Source: a virus (taxonomy: Duplodnaviria > Caudoviricetes). From it: 64,000 nucleotides of DNA. The stretch's first letter is position 1, and each line of letters begins with the position of its first letter. Shown in pieces: positions 1 to 64,000 of this stretch. The notes under the pieces were generated by a model. It was not told the origin of the DNA. It was given only the letters and a program-made list of their open reading frames with translations, and did not search any database. The position numbers and the translations under genes were made by a program. The DNA lies in the IMG/VR virus record IMGVR_UViG_3300020112_002303, positions 38,258 through 102,257 of that record; one strand, written 5' to 3'.

Positions 1-423
1 AGAAGATTTTGTCTCTTTATTGAACTTTGCAAATTCGCAATGTTCACATCCTTGTTCGCTACCGCATCCATCCTCAACTTTTGATTTGCCATCAAAAGAA
101 CGGCAAATAGGAGAATCGCCGCGCTTGAAGTTTTCGGACCACATTGTTCTGTCTTTTCCAAAATAAATAACAGTGATATCCAACTTTTCAAATTGCTTCT
201 GTTCCTCGCCATTAAGTAAGAAACAACCGGCTGACAATTTACCCTTGCTTGCAACTACATCTTTTGATGTAGGTTGTAGTAATGTCATAAATGGAACTCT
301 AATTGCTACATCGGATGCGTCAAGACCATCAAATCCAAGTCCTACAGATTCCATACCTTCGAATTGAGGAAGAATAATTTCCTCAGTGCTTGCTGTTGTC
401 ATTTCTGTGTTTTTTGTTGCCAT
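1..423 (-). CDS. Partial (runs off the window) putative phage ssDNA-binding / recombination-associated protein
   Basis: Not in the ORF track. My translation from ATG 423 (RBS GAAAGGA): MATKNTEM...GFDGLDASDVAIRVPFMTLLQPTS...PICRSFDG...CEHCEF. The GFxGLDxxD..P...LLQxxS and CxSxDG...CxxC pattern resembles phage SSB-like proteins; it lies directly downstream of HU. Confidence 0.5.
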   Translation of the reverse strand, partial: MATKNTEMTTASTEEIILPQFEGMESVGLGFDGLDASDVAIRVPFMTLLQPTSKDVVASKGKLSAGCFLLNGEEQKQFEKLDITVIYFGKDRTMWSENFKRGDSPICRSFDGKSKVEDGCGSEQGCEHCEFAKFNKETKSS

Positions 424-440
424 TTTTCATCTTTCCTTTC

Positions 441-728
441 TTAATTAAAAAGTGCTCTGCCCGAACGAGTAATCTTTACTTTAACAGTGTTATACGGTTC
501 GGTAACAATTTTTTCGCCCGTCTTTGGATTTTTACATTCACGAGACGGTACATTAATCTTAACAAGATATCCGCCCGGGATAAGTACTTTTTCCCCTGCT
601 GATAAATCGCTAATGATTTTTTGTTCGATTTTCTCATAGATTTCTGTCGCCTTAGATGTAGAAATCTGCTGTCCAAGTTCTTCATTCGCAAGATTTTGGA
701 CAAATTTGATTTGCTCTGACTTAGTCAT
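441..728 (-). CDS. hup: HU/IHF-family histone-like DNA-binding protein
   Basis: 95 aa, MTKSE start, helical N-half, beta-arm GEKVLIPGG...PSRECKNPKTGEKIVTEPYNTVKVK typical of HU. Confidence 0.85.
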   Translation of the reverse strand: MTKSEQIKFVQNLANEELGQQISTSKATEIYEKIEQKIISDLSAGEKVLIPGGYLVKINVPSRECKNPKTGEKIVTEPYNTVKVKITRSGRALFN

Positions 729-784
729 TTTTTAAACTCCTAACATAATAAAATAAACAGAAATGCACGAAAGGTACATTTCTG

Positions 785-803
785 TTTTATAGCTTATACG
801 ACT
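785..803 (-). promoter_or_regulatory. Variant copy of phage promoter motif (AGTCGTATAAGCTATAAAA) upstream of HU, followed by a hairpin at about 755-788
   Basis: Matches the TCTCGTATAAGTAATAAAA motif found at five other gene starts. Confidence 0.5.
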
Positions 804-831
804 ATTTTTTTATATTCATTTTTTTTGCAAG

Positions 832-1290
832 CTATTCAATAACTTTTTTAAAAGTGTTTCTTACTTCGGCATCAAAAGCGAACAGAACAGTCATATCCAT
901 TTTTCCGATATCGGTATCTGTTGAAGCTACTGCGGCATCAAATTTATCGAGATCAAACATTTCGATGCATTTTGTGCAAAGTCCAAGTCCATCGGGAAAT
1001 GTTGCAAATTCTTTTTTACATTCGGGGCAAATGACAACTTTGTTTATATCGGTCTTATATTTCTTAATGTCAGAATTATAAAACCAATCGTTTGCATCGA
1101 TAAATTTTCTTATTCCGACTTTTTTAATATCTTCGATAGAATATCCGGTATATTCTTCATATTCTTTTGCTTCATGCTTAGTGAAGTGTCGCCATAATCT
1201 GTCATAATCTTTTTTCTCTCTTCTTATCAATTTGTTGCCGTTTACATATTTGTATTGTACCGGAGAGAATTTAAGTACTTTTTCGCTCAT
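832..1290 (-). CDS. Hypothetical protein with CxxC...CxxC zinc ribbon
   Basis: 152 aa ORF containing CPEC...CTKC, with an RBS upstream. Confidence 0.6.
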   Translation of the reverse strand: MSEKVLKFSPVQYKYVNGNKLIRREKKDYDRLWRHFTKHEAKEYEEYTGYSIEDIKKVGIRKFIDANDWFYNSDIKKYKTDINKVVICPECKKEFATFPDGLGLCTKCIEMFDLDKFDAAVASTDTDIGKMDMTVLFAFDAEVRNTFKKVIE

Positions 1291-1331
1291 TGTTCGTTAC
1301 CTTCTTTTGTTAATTTATTGTTATACAAAGA

Positions 1332-1359
1332 ATATCACATAATTCTATTTATGTAAAGA
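1332..1359. other. dif-like site or operator palindrome in the divergent intergenic region
   Basis: ATATCACATAA-TTCTAT-TTATGTAAAGA has 11-6-11 architecture. It overlaps a possible leftward sigmaA promoter (TTTACA-17-TATTCT). Confidence 0.35.
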
Positions 1360-1466
1360 TATTTTTTAAAACTAACCTTATTTCATTGATTTTTTAAAAT
1401 ATGCTTTATTTTTTTGATAATAGATGTTATACTATAATCAACAAAATTTGTAAGGAGGGTTCTATT

Positions 1467-3791
1467 TTGTCATTTTGTAAAACAACTTCTTTTGAATTGA
1501 ACGGAGATAACACAGAAGTTCTAACAGGCGAATTAAATAAAACTGCTTCGTTTTCTTTGCCTGATGGATTCGTGTATGATCCTGAATATCTTTATTTAAA
1601 AGTAAGAGCTGTTAGTGGTGGAGAATACTGGGGTTGCAATAAGAATTACGATTATTTTCCTTGGGAAGAATTAAAAGCTCAAGCCAATACTTTCTTGTCC
1701 GCTCATGTATTTAAAAATCATGAAAACAAAAAGATTGAAGATGCTATCGGCGATATACTTTCAGTTATAGTTAACGATGAAATGAAATGTGTAGAGCTGA
1801 TAATCAGAATCAGCAAAAGCGTTGCACCATCAATAACTAAAGGGTTTGAAAAAGGATTCATGACCGATGTTAGTATGGGATGCAGAGTAAAATATTCTGT
1901 TTGTTCAATTTGCGGAAACAAAGCAAAAACTAAGGTTGATTTTTGTGACCACATTAAATACGAACGTGGCCGAATCTATGATGACGGAAGACAAGTTTAC
2001 GAAATAAATGTTGAGCCAAAATTTCACGATATATCTGCCGTTCTTAACGGTGCAGAAAAATCGGCAAAAGTATTAGACCTTAAACTTGAAACTTCGGATA
2101 ATGTTAAAATTGATAGACCTATCACATCTATTAAAGTTGCTTGTGAGAATCAAAATGCTCTTGAAAAAGTTGCATCAGAAACTCCAATAAAGAGATTTAC
2201 TTCTCCATTTTATTCTCCCGATATTGAAATGGAACATTTTATAGACAAGGAAGCACATTTAAATAAAATTTCCGAAATATCAAAGAGATTGGATGGAAAA
2301 GTTATTTCCTCATCTATTTCTGAATACAGGGATGATTTAGAAAAAAGATTGGGTAATATTGTTCCTCAACTTAAAATGCTATATGAAGATTTTCTTGATG
2401 AAAGATCCTGTGTTGATATAGGAAGAAAACTTCAGCGAATAGCCGACGAAAATCATTTAACAGAAAATGCTGTGTTCGGAAAATTCCTCGAATGCGCAGA
2501 TTATTGTTCGATAGAATTTTCACCGCTTGAAATTTCACTGATATTCAAATCTCTTATAGGTAAAAAAGTCAGCGAACAAAATCCTGCTCCTGAAATTCCG
2601 CAAAATCTTGATTCCGCGTACTCGGAGAATATTCCGTCAGGCGTCACCTGCACCAAAGTTCTTCGAGCTATTCCGAGAATGCAAACCTCATTACCCGCAC
2701 TATCAAATAGTTCAAATCCTGGAACTGCGGCAAAGATTATTATAATGAAAAGAATTTCAGGCACGCCGAAAGACGATGGTGTCGACACAGTTCGGAATAT
2801 TTCTCCGATACTTGATATCCTTCGTCCTCTTATGGAAAGTCGTAGTATGCAAGCACAGTTCTTAGGGCCTCGTCTTACGAAGATGGCTTCTGAAAAGAGG
2901 AAACCAAATTTTGCAAGAGCTTCTAAGCATTTTGCTCCCATTCTGAAACTCAACAATCCTATATTTAAAACGGCTTCTGATATTGAAGATTTTGTAACAG
3001 GATATGCTTGGGCTGCTTACGAAAAAGAAAGAGAAGTAAGAGCGATGTCAAACAACTTTGACAGTAACGCAGAAAAAATCGCTTGCTTAATGGATGATGA
3101 ATGCTTATCAAAACAAGCATCAGCTTTTACAAAATCATTAACTATTGGTGTTCCTGCCGCATATGCTTATTCTGCTTGGCAAAGAGCAAGAATGAGAAAC
3201 GGCAAGAAAGTATCGAGTATAAACAGAGCTATTGCAGAGAATCCTGATGGAACAGCCATGACTCAATTTTTAGCCGTAAACGGCGCCGCTAAATTTTTAA
3301 ATAAAAATAAAACAGGTCAAGCAATAAAGAGTGGTGCAACCGGTATCGGTCGTGCGGTAAAAAGCGGAATAACTAACAATAAAATCGTAAAAGGCATTAC
3401 AAATAAGATTCCAAAAGTTGCATTTGAAAAAAATATTATTGAAAATTCGTCTTTGGTATTGAATAATTCTGATATTGACGATATAATGATAAAAGAGGGT
3501 TATACTATTGACGATGTCAAGGCTATTAAAGCAAGTATTGTTTTCAACGAACTCAAAAAGGACGATTTAGCTGGAGATGTTTTGAAAAAAGCATCGTTAA
3601 ATGAGGAAGATGTTAAAAATTACTTGCATTCCGCCAAAGACTTTGTTAAAATAAACCTTGAGAAAAATGCTCAACTTATATCTGATATGTCCTGCGGTAA
3701 ATTAGGAGATGGAGATATGTTGGATATTGGAATGTTATCGAAACTATACGATATTAAAAAAACATTTTTCAAAAAACCGAAAGGAGAATAA
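1467..3791 (+). CDS. Capsid maturation (prohead) protease with long C-terminal extension
   Basis: First gene of the head module. Motifs NxNxDxF, FKNHEN (His), DVSMGC (Ser), CSICGN..CDH, FHDISAV fit assemblin/HK97-type protease architecture. Start moved to TTG 1467 (RBS AAGGAGG). Many K-x-A motifs. Confidence 0.75.
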   Translation: MSFCKTTSFELNGDNTEVLTGELNKTASFSLPDGFVYDPEYLYLKVRAVSGGEYWGCNKNYDYFPWEELKAQANTFLSAHVFKNHENKKIEDAIGDILSVIVNDEMKCVELIIRISKSVAPSITKGFEKGFMTDVSMGCRVKYSVCSICGNKAKTKVDFCDHIKYERGRIYDDGRQVYEINVEPKFHDISAVLNGAEKSAKVLDLKLETSDNVKIDRPITSIKVACENQNALEKVASETPIKRFTSPFYSPDIEMEHFIDKEAHLNKISEISKRLDGKVISSSISEYRDDLEKRLGNIVPQLKMLYEDFLDERSCVDIGRKLQRIADENHLTENAVFGKFLECADYCSIEFSPLEISLIFKSLIGKKVSEQNPAPEIPQNLDSAYSENIPSGVTCTKVLRAIPRMQTSLPALSNSSNPGTAAKIIIMKRISGTPKDDGVDTVRNISPILDILRPLMESRSMQAQFLGPRLTKMASEKRKPNFARASKHFAPILKLNNPIFKTASDIEDFVTGYAWAAYEKEREVRAMSNNFDSNAEKIACLMDDECLSKQASAFTKSLTIGVPAAYAYSAWQRARMRNGKKVSSINRAIAENPDGTAMTQFLAVNGAAKFLNKNKTGQAIKSGATGIGRAVKSGITNNKIVKGITNKIPKVAFEKNIIENSSLVLNNSDIDDIMIKEGYTIDDVKAIKASIVFNELKKDDLAGDVLKKASLNEEDVKNYLHSAKDFVKINLEKNAQLISDMSCGKLGDGDMLDIGMLSKLYDIKKTFFKKPKGE

Positions 3792-3795
3792 TTTC

Positions 3796-4368
3796 ATGGA
3801 TGCAAAAAATTCTATGCTCTCTGCATTTGAATCTCTTGGGTTAGATCCAAACTATTCTAATGTATCAGAGAAAACAGCAGACGAAATCGAAGACGATGTT
3901 GAGGTCGTTGACGACAATATCGATCTTGCCGGTTATTTAAAATTTGCAGAAAGTCTCTCAGAAGCTGCAGAAGATGACGGCGACGATTCCGATGTTAACG
4001 AAGGCGCTGATGATGACAATGATGATGATGTAGTTATCGAAAACGCTGACGAAGGCGACGAAAGCGTTGCTGACGAAGGTGCTGACGAAGGTGCTGACGA
4101 AGGTGCTGACGAAGGCGAAGGTGCTGATGTTGAGGCTTCGGAAAGTGATGCCGAGGTTGAAAAGTTTGCTTACGAAGTGATCGAAACAAAGATGGATATG
4201 TTAGGTCTTTCTTTGAAAGATTATGTAGAACGTCAAATTCAAAATGAAGTTCTTGCTGAAACAATCTCTGTTGATGCTGAGAAAGTTGCTTCTGTTACTC
4301 AAGTGTCTCCGTATAAAGTTGCGGACGATATGATTGATGCTTTGATTTCAAAATTGTCACAGTCTTAA
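3796..4368 (+). CDS. Acidic scaffold/internal head protein
   Basis: Lies between protease and capsid genes, very D/E-rich, ADEG repeats, five K-x-A motifs. Start ATG 3796 (RBS AAGGAG). Confidence 0.55.
   Translation: MDAKNSMLSAFESLGLDPNYSNVSEKTADEIEDDVEVVDDNIDLAGYLKFAESLSEAAEDDGDDSDVNEGADDDNDDDVVIENADEGDESVADEGADEGADEGADEGEGADVEASESDAEVEKFAYEVIETKMDMLGLSLKDYVERQIQNEVLAETISVDAEKVASVTQVSPYKVADDMIDALISKLSQS
4069..4116 (+). repeat. Coding 12-bp tandem repeat GCTGACGAAGGY x4 (ADEG)
   Basis: Read directly from the sequence. Confidence 0.9.
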
Positions 4369-4384
4369 AAGGCGGTGACGGTTC

Positions 4385-4831
4385 ATGAAAAAGAGGCAAA
4401 AAAACCTTGTACGAATGTCTGATCTTCAAGGTCTTTTAAAAAAAGCTTCTGTAGCAGTGAACGAATTAACAAGCGAATTAGCGAAGTACAAAGATGCTTA
4501 CGAAAAAAAGGTTGTAGAAAATCAATCTTTAAGATTAGAAGCCAAAAGACTTCGTGAAGAGCTATCTAAGATCAAAAAGCGTTCGTATGTAGATAGTCTT
4601 ATTGGTGAAATGGTCGATAAGAGACTTGTTAAACCGAGTCAAAAAGAGGTTAGAGCTTCGGAACTTATGGACATGGACAACAGTTCACTTGAAGCACTAA
4701 AGAATGCTATTGATTCTGTTGAAAAGCTAAATACCGAAAAACTCGGAGTTCAAAGCTTTCAGTATCTTTTTGATGAGAATCCCGGATACGAAGAAAAAGA
4801 AGACATGCTAACAAATTTTAGTAGAAATTAA
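4385..4831 (+). CDS. Coiled-coil scaffold-like protein
   Basis: Heptad-rich 148 aa, head module position, LKKAS motif. Confidence 0.5.
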   Translation: MKKRQKNLVRMSDLQGLLKKASVAVNELTSELAKYKDAYEKKVVENQSLRLEAKRLREELSKIKKRSYVDSLIGEMVDKRLVKPSQKEVRASELMDMDNSSLEALKNAIDSVEKLNTEKLGVQSFQYLFDENPGYEEKEDMLTNFSRN

Positions 4832-4846
4832 GCGAGGTAGAAAATA

Positions 4847-5446
4847 ATGATTAAACCTGCAAACAGATTTGATAATTATACTTACAGGGTATCAGAGTAT
4901 AATGTTGCAAGTTCCCTTTTGGGTTCTACGCTCGAAGCAGGAACATTTGTTAAGGTTAACTCTAATCACGAGTTAATTAAGGCAACTGGTGCTTCAGGTG
5001 AAAAAGCATTCATTATGACATCCTCTGAAGTAGTCGGAAGAGATACTCTTACCGGAAGAGCAACTTGTAAGGGCAATATCCTTATGGGTGCTCATATTCT
5101 TGATACCGATCAGTTTGATAAAACCGAAGGTGTTACTTATGCGCCGGGCAAGGCATTAAAAGTGTCTGCAAACGGTATTCTTACACCTGTAACAATAGCC
5201 GTTTATAATGCTGTAACAGGTGAAACCGCTCCTGAATGGGTAGCAAATACCTATTATTCAAAGAGTGGCAACGCATATATTTTGACAACTGAACAGCCTG
5301 CTGATTGGGCAACAACCTATACATCTTATTATACAAAGTCAATAGTGGATGGTGTTGATGCTTCAATCGTAAAAGGCACAATTGTTGCTTATGCTCTTTC
5401 CGGAGTACAAAGCGACGGCACAATTAGGGTTTATATTTTGCCGTAA
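4847..5446 (+). CDS. Capsid decoration/cement protein paralogue 1, with inserted Trp/Tyr repeat module
   Basis: Immediately upstream of the capsid gene; clear paralogue of 5502..5975 (NRxDxYxYRxS...GEKxF...GRD...G+Q.D.TIRVYILP). Confidence 0.6.
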   Translation: MIKPANRFDNYTYRVSEYNVASSLLGSTLEAGTFVKVNSNHELIKATGASGEKAFIMTSSEVVGRDTLTGRATCKGNILMGAHILDTDQFDKTEGVTYAPGKALKVSANGILTPVTIAVYNAVTGETAPEWVANTYYSKSGNAYILTTEQPADWATTYTSYYTKSIVDGVDASIVKGTIVAYALSGVQSDGTIRVYILP

Positions 5447-5501
5447 GGTAAAGTTTTAAACAAATAAAATATTTAAAAACAAAAAATAAGGAGGAACCTC
5501 A

Positions 5502-5975
5502 ATGATTCAATTTAGTAATCGTTATGATGCATATGCTTACAGAAATTCTCAGTTTCCACTCTCAGAAGCTCTTAAGGGTTCAAATTTCGAGGCTGGTATT
5601 TTTGTAACATTAAATGCTAACGGAGAACTCGTTTTGCCAACAGACGCAGGCACCGCAGGCGGTGGCTCAGCAACAGGCGTTAAAGTGGCAGGCGAAAAAG
5701 TATTCATGCTCACAACCTCAAAGGTTGCAGGTCGTGATCTCGTTTCTGGCAAGGCAACCACAAAGGGTAATGTACTTATGGGTGCATTTATCGCTGCTAC
5801 TAACCAGTACGATGCAACAGGAACTTATGCTCCTGGCACCGCTCTTACAGTTAAGCCTGATGGCAAACTCAAGCCAATCACTCCTACAGCAAGTGTTGTA
5901 GAAGGTGATATTGTCGGCTATTGCGTATCCGGCGTTCAAGAAGATAGCACAATCAGAGTTTACATCTTACCATAA
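5502..5975 (+). CDS. Capsid decoration/cement protein paralogue 2
   Basis: Paralogue of the previous gene; Gly/Thr-rich beta protein directly before the capsid gene. Confidence 0.6.
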   Translation: MIQFSNRYDAYAYRNSQFPLSEALKGSNFEAGIFVTLNANGELVLPTDAGTAGGGSATGVKVAGEKVFMLTTSKVAGRDLVSGKATTKGNVLMGAFIAATNQYDATGTYAPGTALTVKPDGKLKPITPTASVVEGDIVGYCVSGVQEDSTIRVYILP

Positions 5976-6006
5976 ATAATATTTATTAGAAAGGAACGTG
6001 TCCAAT

Positions 6007-7071
6007 ATGGCAAATACAAGAATTAAGACAGCTTCAGAGACTGTCAGCGCAGATTACAATATCGCAAGAATGCTTGAAGAGCCCGATGGTTTTAACAAGA
6101 TCGCTCTTGAAAAGCTTCCCCCATTCATTCGTGAACTTCGTGATTATGAGGCTTTCGGTAGAAAGATTCTTATGACTCACAATGTTTCTTCTGAAGACCT
6201 TCACCTCATTGATGGTGAACCTTATGTTTACTATCCGAAGGATCAAAATGCTCATGCGGCATTCTTCGGTGATGATGCAGAGACTCCTCGTTACCAAGTT
6301 GAAGGCGACGGCGTTAATGTTGGTATTATGACCATCATTTCCGACAACCACACCATTCATCTTAAGAGATTGATGGTTCAAAAGTATCAATATCTTGAGC
6401 GTGTTCGTGAGCTTTCTGCTCAATCTATGGTTAAGGCTGAAGACCTTAAGATTATTGAACTTACCGAGCGTTTGCTCATGGGTAACGGCGGCGACGGTGC
6501 TACCGGCCACTCAGCTCCTGCTAATGCTGGCCAAATCGCAACAACTACATCTACCGTACTCCAAAAGAATGATCTTATCGGTCTTATGCAAAAGATTTCT
6601 CAGAACGACATCCCTGTTGGTGCTTTCGTAATGAACCAAGCTACTATCCAAGACACTCTTAAGTGGGGCTTTGGTACTACCGGTTCTGATATCGACCAGC
6701 TCACACAGAGAGAGATGCTCGAAACCGGCGTTAAGTATAAGTTCTGGAATATCCCGATGGTTACATCTCGTATTATCCCAAGAACTCTCGTATACTGCTA
6801 TGCTGACAAGGAATTTGTTGGCCGTATGCCAATCCTTAAGGACTTGACCGTTGAACTCACCAATACTTCTACTCGTCTTGAAAAGGGTTTGTTTATGTAT
6901 GAGTTCGTAGGTATGTACCTTGCTTCTCAAAAGGCAGTTGCAAAACTTATCATCGGCTTTACTGACGGCGACAAGAAGATTCACCTTACTAGCGATGCTG
7001 AAGGTGTTTATGCTCGTGAAATGGAAATTATCAAAGACATCAAGGGTTACGGCTCTCGCGAAGGTCGCTAA
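6007..7071 (+). CDS. Major capsid protein (HK97 fold)
   Basis: About 354 aa, followed by a terminator. PFIRELRDYEAFGRKIL, ..SMVKAEDLKII.., FVMN and YEFVGM segments fit HK97/encapsulin-like MCPs. ATG 6007 has better RBS spacing than GTG 5998. N-terminus MANTRIKTAS. Confidence 0.85.
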   Translation: MANTRIKTASETVSADYNIARMLEEPDGFNKIALEKLPPFIRELRDYEAFGRKILMTHNVSSEDLHLIDGEPYVYYPKDQNAHAAFFGDDAETPRYQVEGDGVNVGIMTIISDNHTIHLKRLMVQKYQYLERVRELSAQSMVKAEDLKIIELTERLLMGNGGDGATGHSAPANAGQIATTTSTVLQKNDLIGLMQKISQNDIPVGAFVMNQATIQDTLKWGFGTTGSDIDQLTQREMLETGVKYKFWNIPMVTSRIIPRTLVYCYADKEFVGRMPILKDLTVELTNTSTRLEKGLFMYEFVGMYLASQKAVAKLIIGFTDGDKKIHLTSDAEGVYAREMEIIKDIKGYGSREGR

Positions 7072-7106
7072 TTTAACACCATAATTTATCATAAGCGAGT
7101 TTTGAT

Positions 7107-7141
7107 TACGAGAGCAGGGATTTTCCTTGCTCTCGTATTTT
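7107..7141 (+). terminator. Rho-independent terminator after the capsid gene
   Basis: TACGAGAGCAGGGA-TTT-TCCTTGCTCTCGTA followed by TTTT. Confidence 0.7.
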
Positions 7142-7166
7142 AAAATAACAACAAAGGAGAACAATT

Positions 7167-7595
7167 ATGATTACAATTAAAGTAAAATATATCGGCAATG
7201 ACGAAGAAGGAATTCTTATTGGCGGAGAACTTTGTCGACCAGGAAAAGTGAGAGAAGTCACTATTGATGAAGAACAATTGGAAGTTCTCAAGAAAGCGAC
7301 GAAGAGAGTTCCTCCGTGGATTGAATTAACTGATTACGATGTAGCTGTTGCCGAAGAAACTGTTGAAAAAACTGTTGAAGAACCGGTTGTTGAAGAAACA
7401 GTTGTTGAAGAAACAGTTGTTGAAGAAACAGTTGTTGAAGAAACAGTTGTTGAAGAAACAGTTGTTGAAGAAACAGTTGAAGAAACAGTTGAAGAAACAG
7501 TTGAAGAAACAGTTGATGAACCGGCTGTTGAAGAAGTAGCTACTGAAAAAGTAGCCGAAGAAGCTCCGAAGACCAAAAAAGGTCGCAAAAAATAA
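7167..7595 (+). CDS. Small virion-associated protein with (VVEET)n acidic tract and basic tail
   Basis: RBS AAAGGAG; post-capsid position; low-complexity tract; ends APKTKKGRKK. Confidence 0.6.
   Translation: MITIKVKYIGNDEEGILIGGELCRPGKVREVTIDEEQLEVLKKATKRVPPWIELTDYDVAVAEETVEKTVEEPVVEETVVEETVVEETVVEETVVEETVVEETVEETVEETVEETVDEPAVEEVATEKVAEEAPKTKKGRKK
7386..7511 (+). repeat. Coding tandem repeat: GTTGTTGAAGAAACA x6 then GTTGAAGAAACA x3
   Basis: Read directly from the sequence; in frame within 7167..7595. Confidence 0.9.
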
Positions 7596-7608
7596 ATGAA
7601 AGAAATCG

Positions 7609-8193
7609 GTGTTAAATATGATTGCTGAAATAAATAAGGTTTTTTCGGTATCTTTTTTAGTCACTGATAGCGCGGGGCAGTCTGTAACTAACGATTGCCC
7701 CGTTTTGACTATTAGAAATGCGCAAACAAACAAGTACTTTAATGGAGTTTCTTGGTCTGATTCCCCGTCCGAATTATCAATGAATCGTTTATCAGTATCG
7801 GGCGGCGTCTATACTTGTTCGTTTACTCCTAATATATCGGGAGAATACGATATAAAATGTACAAGTAAAGATTACGGAGTAGAATCATTTTGCAGTATCA
7901 ATGTAGGGCTATCAGATAGCGAACCATACACTCAAAGTTTGAACCTATCTGAAGTATCGATAGGAAGTTTTAATTTTGATAACGGAAAAGATACTAACAG
8001 TGTAATAAAAACTCTCGGAAACAATCCTCTTGGTGGAGTAAAAATATCATGTATCAATGCTAACGGTGGTATTACGGCAAGTTCGCTATCAACCTCTGGT
8101 GGAGAATGGGCAATGTCAATTCCTCACGGTACATATACTTTTATATTCGAAAAAGACGGATTCATATCAAAGAGTTATGTGAGGACGGTGTAA
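7609..8193 (+). CDS. Virion protein with Ig-like / carboxypeptidase-regulatory-like beta domains
   Basis: GVYTCSFTP..SGEYDI and PLGGVKI...GEW...IPHGTYTFIFEKDGF patterns. Confidence 0.5.
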   Translation: MLNMIAEINKVFSVSFLVTDSAGQSVTNDCPVLTIRNAQTNKYFNGVSWSDSPSELSMNRLSVSGGVYTCSFTPNISGEYDIKCTSKDYGVESFCSINVGLSDSEPYTQSLNLSEVSIGSFNFDNGKDTNSVIKTLGNNPLGGVKISCINANGGITASSLSTSGGEWAMSIPHGTYTFIFEKDGFISKSYVRTV

Positions 8194-8196
8194 AAA

Positions 8197-8727
8197 ATGC
8201 CAATATATTTAGAAAGAATAAGTGATATATCCGGCAATTATACACCGGAAGAAAAAGAAATATTGCTTTCCTTAACCGAATCGTTCAGGTTGATTATTGC
8301 TGATGATGATGCAACGAAAAATATTCTTAATAAACAAAAACTTACGTACACGAATAAAAAAATAATAAGTTTACTTGAAAGAGCAGTTTCCGATATAAAT
8401 GTTTCCGCTCCAATGACTAAATATTCTCTTTTTGATATTTATTTTAAATCGGGAGAGATGTTGATAGTTAAAGGTGCAGTAATATTTGCGTTATTGTCTG
8501 AAGGTCTTCTTCAAACAAAGAATCAAACGAATTTTAATGACTCAGGATTAAGTATAAACTTTTTTGACAAAACCCCATTATATCAGAGTTGGTTAGGAAT
8601 GCTTGTTAATGACTATCTATCTCTTAAAAACGAGTTTAAGTCAAGCGTTATTGCCTCGTCTCCAAATTCAGGATTCTATGGTGTAACATCAGAATTCGGC
8701 TACGGACCATTTGCATGGTGGAGGTAA
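8197..8727 (+). CDS. Putative head-tail adaptor (neck) protein
   Basis: Position between head and sheath genes; helical 176 aa. Confidence 0.45.
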   Translation: MPIYLERISDISGNYTPEEKEILLSLTESFRLIIADDDATKNILNKQKLTYTNKKIISLLERAVSDINVSAPMTKYSLFDIYFKSGEMLIVKGAVIFALLSEGLLQTKNQTNFNDSGLSINFFDKTPLYQSWLGMLVNDYLSLKNEFKSSVIASSPNSGFYGVTSEFGYGPFAWWR

Positions 8728-8730
8728 GCG

Positions 8731-9519
8731 ATGATTAAAATATCTAACCTTCAAGTTACAAATAGATTCAGTCTTGATTTTTTAGTTATAATGTTTGATA
8801 TTCTTGATACCGAAGAAAAACTGAGTGATTACCGCTTAGATTTATATCGGTCAAATGGCCCGGAAGGTCCGTTTGAAATGGCAGGACACAACTTAAAAAC
8901 AACATCGTATAAAGATTACGATGTAAATTTAAAAAATGATGATATTGAATATTACTATAAAATAAATGTTGTTCGTTTAAGAGATGGTTTTTCCGAATTC
9001 ACAGAAACGGTTAGATATATTACAAGTCCGGTAAATAATTACACATTTTTTATTAAATGGAATTATGACAAATACCTTGATGACATCGTTGATAATGGAA
9101 ATTTCTATTTGATGAAAAAAATTCGTTCAGGCCAACTTTGTCCTTATACTGACGAAGTTAGGGGTGCTTGTAAAAATCCTCGTTGTACAGAATGTTATGG
9201 GACAGGATATCTTTATGGGTATTATGCTCCGATAAAAATAAAAATATCGTTTCAAGCTCCTTCACAAGAAAATGAATCTGTGAACAGAATAGGAATTACC
9301 AATGATGATGCTCCTTATCAAGTATGGTGCGGTTCATATCCTATAATAGCTGTTGGTGATATTCTTGTCGGAACAAATCAGCTCGGTGGCAGATATAAAG
9401 TTATATCTGTAACCCAGACAACATATCAAAATTTAGTTGTCAGCCAGAGAGTTGTAATGCAAACAATCGCTCCAACAGATATAGCATATTCAATTCCAAT
9501 GGAAAGAGAGGGATTTTAG
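8731..9519 (+). CDS. Putative neck/head-closure protein with FN3-like N-terminus and Cys cluster
   Basis: LYRS.GPEGPF...YYYKI followed by CP..C..PRCTECYGTGY..GYY; neck position. Confidence 0.5.
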   Translation: MIKISNLQVTNRFSLDFLVIMFDILDTEEKLSDYRLDLYRSNGPEGPFEMAGHNLKTTSYKDYDVNLKNDDIEYYYKINVVRLRDGFSEFTETVRYITSPVNNYTFFIKWNYDKYLDDIVDNGNFYLMKKIRSGQLCPYTDEVRGACKNPRCTECYGTGYLYGYYAPIKIKISFQAPSQENESVNRIGITNDDAPYQVWCGSYPIIAVGDILVGTNQLGGRYKVISVTQTTYQNLVVSQRVVMQTIAPTDIAYSIPMEREGF

Positions 9520-9520
9520 T

Positions 9521-10171
9521 ATGTCGGATAGTTCAGTTACAAATAATATTATCCCTCCGGTCAGAAAAAATTTCGATGAACATTATGAAATTGAAAAAAA
9601 ATTAAAAAAATATTTGCAAGAATCATTTAGTACAGATAGAACTTTTAAGTATTCAAGAGATATTTCTGATTCGAAACTTAGAATTGCAGTAGAATACCCT
9701 GATATAAACGAAACACCAGATTTCGTACCACACATTGTAATTTCTAATATTTCTACATCAAATAATCCTAATGCAACCCTTTTTCATAACTTTTTTAGGG
9801 ATGTAAAAGATGAAAACGGCAATATTTTGTATGAAGAACAGTTGTATTTTTTGCGATATAGTGTTACAATGTTTTGTGTAGCAGGGAATTCCTCTTTATG
9901 CAAAGATCTTTCGACTAAATTGCAAAGAAAACTTTCCGTTACAGATGTTTATTATATTAGTGATATTATGAATCTTAATATTGAGGGTGATGTTGTTAAA
10001 GGTCCTGCGACTCTTAGACAACAATTTCCCGTAAAGATGTATGAAAGTGCTGTTCAGTTTAGCGGAACTATGTGCTGTATGTACAGAAGAAAATACGGAA
10101 ATACCGACTTTATTACAGATGTACCATTAACAGATATAACTGTTAAAGTAGAAGATTTTAACGAACAATAA
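9521..10171 (+). CDS. Putative tail terminator/completion protein
   Basis: Directly precedes the sheath; contains EYPD...PHIVIS. Confidence 0.45.
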   Translation: MSDSSVTNNIIPPVRKNFDEHYEIEKKLKKYLQESFSTDRTFKYSRDISDSKLRIAVEYPDINETPDFVPHIVISNISTSNNPNATLFHNFFRDVKDENGNILYEEQLYFLRYSVTMFCVAGNSSLCKDLSTKLQRKLSVTDVYYISDIMNLNIEGDVVKGPATLRQQFPVKMYESAVQFSGTMCCMYRRKYGNTDFITDVPLTDITVKVEDFNEQ

Positions 10172-10195
10172 ATATAAGAAAGGATTGATTCCAAT

Positions 10196-12061
10196 ATGTT
10201 AACAAACAAAAGAGCATATACTGAGCCGGGTGCATTCCTTAAGCTCGTAGATGCTACAGAAACCAATAACACGGCAACATCCAATATGGTGCCATTGTTT
10301 ATCGGTACCGCTGGAAACTATGTTTTCAAAAACAGTAATCGAGTTACCAGAGGAGAAGCAAGCACAACTACAGGGTCAGTAACAACAATAAAATACGACA
10401 GTATCGATGTAGATGGAAACATTTCATCTTCCGGCAGCGAACCTTCCAACATTGTATCTCTCGGTTTTAGACCTGACCAAGAAGATTTTGTAGCCGGCGA
10501 ACTAACTAAGTCGAGTGATATATATACTCTGACTGACTCTGAACCTTCCGACTGGTCAAAAAACTACAAATCGTATTATACAGTGGCCACTTATGCTGCT
10601 GTAACAGGTTCGACTGCTCCAGTTTGGGTTGCAAAAAAATATTTCTCTAAATCCGGAAATGTGTACACATTAACAACAACGCAACCTGCTGATTGGGCAA
10701 CAACTTACACATCTTATTATACGGCTGCTACTTATGCTGCTGTAACAGGTTCTACTGCTCCTACTTGGGTTGTAAATACCTATTACTCAAAACACAATCC
10801 TGTAATAGGAGTAACTAACGACTATGCAACAGAAGTAATTTATGATTCCGCTACAAAAAAATCAACAATCAATATCTATTGGAGCGTTGCTGGTTGTGCT
10901 AAGATTTTTACAGGATCTTATTACTATGTAAAGTATAAATTGCCACTTGGTTTCGGAATAAGCGAAGTAATGACTATTAGTGATGCTTCTAAAATTACAG
11001 AAACCTTGGGCGAATACACTTATATAGAAGGTACAGGAAGTAGTGCAACAAAAAAGATTAATCAACTTGCACTCGCAGTATATTTAGCATTAACTAATGG
11101 CGCGCCGTATGTTTATGCCCTCCCAATAAGCGAACCCAGTGGCACAGAAACATACGCTTCATTGTATGCGAAGGCGCTTGCAGACAAAGCAGCATTTGTT
11201 AGTGATATTTGGAGAATTGTTCCTGTTGATATGCCTAAAATTGATCAAAATCAAATTACAGTTCAAGATATTGCAGAATACAAGAGTATTCATGCTGCAG
11301 TCGATACTCATATCACAGCATGTTCTTCTTATGAAGAGAGAAAAGAGCGCACAGCGATTTATGGATTTGTTCCCGCAAATAGCGGTGAAGGCGCTGCTAC
11401 AACAAAAGATGATAGACTTCAAGCAACTGCAAATTATGCAAGCACCAAGAATAATCACAGAATAACCGTTGTTTATCCTTCGTATATATCTGTTGTTATT
11501 CCGGGAGATTCAACATTTACAGAAGTTGGCCCTCAGTTCCTTGCAGCGGCTTATACCGGAAGAGAAGCAAGTATAGTAGGATATTTACCAAAAACAAGAA
11601 CAAGCTTACAAGGAATTTACGCTATCGGCGGAGATAAATTATCTCGTTCGGAAATGAATGCGCTAGCAAGTTACGGTGTAATGATTATCACCCAAGAAAA
11701 GGGTGAAGGTTCAGAAGTTTTAGTTCGTCATCAGTTGACTACTGCTTCCGATGAAAGCGCTATAACTAAGGGGATATCCGAAAATTCAATCGTTTATATT
11801 CGTGATTATTGTTCTAAGGTTTTAAGAGCAGTTTGCGAACAATACATCGGAACAGGTAATATTAACAATGAATTGATTGCAAGAATCAAAGGATCTCTTA
11901 ACTCTCAAATATCAGCATTAAAAACCTCCGGTTACATTATTGACGGAGAAATTACTGATATAGCGCAGAATCCTGAAAAAAGAGGATCTATCTTTGTTAA
12001 CATTGCTGTTGCTGTTCCGTATCCTTGCAACACAATCGAATTAACATTATATGTAGAATAA
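10196..12061 (+). CDS. Contractile tail sheath protein
   Basis: Y..PG.. N-terminus, PLFIG, C-terminal LSRSEMNALASYGV, VRHQLTT, ENSIVYIRDY, VPYPCNTIELTL; followed by the tube gene. Confidence 0.88.
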   Translation: MLTNKRAYTEPGAFLKLVDATETNNTATSNMVPLFIGTAGNYVFKNSNRVTRGEASTTTGSVTTIKYDSIDVDGNISSSGSEPSNIVSLGFRPDQEDFVAGELTKSSDIYTLTDSEPSDWSKNYKSYYTVATYAAVTGSTAPVWVAKKYFSKSGNVYTLTTTQPADWATTYTSYYTAATYAAVTGSTAPTWVVNTYYSKHNPVIGVTNDYATEVIYDSATKKSTINIYWSVAGCAKIFTGSYYYVKYKLPLGFGISEVMTISDASKITETLGEYTYIEGTGSSATKKINQLALAVYLALTNGAPYVYALPISEPSGTETYASLYAKALADKAAFVSDIWRIVPVDMPKIDQNQITVQDIAEYKSIHAAVDTHITACSSYEERKERTAIYGFVPANSGEGAATTKDDRLQATANYASTKNNHRITVVYPSYISVVIPGDSTFTEVGPQFLAAAYTGREASIVGYLPKTRTSLQGIYAIGGDKLSRSEMNALASYGVMIITQEKGEGSEVLVRHQLTTASDESAITKGISENSIVYIRDYCSKVLRAVCEQYIGTGNINNELIARIKGSLNSQISALKTSGYIIDGEITDIAQNPEKRGSIFVNIAVAVPYPCNTIELTLYVE

Positions 12062-12074
12062 GGAGGAATAATTC

Positions 12075-12698
12075 ATGCCAGAAAGTTATAATTACGTTTC
12101 TACATGGGACTTTTCAGAAAAGCATGTGGATCCTAATATCGGCGGAGCCGATACAAATTCTTTCTTGTCATCAGCAAGATGTTTGATTTATGCCAAACCA
12201 TCTTCTGATGCTTCAAGCGCTACAAGTAGTGCTAACTTTAAAAGAATCGGTGTTGTTCAAGGTTTTGCTTACCATGAGCAGAAGGATGTATCTCCTATAT
12301 TTGAACTCGGAAGCGATATTCCTTATATGGTTCCTGGAAGAACACAAGGTCAAGTAAGCTTAACACGTGTTCTTTTGTCGGGTGAAGATTTGTTTAACCT
12401 TGTATATAATACAGGTGACGGCTCCGGCCCAATCGGCACAGAGAAATATATCACAACTCTTCGTGATAATCGTCTTAATCGCCCGTTCGATTTGTTGTTC
12501 GTTTATTACGGAAGTGATCCTGATGCAAACAGTCTTGAATTTAAGGAAACTTATTCGAGACTATTTAAGGGTTGCTTGTTCCAGAGCAGAAGCGAATCCT
12601 TGTCAGCAGGACAAATTATTGTCGCTGAACAACTCGGAATAATGTACACTCATATTGCCAGTGTAGAGTTCATTAAAAACAAGAGTTTCCGTGAATAA
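12075..12698 (+). CDS. Tail tube protein
   Basis: After the sheath; IGVVQGF...PIFELGS..PYMVPGRTQGQVSLTR and GCLFQS...IVAEQ. Confidence 0.75.
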   Translation: MPESYNYVSTWDFSEKHVDPNIGGADTNSFLSSARCLIYAKPSSDASSATSSANFKRIGVVQGFAYHEQKDVSPIFELGSDIPYMVPGRTQGQVSLTRVLLSGEDLFNLVYNTGDGSGPIGTEKYITTLRDNRLNRPFDLLFVYYGSDPDANSLEFKETYSRLFKGCLFQSRSESLSAGQIIVAEQLGIMYTHIASVEFIKNKSFRE

Positions 12699-12705
12699 TA
12701 TCTCA

Positions 12706-12741
12706 AATAAAGAGGAATTCAAAATTCCTCTTTATTTTTTT
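12706..12741 (+). terminator. Rho-independent terminator after the tube gene
   Basis: AAATAAAGAGGAATT-CAA-AATTCCTCTTTATTT followed by a T tract. Confidence 0.8.
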
Positions 12742-12796
12742 ATACATATAGAGTATAATAATATCACAAGATTAAAAACATTTGGAGGAAAACACC

Positions 12797-13240
12797 ATGT
12801 CAAACAAAACAGAAAACAGATCAGAAAGCAAAATCATCGCATTAGATAATATCTTTGATGATTTTATCAAACCCGGTCAAATCCAAGAAGAAAAAGAAAT
12901 CGTTCCCGGATTTAAGATTAAGGTTAAACCTCTTAATCTTCAAGACCTTGCATTATCGGACCTTGTAAATGGCGCAGATATGATGCCGAACGATGTTCTC
13001 GTTAAGGTTAAGGCAGCAAAAGTTTTATCTATGGCAATATTGGCCGTTAATGATAAACTTATAGAGTCGGATGACGAAAACGAGGAATCAAAACTTAGAG
13101 AAGCACTATACAAGAATCTTATGAAACTTCCTGCAATTGTAGTTCAAAAATCGTATGAATTTTATTTAGATATATCTAAAAAGAGAGACGAGCTGTTTAT
13201 TAATAGCAAAGAGGTAAGCGAAACGCTCGAAAATTTTTAG
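12797..13240 (+). CDS. Tail assembly chaperone (lambda gpG-like)
   Basis: Between tube and tape measure; ends at slippery A AAT TTT TAG; start ATG 12797 (RBS GGAGG). Confidence 0.7.
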   Translation: MSNKTENRSESKIIALDNIFDDFIKPGQIQEEKEIVPGFKIKVKPLNLQDLALSDLVNGADMMPNDVLVKVKAAKVLSMAILAVNDKLIESDDENEESKLREALYKNLMKLPAIVVQKSYEFYLDISKKRDELFINSKEVSETLENF

Positions 13241-13662
13241 GTACCTCTTCCGGAGAAATAATCTCAACTGTGCTTTATTATAAAAACGGGGTTATAACTG
13301 AAGACCGCTTTCAGAAAATGACTCCGTTTCAGTGGTTATTTCACTATCTGGAAATTATGAAACATAAAAAGGATAATATTAAAAATATATTAGAGCCAAC
13401 GGTAGAAGAAATCAGACAGCTTTTAATTTTTGTTGGCTCCTGCTCTGACGAAGAAAGAGCAAGAGCTCTTGTAGAGGAATTGTATAAAAAGAAAGAAAAT
13501 AAACTTAGCGAGACCGACGAAGAGCAAATTACGGAGCTTAAGAAAGCACCGAGGGAGCTTGAAGTAAAAATTAGTGAAGGAATTGAAACAATAAGAAAAG
13601 AAGATTCCGATAAAATACTAAAAAAGTTTATCCCTAAATTAGAATATTACGAAAAGAAGTGA
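13231..13662 (+). CDS. Tail assembly chaperone -1 frameshift extension (gpGT-like)
   Basis: The -1 frame is open from heptamer AAATTTT (13231-13237) through LGTSSGEIISTV into ORF 13270..13662, which has no obvious RBS of its own. Confidence 0.75.
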   Translation, partial: KFLGTSSGEIISTVLYYKNGVITEDRFQKMTPFQWLFHYLEIMKHKKDNIKNILEPTVEEIRQLLIFVGSCSDEERARALVEELYKKKENKLSETDEEQITELKKAPRELEVKISEGIETIRKEDSDKILKKFIPKLEYYEKK

Positions 13663-16600
13663 TTTCATTGAGGCAAGACGGCGCCATGAACTATAACGAC
13701 GAATCTTTACAGGAACTCGTCTCATTATCAAGAGAACAACTTAATATTATGCAACAGCTTAATGTTAAATCTAACCCTGGAGGTATTTCAAGGATTGGTT
13801 CCGGGCAAGGTATTGCTGAGTATTCTGATATTCCGAGAGATGAAACGGAAGGACTGTTCAGTAGACTTTCAAAACAAGCCTCGGAAATGGGTAAAGATTT
13901 AAAGGAGAAAATGAGTAGGGCTCAGCAAGTTTCTCCCGAAGCAACAAGTTATAGAAGCATGGATAAAAGTTCGTCCGGCGCATCCACGATAATGAGTGTT
14001 GTAGGAAATCTCGGAGCAAACGCATTAGGTGCTGCATCAAAAAGTCTTTTAGGTATGACAGTGATTCCTGCGGCTATAGGTGCTTATGTTGGATACGGAG
14101 TAAATCAGTTTGGTAATGTCAACGATATAGCTAAATATTCTCAAAGGTTTTCTACTAATTATATAGACTTTACAGAATCAAACAATAACAGAGGTAGCTC
14201 AGGATTTAGCGTAAGAGAGTCTTATGAGGTTGGTAGAGGAATATATAATCTCGCCCCCAAAATGCGTATGAGCGTAGATACAATGAAAGATTTGACTATG
14301 CAATATTCCGAAAGCGGATTGCTTCGTAATGCATCAGATACTTCTTCTGTTATATCCAAAATAGAAGAACTTACAACTCAAGCAAAACAAATGGGAATTC
14401 TTCTTAATGAAATGAATGAAAACGGCAAAGTTGTAGCCCAAATGGCTCAACTTTATAAAATGGGTGTTGGTACATCAAATTCTACAACTATCGCAGCAAG
14501 AACTAATCTTGCTAGCGGATTTCTCGGCGTTAATGCATCAACTCTCATGGACGCTACCGTACAAAATACAGCAAATATAGTAAGTGGTACAGGCATTTCC
14601 GCAACAAGTGTCGCAGGCGATATTTCTTCTGCAAACCTTGTTGGCGGAATGATGTATTCTCAGCTTGACAAATCAGGCACAATGACTTATGCTCAACGCC
14701 AAGCGTACAACTATATGAATAATATAGGTAAAGAAAATGTTGGCACGGAAATAACACAGTTAACGCAAGGTATTCTTAGTAGCAGTTTTACTGCTCCATT
14801 TCTTGCTTCTATTTACAAGTATGATGCATCTTCGGGACAAATGGTGATTGACCCATCCGCATTTAGTCAAGTTAGCAGTATGAGCAGTCTTACCCAAATG
14901 GGTCAATTAGGAAGCTCTAACTTGCAGGCTGCAGGTGTAACTAATCCGAGCGCCGTTACAGAATTTATGAGCACAGCAGGAACTCGTGCAATGAATGATT
15001 TAGGAACAGTAGATAGAATCTCTCTTATTAAATCATTAGTTCAAAAAATAAAAAATCAATCTGGCGGAAGGCTTTCTGATATACAGATACTTCAAAGCTA
15101 TTTTGGATTTTCATCAGAACAAGCAGCCCTAATGTCTACTTATTTAAGTATTGATACTAATACGCTCGTTTCAGCTCAAGCCGTAACAAATACGCAAGAA
15201 AGCATGTCTGAAACGAGAGCAGCATTATATGGCGGATTAGGAGGATCGGTAAGTTCTTTTTTCGGTTCTATAGGTCAAGGTATAGCATCGCCTTTCGTTG
15301 CTATCGGATCAGGACTATCTTCATTAGGGTCCGATATAGGAAAAATAGGCGAGACTATTTGGTACGGAGACCAAATGTATGCAAATGATTTTGTTACTAA
15401 TACGGATTTCTTTAATGTGGATCAAGACGAAAAAACAAAAAGAATTAAAGCATGGAACGAACAAACAGCCAACACAAAATCACTTTATGACAATTTGTCC
15501 AGCAAACAAAAAGCTGCAATTAAAGGTTTAGGTTTCAGTCATATAGGTGAAGATTTTGTTAATGCAGATGAAGTAGAATATGACAAATATGGTAAAATCA
15601 AAATAAGTTCTATGAATTTTGATGTTCTTGAAGACGGATATTCTTCAAAAGACATCGAAAACATGATAAAGCTCAAAAATCTCGGTATTACATCATCAAA
15701 AGAAATTACTCAATTATTGTACGAAGGGGAAAAATTCGGATTAAGTGACGATTCATATGAAGATATGGTAAAATGGATAAGGAATCCAGATGTTGATACA
15801 GTAAAAGTCATGAAATATCTTAATGATGCGGACACGGAAACACTGCAAAGTATTTATAAGGAAAAAACTAATATTGAAGACCAGCAAGCCGATTTAGTTA
15901 AAAAAGCCATCGTCAGTCAAAAAATAAATGATAACCCTAATAATAGTGCATGGGGTGGATTAAAACAATGGAGTGCCGAAAATAAAAAAGGAACTCGTTT
16001 TCTTGGTGATGCTCTTCTTGTAACTGGTGCTGCGCAAACAGCATATACGATAGGACTTGCAGGAACAGCGGCCGCAGCCAGCACAACAGCATTGACCGTT
16101 GCGGGTTCTTCAACCGCACTGACCGTTGCAGGCACAGCCGCAGCAGGAGGAATGGCGGCTGCAGGATTATCTGCTGCGGCAACCGGCGTAGGAATTGGTG
16201 TTGGTGTAGCATTATTGATAGGTGCAGCATTACTTTATGCGTCATCTATGGGTAATGAAGACGCAGAATTTCTACAAAAGATGAAAGAAAAAGTAGACAA
16301 CGGAGAAACCTTAACTGAAGCAGAGACTAAAAAAGTGAATCGCCTTCTCGATGAGCATAACAAGGCCACAGCCAAAAATATTCTTAATACTTTTGAAAGT
16401 GGTAAAGGAATAACCGATGAGAACGGCAATTATTTAAAAACAAGCAAGAACAGAGAAACACAGCAAGGATTGAACTTGATTAATAATAATGTTGTTGATG
16501 AAGTTACCGGTCTTTCTGCAAAAGATATTCTTGAAAACACTGCTACTGCTAAAAAATATTTTGCAGAACATACTAACCAAACTGCCGAGGATGCAGTACA

Positions 16601-16838
16601 AAGAATGACTCTTAAATACAGCACGGTTTCAAAGAACGTTCTTAGTGCAATGACTGAAACCAATATAGCCGAAGAAGTCGTTGAAAATCCGCTACTCGGA
16701 AGAATCGATAAGAGTGTTCTTGGTATCTATAATTTGATGTTAAGAGATGCTGGCAAGGATGAAGATTGGGCTAATGAAAATCTATACGGCGAGAATAGCA
16801 TTTATCATGATCCCGGTAACACAGCTATCGTAAATTAA
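13659..16838 (+). CDS. Tape measure protein
   Basis: 1059 aa, Ala/Gly/Ser-rich and helical, hydrophobic segments, follows the chaperones. Confidence 0.8.
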   Translation: MISLRQDGAMNYNDESLQELVSLSREQLNIMQQLNVKSNPGGISRIGSGQGIAEYSDIPRDETEGLFSRLSKQASEMGKDLKEKMSRAQQVSPEATSYRSMDKSSSGASTIMSVVGNLGANALGAASKSLLGMTVIPAAIGAYVGYGVNQFGNVNDIAKYSQRFSTNYIDFTESNNNRGSSGFSVRESYEVGRGIYNLAPKMRMSVDTMKDLTMQYSESGLLRNASDTSSVISKIEELTTQAKQMGILLNEMNENGKVVAQMAQLYKMGVGTSNSTTIAARTNLASGFLGVNASTLMDATVQNTANIVSGTGISATSVAGDISSANLVGGMMYSQLDKSGTMTYAQRQAYNYMNNIGKENVGTEITQLTQGILSSSFTAPFLASIYKYDASSGQMVIDPSAFSQVSSMSSLTQMGQLGSSNLQAAGVTNPSAVTEFMSTAGTRAMNDLGTVDRISLIKSLVQKIKNQSGGRLSDIQILQSYFGFSSEQAALMSTYLSIDTNTLVSAQAVTNTQESMSETRAALYGGLGGSVSSFFGSIGQGIASPFVAIGSGLSSLGSDIGKIGETIWYGDQMYANDFVTNTDFFNVDQDEKTKRIKAWNEQTANTKSLYDNLSSKQKAAIKGLGFSHIGEDFVNADEVEYDKYGKIKISSMNFDVLEDGYSSKDIENMIKLKNLGITSSKEITQLLYEGEKFGLSDDSYEDMVKWIRNPDVDTVKVMKYLNDADTETLQSIYKEKTNIEDQQADLVKKAIVSQKINDNPNNSAWGGLKQWSAENKKGTRFLGDALLVTGAAQTAYTIGLAGTAAAASTTALTVAGSSTALTVAGTAAAGGMAAAGLSAAATGVGIGVGVALLIGAALLYASSMGNEDAEFLQKMKEKVDNGETLTEAETKKVNRLLDEHNKATAKNILNTFESGKGITDENGNYLKTSKNRETQQGLNLINNNVVDEVTGLSAKDILENTATAKKYFAEHTNQTAEDAVQRMTLKYSTVSKNVLSAMTETNIAEEVVENPLLGRIDKSVLGIYNLMLRDAGKDEDWANENLYGENSIYHDPGNTAIVN

Positions 16839-16852
16839 AAGGAGCATTAATT

Positions 16853-17503
16853 ATGTCCATAAAAAACGATTTTATGATTCAACGAACGAATGACGACAGG
16901 GCACAAATAAATGTTTTGTCTGACAAAATGGATGAGATTTATAGAGAAGTCGTAAAAATAAAAGAAGCTAATGCCGGTTATATTTCCAGCTCTGTTTATG
17001 CGCCATATATTTCAAAAGCAAGAAATATTTGTTCTGATTTGCAAGAATTTTATGATACTTATATGAACGATAGGATATTATATCGAAAAGGATCTAATGC
17101 GTATATTCAAGCAATAAATGAAGCCGCCGATAAATCTGTTAATAACATTCATATTATTAAAAGTGGGATTTTAACAAATAATGGCCAAGCAATATCAAAT
17201 ACACCAGAAATAACAATAAGCAATAATAGTAGTGGTTATTATGGAAGCCCAAATAAACTGGCAGTCAAATGTACTATTGCTCGGAGTGATTCTTCCTCTG
17301 TATCCGAAATTGTTAAGACTAAAGGTAGTTTTCCGGAAATATATCCAGGTAATATAAAAATAATTTCATTAACAAAACCTACATTTTCCGGCGCAGGTGG
17401 CACGTACACAAAAATGGTCACAGAAATACTTAAATATTATGACGATGATTCAGGATACGATGTAATTGCTTCTTATCTCGAAAGTTGCAATCTAACCTTT
17501 TAA
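16853..17503 (+). CDS. Hypothetical tail-module protein
   Basis: RBS AAGGAG; position after tape measure. Confidence 0.5.
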   Translation: MSIKNDFMIQRTNDDRAQINVLSDKMDEIYREVVKIKEANAGYISSSVYAPYISKARNICSDLQEFYDTYMNDRILYRKGSNAYIQAINEAADKSVNNIHIIKSGILTNNGQAISNTPEITISNNSSGYYGSPNKLAVKCTIARSDSSSVSEIVKTKGSFPEIYPGNIKIISLTKPTFSGAGGTYTKMVTEILKYYDDDSGYDVIASYLESCNLTF

Positions 17504-17520
17504 TGATAGGAGAAATATAA

Positions 17521-18615
17521 ATGGCTATTAAAAACGAATACAAGGGAACTGTCATTGAAGCTGATTTGAACAAGAGAAGCTGTTTTGTTTTCAGTCTTTT
17601 AAGCGACGAAAAAATGATAGATTACAGTATGTACACATCCACATCTTCGTATGTTAATGTTCTTAATAACGCATATCTAAATAACTCTATGGATATTGCT
17701 CCGTATCATATAGTTGTTGGAAAAGACGAAATTATTTTTAACAAAAATTTATATCAAGCAGTTAATTTCTCGGACGAAAGAAAAATATATAATAATGACA
17801 TTTCAATTTTATTTTGCGTAGAATCTCTGTTCGATATTCCAAACAAAATATTTGCGAGTCTTGCAAAATCAATAGCACAATGTTCTATTGATTTTCAACT
17901 TTATATAAACGACATCGTTATGTTTAACGAGCCTGATTTAATTGTATTTCATGATAAATTATTATTGTTAAAAAAGATATCTGTAATGATTAGAAATTAT
18001 TATGAACCAATTTTTTCTGTTGCAGAAGATTATTTGCTTGATTTGAGTGAAGTTGTTCATACTGAAAGTATCCCGGTATCAAGAATGATTACGGGGTACA
18101 CTTTTACTGTATCGAACTTAAATTGTGAGGAAACACCGGTATTTATTTTCTTAAAAACGCCAATCAGTTATGACCTTAATGTTCCATTATTGTTTGGTGA
18201 TTTTACTCAAAAATATAAACCGGAATTGCTTTCAAGTAGTTTTACAATTCGAAAGAACGCTAGCGGGGTAGGGATTAATTATCCTGCTACAATTTATAAA
18301 TTTAATAACAAAGATACATATATTAAAAACGAATCTATATCGATAAAAAAAGTGAGTCCGTCCAATAATGATTCTGAATATAAAAGAATATCTCAAGCGT
18401 ATGATGCTATAATTAAACAAGACGGCGTTGATGTAAATCTTTTTGATAAAATAAATCCTATCAGACAAAATGCACCCGAATCATTAAAAACAATGAAAGA
18501 ATTAGGTATGTCATTTATGTTTGTTCCAAAACGATTCGATACAGATAACGATAAGACCGCTCTCACAAAAATAAAAAAATCTCAAATGCAATTCGAAAAA
18601 ATTAAAAATCTTTAA
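17521..18615 (+). CDS. Tail-module protein with possible degenerate amidase-like N-terminal domain
   Basis: PYHIVVGKDEII...NNDISILFC loosely resembles the Amidase_2 core (YHxxV...N..sIgIE); catalytic residues look lost. Confidence 0.35.
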   Translation: MAIKNEYKGTVIEADLNKRSCFVFSLLSDEKMIDYSMYTSTSSYVNVLNNAYLNNSMDIAPYHIVVGKDEIIFNKNLYQAVNFSDERKIYNNDISILFCVESLFDIPNKIFASLAKSIAQCSIDFQLYINDIVMFNEPDLIVFHDKLLLLKKISVMIRNYYEPIFSVAEDYLLDLSEVVHTESIPVSRMITGYTFTVSNLNCEETPVFIFLKTPISYDLNVPLLFGDFTQKYKPELLSSSFTIRKNASGVGINYPATIYKFNNKDTYIKNESISIKKVSPSNNDSEYKRISQAYDAIIKQDGVDVNLFDKINPIRQNAPESLKTMKELGMSFMFVPKRFDTDNDKTALTKIKKSQMQFEKIKNL

Positions 18616-18626
18616 GGGGGGATATT

Positions 18627-20108
18627 ATGGGAAAATATTTAGGCGGGAATATCATATACGAGCTTCCTAATTATAAAAACTGTACTTTATATTTCACTGA
18701 TGATAAGGCTCGTTATAGTGTCGGTTTTCTCGTATCCCCCTCGTCATATTCCGCCCTACAATCATTTACAAGAAATTCCACAAAAATGCTTAATGGCTGG
18801 AGTATTCATTCTACCGGCAAAGAACCGGGCAATCTGAACATTTCGGGATTTTTCCTCGACTCTTATCAAATTCAAGAAAGACTCAATTTTATTATACAGT
18901 ATCGCCTTTTAATGCAGTGCGAACAAAATGATGTTCACGAATACACAAATCAATTCGAGCAAGAAATCGAAATTGAAGGAATGATATATCGGGGATTAGT
19001 TTCAAGCTTTTCATATTCAAAAGACCAGTCCCGACCATATTTATATAATTTCAGTCTTACATTTGTTTTTGTAGAAGTTCGAGAATCTTCCCCGTCGGAT
19101 TCACGACTCCCGGAATACGCCAGAGATAAACTTAACGATGGAAGAACATATGTTTATGATGATCAAATGTCGCTTGTGCCTGAAGCACCGACAAAAGTTT
19201 CTATTGATACTGTAACCGGTAATAATTATAGTCGAATATATACTGTATCGTCAGATACGAAACTTCAAGAAAAAGAAGAGGTTCAAAAAAAAGAACAAGA
19301 TAAAGAAGATAGGCAGGATGGAAAATTTTATGTAAATAAATCTTCTCACAAACTTTCTATCGATGGAGGAAAAAGTTTTTTTTATGGTGCCAAAATAACC
19401 GATACCGATGAGAGAAACTTAGTAGAATATATTGTAGACGCTTTAAAAGGAGATTTGATTCAGATTTATTTTATAGAAACTAGCGATACAGCAAAATACA
19501 CTGCTACTAATTATGATAAAAGTGAAGATTCCGTAAAATTTTCAAAAGACAAAGTTAAATTTAAGTCTAAGTCTAATCTTATTTGCAAACTTGAGAGTTG
19601 GGCAGGAGGAAATGCAGGAAATCCGGATTACGGAAATGTTAAAAGAGCCGATTTAGGCAAGGCAAAGAACTGGGAAATTGATACAAAGTATACAAGTTTA
19701 TCAAAAAAAGTCACTACAACAAAAAGCACATCAAGCTATTCGTCGATTAAGACTATTTCTACTCTTACTCCAACAGTTACTATTACTCTTGATAGTGATG
19801 GTAATCCTACAAAATATAAAACAGTTATGACCGTTCAAGCGACAGGATACACTTATACCGGCAATAAATGCTCTACTGGTGTTTGGCCACAACCTGGATA
19901 TATAGCAGTAAATCCTGAAAAAATTCCATATGGGACGAAAATGTATATTAAATCTTCTGACGGAAAATATATTTATGGATACGCTGAAGCAAAGGATACC
20001 GGAGGATTTATAAAAGAAAAGCCAAACAATGTTGATTTGTTTTTTGAGACGACTAAAGAATGTAAGGATTTTGGCAGAAGAAATGTTGAAATTTATATAC
20101 TTGAATAA
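18627..20108 (+). CDS. Baseplate/tube-initiator-like protein with C-terminal 3D (MltA-like) peptidoglycan hydrolase domain
   Basis: C-terminus VQATGYT...IAVNPEKIPYGTKMYI...GYAEAKDTGGFIK...NVDLFF...FGRRNVEIYIL is a 3D domain. N-terminus is paralogous to 20118..21200. Confidence 0.75.
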   Translation: MGKYLGGNIIYELPNYKNCTLYFTDDKARYSVGFLVSPSSYSALQSFTRNSTKMLNGWSIHSTGKEPGNLNISGFFLDSYQIQERLNFIIQYRLLMQCEQNDVHEYTNQFEQEIEIEGMIYRGLVSSFSYSKDQSRPYLYNFSLTFVFVEVRESSPSDSRLPEYARDKLNDGRTYVYDDQMSLVPEAPTKVSIDTVTGNNYSRIYTVSSDTKLQEKEEVQKKEQDKEDRQDGKFYVNKSSHKLSIDGGKSFFYGAKITDTDERNLVEYIVDALKGDLIQIYFIETSDTAKYTATNYDKSEDSVKFSKDKVKFKSKSNLICKLESWAGGNAGNPDYGNVKRADLGKAKNWEIDTKYTSLSKKVTTTKSTSSYSSIKTISTLTPTVTITLDSDGNPTKYKTVMTVQATGYTYTGNKCSTGVWPQPGYIAVNPEKIPYGTKMYIKSSDGKYIYGYAEAKDTGGFIKEKPNNVDLFFETTKECKDFGRRNVEIYILE

Positions 20109-20117
20109 AGGAGGATA

Positions 20118-21200
20118 TTGTTGATGAACTCTATTGAAAAACGAGAAAGGTCTCGATGGGAAAGCAATCCGTCAACAGTATTTTCCTCTCAAGATATTAT
20201 TGACGAGAATTCAAATTATTTATATGAAAACGGAGTAATAAAATTCACAGATAATAATGACAATGTTCACAAAGTAGGTTTTATGGTAGGTCCTAATGCT
20301 TATTCTGTTATTTATCAAAATAAAGTAGGGACTAAAAAGACGACATCTGGAAATCATCTTTACTACTCCGGTGTTTATCCCGGACAGCTAAGTATTTCGA
20401 GTTATCTTATCGATACCGCAGATCTTCCGGAAAGATTGGTGCTTATTGATAACATTGCAAAAAATGCGACTGACTGCAAAAACGACGAAGGATATCATTC
20501 TGTGTTATCTTGTTCAATTGATATTGAAGGAGTGGAATATTTCGGAGAAATATCATCATTTTCTTACGAAAAATCTTCGAGCCAACAATTTCTATATCAA
20601 TTTTCATTATCTTTCGTTTTTTATAATGTTCGCACCACTGTTCCCGATCTTTCTGCGACTGACGTGGAAAATACATTATCAGACGAAGGTGTAGTTTTAA
20701 GTGAATCGGATTATTTCAATATTAAAGATACTTCTAAGCAAGGATTTTCAACAGATGATACTCAGTCTTCCGAAAATTCCACAATAGAAGAAGATGCAAC
20801 TTTCACGTCAAAAATAAATGCTCATGCTCAGATAAAATTAACAAAAGGAACTGCCATTTATAATGTTAATCCTTCAAACGGAAATATAAAAGGTATGTTC
20901 TATATTGTTCCGGTAAAAATGAAAACGAATAAAAAGACTACTGATAAATACATTTCCGTAGTCGAAGGAAAAACGTATATACTTATAAATACAACAGATT
21001 CTGAAGGAAATCTTCCTTCTGAATGTAAAATATATTCGAAAAAATACTTAGATGTCGAGAATTATTATCCTCCTCAAGAAAATCCTCACAAGATTGTTGA
21101 GGATTTGCAAAAGAATGCATCAAAAAGAATAGTATCAGAACAAAAATCTTCATCTGATAGTGTTTTTATTGTTGATAAAAAATATGTTGACTTCGCTTAA
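20118..21200 (+). CDS. Baseplate/tube-initiator-like protein (paralogue of the N-terminal domain of the previous gene)
   Basis: Shares VGFxVxP..YS, PG.L.IS.++D...ERL and IEG..Y.G.+SSFSY.K....+LY.FSL.FVF. Confidence 0.6.
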   Translation: MLMNSIEKRERSRWESNPSTVFSSQDIIDENSNYLYENGVIKFTDNNDNVHKVGFMVGPNAYSVIYQNKVGTKKTTSGNHLYYSGVYPGQLSISSYLIDTADLPERLVLIDNIAKNATDCKNDEGYHSVLSCSIDIEGVEYFGEISSFSYEKSSSQQFLYQFSLSFVFYNVRTTVPDLSATDVENTLSDEGVVLSESDYFNIKDTSKQGFSTDDTQSSENSTIEEDATFTSKINAHAQIKLTKGTAIYNVNPSNGNIKGMFYIVPVKMKTNKKTTDKYISVVEGKTYILINTTDSEGNLPSECKIYSKKYLDVENYYPPQENPHKIVEDLQKNASKRIVSEQKSSSDSVFIVDKKYVDFA

Positions 21201-21229
21201 CAAAAAATAAAAACAAAAGAGGGATTAAC

Positions 21230-23827
21230 TTGTCTTATAAAAATAGACGATTAGCATTGCGTGGAAATCACGACTATAAAATATTTTTTGATGATATACA
21301 GGTAGATCATTTAGTTGAGTCGTACTCTTGTACAATAAGCTGTAATGGTTCATATAATTCTGCGTCAATAACGATGATATATCATCCTGATTTAGACAGA
21401 ATTACCCATAACTTAAATAAGGACAATGTTATTTCTTATAACTTAAATCTTGCAGATAACGAAAAACGCGTCTTCACTATAGATGATGGCGTAGAAAACA
21501 TGACAAATATTCGTATTTTCGTCAAAAATATATTTTCAGGAAGATATATTCAAATATTCGAAGGAAATGTTAGAGCGAAGAGAAGCTCAATAATTGACGG
21601 AGAAAGGTCAATTACATTCGTTGCTTATGATTACATGAACTGGCTTAATCGAATATTGTGTCCGTGGACTGTAAGTATTAATAGTGAGATTTTTGCACCG
21701 GACTTGTTGCAATGGGCAGCGTATGGCATTAAAATAAGTGATGCAGTTATAGCAAATTCTACCACAAACCAATACGAAAATAAAGCATTGTCCCTTGCTG
21801 TTGCAATAAATAGAGCTATACAATTTTCTTATCTAAACAATATTTTTCTTAGTGAAGAAGATTCTGTTCTTGCTTGGGATAAACCGCTGTTGCGTTTCGA
21901 TTTAATGGGTGATATATCTGAAAAATTAAGAAATGAAAGTTTCTGGGGAAATGTTATAGAAACTACTGTAACAAGAACGGACTCTTTTTATTTGAAGTTA
22001 CAACAAATTTTGAACAATCTTATATTTGAATATTTTCAAGATAGAGACGGAATAATAAGGATAAAACCATCGTTTTGGAATATGGATGTTTTAAAAAATT
22101 CCGTTATTGATTCCTCGATGATACAGAGCTTTAATGACGAAACAAATTGGAATAATTTTTATACAAGGATGGTCTGTAAGGGTGAGGCTGATCAGATATA
22201 TACTGATGATGCAACCATGTTTACGCCTACTGCTGTCGCAACATTTAAGGGTGCCGTTACAAGTAAATCAAAAGAAGCTGCTCAAAACGATAAGGTTTTA
22301 AACATATCAGGGACTTCGGCTGCCACTAATGATAATGCTGTCGGTGAAGACGGACTTGTTTGTTATCCTTATATTGACTCTTTTACAATTACACAAAAAT
22401 GGAAAACAGGAACTCATAACGGTATAGATTTGGTTGGGTCATCAAATACTGCTCCGCTTTATAGTATTGTAGGAGGAGAGGTTACTCATGTCAATGATGA
22501 GCTCGGTCATACACAAGGGTATTGTTTAGAAGTATATAGTGAACGATATAATGTTTATGTTGTATTTATGCATATGAACAGTGCGCCGCGCAGAAGTAAT
22601 GGATTAGCTATAAAGAAGGGGGATACTGTTACTGCCGGAGAGCTTGTAGGATATCAAGGCAACACCGGTGAATCCAGAGGATATCATTTGCATTTAGAAG
22701 TTAATAATGTTCCTTGGGCAAAAAGAAAAACAACAAACAATTGGAACGCTAACCCCGCAGCATTTATAGGAATAGAAAATGTAGAAGGCAAATCTTATGT
22801 TCTCATTAGCAAAAGCAATAAAAACAGAAGTGGTGGTTCCGGCAACTCGCCTTATGATAAATCGAAATCCCCGTCGACAGTGTCGTCAGGCATAGAAAAT
22901 AATATCTACCCTTCCATTTCTTACGACTATGACGAAGAAGCAGCTAAAAAATTGCTTGAAATGAGTGAAATGGAAAAAAGATACGGACCACTTATTGATG
23001 ATAAAACACAACCTATGATTAAGTTTGAAAATGTAGAGGGGTACACTTACGGATTTGATAGTTCAAGTGCAACGGAATCCGAAATAGAGACAAAGGCTTA
23101 CGAAGCTCTTGTAGAGTATGCTAAGTTTGAACTTAATTATAGGAACGCTGAAAGCAGTGTTGCTAATGCGACTACAGTTTCTATGCCTTGGCTTAGACCG
23201 GGAACAAATGTATGGATAGATCCTACAAGTATTGATAAAATATTTTACCTTTCATCTATAACTCATTCCGGAAATCCTAAAAGCGGTTGTTTTTCAAGTC
23301 TTACATTAAATATAGGTAGACGGAGAGAAAATTTCTTGAACGGAACAGTTGCTTTTGGAGCAAGACTGGATAATGGAACACAGGACATTTTTGTGAGCGA
23401 GGTTTACAAGGATGTTTCCACTTTCGGAGAAACAGTAGATGATTATGATAAAGTAAGAGAAGATCTTGATGATTATCATAAGGTAAAGAAAGAAAAAGTA
23501 TTAAATGCCGAGTTGGATGAAAACATATTAAAAACGCTATACACAAATGATAATAATACTATCAGAAAAAACGAAGTGTCTTTTGAAGCAAGCGGAGATA
23601 ATTTTGGCTCCGGTGGAACTGATGATAAAAAGACGGTTAGTGGTTCTTTTTTGGTTTTCGATGGAGAGTATTCATTGGCTCAAATACAGTCCGCCCTTAC
23701 AGATCTTTATACTTCAGATTCGACTCCTGATATTATAAAAAAGAGAAGATCGAGGCTGAAATCAATTATAGAAAATGTTACAACAGTAATGAAATCTATT
23801 TATGTTTCAGAAAATCCAATAAAATAA
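21230..23827 (+). CDS. Baseplate hub (gp27/gpD-like) with inserted M23 endopeptidase domain
   Basis: EYFQDRDGIIRIKP and PWLRPG...FYLSSITHS hub motifs; M23 motifs HNGIDL, FMHM, GNTGESRGYHLHLEV. Confidence 0.8.
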   Translation: MSYKNRRLALRGNHDYKIFFDDIQVDHLVESYSCTISCNGSYNSASITMIYHPDLDRITHNLNKDNVISYNLNLADNEKRVFTIDDGVENMTNIRIFVKNIFSGRYIQIFEGNVRAKRSSIIDGERSITFVAYDYMNWLNRILCPWTVSINSEIFAPDLLQWAAYGIKISDAVIANSTTNQYENKALSLAVAINRAIQFSYLNNIFLSEEDSVLAWDKPLLRFDLMGDISEKLRNESFWGNVIETTVTRTDSFYLKLQQILNNLIFEYFQDRDGIIRIKPSFWNMDVLKNSVIDSSMIQSFNDETNWNNFYTRMVCKGEADQIYTDDATMFTPTAVATFKGAVTSKSKEAAQNDKVLNISGTSAATNDNAVGEDGLVCYPYIDSFTITQKWKTGTHNGIDLVGSSNTAPLYSIVGGEVTHVNDELGHTQGYCLEVYSERYNVYVVFMHMNSAPRRSNGLAIKKGDTVTAGELVGYQGNTGESRGYHLHLEVNNVPWAKRKTTNNWNANPAAFIGIENVEGKSYVLISKSNKNRSGGSGNSPYDKSKSPSTVSSGIENNIYPSISYDYDEEAAKKLLEMSEMEKRYGPLIDDKTQPMIKFENVEGYTYGFDSSSATESEIETKAYEALVEYAKFELNYRNAESSVANATTVSMPWLRPGTNVWIDPTSIDKIFYLSSITHSGNPKSGCFSSLTLNIGRRRENFLNGTVAFGARLDNGTQDIFVSEVYKDVSTFGETVDDYDKVREDLDDYHKVKKEKVLNAELDENILKTLYTNDNNTIRKNEVSFEASGDNFGSGGTDDKKTVSGSFLVFDGEYSLAQIQSALTDLYTSDSTPDIIKKRRSRLKSIIENVTTVMKSIYVSENPIK

Positions 23828-23841
23828 GAGGTGAATTTTAA

Positions 23842-24906
23842 GTGAACAACCTGGATACATTTAATGGCACAAGAGAATATGCGCAGAGACAAAAAGACCG
23901 TCCCATTCTTGATATTGGATATGTAACGGCTGTTGACCCTGTAAACATCAAAGCCTCCGTAAAATTGCCTTATAGAAATACTATATTAAAAAATCTGCCG
24001 ATATCTTTTAATTTCATGTCTTATGAGTTCGGAAACATTTCTTTTCCGCAAATAGGGAGCCCTGTAATTATTATGAGGTCGAGAAATATTCCTCCGTTCA
24101 TTCTTTGTTCTGCTGGAAAACTGTTCAATTACGGTTCACGAAGCGATCTCACTGATATCGAACAATTGTTTGCAAATAAGGCAAGAGCATTCTTAAAACA
24201 AGCTTGTGACGGAGGACAAAATTTAGTTAGTGGTAATTTTGATGTTTTCGAGCAAGATTCATTAGGGCAAACATCCAAAATAAGTAGATCGTTTGCTGAC
24301 ATTACACCTAATTGCAGAGATTTTGTAACAACAATAATAAATGGATATGGAATAAATTATAAGAAGATTGTTCAAAGAACTATAAGATATACTGTCTCAA
24401 GTGCCAGTACGATTGAAACAAATGCCGTAAATATTATTGAATATGCAAAAGCTCTTGCTGATAAGCTTGACGCTTGTATTAATGCGCCGAATGGAGAAAA
24501 TCCTGTCACTATCAACAGTTTGCGTTCTATTTCCGAATTTCTTGATACAAAGGATATTTTTGGAGAGACCGAATATCCAACAAGCACTAAAGATAATATT
24601 GATGAATTTTCGGAAGCAATATTAAATGTATCGAGTTTGATGCTTTGGTTTAATGGCTCGGAGATTGTGCAGTATGGCGATGTCGTCGTGGTACAAACCG
24701 GCGCACGAATTTCAAGCAATATAGAAAATATAAATGAGCTCGAAGATGAAATGGCAGACACTGTTGATTTCAGCGGAGCAAGAACGATATTCTCATTGGA
24801 TTATGCATCAAGTAAAAATGGTGATTTAGAAAAGAAATTTTCCGTTACTAATAGGGGCGCAAAAATAAATGAAGGTAGTATCGGACGATTTGTACCGAAT
24901 AATTAG
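23842..24906 (+). CDS. Baseplate spike (gpV/gp5-like OB-fold N-terminus)
   Basis: IGYVTAVDP...ASVKLP...FPQIGSPVII after the hub gene. Confidence 0.55.
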   Translation: MNNLDTFNGTREYAQRQKDRPILDIGYVTAVDPVNIKASVKLPYRNTILKNLPISFNFMSYEFGNISFPQIGSPVIIMRSRNIPPFILCSAGKLFNYGSRSDLTDIEQLFANKARAFLKQACDGGQNLVSGNFDVFEQDSLGQTSKISRSFADITPNCRDFVTTIINGYGINYKKIVQRTIRYTVSSASTIETNAVNIIEYAKALADKLDACINAPNGENPVTINSLRSISEFLDTKDIFGETEYPTSTKDNIDEFSEAILNVSSLMLWFNGSEIVQYGDVVVVQTGARISSNIENINELEDEMADTVDFSGARTIFSLDYASSKNGDLEKKFSVTNRGAKINEGSIGRFVPNN

Positions 24907-24921
24907 TAGGGGGAAATCACT

Positions 24922-25248
24922 ATGTCGCAATTGCTTATGGAAAAGATGGCAATGATAAGAAATACTGTTGAAAGTTCAAATATCCGCTCTATTGGATATA
25001 GTCCAATTAGCAGAAAAATGGAAATTGAATTTAAAGGCGGAAGCATTTATCAATACAAGGGTGCATCAGCAAATGTGTATAAAAACATTATGGATGCGGA
25101 GTCGAAGGGTAAATATTTTCATAAAAATATCAGATATAAGTTGCCATATAAACAAGTATTAAATAAAGATGGTGAAAAAGTTAAGAGCGATTGGAAAGTA
25201 TTAGATAATCCTAAATCTAAAAAGAAAACAGATGAAGACAAATCATGA
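24922..25248 (+). CDS. KTSC-domain protein with MSQLLMEKMA leader
   Basis: MIRNTVESSNIRSIGY...EIEFKGGSIYQY...VY..IMDAESKGKYFHKNIR is a canonical KTSC domain, preceded by the 10-aa tag. Confidence 0.85.
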   Translation: MSQLLMEKMAMIRNTVESSNIRSIGYSPISRKMEIEFKGGSIYQYKGASANVYKNIMDAESKGKYFHKNIRYKLPYKQVLNKDGEKVKSDWKVLDNPKSKKKTDEDKS

Positions 25249-25277
25249 TATTTTAAAATGCAAATTTTAACAAGAAG

Positions 25278-25305
25278 AAAAAAGAGGGCCTGAGCCCTCT
25301 TTTTT
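25278..25305. terminator. Bidirectional terminator
   Basis: AAAAAAGAGGGC-CTGA-GCCCTCTTTTTT between convergent genes. Confidence 0.85.
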
Positions 25306-25801
25306 ATTTGAAATAGTGATTTTCTATATAACTTTTTTCGTTAAGCCATAGATTCAGATAATTAACCCTTGCGATATTTTTATCTTTTCTTTTCAAATTG
25401 CAATAATCCCTTTTAATGTAATTCATATAAATATCCGTAACTTTTGCAAGAGATATCTTTTTTATGAGTTCTTTTGTTTGAGTTGTTGCATTTTCAAAAA
25501 GCTTACTATTCATGTGTCCCGTTATAAATAAAGATTGTGCGTCTGTTTTCTTTAACAAATTCTTTATTTCGTCACTTTCTTTTTTGTCACGCAGAATTTT
25601 TCTTTGTGCTTTTTCGATTTCCTTTCTAATTCGAGAAATATCTCTGTTTATCTTGCTAATATTTCTGTTAACAATTGGTCCTGTGATTTGCTGTCCCATA
25701 CCTTTAATGGTTCCGATTTTGCCTGATGTGCTTTCGTACAAAAATTGGTGTAAATCCTCCTTTTCTTTGATTGTGTTCCTTAATGTTTTTTCTAAATTCA
25801 T
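25304..25801 (-). CDS. Basic coiled-coil hypothetical protein (own promoter and terminator)
   Basis: Start moved to ATG 25801 (RBS AAAGGAG); promoter motif at 25822-25840. Confidence 0.6.
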   Translation of the reverse strand: MNLEKTLRNTIKEKEDLHQFLYESTSGKIGTIKGMGQQITGPIVNRNISKINRDISRIRKEIEKAQRKILRDKKESDEIKNLLKKTDAQSLFITGHMNSKLFENATTQTKELIKKISLAKVTDIYMNYIKRDYCNLKRKDKNIARVNYLNLWLNEKSYIENHYFK

Positions 25802-25821
25802 TTTTTTACTTCTCCTTTGTT

Positions 25822-25840
25822 TTTTATTACTTATACGAGA
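25822..25840 (-). promoter_or_regulatory. Phage promoter motif TCTCGTATAAGTAATAAAA
   Basis: Exact copy about 20 nt upstream of the start codon. Confidence 0.7.
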
Positions 25841-25870
25841 AAACAAAAAAAGAATAAGAAGGAATCCTTC

Positions 25871-26092
25871 TTATTCTTCGTTTTCTTGTTCGGTGTTTTT
25901 GTTGATAACATATACGCCTATCAAAACTATACTTATTATAATTCCGACAATCATAATAAATTTCATTGCGTCCGGTAATGTGTTTTCAAATTTTGTTGAT
26001 ACATATTCAACAATGCCTGATATTGACATAAATGCTAATATTCCTATTACTGTTGCTATTATTTTTATTATTATCCTTGTTGCTGTTTTCAT
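25871..26092 (-). CDS. Small two-helix membrane protein with acidic tail
   Basis: Two hydrophobic segments; RBS AAAGGAG; preceded by the promoter motif, followed by a hairpin. Confidence 0.7.
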   Translation of the reverse strand: MKTATRIIIKIIATVIGILAFMSISGIVEYVSTKFENTLPDAMKFIMIVGIIISIVLIGVYVINKNTEQENEE

Positions 26093-26114
26093 TTTTAAAT
26101 CTCCTTTATTTTTG

Positions 26115-26133
26115 TTTTATTTCTTATACGAGA
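26115..26133 (-). promoter_or_regulatory. Phage promoter motif TCTCGTATAAGAAATAAAA
   Basis: One mismatch to consensus, upstream of the 26092 start. Confidence 0.7.
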
Positions 26134-26143
26134 AAAGTGACAT

Positions 26144-26173
26144 AAAAAAGAGAGCCGAAGCCCTCTTTTTTTT
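26144..26173 (-). terminator. Rho-independent terminator
   Basis: Minus strand AAAAAAGAGGGC-TTCG-GCTCTCTTTTTT. Confidence 0.8.
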
Positions 26174-26663
26174 ATTCTTCATCTTCATCGAATTCAACTT
26201 CTATTGAATCGTCTTCAGTTTCTTCGTCATCTGTTTTTGATTTTGTTAATACATTTAATGCTAGTAATGTACCTGCTAAAAATCCTAATGATGCATAAAA
26301 CGCCCTGTCAACCGCTCTTAATTCTGCGTCCGATAAATCATCTTTATTGTCAATGTTACGTAATGCCAACATAGCTTTAATTGCTTGAAGTTTTGAAATT
26401 GTTTCATCATTGTTTTTGATTTCTCGTTCTAACAAACTCTTTTCTTCTGCTGTTGCTTTAAACATTTTGCTTTGTGCTTCTTTGTTAGCCTCAAATAGAT
26501 TTGTAATATCCTTATCTATTTTTTTGTTTTCCGATTTAATTAAAATTTTTACTTTTCCTGTACTGATTAGTCCTCTGTTGAACTTTTTCATCTCCTCTGT
26601 AATTTTATCGAGTCCTCTGTTTGCCTTGTAAATAATTGCCTCTGTGCTTGTTTGTTTTTTCAT
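26172..26663 (-). CDS. Coiled-coil protein with C-terminal TM helix and acidic tail
   Basis: Start moved to ATG 26663 (RBS AAAGGAG); ASLGFLAGTLLALNVL then DDEETEDDSIEVEFDEDEE. Confidence 0.65.
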   Translation of the reverse strand: MKKQTSTEAIIYKANRGLDKITEEMKKFNRGLISTGKVKILIKSENKKIDKDITNLFEANKEAQSKMFKATAEEKSLLEREIKNNDETISKLQAIKAMLALRNIDNKDDLSDAELRAVDRAFYASLGFLAGTLLALNVLTKSKTDDEETEDDSIEVEFDEDEE

Positions 26664-26686
26664 TTTAAAAATCTCCTTTGTTTTTA

Positions 26687-26705
26687 TTTTATTACTTATA
26701 CGAGA
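26687..26705 (-). promoter_or_regulatory. Phage promoter motif TCTCGTATAAGTAATAAAA
   Basis: Exact copy. Confidence 0.7.
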
Positions 26706-26716
26706 AAATAAAGCAT

Positions 26717-26745
26717 TTGACAAATACAACCAATTGTGTTATATT
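26717..26745 (+). promoter_or_regulatory. sigmaA-type promoter TTGACA-17-TATATT with TG extension
   Basis: Near-consensus; points into a short ORF-less transcript that ends at a terminator. Confidence 0.7.
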
Positions 26746-26751
26746 GATTAT

Positions 26752-26886
26752 GGACAATATAAATTGTCCTCGATTCTTTTTCATTTTCTTCTTTCCTTTC
26801 CATTTTAACCTTTCATTTTATCGGCTTCATTTTTAACCTCCTAAAAGCAAAAAAGCCCACAGGACAAAAATCCTGTGGACTTTTTG
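26752..26886 (+). ncRNA. Candidate small RNA with tandem anti-AUG / anti-Shine-Dalgarno modules
   Basis: Promoter upstream, 5' hairpin GGACAAT..ATTGTCC, pyrimidine-rich body with four CATTTT units, 3' terminator CCACAGGA..TCCTGTGG-ACTTTTT. Confidence 0.5.
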
Positions 26887-26929
26887 TTTTTGTTAGTGTA
26901 TAATTATATAAACAAAAAGGAGTGGTTGA

Positions 26930-27808
26930 TTGGTGAAAGAATTATCTTCTTATATTTTAGAAAAAATTGCCGCAGCAAGAAAATTCGGCGATGCGGAATC
27001 GGAAGAAAGGGAATTGATACGCCGTGTGCAACAGAATGATGATCCCATTGCAATGGCACAACTTTTAATGAGGTACAGAGGACTTATTAACTCTGTCATC
27101 GCGAAGACGAGGCTATACGACGTAGTCGGCGAACAAACTGCAGGTCAAATGGCTCAAAACGCTTTTATAAATATTGTGAAGAATAAGGCAGATGTAAAAA
27201 ATCTTACATCTCAACCCAAAACTTACATTCATTCTTCCCTTGAGGGCACTCTTCGAAATCTTAAAAAAGATTATTCGGGCGGCGCCGCTCGTATGTCGCA
27301 AGCTCTCGAAGGCTATAAAAAAGTAATTGATATTGCGAAAAACCAATTATCAAGACAGACAGGGAAAGACCCAAGTACAAAAGAAATTTATAGTTATGCT
27401 AAAAATGTTATGGGTATTACGGCGAAAGATTTCACACCCGATGTAATTAACAGAATAGAAGATTACAAAATAAATGAATGGCAAGGGTCAAGACAGTACG
27501 GAAAATCTTCCGCTAACGGCAATGCTGAGGCGTTGTCTTTTGAAGATGTTTTCGGTGTTTCGTCAAAGAAGCCCGCAGACTTACTCAAAGCCAATAATGA
27601 AAATCAAATCGTTCTCGAAGAAATAAACGCTTTCACTCAAAAAACCAACGAAAGACGATATTTAAAGCAAGTATACAAAGTTGGTCCTTATGTGGGCACA
27701 ACAATGTCTCGAAATGCAATAGCCATTAACAATGGTATTACCAACTATAACGGTCAAAAACTATTGACAGAATTCAGAAAATATCTTGAAAAGAAAGGTC
27801 ATATATAA
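26930..27808 (+). CDS. Divergent sigma-70-family (SigF/G/B-like) sigma factor with EKIA leader
   Basis: EERELIRRVQQNDDPIAMAQL...LINSVI (region 2.1), KTYI...GTLRNLKKDY..AR (2.3-2.4), AKNQLSRQTGKDPSTKEI (region 3), ERRYL..VY...MSRNAIAINNGIT (region 4). Confidence 0.7.
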   Translation: MVKELSSYILEKIAAARKFGDAESEERELIRRVQQNDDPIAMAQLLMRYRGLINSVIAKTRLYDVVGEQTAGQMAQNAFINIVKNKADVKNLTSQPKTYIHSSLEGTLRNLKKDYSGGAARMSQALEGYKKVIDIAKNQLSRQTGKDPSTKEIYSYAKNVMGITAKDFTPDVINRIEDYKINEWQGSRQYGKSSANGNAEALSFEDVFGVSSKKPADLLKANNENQIVLEEINAFTQKTNERRYLKQVYKVGPYVGTTMSRNAIAINNGITNYNGQKLLTEFRKYLEKKGHI

Positions 27809-28602
27809 TGATTTATGTTAGTAGTGATACAGAAAAATCAGATATCACAAAAAGAGCAATAGCCCTTCTTGCCTTACTCCCGGATTACAAAAGAGTGTGT
27901 TCCGATAAACAAAAGTTTAATAATTTAAGATTGTCAATCATCAAAGATATTGACAAAAATAACTTTTTTGTTCTTGACAATATGAATTATATTGCATCTG
28001 CGATTATGGAGCATTATGATGATTTTATCAAAAGAATTAAAAAAGAAGATGCTTTTGTTGAATCTGAAAACATAAACGAATGTATAAAGGTTATGCGGGA
28101 TAGTGCCGCAGAATTATCCGAAAACAGTAAGCCTCTTTTGCAAAAAATAAAAAATGTTTACGGCATTTCCGTAAGCATAAGGGACAATAGCGTAAATAAT
28201 GCAAATCTTATTGCTGCCGAGGCGGCCTCACAATACGATGATGTGGCCACTATTATATGCACCGGTGCCAACGATACCGTAATATCGCTTGACTCCGCCC
28301 TCGCAAAATGCGGAAAGATTCAGGGCGATATAAAATCATTAATATATAGCAAAGATTCAACTTTAAACAAAAGGCTTATTTACTATGTAAAATATTTATC
28401 CGAAACAATCAAAAGTAAAATAGATTTATATAATTCGATATGCTCTATTATCAAAACGTATGATTTAGCTATTGAAGTTTACCGAGATGTTGCTTCGTAC
28501 AAGTCGCAGGTAATGAGGGATTACATCTTTAAAAATAAGCTTTCAAGCATACAGTCAAATATCGAAAGCCACATAATTGTAACAGGAGGAGAAAATCAAT
28601 GA
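27808..28602 (+). CDS. Hypothetical helical protein
   Basis: Translationally coupled (TAATG) to the sigma gene. Confidence 0.55.
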   Translation: MIYVSSDTEKSDITKRAIALLALLPDYKRVCSDKQKFNNLRLSIIKDIDKNNFFVLDNMNYIASAIMEHYDDFIKRIKKEDAFVESENINECIKVMRDSAAELSENSKPLLQKIKNVYGISVSIRDNSVNNANLIAAEAASQYDDVATIICTGANDTVISLDSALAKCGKIQGDIKSLIYSKDSTLNKRLIYYVKYLSETIKSKIDLYNSICSIIKTYDLAIEVYRDVASYKSQVMRDYIFKNKLSSIQSNIESHIIVTGGENQ

Positions 28603-29408
28603 ATGGATTGAATGTAGTGAATCGTTGTAATCATCATTGTCTGACGACGAAGGTCGTGGACGAAAGCATTGAAATATATCCCGTTGATAGTTATGATTAT
28701 AGTAAAAATCCCGATGTTTTCAATATGCATATTCCGAACGATTATAAAATAAAAAAAATAAATAAAGTATATCTTTTCGGAAACGGCAAATATTCAGCAT
28801 CCCTCGTTGAGGGTGTTGATTATTCTGTGTCGCTTGAAGAAAATACTATATATATTCCTAAAAGTAAATTGTTAGAAGAAATTTGGGAAGATGTTTCGTC
28901 CGGCGAATATATTGTTCCGAAAATATTTATAGTAAAAGGTTTCTTTATTCATTCTGAGATTGAGGATTATTCTTTGAATCCGATAAACTGCCCGAGATGT
29001 GCAGGGTACGGATGGTATGTAGATATATTTGCAGAAAACAATTCCGGAGAAAGAAATGTTATATGTTCCGGGGAACAAAAATTAATCGGAGATGTAATTA
29101 AAATATTATTTACAGAAGACAATGGCGAGGATTATGGATGCACATTAAAAAACATACCCGGAAAAGCGTATGGTTCTGTAGTTGATTTCAAAAAAGATTT
29201 ATCTGATGCTATATATATGGCAGAACAACGCTTGATAAAATTACAACAACAGTTTATAATTAACGGTGGAAGTATTCCTGATGACGAAAGACTTAGTTCT
29301 ATTGAAATAGATAAAGTTCAAGTTGACAATACAAAAACCGTTTATTCTATAGATATAAGTATAGTCACCACTGCAGAAATAACGTATAAAACTCAAATAA
29401 ATTTGTAA
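28599..29408 (+). CDS. Baseplate wedge protein with gp25-like C-terminus
   Basis: CPRCAGYGW, KLIGDVIKILFTE...YGCTL, DERLSSIEIDKV..IDISIVT; precedes the baseplate J-like gene. Confidence 0.6.
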   Translation: MNGLNVVNRCNHHCLTTKVVDESIEIYPVDSYDYSKNPDVFNMHIPNDYKIKKINKVYLFGNGKYSASLVEGVDYSVSLEENTIYIPKSKLLEEIWEDVSSGEYIVPKIFIVKGFFIHSEIEDYSLNPINCPRCAGYGWYVDIFAENNSGERNVICSGEQKLIGDVIKILFTEDNGEDYGCTLKNIPGKAYGSVVDFKKDLSDAIYMAEQRLIKLQQQFIINGGSIPDDERLSSIEIDKVQVDNTKTVYSIDISIVTTAEITYKTQINL

Positions 29409-29424
29409 TAGGAGGAATTTTTAT

Positions 29425-32280
29425 ATGGCATATTCAATGGATTTATCAGACTCCGAAAGCAATATAAAATCACAAATACACGAAGCCTTTAATGAATATT
29501 TTCCTGAAATTGATATAACCGAAAATTCCGCATATGATGATTTAATCGTATCTCCGGTAGCAAAACTTCTAAATAACACTTACGCAAAAATAAACACAAT
29601 GGGTAGCGTAAAATCTATTGATGAGTTAGTTGATTTAGAGCCGGAAGAACTCGATGAATACATCGAAGGTAATTATTTTCTCACTCGAATAAGAGGAAAC
29701 AAGGCAAGCACAATATTAACGCTTTCTTTTACCGGTCTCGAAATCGCAAACAGAAATAGCGATTTAGTTATTCCGGCAGGTATAATTTTCGCAAATACAA
29801 ACGGATATCAGTATCAAACAACGAACAAGACTGTTATTTATAAGGATCAAATTTACAGGTACCTCAATAAAGACACTTCAAAATACGATATTGATGTTTA
29901 TGTTGAAGCATTGCTCACAGGAAAAGAATTTAATACCGATTACAACACTATCACTGTAGTTCAAACAAAGTTTAACTATAATCTTGTCTATGTAAAGAAT
30001 TTGTCAGCTGTAACGAATGGTTCTTCGACCGAAACAAATCAGGAATATATAAACAGAACAAAGCGTTTTTATTATACGAGAACTCTTAATACCCCGGAAG
30101 GATATAAGGATTTAGCTTTGCTCTCCGACCCCAACATAAAGGATGTTACTGTTCAGGGTTACGGCGATAAATATATGACAAGAGATATTATTCCGTTAAA
30201 TGTAACGGGTGTGACTACCTACGAAACATCAGAAATAATCGTAACAAAGGATGCTAACCTTATACCCAAAAAAGCAAGAATTTATGCCGCACCAGGTGTT
30301 CTTTCTTCGAGCAATCTGACTAAAAAAGATGGGTATTATCATGTTTTTATTATCGGAAACGAAGTTATTGATTATAAATTTAGTGGCACCGGTAAATTTG
30401 GTACCGAATCCGGAAAAAGTTATTTAGAGATTCCGTTACAAGATGCGGATGGAACAACGGCAAATCCCGCATTGCATTATGACGGTACATGGAAAAAAGC
30501 AATTTTCTCCACCGATTCAGATAAACATTTTATTCACTTGGGTGGAAAAATTGATATCGGTATTCGTGGAGGAGTTTCAAGTTTACATGAAACGACTGTT
30601 CCTTATCATTCTCCATTCCTTGTATATCCTAAAAAGACCGGAGTTTCCGGAACAGTTTCTATCAAATACTTACAGAACGGTACATATGTAACCCTTCCAG
30701 GAGCAACCGCTACAATAATTCAAGCCGGCACAGCAAGTCGACCGTCAGTATTTAACGGCGACCTGTTTGTCGGAGACTATCTTGTAGATTTATCATTAGC
30801 GTCTCATGTAACTAATTCGTCAACAACTGTATCAGGAGGATCGGTATCCGTTGACGGCGAAGATTTTTCAGAAGCCGTAGACAAAATAATAGGCACATAT
30901 ATCTACACTTATGATGGAACTAATTGGAAGGATAGTGGCGCCGAAACAATCTCATTGGAAGATTACGGAATTACTTTAACAGGAACTCCGTCTGAAAACG
31001 ATACAATTACCGTAATTTTATTGTCGTTGCTATCGCTTATTCCGACAAATGTTGAAAATCAAATAAAAGTAAGTCAGACGAATAATAATGATGTTTATTA
31101 TACTATTCGCAATTCTTCTGCGCTATTAGATATCCCTATGACCGATCACGCCCTAACATCACTTTATTCTGATGTTGCAGGAGAACTTCTTTCCGGTCTT
31201 ACTATTGGAACCGACTACAGTTTAAGTATTTCGGGTGAAAAGGATACAAGCAATGAAGTTGTGACACTAAATATCTATAATGCCTCAACGAATAAAATTA
31301 AAATACCAAACACCGGCTCTTTATCGCAAGTATATGTTGACGGTTCTTATGATTTGATTGCTAAATACAAAGTTTTTGATGGCATATCATCACTTGCAAC
31401 CGTAGTAAATATTAATGAAGCAAGGAATGTTTGCGCAGATGTTATGATTATTCCTTGTAAGAAAGCAAACATCATATTAAAGATTGGCGTTAGAGCAAAC
31501 GAGAGATCTGCTAAATACAAATCTTTAATTAAAGATAATATCCGCAAATCAGTTCTTAATTATTTTAATGAGTACGAATTGGGTACAGGTTTAGATTACT
31601 CGAGTTTAGTCGGCTATTTGTATGCAGATGGTGATGTTTATCCGTATGTATCGTATATTAGCACTAATTTTAACGGAAATTCCGTTAACAGGTATTATAT
31701 CACAAAGAATAGTCAGGGTGGTGTATTTGAAACTTATGCAGAATTATCCGTCGCCACAACATTTTATTATGCCGGAATGCAAAGAACACCCGTTAATAAT
31801 GATTACTGTATGGTTAGGGCTGATGAAAGCAAATCGATATATACAGCACATACAGGATACGCCTCGTTTACGTCAACAAGTCAGTATGTTGGGTATTATG
31901 TTTCAACCGGTACAAATGTTTATACTTTAGTTACATTGATAAATAAGGATTCGTTAAGTATTACAGCGGGAACCACTATAGCTTATGATAGGGCTGACCC
32001 AACTACGAAATATGTTTTCAACGGAACTTACGGTCAGCAGGGTGCCGGTTGGCAATATTCAAATATTGTTAGTAATATCAGTTTAACAGATAGTCAATTA
32101 GACTCTTTGAATGGTAGTGTTAATGCGAGAAAATATTATATTTATGACGCAGATAGCATCAACTATATTCGTCCGGAAAAAGATAGTGATGGCGTTCCTG
32201 CAAATACAGGATCTTTGCCAATCTACGATAACGAATATCCTGTTCTTAATGAAGATAATTTTGACGTTATATTCGAATAA
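29425..32280 (+). CDS. Baseplate J / gp6-like wedge protein
   Basis: RIRGNKAST.LT, VIPAGIIF, VEALLTGKEFN, AVTNGSSTETNQEYINR, GGKIDI. Confidence 0.8.
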   Translation: MAYSMDLSDSESNIKSQIHEAFNEYFPEIDITENSAYDDLIVSPVAKLLNNTYAKINTMGSVKSIDELVDLEPEELDEYIEGNYFLTRIRGNKASTILTLSFTGLEIANRNSDLVIPAGIIFANTNGYQYQTTNKTVIYKDQIYRYLNKDTSKYDIDVYVEALLTGKEFNTDYNTITVVQTKFNYNLVYVKNLSAVTNGSSTETNQEYINRTKRFYYTRTLNTPEGYKDLALLSDPNIKDVTVQGYGDKYMTRDIIPLNVTGVTTYETSEIIVTKDANLIPKKARIYAAPGVLSSSNLTKKDGYYHVFIIGNEVIDYKFSGTGKFGTESGKSYLEIPLQDADGTTANPALHYDGTWKKAIFSTDSDKHFIHLGGKIDIGIRGGVSSLHETTVPYHSPFLVYPKKTGVSGTVSIKYLQNGTYVTLPGATATIIQAGTASRPSVFNGDLFVGDYLVDLSLASHVTNSSTTVSGGSVSVDGEDFSEAVDKIIGTYIYTYDGTNWKDSGAETISLEDYGITLTGTPSENDTITVILLSLLSLIPTNVENQIKVSQTNNNDVYYTIRNSSALLDIPMTDHALTSLYSDVAGELLSGLTIGTDYSLSISGEKDTSNEVVTLNIYNASTNKIKIPNTGSLSQVYVDGSYDLIAKYKVFDGISSLATVVNINEARNVCADVMIIPCKKANIILKIGVRANERSAKYKSLIKDNIRKSVLNYFNEYELGTGLDYSSLVGYLYADGDVYPYVSYISTNFNGNSVNRYYITKNSQGGVFETYAELSVATTFYYAGMQRTPVNNDYCMVRADESKSIYTAHTGYASFTSTSQYVGYYVSTGTNVYTLVTLINKDSLSITAGTTIAYDRADPTTKYVFNGTYGQQGAGWQYSNIVSNISLTDSQLDSLNGSVNARKYYIYDADSINYIRPEKDSDGVPANTGSLPIYDNEYPVLNEDNFDVIFE

Positions 32281-32282
32281 TC

Positions 32283-33653
32283 TTGATGGGAGATGATTTT
32301 TTGAACAATAATAATTTTTACGAAAATTACGCTATTGATAAAATAAAGCTCGAACGAGTTCAAAAAATCTTCGATCGTCTCGAAGATAATTTGGATAAAA
32401 AAATAGATGAGGCGAAATCTATTCTTACATTGTCCAGTATAAATGCGTTCGAGGAAATTCCTGTCAGAGAAATAAAAACAGAGAATATTGCATATAATAT
32501 ATCTGATTTTGTTTTAACGAGTATCTTTAAGAGTTGTATCGAAAAAATTAAAGGTACAACATATGCCACAAAAGAGCAGTTAATCGCCGCATGGAAAACT
32601 TTGGACTGGAGACAAAAGATAACTATTCTTAATGAATTAGATTTGTTTGTTAATGTTGAATTCGGAGAAAATATACATCCGACAATAATAAACTTAAGAA
32701 TTGTCTCAAGTAATGGTCATATTCTAAAAAGAAATATTGACTATGCTTTTTATGAGAACAAGATATTTTTTCTTGACTCTCCTACTAATCCTATGTATAA
32801 AGAGAAAGTTCTTTATATAAAAGATATTTCCATTGATATTGATAAAAGCGAAAAATTTCTCAGGCAATTTATGCCGATGGAATATATTGATACTTATTCT
32901 CGTCCGCAGTATAATAAGATAATGAAGGCGTTTATTAAAAACGCTATTCGTGGAGCCCAAATAAACGAAATTAACGAAATGCTTATTTCATTTGAGCCCG
33001 AGAAAAACGAAGACGAGAGATTTGTTAGAGTTATAGATTTTTACAACGCATCAGACGAGGAAAAAAGAACATATTGGTTTCATAGCGATGACCAAACGAA
33101 ATGGGAACCTGTTACTGGGAAGAAGACCCCGTTTGATGCTGTCATCGAATTGCCTGCTGATTATCTATACGATCTCTATACTGACATCGACGAGATTGAT
33201 AGATTGACTTATTTAAGTAAATTTATTTCTCTCATTAGACCCGCGCATACTCAAATAACACCTGTTGTGTTGTACAAAATTATTGACAGTATCGATCTTG
33301 CTAAAAAAGATTTGGTTAAACTTGAATATTGTGCGGGCGCCAACGACGATGCTCTTGTTTATGATAGTAAACAAGAGGGTGGCAGTTGGAAAAATTCCAT
33401 AAAAATAGAAATGGATGTTAGCCCTAAGGAAAATCTTGATAATGGCGATTACAAAATTGCACGATTTTTTGACCGCTCAAGAACTGATAGTGAACATGAA
33501 AAAATGTCTACTCGTTTCGGGGCAGGAAAAATATTTGATTCATACATGACATACGACGAATACGGCGCCGGCGGCATATTATCTGGAATAATATCTTGCT
33601 CAAAGTACTGTATTTGTGAGCATGTAAATATAACATTACAAAAAGGAGAATAA
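32283..33653 (+). CDS. Baseplate wedge protein (gpI/gp7-like)
   Basis: Follows the J-like gene; ISLIRPAHT motif. Confidence 0.55.
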   Translation: MMGDDFLNNNNFYENYAIDKIKLERVQKIFDRLEDNLDKKIDEAKSILTLSSINAFEEIPVREIKTENIAYNISDFVLTSIFKSCIEKIKGTTYATKEQLIAAWKTLDWRQKITILNELDLFVNVEFGENIHPTIINLRIVSSNGHILKRNIDYAFYENKIFFLDSPTNPMYKEKVLYIKDISIDIDKSEKFLRQFMPMEYIDTYSRPQYNKIMKAFIKNAIRGAQINEINEMLISFEPEKNEDERFVRVIDFYNASDEEKRTYWFHSDDQTKWEPVTGKKTPFDAVIELPADYLYDLYTDIDEIDRLTYLSKFISLIRPAHTQITPVVLYKIIDSIDLAKKDLVKLEYCAGANDDALVYDSKQEGGSWKNSIKIEMDVSPKENLDNGDYKIARFFDRSRTDSEHEKMSTRFGAGKIFDSYMTYDEYGAGGILSGIISCSKYCICEHVNITLQKGE

Positions 33654-33660
33654 AAAATCT

Positions 33661-34155
33661 ATGTTTAAATCAGAACTTATGCCGAAGGGCGCCGTGACTA
33701 TAGAAGTATTAAAGGACGGCAATGTTGTTAAAAAGTTTACCGACCACAACCTTGTCGTTGTTAATGGAAGAAAGCTTATCGCATTAGCTATCGCGGGATT
33801 TAACGATACTTCTAAAATTGAAAAAATGAAAGTTGGCTCAGGTACAGGCGGAACGGCAACGGCACCTGTAGATAGCAATATTGCCCTTGAAGATAGCGCT
33901 CCACTATCTTCAGATATAGGGAGTGCCGATATTTCATATAATCCATCACAAACAGAAGTAACTTTTAAAAAGAACTTTGCATTAACTACAGCTGGCGCAA
34001 CAAAAACTATTTGTGAGGCAGGACTGTTTTATATAATGAGCAATAATGATGTATTATTTTCAAGATACACATTTCCTCCCATGCAAATCTCTGCTAATGA
34101 TAATATCTCAATAAATGTTATTTGGACTATTTCAGTTCCTGCTAAAAATAATTAA
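33661..34155 (+). CDS. Tail fibre attachment / baseplate protein
   Basis: GAVTIEV...HNLVVVNGRKLIA...VGSG..AP...L...ICEAGLF...LFSRYTF...IWTI, typical of tail-fibre N-terminal proteins. Confidence 0.6.
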   Translation: MFKSELMPKGAVTIEVLKDGNVVKKFTDHNLVVVNGRKLIALAIAGFNDTSKIEKMKVGSGTGGTATAPVDSNIALEDSAPLSSDIGSADISYNPSQTEVTFKKNFALTTAGATKTICEAGLFYIMSNNDVLFSRYTFPPMQISANDNISINVIWTISVPAKNN

Positions 34156-34168
34156 GAGGTGAAATGTA

Positions 34169-34708
34169 ATGTCTTATGCCCCTTACAGAAAAAACGGACT
34201 TAATGTTAGTTTTGAAGAAGGTAACGATATTGTCGCTGCTGACTTCAATCATAAAACTCGCGATTTGCTTGCAAGGCGAGAAAAGAAAAACTGGATAGTA
34301 AAATTCTCTGGTAATTTCGATGACATATTGACTTATAATGGCTCCTCACATAGTGTTGTTCTTCAAGGCACAACTACATTTTGTATTGACGGCGCTTATA
34401 TATTCGAAAGAACAAGTAGTACGAGCCAAATCGTTCCAACTACCGGCGGTCCGTTTTATGTGTATCTTTTTTATAATTACAATGATGCAGAAATAGGAAT
34501 TGAAGTTGTAGCAACTCAAAAAACTGGTAGCGATCTTGATTATTGCATTTATCTTGGAACTGTTACAAATTTAGGTGTAATAACACTTGAAACTGACTTA
34601 TGTGTTCCCGGATTTTGCCCTAATGTTGCTATCACTGATGAAAGCCTACTTGAAAGCGCAGCATTCAAGGCAACTCTTCGTCCCGGAGATATTGTTCTCT
34701 TAGTTTAA
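34169..34708 (+). CDS. Putative tail fibre/baseplate accessory protein
   Basis: End of the tail module; FEEG..+.AADFN and FCIDGAYI...YVYL.Y. Confidence 0.4.
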   Translation: MSYAPYRKNGLNVSFEEGNDIVAADFNHKTRDLLARREKKNWIVKFSGNFDDILTYNGSSHSVVLQGTTTFCIDGAYIFERTSSTSQIVPTTGGPFYVYLFYNYNDAEIGIEVVATQKTGSDLDYCIYLGTVTNLGVITLETDLCVPGFCPNVAITDESLLESAAFKATLRPGDIVLLV

Positions 34709-34778
34709 TAAAATATATCACCTCTCAATTGTTTATTTCTTCCAAATGAAGTATAATAATTAAGAGGTGATTATTTTT

Positions 34779-35750
34779 ATGGCTAATTTAGAAAGTCGTA
34801 GTAAGCGCATAATTATCGAAGAAAAATACGAACAACAAATCGACCAACAAAATTCACGCCTTTTAAACAAATATATTATGGATATGGAACTTCGTGAACT
34901 CTCGAAGAGAACTATCTATAATTATCGTTGCGACCTTATTCAATGGATGTCTTACATGGTAAAGGAACAATTTGGTCTTCTTGCAGAAAACGCAACAACT
35001 GACGATATAGAAGAATTTATTTATTTCTGCGTTAAAAGCGGGAATAATGTAAACAGAATAAAAGGAAGACTGTCTGCAATATCTTCTTTTTATAAATACC
35101 TAAAAAAGAAAAGGATAGTTAAAGAGAATCCTGTCGATTTTATAGACCGCCCCAAAAAAGGACTTCCTGTTGTCGTACAGACGTTTTTAACATTAGATCA
35201 ATATAAACACATGGGTGAAGTATTAAAAAGCTGTGGGGACTTGCAATTATATGTTTATATGATGTTTTCAATATCAACTATGGCAAGAGCAACCGCAGTG
35301 TCGTCTATCAGATGGGAACAAATAAACTTTGAAGATAGGACTGTTGATGATGTTCTTGAAAAAGAGGGTTATATAACAACTTTGTTCTTTAGTGAAGAAG
35401 TATCTGATTCGCTTAAAAAACTCAAAGCGGAAAGAGAAGAAAAAGGAATAGATGACGGTGGATATTTGTTTGTCTCAAAAAGAAAAGTCGGCAATATGGT
35501 ACAATATAAGCCCGTAACATCAAACACTCTCGGAAATTGGGCGAAGAAAATTGGCGAAATGTGCGACATACCAACGCTTCATCCGCATGACTTCCGCCAT
35601 TCCGGCTCACAGTTGCTTCATCTTAACGGAATGCCTGTCGAGGATATATCTGAACTGCTTAATCACAAGGGTGTTGACGTAACAATTAAGCATTACTTAA
35701 AGCAAGATAAAAAGCGCACAAAAGAAAATAAAGATAAATTTAGTTTCTGA
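34779..35750 (+). CDS. XerC/D-like tyrosine recombinase
   Basis: SAM-like N-domain (LSKRTIYNY..DL, RLSAISSFYKYL..ENPV), catalytic R (STMARAT), HPHDFRH, LNH..VTIKHY. Start ATG 34779 (RBS GAGGTG). Confidence 0.9.
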   Translation: MANLESRSKRIIIEEKYEQQIDQQNSRLLNKYIMDMELRELSKRTIYNYRCDLIQWMSYMVKEQFGLLAENATTDDIEEFIYFCVKSGNNVNRIKGRLSAISSFYKYLKKKRIVKENPVDFIDRPKKGLPVVVQTFLTLDQYKHMGEVLKSCGDLQLYVYMMFSISTMARATAVSSIRWEQINFEDRTVDDVLEKEGYITTLFFSEEVSDSLKKLKAEREEKGIDDGGYLFVSKRKVGNMVQYKPVTSNTLGNWAKKIGEMCDIPTLHPHDFRHSGSQLLHLNGMPVEDISELLNHKGVDVTIKHYLKQDKKRTKENKDKFSF

Positions 35751-35755
35751 ATTTT

Positions 35756-35864
35756 AAAAATGCAATACAAAAAGTATTGCATTTTTTTTTTTTTTGGTAA
35801 AATAAAAAATATAGACAAGAAAGGAGAGATGATTATGTCTCAATTACTTATGGAAAAGATTGCT
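35756..35864 (+). repeat. Cassette copy 1: palindrome + T14 + GGTAAAAT + RBS + tag-coding sequence
   Basis: AAAAATGCAATAC-AAAAA-GTATTGCATTTTT...GGTAAAAT...AAGGAG...ATGTCTCAATTACTTATGGAAAAG. Confidence 0.85.
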
Positions 35865-36761
35865 GCGTTTCAGACGTTTAAAAACGATATTTCTAATGCC
35901 GGAAACGCTTTTAAAGCCTTTGGTCAGCAAACAAAAGATAATTTTTCTGCGATGCATATGACAAATGATATAGGGCATACTTTATCTAAAGCCAATTTAA
36001 GCGAGAGTCTTAAAAACGCAAAAACCGGCATATCGTCCGCAGTTAAAAATAGTACCGGAACAATCGGTAATGCAATCAAAAGCAATGCTTCGAATGTTAA
36101 AAGTGCTGTTGGAAATTACGCAAAAGTCGGTAAAGGGATAGCAAAAAATACTGCCGGTACTGTTGGAACTACGATTGCGAACGGCGCAAAAACCACAGGA
36201 AATGTTATTAAAAATTTGAGTACCGGATCTAAGGTGGGTCTTGCGCTTGCGGCCGCAGGTACAACGGCTGCGATTATCGGTAATAAAATTAAAAAGAAAA
36301 AAGAAAAAGAAAAGACCGCAGAAACTTTTGACGGAATGCTTGAAAAAATGGCTTTATATGGAATGACGCTTGGCGGCATGCGAAATCAGCCCGACCTTAA
36401 AACTGTCAGCAAAAATGTCGTTAACGATATAAAAAATCCTGCAGAAGGCACACTTGCACGCAAGATAAGAAATACGCCAAACGCAAAAGATGCTCTATCA
36501 AAAGTTAAAGATTATGCTGCACAGGAAAAATCTGCAAGCTTTGCTCCGTTACAACCAGTGCGTAAAAGTGGTTATCAGCGATACCAAGAAAATAGTGATG
36601 CAATAAAAAATATAAAAAATACTATTGCACCGAACGCAAAACCGATATTTGCTCCTGAAGGATCTAAGATGGATAAATTTAGTAAGGCTACGAACAAAAT
36701 ATCTGATGCTCTCAAAAACGTTGGTACTATCAGAGGAAATATGGGTCACGGGATATCATAA
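35835..36761 (+). CDS. Basic Ala/Gly-rich protein with MSQLLMEKIA leader and internal K-x-A sites
   Basis: Start moved to 35835; hydrophobic GLALAAAGTTAAIIG followed by a poly-Lys run; internal EKTA, LEKMA, EKSAS. Confidence 0.7.
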   Translation: MSQLLMEKIAAFQTFKNDISNAGNAFKAFGQQTKDNFSAMHMTNDIGHTLSKANLSESLKNAKTGISSAVKNSTGTIGNAIKSNASNVKSAVGNYAKVGKGIAKNTAGTVGTTIANGAKTTGNVIKNLSTGSKVGLALAAAGTTAAIIGNKIKKKKEKEKTAETFDGMLEKMALYGMTLGGMRNQPDLKTVSKNVVNDIKNPAEGTLARKIRNTPNAKDALSKVKDYAAQEKSASFAPLQPVRKSGYQRYQENSDAIKNIKNTIAPNAKPIFAPEGSKMDKFSKATNKISDALKNVGTIRGNMGHGIS

Positions 36762-36794
36762 TATTTTAATTTTGACATAAAAACTCTTTAATTT

Positions 36795-36908
36795 AAAAAT
36801 GCAATACAAAAAGTATTGCATTTTTTTTTTTTTTTGGTAAAATATAATTGTCAAATAAAAATAAAGGAGGACATTTACATGTCTAATTTGCTTATGGAAA
36901 AAGTAGCA
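36795..36908 (+). repeat. Cassette copy 2: palindrome + T15 + GGTAAAATATAAT + RBS + tag
   Basis: Near-identical to copy 3 over about 110 bp. Confidence 0.85.
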
Positions 36909-37256
36909 AGACGAAAGAAGCCTAAAATGTCTGAAAAAGAAGTTGATGAAGTCCTGAATCTTATTCAAACAAAAGAGGGCAAAAAGGCCGCAATAAAGCA
37001 ACTTACAAGAAAACACGCTATAATTGGAGCAGTGGCCGGTGCCGCAGGTGGTGCGTCCAGCAGAACTTTTCGACATGGAAACAATATAAAGAATAGTCTT
37101 ATAGGAGCTGCAATAGGCGCACCAACGGGAGCATTAATGGGAGCTGCAGATGGCGCTCTAATAGGGCACATAGCTACAAGAATAGCCGATAAAAAACTTA
37201 AAAACCCGAAATTGGAGAAAAAGATCAAAGAAAGACTTTATGAAGAGTACAAATAA
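36879..37256 (+). CDS. Glycine-zipper protein with MSNLLMEKVA leader
   Basis: Start 36879 (RBS AAGGAGG); IIGAVAGAAGG and LIGAAIGAPTGALMGAADGALIG. Confidence 0.7.
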   Translation: MSNLLMEKVARRKKPKMSEKEVDEVLNLIQTKEGKKAAIKQLTRKHAIIGAVAGAAGGASSRTFRHGNNIKNSLIGAAIGAPTGALMGAADGALIGHIATRIADKKLKNPKLEKKIKERLYEEYK

Positions 37257-37357
37257 AAGTTTTAAAAATAATTTTTTAATTAAAACTTTAATTTTAATAA
37301 ACTTTGTGGTATTATAATACTGCAAAGTTTATTTTTTATCTCGAAAGAGGGTTTTAT

Positions 37358-38200
37358 ATGCAGAATTTTGAGAAAATTGCTACTCGGTCTTGGAAGAAAA
37401 ACTATGGAAGTTTATCCGAGAGCACGAAGCAAAAATTAGTCGATACAGGCATTCTTAATAGGCGCAGAGAGATTGATGGATTAAACAAAGGGTCTTATAA
37501 TATTGTAAAGAAACTTGGCGGAACTGTCGACTCTTCTAAAGATCATAGGCTAATTCAAAAGCTTGTCGCAAATGATAATGCAGGTAAAGTAACAGCGAAT
37601 TATGCCAAATCTTACACTAAATCTCATGCTGATTCGATGCACGGATTTTTAACTCATAATACCGGTAAAGTTGTATCTCGTGGAGATATAATGCAAAAAG
37701 TACCGTTAAAATCAAAAATTTACAATGTATATTCTGATACAAAAGAGAGAAAAAAGCATGGTGAAAATATCTTGAGCGCTGCGAAAAAATCTGTCAAAAG
37801 CGAAAAATCTCTCAAAAAACAATTTGATATAATTAAAGATTCTCTTAAAACCAAGACTGATCGTGACCATGCAAACGCAGTTATGTTTAGACACGAAGCA
37901 GATGAGCTGAGAGAAGGAATGAAACATCTTAAAGGCGGAAAACATACTGCTAAAAATATTTCTCTTTCTTCTCATAATGGTCCCGGGGTTCTTCAAAGAG
38001 AATCTGCTAATGTTGCTTTGATGAATCCAAGAATGAGAAGCGCATTTCAAAGACAACGAAAAAATGTTGGCGACCTAAAACTCATGAATAAAGTGGCACC
38101 GGGTTTTAAATATGGCGAAAACGCCACAATTAACAAAAAAGAAATGACTAATGCCGCAAAACGAAATGTTTTGCGAAATAAGGCGAAAGGCGGAAAATAA
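37358..38200 (+). CDS. Basic protein with MQNFEKIA leader and RHEADE...H..P...RESANVA motif
   Basis: Start moved to 37358; paralogue of 40725..41479. Confidence 0.7.
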   Translation: MQNFEKIATRSWKKNYGSLSESTKQKLVDTGILNRRREIDGLNKGSYNIVKKLGGTVDSSKDHRLIQKLVANDNAGKVTANYAKSYTKSHADSMHGFLTHNTGKVVSRGDIMQKVPLKSKIYNVYSDTKERKKHGENILSAAKKSVKSEKSLKKQFDIIKDSLKTKTDRDHANAVMFRHEADELREGMKHLKGGKHTAKNISLSSHNGPGVLQRESANVALMNPRMRSAFQRQRKNVGDLKLMNKVAPGFKYGENATINKKEMTNAAKRNVLRNKAKGGK

Positions 38201-38201
38201 T

Positions 38202-38906
38202 ATGTCTCAATTGCTTATGGAAAAGATTGCGAAAATTGAAACAGCAAAAAAGTTGGATAGCAGAAATAAAAAAACATTATCCAAATTAAAAGAAATGGCC
38301 GTTCGTGGAGTAAAAGATTATAATGATTTTAATACAGAAAGAATGGAACGGGTGTTTGGTAAAATGCCTTTAAGTAAAAAGGGAGGGTACAATATGTCGC
38401 AATTACTTATGGAAAAAGTTGCTACATTACTGGATTCTCCGATATGGAATCTTCGTAGACGCTTATATCAAAACCGCGACGGATCATTAACTGATATCGG
38501 AAAGAAAAAGTATTTAGATGGTGATGGTCGGATGAGACCCAACAAAACAATAAATCATTCCGATTATATGCATAATAGAACATTACAAATAATTGGAAAA
38601 CAAGAATTACCCCAAGACAAAAAATACAAATTAACAAAAAACCAGAAGAGGTACATGGATGAAAACGGAAATTTAACACTTAAGGGTGCAAGGGCGACGT
38701 TGCCTCTTGGTTGGGATTTAAGTAAGTATAGAGAGGGTGCATCAAAGGAGATTGATAACTGTTCTAATGCTTGGAAAAAATATACACAAGATGGAAGTAA
38801 CGAAAGCTTATTTGCATATTTGGAAGCACAAACCGATATGAATGCAAAATTGCATGAAATAGATGCTGAAAATGGCAGACGAATGATTCTAAAAAATATA
38901 AAATAA
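38202..38906 (+). CDS. Protein with two in-frame leaders (MSQLLMEKIA at 38202, MSQLLMEKVA at 38394)
   Basis: The second ATG has its own TTTGGTAAAAT element and GGGAGG RBS; the cargo contains YQNRDGSLTDIGKKKY. Confidence 0.7.
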   Translation: MSQLLMEKIAKIETAKKLDSRNKKTLSKLKEMAVRGVKDYNDFNTERMERVFGKMPLSKKGGYNMSQLLMEKVATLLDSPIWNLRRRLYQNRDGSLTDIGKKKYLDGDGRMRPNKTINHSDYMHNRTLQIIGKQELPQDKKYKLTKNQKRYMDENGNLTLKGARATLPLGWDLSKYREGASKEIDNCSNAWKKYTQDGSNESLFAYLEAQTDMNAKLHEIDAENGRRMILKNIK

Positions 38907-38918
38907 GGAGAAATAATT

Positions 38919-39434
38919 ATGTCAAACTATCAATTACTAATTTGCTTGTTAAAAGTAACTGCTTGCAACTTGCGTACACTTCACAGAAACCTCGTTGGCG
39001 GAAATTGGTTCGGCGATCACGAAAACCTTGGCGATTACTACGAGAAGATTGACGATATCGAAGACGATGTTGTTGAAATCGGAATGTCTATCGGTGAAGC
39101 AGAGCCCACTATTGCAGAAGCTTGTTCTCAGGTAGAAGTTGTTACTTCTGAAAAAAGAGATTCCGTAACGAGTTATGCTATGGCGAGAGATTGGTTCAAT
39201 CAAGTCGCTGATACTCTTGCGGCCGTAGCTGCAGAACTTAATCTTGGCTATATTACAAGTAAGTTCGAAGAGTATGAGTACGATTTGAGAAAAGAAGCTA
39301 ACTTTAAACTTTCTGCTACGATTGGCGCAGAAGAACCTACACAAACACAACAGGCACCGGCACAAGCGCAAGGACAAGGTCCTCGTCCTGCTCTTGCAAA
39401 GGTTCTTGAAAATGTTAATAAATTAAAAGGTTAA
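38919..39434 (+). CDS. Dps/ferritin-like protein
   Basis: LHRNLVGGNWFGDHENLGDYYE..DDIEDDVVEIG matches the Dps ferroxidase signature H..v.G..F...H....e.Y......D..aE. Confidence 0.75.
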   Translation: MSNYQLLICLLKVTACNLRTLHRNLVGGNWFGDHENLGDYYEKIDDIEDDVVEIGMSIGEAEPTIAEACSQVEVVTSEKRDSVTSYAMARDWFNQVADTLAAVAAELNLGYITSKFEEYEYDLRKEANFKLSATIGAEEPTQTQQAPAQAQGQGPRPALAKVLENVNKLKG

Positions 39435-39445
39435 TATCATAATGT

Positions 39446-39557
39446 AAAAATGCAATACTTTTTGTATTGCATTTTTTTTTTTTGGTAAAATATAATTGTC
39501 AAATAAAAATAAAGGGGGGACATTTATATGTCTCAATTACTTATGGAAAAAGTGGCT
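39446..39557 (+). repeat. Cassette copy 3: palindrome with inverted loop + T12 + GGTAAAATATAAT + RBS + tag
   Basis: AAAAATGCAATAC-TTTTT-GTATTGCATTTTT; the rest as copy 2. Confidence 0.85.
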
Positions 39558-40161
39558 AAAAACAGATTAATGAGAGAATTAGATAGCGGAAACGAAAAAG
39601 TTATAAAAGAATTTGCAAAAAGGACAGGTAAACTCTTTGTGCCGAAAGATCCATCCAACAAAATAAATGAGATTCAAAAAAAGCAGGACTATTATTAAAC
39701 CAAGCGCAACATTTCTTAATAATAGTAACATCTTGCCAGCGGATGCTTTTAATGCTGGCGCTGCTGCTCAAAGAAATACATCAAAAGGTGTTGCTCAGGA
39801 AGCTGTGCTTAAATATTCAAGAAAAAGAGATAAGGCTGATATAATTGATGCGGCAAATCGTGTTAATTATTCTTCGAGAATTTACGGAGTGAAACACGAT
39901 GAATTATTCCATCGCAATAAACCACTAAGTAGCCTTAATAATGAACAAATAGAACAAAGAAAGTATTACGCTAAAGAGATGAAAAAACTTCGCGATTCAT
40001 CAAAAAATACTTTCCCTGTAGCTAACTGGATTAAAAGCAATCCCGGCAAATCAACTGCTATCGGTGCAGGTGTAGCTGGCGCTACTGTAGGTGGTATTGC
40101 TTTAGCAAAACACATCAAAAAGAAAAAGCAAGAAAAAGAAAATGATAAAAGCAATATTTAG
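39528..40161 (+). pseudogene. MSQLLMEKVA-tagged gene split by a frameshift at an A7 tract (39528..39698 + 39667..40161)
   Basis: The 56-aa tagged ORF (not in the track) fuses with the 164-aa ORF if A7 (39676-39682) were A6 or A9. The C-terminus has AIGAGVAGATVGGIALA-KHIKKKK, like 35835. Confidence 0.6.
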
Positions 40162-40297
40162 CAACCATTTTTGGTTGCTATTTTTTGTTATAAAAAATTC
40201 CAAATTTTTTCTCATTAAAACATTGATTTTAATGAACGAATATTTTATAATGATTATAGTCCGATAGGATTCATAAAAATAAATAAGTAAGTAGAGG

Positions 40298-40660
40298 ATG
40301 TCTTCGATGACCTGGGAAATAGTTATAACATTAGTATCTTTAACTGCAGCTATATGCGGAATAGTTTTTGGTTTTTTATCAAGTAAGCGTCAACAAAAAA
40401 AGGATATAGAAAAAGACGCTGCAACAAGCATGCAGATGATGACGGAATTATCACATATAAGGAAAACTACCGATGGCATACAAGAAGACATTAAAGAATT
40501 AAAAATCAAGCAAGAGGCATCTTCTAAGGAAACTGCTATAAATACAGAAAAAATAGGTATGACTAACGAGAAACTGAAAGAACATGACTCTCGTATTAGG
40601 GATCTCGAAAAGGCTTGTTGGATTGCTGAATACAAAGAAAAAACAAGAAAGAAAAAATAA
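40298..40660 (+). CDS. N-terminal TM + coiled-coil protein (XhlA/holin-associated type)
   Basis: Hydrophobic WEIVITLVSLTAAICGIVFGFL then heptads ending HDSRIRDLE; upstream TTGATT-17-TATAAT promoter. Confidence 0.55.
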   Translation: MSSMTWEIVITLVSLTAAICGIVFGFLSSKRQQKKDIEKDAATSMQMMTELSHIRKTTDGIQEDIKELKIKQEASSKETAINTEKIGMTNEKLKEHDSRIRDLEKACWIAEYKEKTRKKK

Positions 40661-40697
40661 CTATAAATACAGGAGAAACACCTATTTTATAATACTA

Positions 40698-40725
40698 AAA
40701 AATACACCCTCTCGGGTGTATTTTT
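40698..40725. terminator. Bidirectional terminator where the two transcription arms converge
   Basis: AAAAATACACCC-TCTC-GGGTGTATTTTT. Confidence 0.85.
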
Positions 40726-41479
40726 TATTTTGCCAATGGCCATTCTTTTCTGTTAAATTTTGAGGCATCGTTTGAAATATAATTACTTAATGTTTTATCA
40801 AGAACGCCACGTTCTCCGTACTTATGATTTGAAATAAAAAAGCCCGAATCGCCAAAATAATTTCTTGACGAAATAAAATGATTCTTAACATTTTTAGGAG
40901 CAGAAGCAACATTTGCTGATTCTCTAAAAATAACTCTCGGAGATGCATGACCTGTACCAGTTACTGTCGCCGGATAATTGATTCCGTCAATATTTATTTG
41001 TCTGTTGCTTTTCTTTTTTGAAAGCATTTCCCTTATTTCGTCAGCCTCGTGTCTTCGTAATATTCCATCTTGATATTTTTTTCGAATGGAGTCATTTTTT
41101 TATAAATATTTCTTGCATTTTTTAATTCTGAAATATCAATATCCTTATTATTTTTAAACATTCTTATGGCTTTTTTTGCTGTTCTATCATCTTTTCTCGG
41201 AGTTCCAAAAGAAACATATTTTCCTTCTGAAGAAGTGTATCCAGCAGCGCTTTTAACTGCCGGCTTATTCCCTGTCCATTTTATCATTTGTCTCGGAGAA
41301 ATTTGTTTGACATTGTTCTTTTCAAGAATATTTTTAGTGCCTTTGTTAAGGCCTTTTAAATCTTTTTTATAATCAAGAATTTTAGAATCAATTAGGCGTT
41401 GTTTTGATTGCTCGGACAAACTGCCTATATTTTTTCTCCACGCTCTTGACGCCTGTTTTTCCATTAACAATTTTGACAT
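40725..41479 (-). pseudogene. MSKLLMEKQA-tagged HExxE paralogue split by a frameshift at an A7 tract (41033..41479 + 40725..41027)
   Basis: Adding one A at 41076-41082 gives FEKKYQDGILRRHEADEIREM...GHASPRVIFRESANVA, collinear with 37358..38200. Confidence 0.7.
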
Positions 41480-43056
41480 TAAAGTTTTCCTCCTTTGAAG
41501 AAACTTTTTATTTTTTGCTTTCTTTCTTGCTTCTTTCTTGCACTTCGAAGCAAGTCGAACATCATATTATTTTGCTTTGCCTTTTGGTTTGCAACGCTAT
41601 AGATGAATTGGTCGGGCGTCTTGAATTTCGGTTTAAATACACCCATTCTTTTTGGCATAACGCTAACATATCTGTTCACTTGAACATTTCTGTTCTTTCT
41701 GTCTTTCAATCCGCCGGCACGAATACCTCTCGCTTCCATTTGATTCATACGCTCTGGATTATAGTGAGGCTCTACAACGGCCTCCATAGTAGTATTGTTA
41801 AGAGATATTCCTTCACCGCCTGCGCCGGAAATCAAAATTACCCTTTTCTTTCCTGCATTGTAATCTCTTACACCTTGTTGTCTTTCTTTTTCAGAACTAC
41901 CGGGATTACTTTTTCCTAAGAACTTAGAATAAGGAATATGATTTGCTTTAAGTCCGGCTTCAATAACATCCGTTCCACCATTTATTAACTGTCCAAGAAC
42001 GACAACCTGATTTCTGTTATCTTGCTTTAAATGGGTTTTTATATCAGAAACAACTTTATTGGCTTTTGGAGTTATCATTGCGGATCTTGTTAAATCAATT
42101 CCCGGGACAACGGCGCCGACACTATTAGAGAGTTTTCTTGCAGGAATAGTTGAACGATAAATCTTTTTAATTTGCGCATCACTTAAAGGACCAAAAGTTC
42201 TCTTTTTCATTATTTTTTCTACATCATAATTATTTTGAAGATAACCTTTGTATATCTTCTGTTGCGTTTTTGACATAGGAATTTTTATTTCTTTGACTTT
42301 TTTGCCGGGCATATCAGCAATGCGCTTTAAGTCGTTATAATCAGCATAATCTATAGTTTTGCTAAACTCTTTAACGAGCTTGTTTCTTTTATTGAATCCG
42401 GTTACGACCTTTTTACCTGACTTAGAAATAGATTTCTTTAAATATTTATTGCTAAAATCAGTTTGTGATTTTCCTAATTTATGTTTACCTCCGGTCGTAA
42501 TATCAACAAGAGGATACAAATCACTTACTTTATTAGAAACAATGGAGCCGGTTAAACCTATATGGTTTTTATACATGGGTCTTGTTTCTCTGAGAGCTTT
42601 TGTGATATTTGCGGACGGATTTTTTGCCCTATGAAATTCATCGCAAATTACCGTATCCGCACCAACTTCTTTTAAAATCTTTGACGGATTTCTTTTAAAC
42701 ATCTCGTAAGAAACTATATTATAGTCTTTGCTTGGATTTGGCGCATTATAAGTATGGCTTGATATTTCTTGCTTGTTTCCGATTATATTATAAGAGGAAT
42801 TTGTAAATTTCTTTACGCCATCAACACCAAAATTATCTCTAAGACCTGCAGGTGTGATAACAAGAGCCTTATTTGCTTTGCCCTGCTCTTTCAATTTTTC
42901 AAATTTAGCAATACCGGTCAAAGTTTTACCGCTACCAACACCGTGAGCAATAATTTGGGATGTGCTACTATTATTTACAACTCTCGCCTGATGAGGTCGA
43001 AGTTTTATGTCCGGATTTAGTTTTGCTATTTTTTCGAGGATTTTCCTTGTGTTCAT
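41479..43056 (-). CDS. SNF2-family helicase/ATPase with ILEKIA leader
   Basis: LRPHQ, HGVGSGKT, DEFH, LTGS, GEGISL, QMEARGIR. Confidence 0.85.
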   Translation of the reverse strand: MNTRKILEKIAKLNPDIKLRPHQARVVNNSSTSQIIAHGVGSGKTLTGIAKFEKLKEQGKANKALVITPAGLRDNFGVDGVKKFTNSSYNIIGNKQEISSHTYNAPNPSKDYNIVSYEMFKRNPSKILKEVGADTVICDEFHRAKNPSANITKALRETRPMYKNHIGLTGSIVSNKVSDLYPLVDITTGGKHKLGKSQTDFSNKYLKKSISKSGKKVVTGFNKRNKLVKEFSKTIDYADYNDLKRIADMPGKKVKEIKIPMSKTQQKIYKGYLQNNYDVEKIMKKRTFGPLSDAQIKKIYRSTIPARKLSNSVGAVVPGIDLTRSAMITPKANKVVSDIKTHLKQDNRNQVVVLGQLINGGTDVIEAGLKANHIPYSKFLGKSNPGSSEKERQQGVRDYNAGKKRVILISGAGGEGISLNNTTMEAVVEPHYNPERMNQMEARGIRAGGLKDRKNRNVQVNRYVSVMPKRMGVFKPKFKTPDQFIYSVANQKAKQNNMMFDLLRSARKKQERKQKIKSFFKGGKL

Positions 43057-43570
43057 CTTTTATTTCAACCTTTCTTCCTTTGAGAGTAATTATTTTTTTA
43101 GTAATTTTAGCATGACATAATGGACATAGAATCATTAAATTTTCTACTGAATTATTATTTCTGTTTCCATCAACATGATGAACTTCTAATATTTGAATGA
43201 CTTCGTTATATCCACATATTTCGCATTTATGCGGATAATAATAAAAGGCCACTGTTCTATAGGTAGACCTTCCGTCTTTATAAAAAGGGCTCTTTTCGCC
43301 ACAAAGAGATTTATTAAAATACGATGCTCTACAAGATTTGGAGCAGAAAAATAGTTTTGATGCAGATTTTTTTCTTCTGCTATTTGTAACTTTTATTCCC
43401 TTTCCGCAATTTGCGCACTTTTCGTTAGGTTTATTAAGTTTTTTGTGGTATTCGATTTTACAGTCGTTATTACAATAGAAGTTTATATTATGTTTTCGTT
43501 TTCGGTTATATACGTTTAGCGCAACATCAAAAGGGTTGTTACAGTTAGCACAGTTAACAGTAACGCCCAT
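42971..43570 (-). CDS. HNH endonuclease with N-terminal Cys-rich zinc repeats
   Basis: CANC..YCNNDC and CANC..FCSKSC, then CEICG...EVHHVDGNRNNNSVENLMILCPLCH. Confidence 0.85.
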   Translation of the reverse strand: MGVTVNCANCNNPFDVALNVYNRKRKHNINFYCNNDCKIEYHKKLNKPNEKCANCGKGIKVTNSRRKKSASKLFFCSKSCRASYFNKSLCGEKSPFYKDGRSTYRTVAFYYYPHKCEICGYNEVIQILEVHHVDGNRNNNSVENLMILCPLCHAKITKKIITLKGRKVEIKDEHKENPRKNSKTKSGHKTSTSSGESCK

Positions 43571-43627
43571 GAGTGGTTATCGCCTCCCAGCTAATATATC
43601 ACTATCATAAAGTATACTCTATTTTTA

Positions 43628-43870
43628 TCACTTTTTCAACAAGAACGCCTGTTTATTATTACTGATTGTTTTTGTTAATGTCAGTTTGCCGTTTTCATTG
43701 ATATTATATACTTTAGTAGTATTCTTATCTATTGAGAATTCAACACTGCAATTTGCACAGTAAAACCTTTTAACTTTATTCGCTTTTAATGCTCCGGTAA
43801 AACATTTTTCTTTGCATACCGGACAGACTGCCGTCGGAATGATTCTGTTGTCCTTGTTTTTGTTCTCCAA
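43628..43870 (-). CDS. Small zinc-ribbon protein
   Basis: CPVC...YCANC. Confidence 0.6.
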   Translation of the reverse strand: MENKNKDNRIIPTAVCPVCKEKCFTGALKANKVKRFYCANCSVEFSIDKNTTKVYNINENGKLTLTKTISNNKQAFLLKK

Positions 43871-43880
43871 ATATAATTCC

Positions 43881-44324
43881 TCACTTTAATCGAGCGTAAA
43901 ACACATTTTCTTCGTTGCTCTTTTTAATAAAAATTTTATTGTTATTAAAACGATAAAAACCATCAGTTTTCATGTTCATTATAAAGTTTGGTGTTATATC
44001 TTCTGGTGTAGGAATATAATCGTTATATTTTTTGTTAATAATTTTCGATACCTTAAGAAGGATATCTAATCTTGCTAATATCTCTTCATTAAGACCGCAA
44101 TCAATAAACCTTGATAAGTCCGGCTCATATTCATCAAACTTATCTAAAGATATTGTCATGCCTTGACCTTTTAATTTAGATAAAGCAGAACACATTAGGT
44201 ATGTTATTCTGTCTGCATACAAATCATTATTCATTTTTCCTAATGGATCTCCTTCGTCATTAAAAAACGAAGCTTCCGCTTCTTCAGGGGGATTACCCCC
44301 CATTATTTTTTCTTGTTCGTTCAT
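43881..44324 (-). CDS. Hypothetical protein
   Basis: Start moved to ATG 44324 (RBS AAAGGAG). Confidence 0.55.
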   Translation of the reverse strand: MNEQEKIMGGNPPEEAEASFFNDEGDPLGKMNNDLYADRITYLMCSALSKLKGQGMTISLDKFDEYEPDLSRFIDCGLNEEILARLDILLKVSKIINKKYNDYIPTPEDITPNFIMNMKTDGFYRFNNNKIFIKKSNEENVFYARLK

Positions 44325-44337
44325 AAAGAATTCTCCT

Positions 44338-46236
44338 TTACTTAAATATATTAAGAAGATTTTCGTTAGCAGCATTTACAAGGTCTGCAAGATTTTCTTC
44401 GCGTTCATTTAATGTGACATCTTTCTCCGGTCGATATTTTCTGAAAGCACTCTTGTCTCCTCCGACAATATGAATTCTGCTTTCGCCAAATTCTTCCTTT
44501 GCTATATTATAACGGTTTTTGGACTGTTTTGTAAAGAACTTTATATGTGAGTCGATGACGTCGTAAACTTTCGTGACTTTCCCGGACTCTTTTTTCATAA
44601 AATCAGGAAGATAACCTATGGCTTTTTCGTAATCGCAAGTTCTCGCTCCGCGACCTATTCTCTGAATAAGCGTAATCTCCGAATTGCCAGCACCCGCAAG
44701 CACAACACCGGATATTAACGGTATGTTTACGCCTGCATCGAAGATAGTGCTTCCGATAAGAACTTTAAATTCTCCTTTTCGGAATTCGCTAATTGCCATT
44801 TTTCTTGCTTGTTCTGCTGTTTCACCCCAAACGAATCTTATATCGTCGGGGTCTAAGCCTTGTTTAATAAATAAGTCTTTCAGAATAAGCCCGTGATCAA
44901 TTCTCTGAATTAAAACAAGAACGAATCGACCTTCCTTAAGCATTTCAAATGTCGGCTCGATAACACATTTCATATTTCTTTCTTCGTTTTGCATAATCGC
45001 CGTCTCATAAAGATTATTATATTCAAGGTCTTTATCGTCTTCGTTATGCATCTTATGATCAAAACAAACATAGTTTATATCGAGTTCGCAAAGTCTGCCT
45101 TTTTCTATTTGGCTTTCTGCGGTAGTCGTAAAAGCAAGAGGTCCCGAATAAGCATAAATCTTTATTGTGGCGCCGTCCGTTCTTTTCGGAGTTGCAGAAA
45201 GAAAAACTCTGTATGGCGCATAGATTTCCGACAGAACTTCGTCCCACGTCGTAGAGCCAACTGCTTGTGTTTCATCAACCATAACAAATTTACAAGTATT
45301 ATGAAGCCAATCCAATAATACGTCTCTTGTCATCGGGTCTTTAAGTCTTGCGGCGAGGGATTGTATCGTTGCGACAACTATCGGCTGAGTAATCGGTTTA
45401 ATTTGCCCAAGACTGTTTTTCTTGTTCAAATTATTACTGCAAAATATTCCGTCTTTTATTTGACCGATATCGTCACTCGTTATACCTGTTATACCCTTTA
45501 CGAAATCTTCCGCAGCATCGTCTAAGAGCTGTTTTTTGTTTGCGACAAATAAAGTAGGTACCCCTCGGTTTGCGATGAGATACCGCGCAAGTACAGCCGT
45601 TTTGCCGTAGCCCGTAGGAGCCTTGCATACGCATCTTTTTGCTTTAAGACATTTTTCTATTGCTTCTTCTTGGTCTTCAGCGATAGTAAATAAATTTGTT
45701 GGCTCCCAATCAAACTGTCTTGGAGGATCAGTATCATAATCATCAACAACTTTTACTTCATATCCGCAATCATTCAAAATCTCTATTACCATATCCGTAA
45801 GACCGGTAAGATAGGTCTTGCCTCTTCCGTCATACAATGATATGGTTCCGTCCCATCGTCCCGTTTTATACGACTGAGTGTTTACCGCCGCCTTAACAAA
45901 ATAGCTTAATTTTGCTTTAATTTTGCTTTCTATGTTAGGTGGAAGCTTCGTTTCAATCTTACTTTTTATACATCCGCATCTTATAGAAATGGGAGTTCTT
46001 GTCATTTTCCATTTTTTATAAGATTCGTCCGGCTTTATTTCTTTTCTGAAATTAAAAAGAACTTCGTTTAATTTTTTAGTAATTGTATCGGGAACGGAGA
46101 TTATATATTGACCGGAAACAGATACTACATTCGGTACAATAGCAGACGACTCCAAGGTATTTACTACCCTGGAGCCGGTTTTAGAATCGCAATGTAATTT
46201 TACCGTTCCCGGAGAATGAGATACTCTAATCATCAT
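44338..46236 (-). CDS. Superfamily 2 helicase (UvsW-like)
   Basis: RWDGTISLY, APTGYGKT, DETQ, LSATP, IFDAGVNIP, QRIGRGAR. Confidence 0.85.
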   Translation of the reverse strand: MMIRVSHSPGTVKLHCDSKTGSRVVNTLESSAIVPNVVSVSGQYIISVPDTITKKLNEVLFNFRKEIKPDESYKKWKMTRTPISIRCGCIKSKIETKLPPNIESKIKAKLSYFVKAAVNTQSYKTGRWDGTISLYDGRGKTYLTGLTDMVIEILNDCGYEVKVVDDYDTDPPRQFDWEPTNLFTIAEDQEEAIEKCLKAKRCVCKAPTGYGKTAVLARYLIANRGVPTLFVANKKQLLDDAAEDFVKGITGITSDDIGQIKDGIFCSNNLNKKNSLGQIKPITQPIVVATIQSLAARLKDPMTRDVLLDWLHNTCKFVMVDETQAVGSTTWDEVLSEIYAPYRVFLSATPKRTDGATIKIYAYSGPLAFTTTAESQIEKGRLCELDINYVCFDHKMHNEDDKDLEYNNLYETAIMQNEERNMKCVIEPTFEMLKEGRFVLVLIQRIDHGLILKDLFIKQGLDPDDIRFVWGETAEQARKMAISEFRKGEFKVLIGSTIFDAGVNIPLISGVVLAGAGNSEITLIQRIGRGARTCDYEKAIGYLPDFMKKESGKVTKVYDVIDSHIKFFTKQSKNRYNIAKEEFGESRIHIVGGDKSAFRKYRPEKDVTLNEREENLADLVNAANENLLNIFK

Positions 46237-46253
46237 TTTCCTCCGAACATTTA

Positions 46254-46454
46254 TTATTTAGTCTTCTTTAAAAATGCTTCGCCGACAGCAATAAAAATAG
46301 CACCAAGTGCTGCAAGTCCTGCTTTTGCGGCTGCATCTTTTACTGTGTCAAGAACTGACTTCATATCAATTCTTGATGAATTTTCGCATGAGTTTTGATC
46401 TGGTTCAAACGAGCACCCTTCATTTACGGTTGATACATATTCTCTGTTGTCCAT
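46254..46454 (-). CDS. Small membrane protein
   Basis: RBS AAAGGAG; C-terminal hydrophobic helix. Confidence 0.55.
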   Translation of the reverse strand: MDNREYVSTVNEGCSFEPDQNSCENSSRIDMKSVLDTVKDAAAKAGLAALGAIFIAVGEAFLKKTK

Positions 46455-46530
46455 TTTTGTTTCTCCTTTTGTTAAAATTGTTGTTTTAATGAGTGTTTTT
46501 AAGAAATGTTGGTGTTCATTTCTTATTTTT

Positions 46531-46558
46531 AATATAACACAAAAACCGTAAATGTCAA
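46531..46558 (-). promoter_or_regulatory. sigmaA-type promoter TTGACA-16-TATATT
   Basis: Ends TTGTGTTATATT, as the promoter at 26717 does; drives 46454 and the helicase operon. Confidence 0.65.
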
Positions 46559-46670
46559 GGATTATTTTGGATTTTTAGGCAAAATTATTACCATGCGGGT
46601 AAACCCGCACAGTAATATGTATTTACCGGCTATACTAACCAATGTCCTGTTTTACTCAATCAATGTCCTG

Positions 46671-47027
46671 TTATGCCGGTGTAGCAAGCGGAACATAACA
46701 TTCCGGACACTCAAATGAATCTTCGTATTCTGTTTCGAATCCTAAAGCCTTTGCGAAATCATATCTTTCTTCCGGTGGAACAGCATTAACAAGATAATAT
46801 CTTGGATCAACGCCTTCTTTTCTGCATATATCAACAATTTTATTTGCCGAACCACAAAAACCCTTTTCATAAATAAACTTTTCTATTTTAGCAAACACCT
46901 TGTCAGAAATTAAATCTGCGAGACTTTGCTTTAATTTTCCCAATGCCTTCTTTATCTTTTGAAGAAAATTCATTCTGCTCCAAATATCTTTTAGCATTCT
47001 TCTTACGAAACCATTTTTCTTTCTCAT
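46671..47027 (-). CDS. Hypothetical protein with C-terminal CPEC
   Basis: Coupled to the upstream ORF (ATGA overlap). Confidence 0.5.
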   Translation of the reverse strand: MRKKNGFVRRMLKDIWSRMNFLQKIKKALGKLKQSLADLISDKVFAKIEKFIYEKGFCGSANKIVDICRKEGVDPRYYLVNAVPPEERYDFAKALGFETEYEDSFECPECYVPLATPA

Positions 47028-47704
47028 TTTGTCGTTCCTTTCTTTGTTATATTTTTTACATTTGACTTTTGAGAAGTAAACATTACTTTTGCTGCGGCTT
47101 CTGAAACCATCATCAGTAATGAAAGCCCATAAACTTTTAATGTTGACTTTGTGGATTTAATTTCATATGGAGAAGACATTTCGCTTTCTATATATCTGCG
47201 TTTCTCTTGCGCATTTTTTTGCATCGTGAAAATGTCTTCATCAATTCCCGGAGAAGGAACTCCTGCCTTGCGAACAGATGCTGCCTTACCGTAAATCTGC
47301 TTAGCAAATTTAACATTCTTTTTGTTGTAACGCTTTTGGGCAAGTTCTTCTTTTTTAGATTCGATATAATCTTCATCATAAGTTACTGTTTCAACCGGTC
47401 TCGAATTATATGAAGAATATCTACTACCGTATCCGCTATATCTGCTTTCAGATGAAGAATATCGACTTTCTACTACCGGTTCTTCAGCTTTTGATGAATA
47501 TCGAGAACGAGAATCGGAGTTACTTTTTGCTCGACTTTCTATTTTGTCTACAGAAAGAATGTGATCCTTTTCTTCTTTAAGTGCCCTTTCAACTTCTTCA
47601 TTTTCTCTAAAAAGTGCGCTCGGATCTAAATTTGGCTTCTCTACGGTCGCAGTTACAGAACTCTCTCCAACAAACGAATCGAAGATTGCGCTAATATCAT
47701 CCAT
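47024..47704 (-). CDS. Hypothetical protein with SRYS repeats
   Basis: Start moved to ATG 47704; four SRYS units in a low-complexity linker. Confidence 0.55.
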   Translation of the reverse strand: MDDISAIFDSFVGESSVTATVEKPNLDPSALFRENEEVERALKEEKDHILSVDKIESRAKSNSDSRSRYSSKAEEPVVESRYSSSESRYSGYGSRYSSYNSRPVETVTYDEDYIESKKEELAQKRYNKKNVKFAKQIYGKAASVRKAGVPSPGIDEDIFTMQKNAQEKRRYIESEMSSPYEIKSTKSTLKVYGLSLLMMVSEAAAKVMFTSQKSNVKNITKKGTTK

Positions 47705-48458
47705 TGGCTTCACCGTCCTCGTCCTCAAGATTCTTATACCATGACGAGTCCTTAAGAGTGTCAAAGTCATTATTTATTTTTGCAATAATATCTCCGTTCT
47801 CTTCGCTAACATCAGGGTGATACTTCATTGATAAAAACTTCTTATATCTCTTAAAATCCTTTTTTGTTTTTATGAGCTTTAATTTCGGATATTTTGAAAA
47901 TAGCTTTTCCATTTTTTCCTTAACATCCTTTCTTATATTCTTATCGCTATCGCCGTTTTTATTAAAAAACATATCATAATATTCTTTAACATCTAAAACA
48001 GTCCTGACCATAAGCCTTTTGAACTCATTTAAGATATAAGTTCTTCTTTTTGCCGGAAGCTCCTCCAATTCTATTCTTTGGAACCCGTCAATATCTTGAA
48101 TATAAATTTCAACAGAACAATTAAGATTTAAAGCGAACATAGTTTGCTTCAAATACTTTTGTTCTTCTTGATCGAAGAATAAATATTTTGCTTTTTTTGA
48201 AACAAAAAATCTTTCAAATCTTCCTTCTCTTATTTCTGCGAATTCTTCCATTCTTTCCTTTAACGAATCGCATTCGAAGATTTCTTTTTTCTGTTCCATT
48301 ATATCTCCGATTTTAAATTTTTCTCCGTCTTCGGTAATCATATTTGCTAATCGCAACCCGACTGTAGGAGATACCATTAACATTAAATCCGAATCGTCGA
48401 AGGGAATAAGTCTTTCTGTAGGTAATCTTCTGATTCCTGCCGAAAATAACATTAGCAT
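47697..48458 (-). CDS. Protein with C-terminal J-domain-like segment
   Basis: KKFLSMKYHPDV...IAKINNDFDTLKD gives the HPD loop and helix III. Confidence 0.6.
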   Translation of the reverse strand: MLMLFSAGIRRLPTERLIPFDDSDLMLMVSPTVGLRLANMITEDGEKFKIGDIMEQKKEIFECDSLKERMEEFAEIREGRFERFFVSKKAKYLFFDQEEQKYLKQTMFALNLNCSVEIYIQDIDGFQRIELEELPAKRRTYILNEFKRLMVRTVLDVKEYYDMFFNKNGDSDKNIRKDVKEKMEKLFSKYPKLKLIKTKKDFKRYKKFLSMKYHPDVSEENGDIIAKINNDFDTLKDSSWYKNLEDEDGEANG

Positions 48459-48508
48459 TTTTTATTGCTCCTTTTACAAAAACAAAAAACTAAAAGGCAG
48501 TTTGCCTT

Positions 48509-48808
48509 TTAGTCTTCGTCTTCCTCTTCGTTATCGTCAATATCGATATCCTCATCATTTAACTCCTGATAAGTTTCACTGATATTGTTTTTTGTGTTTT
48601 TAAGTCTGCGTCCGATTTTACAAAAATCAAATGCTCCTTTTTTAGAACCGTCCTTTACTCCTGATGCGAGTACAAAACTGCCGATTGCTAATACGCCTAC
48701 GATTATTACATCTTTAGCTAATTCTAATACGGATGTGCCTACGCCTTTAATATCTCCGTTTTTCTCTTCGTTTTCTTTTATTGCCTTTGCGAAATTTTTA
48801 ACTTTCAT
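48509..48808 (-). CDS. Small membrane protein with acidic tail
   Basis: VIIVGVLAIGSFVLA; ends EDIDIDDNEEEDED; own promoter motif. Confidence 0.65.
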   Translation of the reverse strand: MKVKNFAKAIKENEEKNGDIKGVGTSVLELAKDVIIVGVLAIGSFVLASGVKDGSKKGAFDFCKIGRRLKNTKNNISETYQELNDEDIDIDDNEEEDED

Positions 48809-48855
48809 TTTGTCTTCCTAACCTTTCTATTTTTGTTTTTTGATTTGCCTTTTAG

Positions 48856-48874
48856 TTTTATTACTTATACGAGA
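48856..48874 (-). promoter_or_regulatory. Phage promoter motif TCTCGTATAAGTAATAAAA
   Basis: Exact copy. Confidence 0.7.
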
Positions 48875-48879
48875 ATGAT

Positions 48880-49077
48880 TTAAATTTCAAAATCATCATC
48901 ATCAACAACGAAGTCATCCTCTTCTTCTTCCGGCTCATTGACATTGAAATTCTCCGTTTTTTCATCGGCTTTTACGGGTTTTGAAACACAAGTTCCAACT
49001 AATACTGCGCCGATGAGAAGACATAAAGACCCAAGCCCCAATTCCTTTTTGTTGATTCTGCTAAATAACTTTTTCAT
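48880..49077 (-). CDS. Small membrane protein with acidic tail
   Basis: LGLGSLCLLIGAVLVG; ends EPEEEEDDFVVDDDDFEI; RBS GGAGG. Confidence 0.65.
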   Translation of the reverse strand: MKKLFSRINKKELGLGSLCLLIGAVLVGTCVSKPVKADEKTENFNVNEPEEEEDDFVVDDDDFEI

Positions 49078-49131
49078 TTTTTATTCCTCCAAATTAAAAA
49101 TTAAGAGAGACGATTTTTATTATCGTCTCTC

Positions 49132-49150
49132 TTTTATTACTTATACGAGA
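49132..49150 (-). promoter_or_regulatory. Phage promoter motif TCTCGTATAAGTAATAAAA followed by a 12-bp hairpin
   Basis: Exact copy, then AAGAGAGACGAT...ATCGTCTCTCTT. Confidence 0.7.
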
Positions 49151-49158
49151 TTTAGCGA

Positions 49159-49746
49159 TTATTCCCAACGCTCGAGAATAACCATCCATTGTGAGCTATA
49201 AACTCCATACCGACCCTCTATAGTATCAACAATATCTTCGTCGTTTCCTTTACTACAATCATAAGAGTAAATATTAAATTTTCCTTTTATTGATTGTATA
49301 AAAGATTTGTTATTCCACGCTTCCTCTACGGTACAATATGGGCCTTGATATTTTCCTGACTCTTTAATCAAAGATACAATGTCTTTATCTCTCTTATCCT
49401 TTTCAATGATAACAAGAGTTGTTGTTCCGTCTCCGCCTTTATTCGGAAGCGCAACCAAGAAATCCTTATTGCCCACTAAAACTGAGCCGATATCAGAATC
49501 GCAATTATAAATTTTTACATTCTTCATTGCTCTTTTATGTTTTTCGTGCTGAGACATGTCAACCTTACCGACAATATCGCTAAGCTCGATATCCTCATCA
49601 GGTTTTTCACTATCAATAGAAACGATCGTTCCGACAGCGTAACCGTAACGAGTGTTTACTGCGACAAGGTCTCCGACATCGTAATCCTCATAAGCCATAA
49701 AGGTATATCTTTTATCATTTTTAAGTTCTACCGATGCGTACTTCAT
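49159..49746 (-). CDS. Hypothetical protein
   Basis: Start moved to ATG 49746 (RBS AAAGGAG); KRYTF...VGDLVAVNTRYGY SH3-like N-terminus. Confidence 0.55.
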   Translation of the reverse strand: MKYASVELKNDKRYTFMAYEDYDVGDLVAVNTRYGYAVGTIVSIDSEKPDEDIELSDIVGKVDMSQHEKHKRAMKNVKIYNCDSDIGSVLVGNKDFLVALPNKGGDGTTTLVIIEKDKRDKDIVSLIKESGKYQGPYCTVEEAWNNKSFIQSIKGKFNIYSYDCSKGNDEDIVDTIEGRYGVYSSQWMVILERWE

Positions 49747-49747
49747 C

Positions 49748-49876
49748 TTATTCTCCTTTGATGTCGATACGGATGATTTTGCCGCATTTATAGACAGTAA
49801 CATTGCCTTTTTCAAGCTTATCTGCGATACCGGATTTAATTGTATCTATTGCTTTTTCTAACCAAATCATATCCAT
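49748..49876 (-). CDS. 42-aa hypothetical protein (not in ORF track)
   Basis: RBS AGGAGG; MDMIWLEKAIDTIKSGIADKLEKGNVTVYKCGKIIRIDIKGE fills the gap exactly. Confidence 0.6.
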   Translation of the reverse strand: MDMIWLEKAIDTIKSGIADKLEKGNVTVYKCGKIIRIDIKGE

Positions 49877-49887
49877 TTCATTTCCTC

Positions 49888-52800
49888 CTAAAATTCTGAT
49901 TCTTCGTCGTTAATATCTTCGACGATATTTTTTACCGATTCATCGAGCTGATTTTCTTTATTCTTCTTTTCTGCAATAAGTTCAGGGAACAATGTGGGAA
50001 CACTTATTTTATATACCCACATCCTTGGTCTGCTTACATAGTTTAATTCCTCAACAAGTTTAGTGTCAGATACCGATATGAATTTTCTACTAACATCTTC
50101 TTTGTTAAGATTAAATATATTCATTACCGTCTTATTGTTTTTGATTGTATAAGATTTGTTTTCAGGGCTCGACTCTTCTACGAAAGTCTTTATGTGTAGC
50201 GCATTGATTATAAATGTATATTTATTTTCGTCCCAAATTATCGGGGCAGTATACTTATGGAAATTAGTATTAGTAAACTGCTTATCTTTTTCTGGGACAA
50301 GGTCAAGAAATTCTCTTGCAATTTCATAAACAACATTCTTAATAATGCCTTCGGGTGTTCCATTCTCAACTGATTCCTTAAGAAACGCCAGTACTGTCGT
50401 ACAGAAATCGGTGAATGTCTTTTCATATGTACCAACGAGTTCATCTTCTTTATGCGCCTCGTTAGCAAGCATAAGACCTCTGATTTCTTCTTTGTCACAG
50501 AATTTTGCTACCGCTAAAATCGGTTGTAGAATTTGAGAAAGCCTTGAAGAAGACGAAAGTATAAATGCGCTTGAATATATTTCCGATACCTCTTTGAAAT
50601 GTACTAATGCGCATAATGCTAACTTTGATGTCATTTCTTCTCTTTCAGGCTGATGTGTGCTTAACCAGTCCTGTAAACTTTCTCTTCTGTTTCCTTTTGA
50701 TACATTGATTTTCGGTATCTTAATTTGAATACATCTATCCTCGATTACGTCATCAAGTCCGAAAATATTTGCGAATACTTTTGGGCCATACGCAGAATAA
50801 CTTTCTGTTCTGTTGCCTTGGTCTGTATTAGTTCGATAAATACGACCTTCTTTATAGTATCCGCCTTTCAAAATAGATGCCATTTTGCTGTCTTGGGATT
50901 TTGCTCTTGATGTAAGGTTTTCCATTTCATCAAGGATAAATGTTCCACCTTCAACAGAAACTGACCTGAATAATGCTGATTCGGAAATATCAACTGCGAA
51001 TTTACTGTTAAAAGCAAAGCAGTTTACTATGCCGGCAAGTGTAGATTTACCTGAACCTTTTTCACCGTTAAGATATAAATATGGAATTGATGAAAACAGT
51101 TCGTAGAAATATGTCATAAAGATATAAAGGGCAATAACGACATAATATCTATCGTCTGCAAAGTAATAAAACTTTTCAACATACTTAACCAATCTTCCGA
51201 TTAGATATGCCGGTTCAAGTTCGCTTGGATCAATTTCATCATTTCTGAACTTTTCAACCCAATAATCTTTCAATGACACGTTGGCGTTATCCGTGATTGC
51301 CGTTTCTATTTCGCAGGGCAACTCAAATTTACCGTCAATGAGTAATACGGCATTCGGGTCTGCCTTTTTAAATAAGTCTAACCTTATCAGTTCTCCGTCA
51401 GATCGAAGAAGGTACGGAAGTCTACGGAGTACGCCGTCGGTGTCGACTTTGTGGTAATTAAAATAAAAATAACCCTTGTTACCTTTTATATCAAAAGATT
51501 CGGCTAATTTCATTGTTACTATATCCGAAAATGATATTCCGGAGGATTCGACTTTAATATTGTTTCTTACCTTCAATATTTCGTCTATCATATCGGTAGT
51601 AGCTTTTGAATTACCAAGCATTTTTGTAATTATTTCGACTTTTGATTCTACTGCAGTATCTTGATTCATTAACTCTGCAAGTCTTTTTTCAATTTCCTGC
51701 TTCTTTAACGAAAAGCGATAAATTTTTACGAGGTCTTCGAATTCCAATGAATAAATCCCTCTATTGTAAAACCTATCTATCTCCTGCTGTAACTCAATTG
51801 CAAAATCTCTAAATTTCTTTGGGACTTTAGGCAACGCTTTGCTTTGAAGAATTTCTGTCATTCTATTATTTTCATAAATAGAAATGTCACCGATTAAACC
51901 CTGAGAATCTGATCTTTTTTGAATAACGAACACAATTTTCATATCTCTTGTAGATATACTCCATTCTGCGCCGTTCTTTTCTTTTATCTTGAATTTCAAG
52001 GTCGTCATTTCTTCTGCATTTGATACTAATGACAATATATCTTCCGGATTAGGACAATCCCTATAATATTCATCGATATCGTTATAAGTTGCATCAAATG
52101 TAATTCTTCTTACATCTTTGTCACAAAGAAAATCATTTAATTCATTTGTATACTCTACTCCTGCAGCATCGTTATCGAAACAACAATAAACAGTAGATTC
52201 CGCATTTTCGAGTATATATTTTTGTTTGTTGGAATCACCCCTAAAGTTTCCTCCGGCACAACAGACATTTTCATATCCTTGTTCCATAAGAGCCATTAGG
52301 TCGTGTTCACCCTCAACAACAATAAAAGGTTCTGAGAACGAAAATTTCGGAGTATATAAAAACACTTTGCTGAATGCGGAAAAACCCTTGATGATGTCGC
52401 CGGTGGTGTATGTTCCGTCGGCTTCCATTTTTCTTTTTCTTATATTAAAAGGATTTTTCGTATTAATTCTTGTTATATATCCGGAATAAGGATCTTTGTA
52501 ATAAAATACAAACAATCCCGGATAGCAGAAAATCTTCGCATCTTTTATTTCTTCATCTGTATAACCTTTTTGATAAAGTAGACTTGTTAACGCTGAACGA
52601 TTATTAACAAATCCGACCTTCATCTCTTTTAATGTTTGCTCGCTTCTTCTTCGAATTCTCATCATATATTCAAGCGGGGTATATGACTTTCCGTCCTCAA
52701 ACATATAATTAGTCTTACATGTCATCAGTTGTTTGTGGTCATATTCTTCTGCTAAGAATAATATTTCTTGTCTCCGTTTGAATCGCTCGTATTCGGCTTT

Positions 52801-53133
52801 TTCTTGTGGTGTCATTGATGGTAATTCAATCTTTGTAAAATCTCGGAGTTTTTCTCTTGCTCGAGGTTCTTTCAATTTCAGCTTTTCTTCTGCATATTTA
52901 AAGTAAGCCTTGACATGACTTCCTTTCCATCCGCAATTTCCGCTAAAACAGTTAACTCCTATATCCGTTATAGTGCAACAGTCATTATGTCCACACATAG
53001 GGCACGGATTTAATCGGTATCCTGATGAATCGCCTAATGCACGCACTTCGCCTCCGTACATTGTTTCGTAGAATTCTTCGAGTTTATTGACAATACAGTC
53101 ATTTACGGCTTTTTGCCATTCATAAATAGTCAT
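49888..53133 (-). CDS. DnaG-type primase fused to a P-loop ATPase/helicase domain
   Basis: Zn finger CPMCGH...CFSGNC; TOPRIM VVEGEHD, FDNDAAG, NDIDE; Walker A GEKGSGKST, Walker B ILDEME. Confidence 0.85.
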   Translation of the reverse strand: MTIYEWQKAVNDCIVNKLEEFYETMYGGEVRALGDSSGYRLNPCPMCGHNDCCTITDIGVNCFSGNCGWKGSHVKAYFKYAEEKLKLKEPRAREKLRDFTKIELPSMTPQEKAEYERFKRRQEILFLAEEYDHKQLMTCKTNYMFEDGKSYTPLEYMMRIRRRSEQTLKEMKVGFVNNRSALTSLLYQKGYTDEEIKDAKIFCYPGLFVFYYKDPYSGYITRINTKNPFNIRKRKMEADGTYTTGDIIKGFSAFSKVFLYTPKFSFSEPFIVVEGEHDLMALMEQGYENVCCAGGNFRGDSNKQKYILENAESTVYCCFDNDAAGVEYTNELNDFLCDKDVRRITFDATYNDIDEYYRDCPNPEDILSLVSNAEEMTTLKFKIKEKNGAEWSISTRDMKIVFVIQKRSDSQGLIGDISIYENNRMTEILQSKALPKVPKKFRDFAIELQQEIDRFYNRGIYSLEFEDLVKIYRFSLKKQEIEKRLAELMNQDTAVESKVEIITKMLGNSKATTDMIDEILKVRNNIKVESSGISFSDIVTMKLAESFDIKGNKGYFYFNYHKVDTDGVLRRLPYLLRSDGELIRLDLFKKADPNAVLLIDGKFELPCEIETAITDNANVSLKDYWVEKFRNDEIDPSELEPAYLIGRLVKYVEKFYYFADDRYYVVIALYIFMTYFYELFSSIPYLYLNGEKGSGKSTLAGIVNCFAFNSKFAVDISESALFRSVSVEGGTFILDEMENLTSRAKSQDSKMASILKGGYYKEGRIYRTNTDQGNRTESYSAYGPKVFANIFGLDDVIEDRCIQIKIPKINVSKGNRRESLQDWLSTHQPEREEMTSKLALCALVHFKEVSEIYSSAFILSSSSRLSQILQPILAVAKFCDKEEIRGLMLANEAHKEDELVGTYEKTFTDFCTTVLAFLKESVENGTPEGIIKNVVYEIAREFLDLVPEKDKQFTNTNFHKYTAPIIWDENKYTFIINALHIKTFVEESSPENKSYTIKNNKTVMNIFNLNKEDVSRKFISVSDTKLVEELNYVSRPRMWVYKISVPTLFPELIAEKKNKENQLDESVKNIVEDINDEESEF

Positions 53134-53180
53134 TTACTTTTCCTCGAATCTGTGTTGGTTTTGTTGGTTTGGGTTTTTTA

Positions 53181-53209
53181 ATTGTATCACTTCATTTCGT
53201 TTTTGTCTA
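53181..53209 (-). promoter_or_regulatory. sigmaA-type promoter TAGACA-17-TACAAT (TG extension) for primase
   Basis: Read directly from the sequence. Confidence 0.55.
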
Positions 53210-53220
53210 TAACAAAAATT

Positions 53221-53841
53221 CTAATCGTCACAATCCTGCTGTCCCAAACCGTCATTATAATAGATGAAAAATTTCCTCGAATCACACGAAGATAGCAGTA
53301 ATATTCCATCTTTTCGTTGAATTCCTGTAACAGTAAATTGGTCAGAAAAAAAGTATTTTAATGCCATATATAAATATTCTGTGTTGACTTTAAAATCGGT
53401 CTTATTCGGTTTCCCTATATCAGAAACTTTAATGTTCTGCAATCTTGACCTCGATTTCGCAGGATATACTTCAAGCGTTAATGGCTCACCATAAAATTCC
53501 GAAATCGTTTTTCTTCTTTTTGCTATTGAGTTATAGGCGTTCTCTACTTCTGAAATAAATTTCATAGAATCTATTTCAAACACATTGTTTTTTTCTTTTA
53601 TAGCATCTCCCCTTGTTAGTGATAATAAATCGTTTTCTTTTCCGTCTATTATTTTTTCTTCATTGTAATCAAAATAGACAGGGTCTTCTATAACAACATC
53701 ATCAGTTATAATTACTGACGATATAAAGGCGTCTGGCTCGTAAATATACGCATACATTTTTTCAAACCAAACACCTTTATTTTTTACATTTTCATCTTTC
53801 AAAAAATGATATAACATTACTGCATCGACTCGACTTTTCAT
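53221..53841 (-). CDS. Hypothetical protein, possibly a degenerate sliding-clamp-like domain
   Basis: C-terminal FKVNTEYLYMALKYF..DQFTV...ILLL resembles the last DnaN module. Confidence 0.35.
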   Translation of the reverse strand: MKSRVDAVMLYHFLKDENVKNKGVWFEKMYAYIYEPDAFISSVIITDDVVIEDPVYFDYNEEKIIDGKENDLLSLTRGDAIKEKNNVFEIDSMKFISEVENAYNSIAKRRKTISEFYGEPLTLEVYPAKSRSRLQNIKVSDIGKPNKTDFKVNTEYLYMALKYFFSDQFTVTGIQRKDGILLLSSCDSRKFFIYYNDGLGQQDCDD

Positions 53842-54101
53842 ATTAGCCCACCGTCCTTTATCATTTTTATTTCACTTAATTTAGGAAATAATTCTGACTG
53901 GGCAGAAAAGTGCTTTTTTCCGCAATAATCAACACAACATCTTTCTTTTTCAAAGAAATCAAAAACCCGTTCTTCTGTTATTTTTTCATTTTCCGAAAGA
54001 AGCTTATTTTTGATTGCAACTATATTCGGAATATCTATACTTGATAGCATAGTTTCTGTATAGCACTTAATCAATTTCTCCGATAAGTCTTCGTGTTCCA
54101 T
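53838..54101 (-). CDS. Hypothetical protein
   Basis: Start moved to ATG 54101; coupled operon. Confidence 0.5.
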   Translation of the reverse strand: MEHEDLSEKLIKCYTETMLSSIDIPNIVAIKNKLLSENEKITEERVFDFFEKERCCVDYCGKKHFSAQSELFPKLSEIKMIKDGGLI

Positions 54102-54492
54102 TCTTATCCTCTCTTTCCATAAAATCAAACAATACACCCTGACAACTGTTTATTACATTTTCATTAGTATCTATATATATAGAATTACTTTTGTCTAACA
54201 TTATCATCAGGGTAGTTTCATCCAAATGTCTTGTATAATCCCAAGATGAAGATTGGCAACAATAAATATAATCGATACCGCTGTATTGAACATCAAATTC
54301 ATCTAAACCGTATTCATAAAAATAATTAAACGCAACTTCATTAAATACTTCCATCATTTCGTATATTTCCGGAGCATTATTATGCCAAAACGAATTCATA
54401 TAAACTTCTTTTATTAATACTCTATTCAGATTTTCGTTTTCGCATAAAGATATTATAGGGTCAAGTGAAGAAATTGACATTTTATATTCCAC
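54067..54492 (-). CDS. Acidic hypothetical protein
   Basis: Coupled operon ORF. Confidence 0.5.
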   Translation of the reverse strand: MEYKMSISSLDPIISLCENENLNRVLIKEVYMNSFWHNNAPEIYEMMEVFNEVAFNYFYEYGLDEFDVQYSGIDYIYCCQSSSWDYTRHLDETTLMIMLDKSNSIYIDTNENVINSCQGVLFDFMEREDKNGTRRLIGEID

Positions 54493-55156
54493 CTAACATA
54501 TAACTATTTTTTCGAGAAGAACTAACAAAAGGACTGATCCTTAATTCCGGAAACATTATACTTTGACAGTCGTTTTCTACTAAAATTCTTCTTCCGTAAT
54601 ACATTTCATATTCTATCATTGTTCTGTATTCTTGGTTTTGAATTGATGAAGTCGTTATTATTACTGCGCAACCTTCTTCTTTCAAAATAGACAAAATATA
54701 TCTGTCAGAAACTTCGCCTACATATTCGTCTGAATTTTCTTCTACATAGTAATCTTCAGCCTCATAAGCGATTTCTCTTATTTCTGATATACCACGAATG
54801 ATTTCTTGTATCTGTTCATCGGTAAGACTATAAGCATCATCTATTTCTAATTCTTCTTGGAAATCTTCGTTTATAAGAAATCTGACTTGTTCATATAGCT
54901 CTGTTTTTTCGTATAGAGCCATAATATACGGACGAATTTTAGTATAAACATTTTTCTTTACGCATTCTACTATTTCTGAAAAAATAGGAATTGAATTTCT
55001 TTTTTCAATAAGACATTTGTAGATTTCACATATTGTTTCTCTATGAATTAACATTTGAGATGAATATTGTTCTGCTGGAATCAGTTTTTCTGCCGTCTTT
55101 TCTAATTCGTCATACAAGTCATCTTTTTCCTTGCTTTTTAATGCAATTAAATCCAT
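54482..55156 (-). CDS. Acidic hypothetical protein
   Basis: RBS AGGAG; coupled operon ORF. Confidence 0.55.
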   Translation of the reverse strand: MDLIALKSKEKDDLYDELEKTAEKLIPAEQYSSQMLIHRETICEIYKCLIEKRNSIPIFSEIVECVKKNVYTKIRPYIMALYEKTELYEQVRFLINEDFQEELEIDDAYSLTDEQIQEIIRGISEIREIAYEAEDYYVEENSDEYVGEVSDRYILSILKEEGCAVIITTSSIQNQEYRTMIEYEMYYGRRILVENDCQSIMFPELRISPFVSSSRKNSYMLGGI

Positions 55157-55165
55157 AGTTATCTC

Positions 55166-55855
55166 CTATTCAAGATAAAGTGTGTTATATTTTTGTGGTT
55201 CATTTTCTTTCGTATCAAATAGCGGAAATACTATAACTTCATTTCCTCGTCTGCAGGCGATATTGTTTCCTAACAATTCCGTAAACAATAATCCTTGACA
55301 AGTTGATGATGTCATTGTGTGTTTATTTTTTCGGCAATCGGCTACAATATCTTCATCGATTTGTCCTTCTAAATGCCAAGACATACTTATTTCTTGATCC
55401 AAATCTATCATATCTACAGCATTATGAGTAACTTCCAAGCAAGTCAATATTGAACCTGCTACATCAAGAGATTCAGGGTAATATGAAGAGTATGAGAATT
55501 CCTGTTCCTCTATGCAACAGTACTCGTCTTCTGTTAGCATTTCAAATTCTTCTGTGTCAATATCTACATTCGGATTATTACATATAGCCCTTAAAATCGC
55601 AAGTTGATACCAATCATTTCTGATGTCATCCCACCAACCCTCATACAAAATATATGCACTTGGTAACGACTTATACTCTTTATCTTTTATTAACGCATTT
55701 TTGTATGCGCTTAAAATATATTCTGCAGAAACAGCACTTTTTTGTAAATCTGATTCATCATAAAAAATATCAGGATAAATAAGCCCGTCGATGATGTTTT
55801 GTTCTTTTCTCGCGTATTCATCCTTATCATCGATGTAAATAAGTTCTTTGCTCAT
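55166..55855 (-). CDS. Acidic hypothetical protein
   Basis: RBS GAAAGGA; operon ORF. Confidence 0.55.
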   Translation of the reverse strand: MSKELIYIDDKDEYARKEQNIIDGLIYPDIFYDESDLQKSAVSAEYILSAYKNALIKDKEYKSLPSAYILYEGWWDDIRNDWYQLAILRAICNNPNVDIDTEEFEMLTEDEYCCIEEQEFSYSSYYPESLDVAGSILTCLEVTHNAVDMIDLDQEISMSWHLEGQIDEDIVADCRKNKHTMTSSTCQGLLFTELLGNNIACRRGNEVIVFPLFDTKENEPQKYNTLYLE

Positions 55856-55869
55856 TATATTTTTCCTTT

Positions 55870-56301
55870 CTAAAGTAATTCTTCAAATAATATAGATTGC
55901 TCCTGTTTAACCCATAATATTTCATTTTTATCCCATAAATCGGACATTTCTTCAATTAAGTTTTCAGTGTTCGTTTCAACTTTTTGTTCTATGTCCCTTA
56001 AGTATAACAATTCCATATCTTGTGCTTCATCGCAATCGTACATAAACATTATTGTGTATTCATCAATCATCGCTTTATTTTCAGAATTAATTGTATCAGA
56101 AATAATAGAAGGCAACATCCGCCTCGAATATTTTTCTTTCCATTCTCTGTAGTAATATTCTACTGTTTTCATGAAAATATTCATATTGTAGGGTGTTGCC
56201 AAATAATTGTTTATGAGACGGTCAAACTCTCTAAGCCTATCTTCTGATAAACATATAGGTTTAGAGAGTAATCTCACGTCTCTTTCTATGAGAAGATTCA
56301 T
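55870..56301 (-). CDS. Acidic hypothetical protein
   Basis: Operon ORF. Confidence 0.55.
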   Translation of the reverse strand: MNLLIERDVRLLSKPICLSEDRLREFDRLINNYLATPYNMNIFMKTVEYYYREWKEKYSRRMLPSIISDTINSENKAMIDEYTIMFMYDCDEAQDMELLYLRDIEQKVETNTENLIEEMSDLWDKNEILWVKQEQSILFEELL

Positions 56302-56307
56302 ATAGTA

Positions 56308-57357
56308 TCATCCCCTTTGATACCCTGAAATTGAATATGCAAGTCCTGCGATTGCAACTTCAATTTCAACATCTTCCTCGAATTTCTTTTTACTTCTAAT
56401 GATTGCTAATAGGTTTTCGATAGGCTGATCAGTAAATTTATTCTCGTCCTCAAGAACTTTTCCGTTTCCGTCACAAATAAGTTTCGGTCCCATATTTCCG
56501 CCTTTTACAGTATTGAAAACCTTTACTTCTGCAACTTCCGGAGCAGGAATATACAAATCAAAATATTCTGTTTCATTGACTGTAAAGATTTTTAATATGT
56601 CGTGCAACATATTTGTGCTTAAATGTAATGGTGACATATTAAATCCGGCATATGTTACAACACTATTTGTATTTTCAGTATATTCCATTGGAATTGTTTC
56701 GGTTGTAAAGTTTTCCGGTTTTGGTTCCCAAACACCTGAAGATTTAAGTATTCCTACTTGAACTAATCCTTGTTCTTTAAGAACCGTAACCTTAACCCCG
56801 TCATTTGTTATAACCGGTTTTGTTACTTTGTACGGAACGCCGATTTTTATCTTCTCCGCCGGTACATAAGAATCTTCTGAAAATACCACGCGTGCGCCGT
56901 TCTGTGCAGTTGCTACCGGTATACCATTCTCTCTTGCAGAAAAAATAACAGGAAACTCGCCTTCATCAAAAGGAGTTCTGTTAATAATTACTCTGCTCTT
57001 AACCTTATCATCTGGTGACAATCTCTCAAATTTTCCGAGCATATTCTGTAAATTTATGCTTGTCTTTGATAACACTTTATCCGTGTCCAAAATTTTTGTA
57101 CAATCATTAAGATTCATTGGATACGGATATCCTTTTGTAAATTTCTCTGATACTAAATTAAAAAATGTGTCTGGTTCAATTTCCGGGGTTTCTAAATTTT
57201 TAATGCGCAAAACAAAAAATGGGGACATTACAATAATATCTCCGTTTCCTGCCTTATAAAATCCCCAATATTGAGGGAGTACCGGACTATTATAGTCGTG
57301 ACATAATTTCATTAAAATAGCCCTTAGATCTGCTGTGTTCATTTTCATCTTTTCCAT
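56308..57357 (-). CDS. Hypothetical protein, possibly a divergent sliding-clamp-like protein
   Basis: Start moved to ATG 57357; SPVL, KGYPYP...TSINLQNMLGKFERL and LHLSTNMLHDILKIF loosely follow DnaN domains II-III. Confidence 0.35.
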   Translation of the reverse strand: MEKMKMNTADLRAILMKLCHDYNSPVLPQYWGFYKAGNGDIIVMSPFFVLRIKNLETPEIEPDTFFNLVSEKFTKGYPYPMNLNDCTKILDTDKVLSKTSINLQNMLGKFERLSPDDKVKSRVIINRTPFDEGEFPVIFSARENGIPVATAQNGARVVFSEDSYVPAEKIKIGVPYKVTKPVITNDGVKVTVLKEQGLVQVGILKSSGVWEPKPENFTTETIPMEYTENTNSVVTYAGFNMSPLHLSTNMLHDILKIFTVNETEYFDLYIPAPEVAEVKVFNTVKGGNMGPKLICDGNGKVLEDENKFTDQPIENLLAIIRSKKKFEEDVEIEVAIAGLAYSISGYQRG

Positions 57358-57396
57358 TTTTATTTTTCCTTTCAGTAATAAAATAAGAGAAAAGAA

Positions 57397-57469
57397 AAAC
57401 ACTGACGAGATTTGAACTCGCGACTTTAGATAGGGGGTATCTACGCTCTACCAACTGAGCTACAGTGTC
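57397..57469 (-). tRNA. tRNA-like RNA with aberrant anticodon loop (nominal CCC, Gly), no encoded CCA
   Basis: GACACTG TA GCTC AGTTGGTA GAGC G TAGAT ACCCCCT ATCTA AAGTC GCGAG TTCAAAT CTCGT CAGTGTT T. All four stems pair, but U33 and purine 37 are absent. Confidence 0.75.
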
Positions 57470-57477
57470 ATCTTTTC

Positions 57478-57496
57478 TTTTATTACTTATACTATA
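57478..57496 (-). promoter_or_regulatory. Variant phage promoter motif TATAGTATAAGTAATAAAA just upstream of the tRNA-like RNA
   Basis: Shares GTATAAGTAATAAAA with the other copies. Confidence 0.6.
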
Positions 57497-57509
57497 TTTT
57501 TGGGTGTTT

Positions 57510-57989
57510 TTAAACGATATTTATATCGTTGTCTTGCAAACCGAATACTGACTTAATACTTTTCGCCGTCATAATATCTGATATATCTATTGAATTTTCT
57601 TTCTGTAAATCTTTTGTGTTTATAACGATATCTCCTTTTTCATTATAAATATTTCCCTCAGAATCTATCGTTCTTTTTCTTGAAACATAAATATTGCAAT
57701 CATAAATAGACAGTTCAAGAATCATTATAATCAGTTCTTCGGCATCAGCAATTTTGCTATTGCATAAACTTATGCTTTTTAATAATGAAGAAATTTTTGC
57801 TGCGGATTCAGCTATTCTTTTAGTGTTACTGCACCCCGAAGCAATTTCCTTATTGATATTGACTTCTTCCGCTTTTATTTCTTTGCGCAATTCAGTCATC
57901 TTCATCATTTCTGTCTGTCTTGTATAATTTAATTCTTTGATTTTTTCAAGAAATTCTTTAGAATTTACAATTGTTTTTTGAGTTTCCAT
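57510..57989 (-). CDS. Coiled-coil hypothetical protein
   Basis: Coupled (TAATG) to the SbcC-like gene. Confidence 0.55.
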   Translation of the reverse strand: METQKTIVNSKEFLEKIKELNYTRQTEMMKMTELRKEIKAEEVNINKEIASGCSNTKRIAESAAKISSLLKSISLCNSKIADAEELIIMILELSIYDCNIYVSRKRTIDSEGNIYNEKGDIVINTKDLQKENSIDISDIMTAKSIKSVFGLQDNDINIV

Positions 57990-58630
57990 TATGATATCAC
58001 GCTCTCATTTTTATTTTCATCCCTGGCAACCGTAATTATCTGTTCACAAGTTTCTGCAAGATAATTATTATGAGTTACCATTATTACTTGTCTCCCAAAT
58101 TCTGATGCAGTCTTTTTTATAAATTCAGTTAATACCGGAATAAAGTTTTCCGATACCATTTTGAATGGCTCATCCATTATTATCGGACCATCTATCATTG
58201 GGTTGGAATAAGTCTGAATGATAACGAATCTCATTGCGGCAGAAATAATATCAATAACGCCACCGCCATTAGAATCAACGGGATTTGTTTTGAGTAATGT
58301 GGGAAGATGTAAAATATACATTGACGCTGACGGCTTTTTCTTCGTTTCCGATATCTCCAAAACCATTTTATAATCCGGACCTAAACTATATTGCAGTGCC
58401 ATTGTTCCTAAATCTTCAAGACTTTTTCTTGTAAATTCTCTTTGATGGGCTGACATTTTTTGAAGAACAAGAGCACACTCTTTTAATTCTTCAATGTTTA
58501 AATCTGCTATTTGATTGTTGACAGATTCTAAATCAGCTTCGTATTTATCTCGAAATGCACAATCTGTACTATATTCAGAGTTCATTTCTTGATATCTGTT
58601 TCTTAGTTCGGAAAGAGTTTGTTTTAACAA
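57989..58630 (-). CDS. SbcC/Rad50-like ABC ATPase, C-terminal half only
   Basis: Coiled coil, signature-like SNGGG, Walker B/D-loop IIMDEPF, H-loop VIMVTH; no Walker A. Confidence 0.75.
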   Translation of the reverse strand: MLKQTLSELRNRYQEMNSEYSTDCAFRDKYEADLESVNNQIADLNIEELKECALVLQKMSAHQREFTRKSLEDLGTMALQYSLGPDYKMVLEISETKKKPSASMYILHLPTLLKTNPVDSNGGGVIDIISAAMRFVIIQTYSNPMIDGPIIMDEPFKMVSENFIPVLTEFIKKTASEFGRQVIMVTHNNYLAETCEQIITVARDENKNESVIS

Positions 58631-58636
58631 TATTTC

Positions 58637-59161
58637 TCACTTCTTTCTTCTGATTTCTAAAATTTTTGATTCGATTTCATCCAATAATACAGGCTCATAA
58701 TTTGTTCTTTCAACAGATACGCATGCACTGCAATTTGTAAAATCCTCAAATTCCTTATTATTATGCTCGTGAGCATAAATATTCATAAGTATACTGTCAT
58801 TTGAGAATAGTCCGAACATCGGCTGATGACTTAAAATAATTCCTTGCCTTACAACTATTGGATATTTTGAAGCATTGCGAAATCCAATATCTCTATAATA
58901 CTTATCGGACTTTGTGTCGTGATTACCTTTAATTAAGGTTTTTGTTCCGTGAAGCCGTGATAGTATATTTCTCGATTTTTCTCTGCCGTAGAATGAGAAA
59001 TCACCGAGAAGAATAACCTCGTCATTCTTTTTGACGAGGTTATTCCATCTCTTAATTATTTCTTCATCCATTTCGGTTACTGATGAGAACGGTCTTTCGC
59101 AATAGGATATTACATTTTCATGCCCAAAATGAGGATCTCCTATTAGCCAAGTTTTATTCAT
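58637..59161 (-). CDS. Calcineurin-like metallophosphoesterase
   Basis: GDPHFGH, LGDF, GNHD, SHQP, AHEH. Confidence 0.9.
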   Translation of the reverse strand: MNKTWLIGDPHFGHENVISYCERPFSSVTEMDEEIIKRWNNLVKKNDEVILLGDFSFYGREKSRNILSRLHGTKTLIKGNHDTKSDKYYRDIGFRNASKYPIVVRQGIILSHQPMFGLFSNDSILMNIYAHEHNNKEFEDFTNCSACVSVERTNYEPVLLDEIESKILEIRRKK

Positions 59162-59413
59162 TTATTCCCATCCGTCCATAATTTCTTTTATTTCATCGAA
59201 TGACTTAGTAATTTTTTCTTCAAGAACTTTAACTTCTTCATCTGGAGAATTCACATTCTTAATTCCGAGTTCCGAAAGTTTGCTCTTGTATATTTTAAGA
59301 TTCTCTTCAAGCTGATCTTTTGTGGCTGAAGCTTTTAAAACTTCGTCTTTTTTCTTTTGAAATTTTTCCTTAAGTTCAATTAAGGTACTTTCAATTTCTT
59401 TTGAGTCTAACAT
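59162..59413 (-). CDS. Small coiled-coil protein
   Basis: RBS AAGGAG; 83 aa of heptads. Confidence 0.6.
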   Translation of the reverse strand: MLDSKEIESTLIELKEKFQKKKDEVLKASATKDQLEENLKIYKSKLSELGIKNVNSPDEEVKVLEEKITKSFDEIKEIMDGWE

Positions 59414-59425
59414 TTTAATTTCTCC

Positions 59426-62400
59426 TTACATTAAAACTTTATATTTGTATTTGTTTAATTTGTCTTTAGATATGGCATCCAAAACGCTTTTCTTGACTCT
59501 GTACTGCATTGGAACAAGCATTGAAATTCTCCCGAGCTGAATATATGTTGTATATTCTTTCCCGTGAGCATCTTTAGTTTTTCTTAAAAGGGCTACTATT
59601 TTTCTTGCTTCTGCCTTATTGTCAACATAAAAAATACATTTTTCGGATGTTTGCCTAATATCAACAACTGACATATCTGATAATATTATCTGTGGTGGAC
59701 GGTCATCGGAAACATCTGCGCTACCTTTTATTTCGTAAACCATATCTTCTTTCATATAGTCACGGAACTTTTGATAAGTTTGTGGCCATACTACGACTGA
59801 CGCTGAACCCGTCAAATCAGTAACGCTTAATATCGCCATCTGTTCCTTTTTCTTGGTTGTAACAAGTCTAACCTCTTCAACGACAGCTATAAATTTAAGA
59901 TTTTTTCTGTCAGACAATAACGAACTCGTTTTAATTATTCCTGTTTCATCATCAACAGTGTACTCGAATTCTTTTAAGTTTATATATGGAAAAGTATCTG
60001 CACAGTTCATGCAATCTCTTATTTGTTTTACATAAACATCGAGAGGATGCCCTGTAAGATAATGCCCCATATATTCTCTTTCAAGTCTGAGTCTTATATC
60101 AAGAGGAAATTCATTAAGTTTAGGAATTGCTTCTTCAAGTTTCAATAAAATTCTTTCTCTTAATGTAGTGTCACCGATTGTTCCTTCGGTAACTTTTTTC
60201 TTTATCGTTGGAGTTAAAACTTTACTGAAAATATCATCTGTCGCGGCAGTTAGTGAAGATTCTGTATAGCCGAAATCCTTGAATGCGCCGCAATTAGCCC
60301 AAGAATTGAATGATGACTTGTCTATTTTTGTTGCATTTCTTGCAAGAAAATCAGTTAAGCTCGAATATTTTCCCCGTTCATTTCTTTCTTTAACTATCGC
60401 TTCAACTGTTGGACCTTTTACGTTTTTACAACGAAGCGGATAAATAATTTGAGAAGATGATATCGGATTAAAATATTCTTCGGAATAATTGATATCAATG
60501 TCTGATACTGAAATGCCGCGCTTTTTGATGTAGGCCATGTACTTACTCATTGAAAATGGATTGCCCAATGAATAATCAAGAATTGCGCTGAAATACTCTG
60601 CTGGATAATAAAATGAAAGCCACGCTGTAACATACGCTATTGTTGCATATGCGGCGGCATGGCTCTTGTTGAACGAATATTTTGCGAACTCTTCCATTTC
60701 ATTAAAGAATGCTTCAAGATCTTTTTGAGAGTGACCTAAGGCAATTCCTCCCGGTATTTCTGTTTTATATTTTACAATTCTTCCTTTTTCATCTACGTCT
60801 TCAAGTTTTCTTCCATGGATAAACCATTGCTTATGTAGCGGCATTAGTTTTACCTTTTTCTTTGCAACGACACTCCTAAAATTATCGGAATCGCCTTTTG
60901 AATATCCCGCAATAGCAACAACAGCTCTCATACACTGTTCTTGATAACAGAGAATTCCAGAAGTAACTCCAAGAATGTCTTTAAGTTCCGAGAAAGCATA
61001 CTTTATTTTTCGTGGGTCAGCACGATTTTCAAGAATCTTACCAAGATATTGCATCGGACCCGGACGATACATTGCAATGCCTAATGTAACATCGTCGAGA
61101 TTCTGCGGTTTGAGCTTCATAAAGAACTCCGTCATTCCGGGGCTTTCAAGCTGGAATATACCGTCAGTCTGACCGTCACCCATCAACGAAAACGGTGCAG
61201 GGTCAGGAATAGTGTAAAGATATTTCAAATCGACATTGACATTGTGATTTTTCTTAATTCTCTTAATTGCCCTTTTGATAATTCCAAGTGTTTTTAAACC
61301 AAGGAAGTCCATTTTAAGCAGGTTAAGTGCTTCAAGATATCTTTTGTCAAGCTGAGATACAATATCATTATCTTTATTCCTTAAAATCGGAATATGTTCC
61401 GTTAAACCTTTTTCGTCAACAATAAGAACACCCGCTGCATGTCGGCTTGTAGATTTCGGCAAACCTTCAAGTTTCATTCCGATGTCAACGAGTTTCCTTG
61501 CTCTTTCATCTGACTCGCATAAATCTCTTAATTTTGAACTTACTTCCATTGCTTTTGGCAAGGTCATACCGATTTCCATTGGTATAGACTTTGCCACGAC
61601 ATCGACGAAAGTCGCCGAATAGTCAAGAGCTCTACCCACATCACGAATGATTGCACGCGACATCATATTCATCATAGTTAATACCTGACAAACTGATTTC
61701 TCGCCATATTTTCGTTTTGTGTAATCGATTACTTCCTGACGGCGCTCGTTGTCGAAGTCGGAGTCGATATCCATTTATACCCTATGTTTCCATATACTTT
61801 AACACTTATTTAAAAGTGGGATTAGACTATCTCTTCTATATAATAGTCAGTGCACTTCCAACCGTAACTCATCTTCGGTTGTACAATTAGTCGTTACATA
61901 TTATTAACAATCTTGTTAATCTTTACACGGTATTACCTGCTATCTTACGAAAGACCGTAGGCTTTCTTAGTCAGCTACTTCGTCTATGAATCTAGTCATA
62001 TCTCCTTGCAAGGTTTGATGACAAGTCTTATTCAACTGATACCGTTAGCACATAAAACTTATTGTTTTATGCACACCTCTGAGTAATAGAGTTCACACTG
62101 AATGCCCAATATCGTTTAGGCATGGATATTCTGTCTGGAGACAGAAAACGCTCAAAAAGTAAGTCGTATTTTATTGGGTCGATATGAGTAATTTCGAGAG
62201 CATATAAAACTATCGAACCCGCTCCCGATCCCCTGCCTGGCCCTGTCAAGATTGGCTCCCAATCAAACCTCGGTGCATCATCAGGGTCCTCTGTGCCGTC
62301 TCGACAAAAACGGAAAAAGTCCCAAGTAATTAAAAAGTAGTTTATAAATCCTAAATTCTTAATTACTTCTAATTCATAATCCGCTCTCTTCTTTAAATCC

Positions 62401-63362
62401 TCTGAAATCTCGCCATATCTTTGCTCTAAGCCCTCATAAGTAAGTTGACGTAAGAATTCCTCATTCGTACCGTTAAAGCTCTTGGGCGTGTGATAAGGCG
62501 GTAATTTCATTGTGTCAAAATCAATTTCAACATTACACCTTTCGCCGATTTTTACGGTGTTCTCGAGAGCTTCTCGTCCTTCAGGCGTATCTCCGAACAA
62601 CGAATACATTTCATCGGCAGACTTGACGTAAAATTGGTCTGACCCATACTTTTTACGCTTGTCGCTGAATATCGTCGTCTTTGCCTGAATTGCCATAAGA
62701 ATATCATGAGCTTCGTAATCTTCGGCGTCGATGTAGTGGCAGTCATTTGTGGCAACCAACGGAATACCCGTTTCTTTACTCATTCTTATTAGCATTGGAT
62801 TCAGCAGTTTTTGTTCCGGTAAACCGTGGTCTTGAAGTTCAAGGAAGAAATTACCCCTGCCAAAAATGCTATCATATTTTAATGCGCATTGTTTGGCGTT
62901 GTCGTATCCATACTCCAAAGCCCTCTGTTGTACCTCTCCTGCGATACAAGCACTAAGACATATAATTCCATTGTGCCACTTTTTAAGATGTTCTGCGTCC
63001 GTTCTGGGCTTTCTATACATACCATTAACAGATGCATCTGATACTATCTTAATTAAATTTGAATAACCTTCATTGTTTTCTGCTAATAAAACAAGATGGT
63101 AATTTGCATCATCTATTCCATTGTCCTTGTCTGTATTTGACCTCGGCGCAACATAAGTTTCGCAACCAAGTATCGTTTTTATTTTATCTTTTTTGAGAGT
63201 AGAATAAACTTCAACGATATTAAGCATTGTACCGTGGTCAGTTATAGCAATAGTATCCATACCTAAATCCATAAGCTTTTTAGCAAGACCTTCGGACTTA
63301 ATCATACTATCAGCAACAGAATAGGAAGTATGCACATGTAAATGTGTAAATTTATTCGCCAT
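59426..63362 (-). CDS. dnaE: DNA polymerase III alpha subunit, two exons (62118..63362 and 59426..61771), about 1196 aa spliced
   Basis: PHP HLHVHTSYS, GPGRGSGAGS, LLFERFL..DRISMP|DIDSDF, RHAAG, KMDFLGL, YSFNKSHA and a C-terminal OB fold. Confidence 0.95.
61772..62117 (-). ncRNA. Group I self-splicing intron (346 nt, no ORF) in dnaE
   Basis: The 5' exon ends in U (CCU) and the intron ends in G. P1 AUGCCU/GGGCAU has the U-G splice pair; P10 GAUAUU pairs with 3' exon GAUAUC; P7 GACUA/UAGUC lies in UAACGACUAA and AAGAGAUAGUCU. Removal restores the frame and motif. Confidence 0.92.
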
Positions 63363-63699
63363 TTTCCTGCTCCTTATATTTTAATAACTCTTTATAGTTA
63401 TCTAAAACACTTTGTAATACATTTTTTCCAATACTTGCATACCCACCATCATTTATTATCGGTATATTCTTTTCGAGATTGGATATTGCTCTTTTAAGTT
63501 CTTCGATACTCATGCCTTTTACACCTCGCAATTCTGTAAAAGTTGTTGTTTTGATGTTTGCGGATTGATTCATATCGTTGATTACATCGGAACAGATAGC
63601 GGTTCTCGTACAAAATCCTGCGGCATTACTGTAAGAGCAATATCGTCCAGCTCTTAAACAATAATATCCGATATGGTTTGTGTTATCGCCCATTGTCAT
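63352..63699 (-). CDS. Hypothetical protein with Cys-rich N-terminus
   Basis: RBS GAGGTGA; overlaps the dnaE start. Confidence 0.55.
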   Translation of the reverse strand: MTMGDNTNHIGYYCLRAGRYCSYSNAAGFCTRTAICSDVINDMNQSANIKTTTFTELRGVKGMSIEELKRAISNLEKNIPIINDGGYASIGKNVLQSVLDNYKELLKYKEQENGE

Positions 63700-63857
63700 T
63701 CCTTATCACCTCTCAACTCTCCATAGGAACAAAAATGTTGTTTTGATTTTACAGTATTGTCAAACTCGCAATATCCTTTGTTATGACTTTTGCAATATTC
63801 GGTATCCTTTTTGAAATGTTTGCATTTTTCACAAAAAACAACATAACGCATTGGCAT
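63696..63857 (-). CDS. 53-aa Cys-rich protein (not in ORF track)
   Basis: RBS GAGGTGA; MPMRYVVFCEKCKHF...GYC...HFCSYGE, a common small phage zinc-binding type. Confidence 0.6.
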   Translation of the reverse strand: MPMRYVVFCEKCKHFKKDTEYCKSHNKGYCEFDNTVKSKQHFCSYGELRGDKE

Positions 63858-64000
63858 TACTTATCACCTCGCAACATATCAATAATTGTGTCAACTTTAT
63901 GTTGGTAATTGATGTCCAATTCATTTAATTCTTTTCTAATTTGAGATATCTCATATCGTGCAAGACCAATTACAAGTAAAATTATTGTTGTAGTAAGCCA
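63857..64000 (-). CDS. Partial hypothetical membrane protein (5' end outside window)
   Basis: Open frame LTTTIILLVIGLARYE...RGDK stop, with TAATG coupling. Confidence 0.45.
   Translation of the reverse strand, partial: WLTTTIILLVIGLARYEISQIRKELNELDINYQHKVDTIIDMLRGDK

Follow-up and report, generated by a model that had tools for sequence, protein, structure and literature searches.

A candidate CU-rich non-coding RNA antisense to a cassette-like gene start in a large tailed phage

The 266-bp divergent gap between the gene c1 and a sigma-like gene of an uncultured phage raises the question of whether a sequence filled with complements of translation initiation sites encodes a small regulatory RNA or preserves the remains of a gene start on the opposite strand. 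We analysed this gap within a window of 64,000 nt, which corresponds to bases 38258–102257 of a source genome represented by a single 102,257-bp contig with a G+C content of 34.8%; positions below are those of the window unless the genome is named. The contig encodes a tail sheath, a DNA polymerase, a primase and helicases and therefore is that of a large tailed phage; its genes have strong ribosome-binding sites of the AAGGAGG type, and TGA serves as an ordinary stop codon across the genome. The first-pass annotation had proposed that the gap contains an RNA of about 135 nt that acts as a multi-target translational repressor, with a chain of micro-ORFs on the minus strand as the alternative. 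The coordinates of all the features considered here are given in Table 1.

Table 1. Features of the divergent gap and of related sites in the window.
Feature	Position	Strand	Description
Host sigma-A-type promoter	26717–26745	+	TTGACA-17-TATATT; 11/12 matches, TG upstream of −10, Gram-positive TGTG −16 element
7-bp hairpin	26752–26769	+	GGACAAT-ATAA-ATTGTCC; begins at predicted +1
CU-rich, G-poor body, predicted single-stranded	26770–26848	+	79 nt: 41 T, 20 C, 14 A, 4 G
Anti-start-site module 1	CAT 26782 / CCTTTCC 26795–26801	+	
Anti-start-site module 2	CAT 26801 / CCTTTC 26809–26814	+	
Anti-start-site module 3	CAT 26828 / CCTCCT 26837–26842	+	
Predicted intrinsic terminator T2	26850–26885	both	−21.7 kcal/mol on plus, −24.0 kcal/mol on minus
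Putative promoter of the sigma-like gene	26876–26904	+	TGGACT-17-TATAAT, context TGTATAAT; 10/12 matches, downstream of T2
Sigma-like gene	start GTG 26933	+	other flank of the gap
c1	26663–26172	−	163 aa, coiled coil and C-terminal membrane helix, no family
Motif promoter of c1	26687–26704	−	CTCGTATAAGTAATAAAA; divergent from the plus promoter at a distance of 12 bp
c0, promoter-less cassette-like gene start	26696–26842	−	AGGAGG 26842–26837, ATG 26830–26828, in-frame TGA 26815–26813
Predicted terminator T1	25278–25305	both	closes the other end of the block
Motif copies, exact or one mismatch	49149–49132, 48873–48856, 26704–26687, 26132–26115, 25839–25822	−	
Motif copies, 2–3 mismatches	57495–57478, 802–785, genome position 16360	−	
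Predicted duplex with start	48808		−20.9 kcal/mol, rank 2/113; covers SD and AUG
Predicted duplex with start	57357		−18.7 kcal/mol; over SD and AUG
Predicted duplex with start	728		−18.1 kcal/mol; over SD and AUG
Predicted duplex with start	26092		−17.3 kcal/mol; over SD and AUG

The plus strand of the gap has the anatomy of a compact transcription unit. The promoter, the 5' hairpin, the four CAT trinucleotides, the three anti-SD elements and the terminator listed by the first-pass annotation were all found where it had located them. The start point was placed by the usual spacing from the −10 element, and on this basis the RNA would begin with the hairpin, the sole inverted repeat of its kind in the genome, which could be either a 5'-terminal stabilizer or an operator-like palindrome. 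Each of the three modules combines an anti-AUG with an anti-SD, while the fourth CAT, at position 26814, has no anti-SD partner. Terminator T2 begins about 100 nt beyond the hairpin at the predicted +1; its plus form is an 8-bp GC-rich stem with an A/U extension and a T-run, and on the minus strand a 16-bp stem precedes T6GCT4.

The predicted fold of the RNA is more stable than those of all of its shuffled versions (200 of 200, z = −4.5) and leaves the CU-rich body open. In the predicted ensemble, the three modules (CCUCC and two CCUUUC) are 96–98% unpaired. No SD-led ORF was found on the plus strand of the unit, and the promoter, the terminator and this lack of coding potential support in silico the claim of an independent unit of about 135 nt. 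A search of Rfam at an E-value threshold returned terminator-driven matches alone, all far below the gathering scores.

The components of the unit are rare as well as coherent. Promoter sites with 11 of 12 matches plus the TG, or with 12 of 12, occur four times in the genome against 0.77 ± 0.67 expected from 30 Markov simulations, and all four are intergenic. The promoter at 26717 has the form TTGACA-N16/17-TTGTGTTATATT in common with the promoter at 46558–46531 (−), located ahead of a 66-aa gene and a helicase operon, and the −16/−10 block TTGTGTTATATT is identical between the two. In this genome and in the related genome G001, the promoter at 26717 is the sole strong promoter outside coding sequence that is followed by a terminator within 260 nt with no SD-led ORF between them. 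Complete modules of the form CAT-N4-10-CCTY number three, compared with 0.26 in 5000 shuffles (P = 0.0002), and the counts of CAT alone and CCTY alone are unremarkable after allowing for composition. This arrangement goes far beyond what composition gives, and therefore the sequence really carries start-site information.

On the strength of this anatomy, we regard the production of a discrete plus-strand RNA of about 135 nt as fairly likely. Host sigma-A RNA polymerase would read the stand-alone unit from about 26752 to about 26890, giving a non-coding RNA of approximately 130–140 nt with a 5' hairpin, an unpaired, G-poor and CU-rich stretch of about 79 nt, and an intrinsic terminator. As a separate observation, the word ACAGGACA has five copies in the genome, one of them in the T2 stem at 26859–26866 (+) and two forming direct repeats (AACAGGACATTG) at 46671–46643 (−), just upstream of the promoter at 46558. 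It could be a protein-binding site or a chance repetition, the copies being too few to interpret.

The neighbouring gene c1 is under a different kind of promoter. By comparing gene upstream regions, we found the 18-nt motif CTCGTATAAGTAATAAAA, which in this genome occurs on the minus strand only and has the general form (T-run)-CT[CT]GTATAAG[TA]AA[TG]AAAA, with no conserved −35 element. In this genome its copies lie 8–60 nt ahead of an SD-ATG or a tRNA; over the phage family the distance to the SD-ATG is 5–60 nt, or the motif stands directly at a tRNA 5' end. The genes concerned are small and mostly encode membrane proteins; c1 and the cassette genes c2 and c3 could be assigned to no family by searches of Pfam and PHROG.

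Used as a probe, the motif led us to relatives; it is conserved and strand-specific across a family of uncultured phages, in G001 and on the contigs L004, L013, L015, L017 and L019. G001, a complete IMG/VR genome of 166.8 kb, carries 25 copies in the forward orientation and none in reverse, and the 9.8-kb metagenome contig L004 has 12–13, with several on other contigs. In the relatives, tRNA genes often begin directly next to a copy of the motif. Repeated, strand-specific and abutting tRNA 5' ends, the motif is therefore a promoter of a phage-specific class, probably that of the phage's own RNA polymerase or sigma factor. The motif places the start of the c1 mRNA at about 26685, and the CU-rich block therefore lies outside the c1 leader.

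Several further observations concern this motif class. In the minus-strand cassettes 49077 (49132–49093) and 728 (785–740), the motif is immediately followed by a strong hairpin with a T-run, ahead of the SD; this hairpin could be either a promoter-proximal attenuator or the terminator of the upstream gene, located beyond the next promoter. The tRNAs that begin at the last base of the motif are found at 5088–5162 (−) and 5354–5428 (−) of L004 and at 1324–1399 (+) of L015. For these ARAGORN calls an A at anticodon position 34 (Tyr-ATA, Phe-AAA and His-ATG), which is unusual for bacteria and phages; the calls may be erroneous or reflect a real oddity. The sigma genes of this phage and of G001 are both preceded by TGTATAAT, at 26896–26904 of the window and at about 7000 (−) of L073. 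The sequence (A/T)GTATAAT precedes several other structural genes on the plus strand (12797, 34779), and both it and TGTATAAT resemble the GTATAAG core of the motif class, a resemblance that suggests two related promoter classes.

A likely origin of the modules emerges when the gap is read on the minus strand. A terminator hairpin, a T-run, AGGAGG, a 6-nt spacer and an ATG follow one another there as in the cassettes c2 and c3, except that the 18-nt motif is missing. Of the 12 AGGAGG-N4-9-ATG sites in the genome, nine coincide with called starts, two serve as internal starts, in frame, within a tandem-repeat gene, and the remaining one is c0. The ATG of c0 opens a five-codon ORF (MKPIK) stopped at codon 6 by an in-frame TGA, and an ORF of 35 codons (26803–26696) continues in the same frame, with this single TGA between the two.

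The body is the antisense of what resembles a cassette gene start, an origin that would account for its three anti-AUG/anti-SD modules. Judging from the layout, the modules derive most simply from the start of a fourth cassette gene in which both promoter and frame have been lost. We detected no homologue of c0 among the cassette genes or among proteins, a tblastn search with the three small ORFs gave nothing significant, and the alignment of c0 to the tandem-repeat gene scored 28, compared with 26.5 ± 3.6 in shuffles. An intact minus-strand gene of the CTCGTATAAGTAATAAAA class was rejected, the motif being absent (score <10) and the ORF being stopped at codon 6.

The tandem-repeat gene itself, in which ribosome-binding sites are stacked, lies at genome positions 16317–15856 (−), or about −21940 to −22401 relative to the window. 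Each of its repeat units holds AAAAAGGAG(G)-N-ATGGCAAAG, encoding MAK(T/A)NE..., and the SD-ATG units belong to the DNA repeat; the protein ends, like c1, with a membrane helix and an acidic tail. On the related metagenome contig L017, a pyrimidine-rich block of the plus strand (7127–7290) lies antisense to a Lys/Arg-rich ORF of 36 codons whose motif promoter (GGTATAAGAAAGAAAA) is degenerate, which shows that pyrimidine-rich blocks in this phage family normally code on the opposite strand.

G001 has 42 proteins and the structural gene order in common with this phage; it lacks a block of about 2 kb that runs from the KTSC gene (24922) over the three reverse cassettes through the terminator ending at 26885. 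This block, 24907–26886, is absent at the syntenic G001 site (L073 6946–7022) and is bounded in our phage by the two bidirectional terminators T1 and T2; either this phage has gained it by insertion or G001 has lost it by deletion. Searches of G001 and G002 for DNA resembling the candidate RNA gave just chance matches of 14–26 nt, the best of which was in the hairpin of an unrelated 5' leader.

No related sequence was found by blastn in the phage record collection, and a search of IMG/VR with the sigma protein, c1, the 951-aa neighbour, P0002 and two alignments revealed nothing beyond G001. The sigma alignment retrieved no related sequence from the JGI metagenomes. In GTDB genomes, searched with the sigma alignment and the promoter motif, the 48 motif matches were all single and attributable to chance, and by tblastn none of them proved to be a relative. 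The closer relative P0002 has a sigma protein with 46% identity, which was encountered on 21 Logan contigs of up to 19.5 kb.

If the RNA is made, its likeliest activity would be base pairing with purine-rich ribosome-binding regions, by which initiation would be blocked. We compared the CU-rich body with the 113 start-site windows; full-length RNAduplex energies were discarded, as long loops inflate them, and windowed and ungapped measures were used. A perfect complement of at least 10 nt was found in 10 of the 113 windows, compared with 3.6 ± 2.3 for dinucleotide shuffles, of which 4 of 300 reached 10 start sites. The mean longest match to a start site was 6.98, against 6.67 in shuffles. Genome-wide there are 72 complements of at least 10 nt, none longer than 13 nt, and 53 of them lie inside purine-rich coding sequence.

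The eight start sites of the motif class gave a local duplex energy of −17.3 kcal/mol compared with −13.4 kcal/mol for the rest (Mann–Whitney p = 0.0012); these sites are much more A-rich than the others, half of the bias also appears with shuffled RNAs, and the observed value is equalled or exceeded in 6 of 200 shuffles. The preference for this gene class therefore holds up weakly once composition is controlled for. The starts 423, 728, 48808, 49077 and 57357, named as look-alikes of the modules by the first-pass annotation, are indeed among the better predicted partners, and the neighbours c1 and c3 rank 35th and 59th of 113. Of the multi-target repressor that it had proposed, the independent unit and the open modules stand, but the complementarity to start sites is generic, barely above that of shuffles and never longer than 13 nt.

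Overall, these data lead us to propose, tentatively, that the unit produces a real non-coding CU-rich RNA, made by the host polymerase from the antisense of a decayed cassette start, which pairs with purine-rich starts with low specificity. Its body would be the antisense of the fourth, promoter-less and stop-interrupted cassette start, and it would act preferentially on small CTCGTATAAGTAATAAAA-class cassette genes of the phage itself, such as 48808, 728, 57357 and 26092, and possibly on host mRNAs.

Such an RNA would be a regulator of a known kind, the trans-acting CU-rich anti-SD sRNAs exemplified in low-GC Gram-positive bacteria by LhrC, RsaE-RoxS and RNAIII, rather than of a new one. LhrC and related sRNAs of Gram-positive bacteria bind SD regions via redundant single-stranded CU-rich motifs (PMC4132741). 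Like LhrC and RsaE-RoxS, the candidate is short and G-poor, has its own predicted promoter and intrinsic terminator, and carries several redundant unpaired pyrimidine-rich motifs complementary to the SD; it would likewise block initiation, and one molecule could serve several mRNAs. The candidate differs from LhrC in having no sequence or structure homology to it: the Rfam LhrC match, on the opposite strand, scores 20.8 bits where the gathering score is 110, and the UCCC of the LhrC family is absent, the motifs here being CCUCC and CCUUUC. It differs from both LhrC and RsaE-RoxS in that each motif is coupled to an anti-AUG at the SD–AUG spacing and in that it is phage-encoded. The mode of action exemplified by LhrC is established, and the anti-RBS mechanism is therefore credible, yet no specific target stands out.

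Other known systems are less close. In divergent type I antitoxin sRNAs (IstR-1/tisB, OhsC/shoB, OrzO/zorO), the complementarity to the target extends over about 18–23 nt, and the toxins are shorter than 60 aa. The candidate resembles them in that its gene lies back-to-back with a membrane-protein gene, without overlap and with a short complementarity in the 5' region; however, the neighbour c1 has 163 aa, the contiguous match is at most 11–12 nt, and c1 ranks 35th of 113 as a partner. A divergent type I toxin–antitoxin pair was ruled out, as there is neither a small hydrophobic toxin nor a match of at least about 18 nt.

The c4 RNA of P1 and P7 is processed from the operon that it controls and has defined, conserved targets (reviewed, together with prophage sRNAs, in PMC12197685). 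The candidate would likewise be a phage-borne small RNA possibly covering ribosome-binding sites of phage genes; unlike c4, it is an orphan unit, and its complementarity is generic. The anti-SD at the 3' tail of 16S rRNA reads ...ACCUCCUUUCU. With its ACCUCCU and two CCUUUC, the candidate has words in common with this tail and could compete with ribosomes for any SD, although it is a free predicted RNA of 135 nt and not a ribosomal one. To our knowledge, hardly any regulatory RNAs have been described for virulent or large phages of Gram-positive bacteria.

Only slightly less probable, in our judgement, is that the modules are nothing other than the dead remains of a minus-strand cassette and that any transcript is a by-product or has a role without pairing, for example, in loading or sequestering Rho or a pyrimidine-binding protein, in competition with the c1 promoter or in insulation of a late operon. 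The cassette layout without the 18-nt motif, the confinement of AGGAGG-spacer-ATG elsewhere to real or in-frame starts, and the joining of MKPIK and the 35-codon ORF in one frame across a single TGA all speak for this. The modules are fully explained as minus-strand start-site relics, so that no selection for an anti-RBS function need be invoked. Target complementarity barely above that of shuffles and the position in a block that is absent from G001, and possibly inserted, point the same way, and the C:G ratio of 20:4 over 79 unpaired nucleotides appears similar to that of a Rho-loading site. On the other hand, c0 shows no detectable homology to a cassette gene or protein, and a pure relic would not need the coherent set of strong promoter, +1 hairpin and terminator seen here.

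A more ambitious form of the pairing explanation appears unlikely to us. According to it, the antisense of the decayed start has been turned into a regulator, transcribed by host RNA polymerase, whose three modules silence the phage's own membrane-protein cassette regulon with its separate, phage-specific promoter class and so couple two transcription programmes, with a possible damping of the host by mimicry of the 16S anti-SD.

Still less probable is a role of the unit as the leader of the sigma-like gene, in which the promoter at 26717 would be an early sigma promoter, T2 would attenuate transcription, and the CU-rich leader of read-through transcripts would mask the sigma start. The unit is oriented toward this gene (26933), and the minimum free energy fold of 26752–26965 pairs the leader with the GGAG, GGTTGAT and GTGAAAG of the sigma start site. 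However, this fold, with an ensemble frequency of 0.0006, is missing from the centroid, the sigma start site ranks 30th of 113 as a partner, and the folding predictions offer no antiterminator as an alternative to T2. Between T2 and the gene there is, moreover, the separate TGTATAAT promoter, and this is kept in G001 without the leader: there, a spacer of 75 nt containing TGTATAAT and nothing else separates the sigma homologue (34–35% identity) from the preceding homologue of gene 23842. The sigma gene therefore does not need the upstream unit.

We consider it quite improbable that the minus strand is expressed, with the coupled micro-ORFs (MKPIK, MKG and an ORF of 35 or 30 codons) serving as a regulatory leader or encoding a small membrane peptide. 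The AGGAGG-6-ATG is perfect, the ORFs are linked by stop/start overlaps, the 30-codon ORF is hydrophobic, and the cassettes 49077 and 728 show that such hairpins can lie in 5' leaders. Against this, the minus strand of 26705–26930 contains neither a copy of the promoter motif (score <10 with a position-weight matrix built from 38 instances) nor a sigma-A-like site with at least 9 of 12 matches, and the micro-ORFs lie directly behind the 16-bp form of the terminator. The ORFs also cross the c1 promoter motif, and T-rich promoter DNA encodes hydrophobic tails; homologues of the peptides were not found by tblastn. The chain of micro-ORFs suggested by the first-pass annotation is thus left without a promoter of either class upstream, but it does explain the origin of the modules.

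Finally, it is highly improbable that the plus RNA is a leaderless mRNA for a Phe-rich peptide of 28 residues, since the ATG at the promoter edge (26750), although its frame is open to the stop at 26836, lies 4 nt after the −10 hexamer and upstream of the start point expected from standard −10 spacing (26752–26753), has no SD and yields a peptide whose Phe richness reflects the T-rich sequence and for which no homologues were found.

Taken together, our results bear on two different lessons. If the block is a relic alone, it is a warning that intergenic tandem 'anti-RBS' motifs may be start sites read from the wrong strand. Should the low-specificity RNA that we tentatively prefer exist and act on start sites, it would illustrate cleanly how an sRNA can arise from the antisense of a dead paralogue. 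It would also illustrate how a host-polymerase promoter and a phage-specific promoter regulon can communicate at the RNA level, in a phage with its own RNA polymerase and sigma factor.
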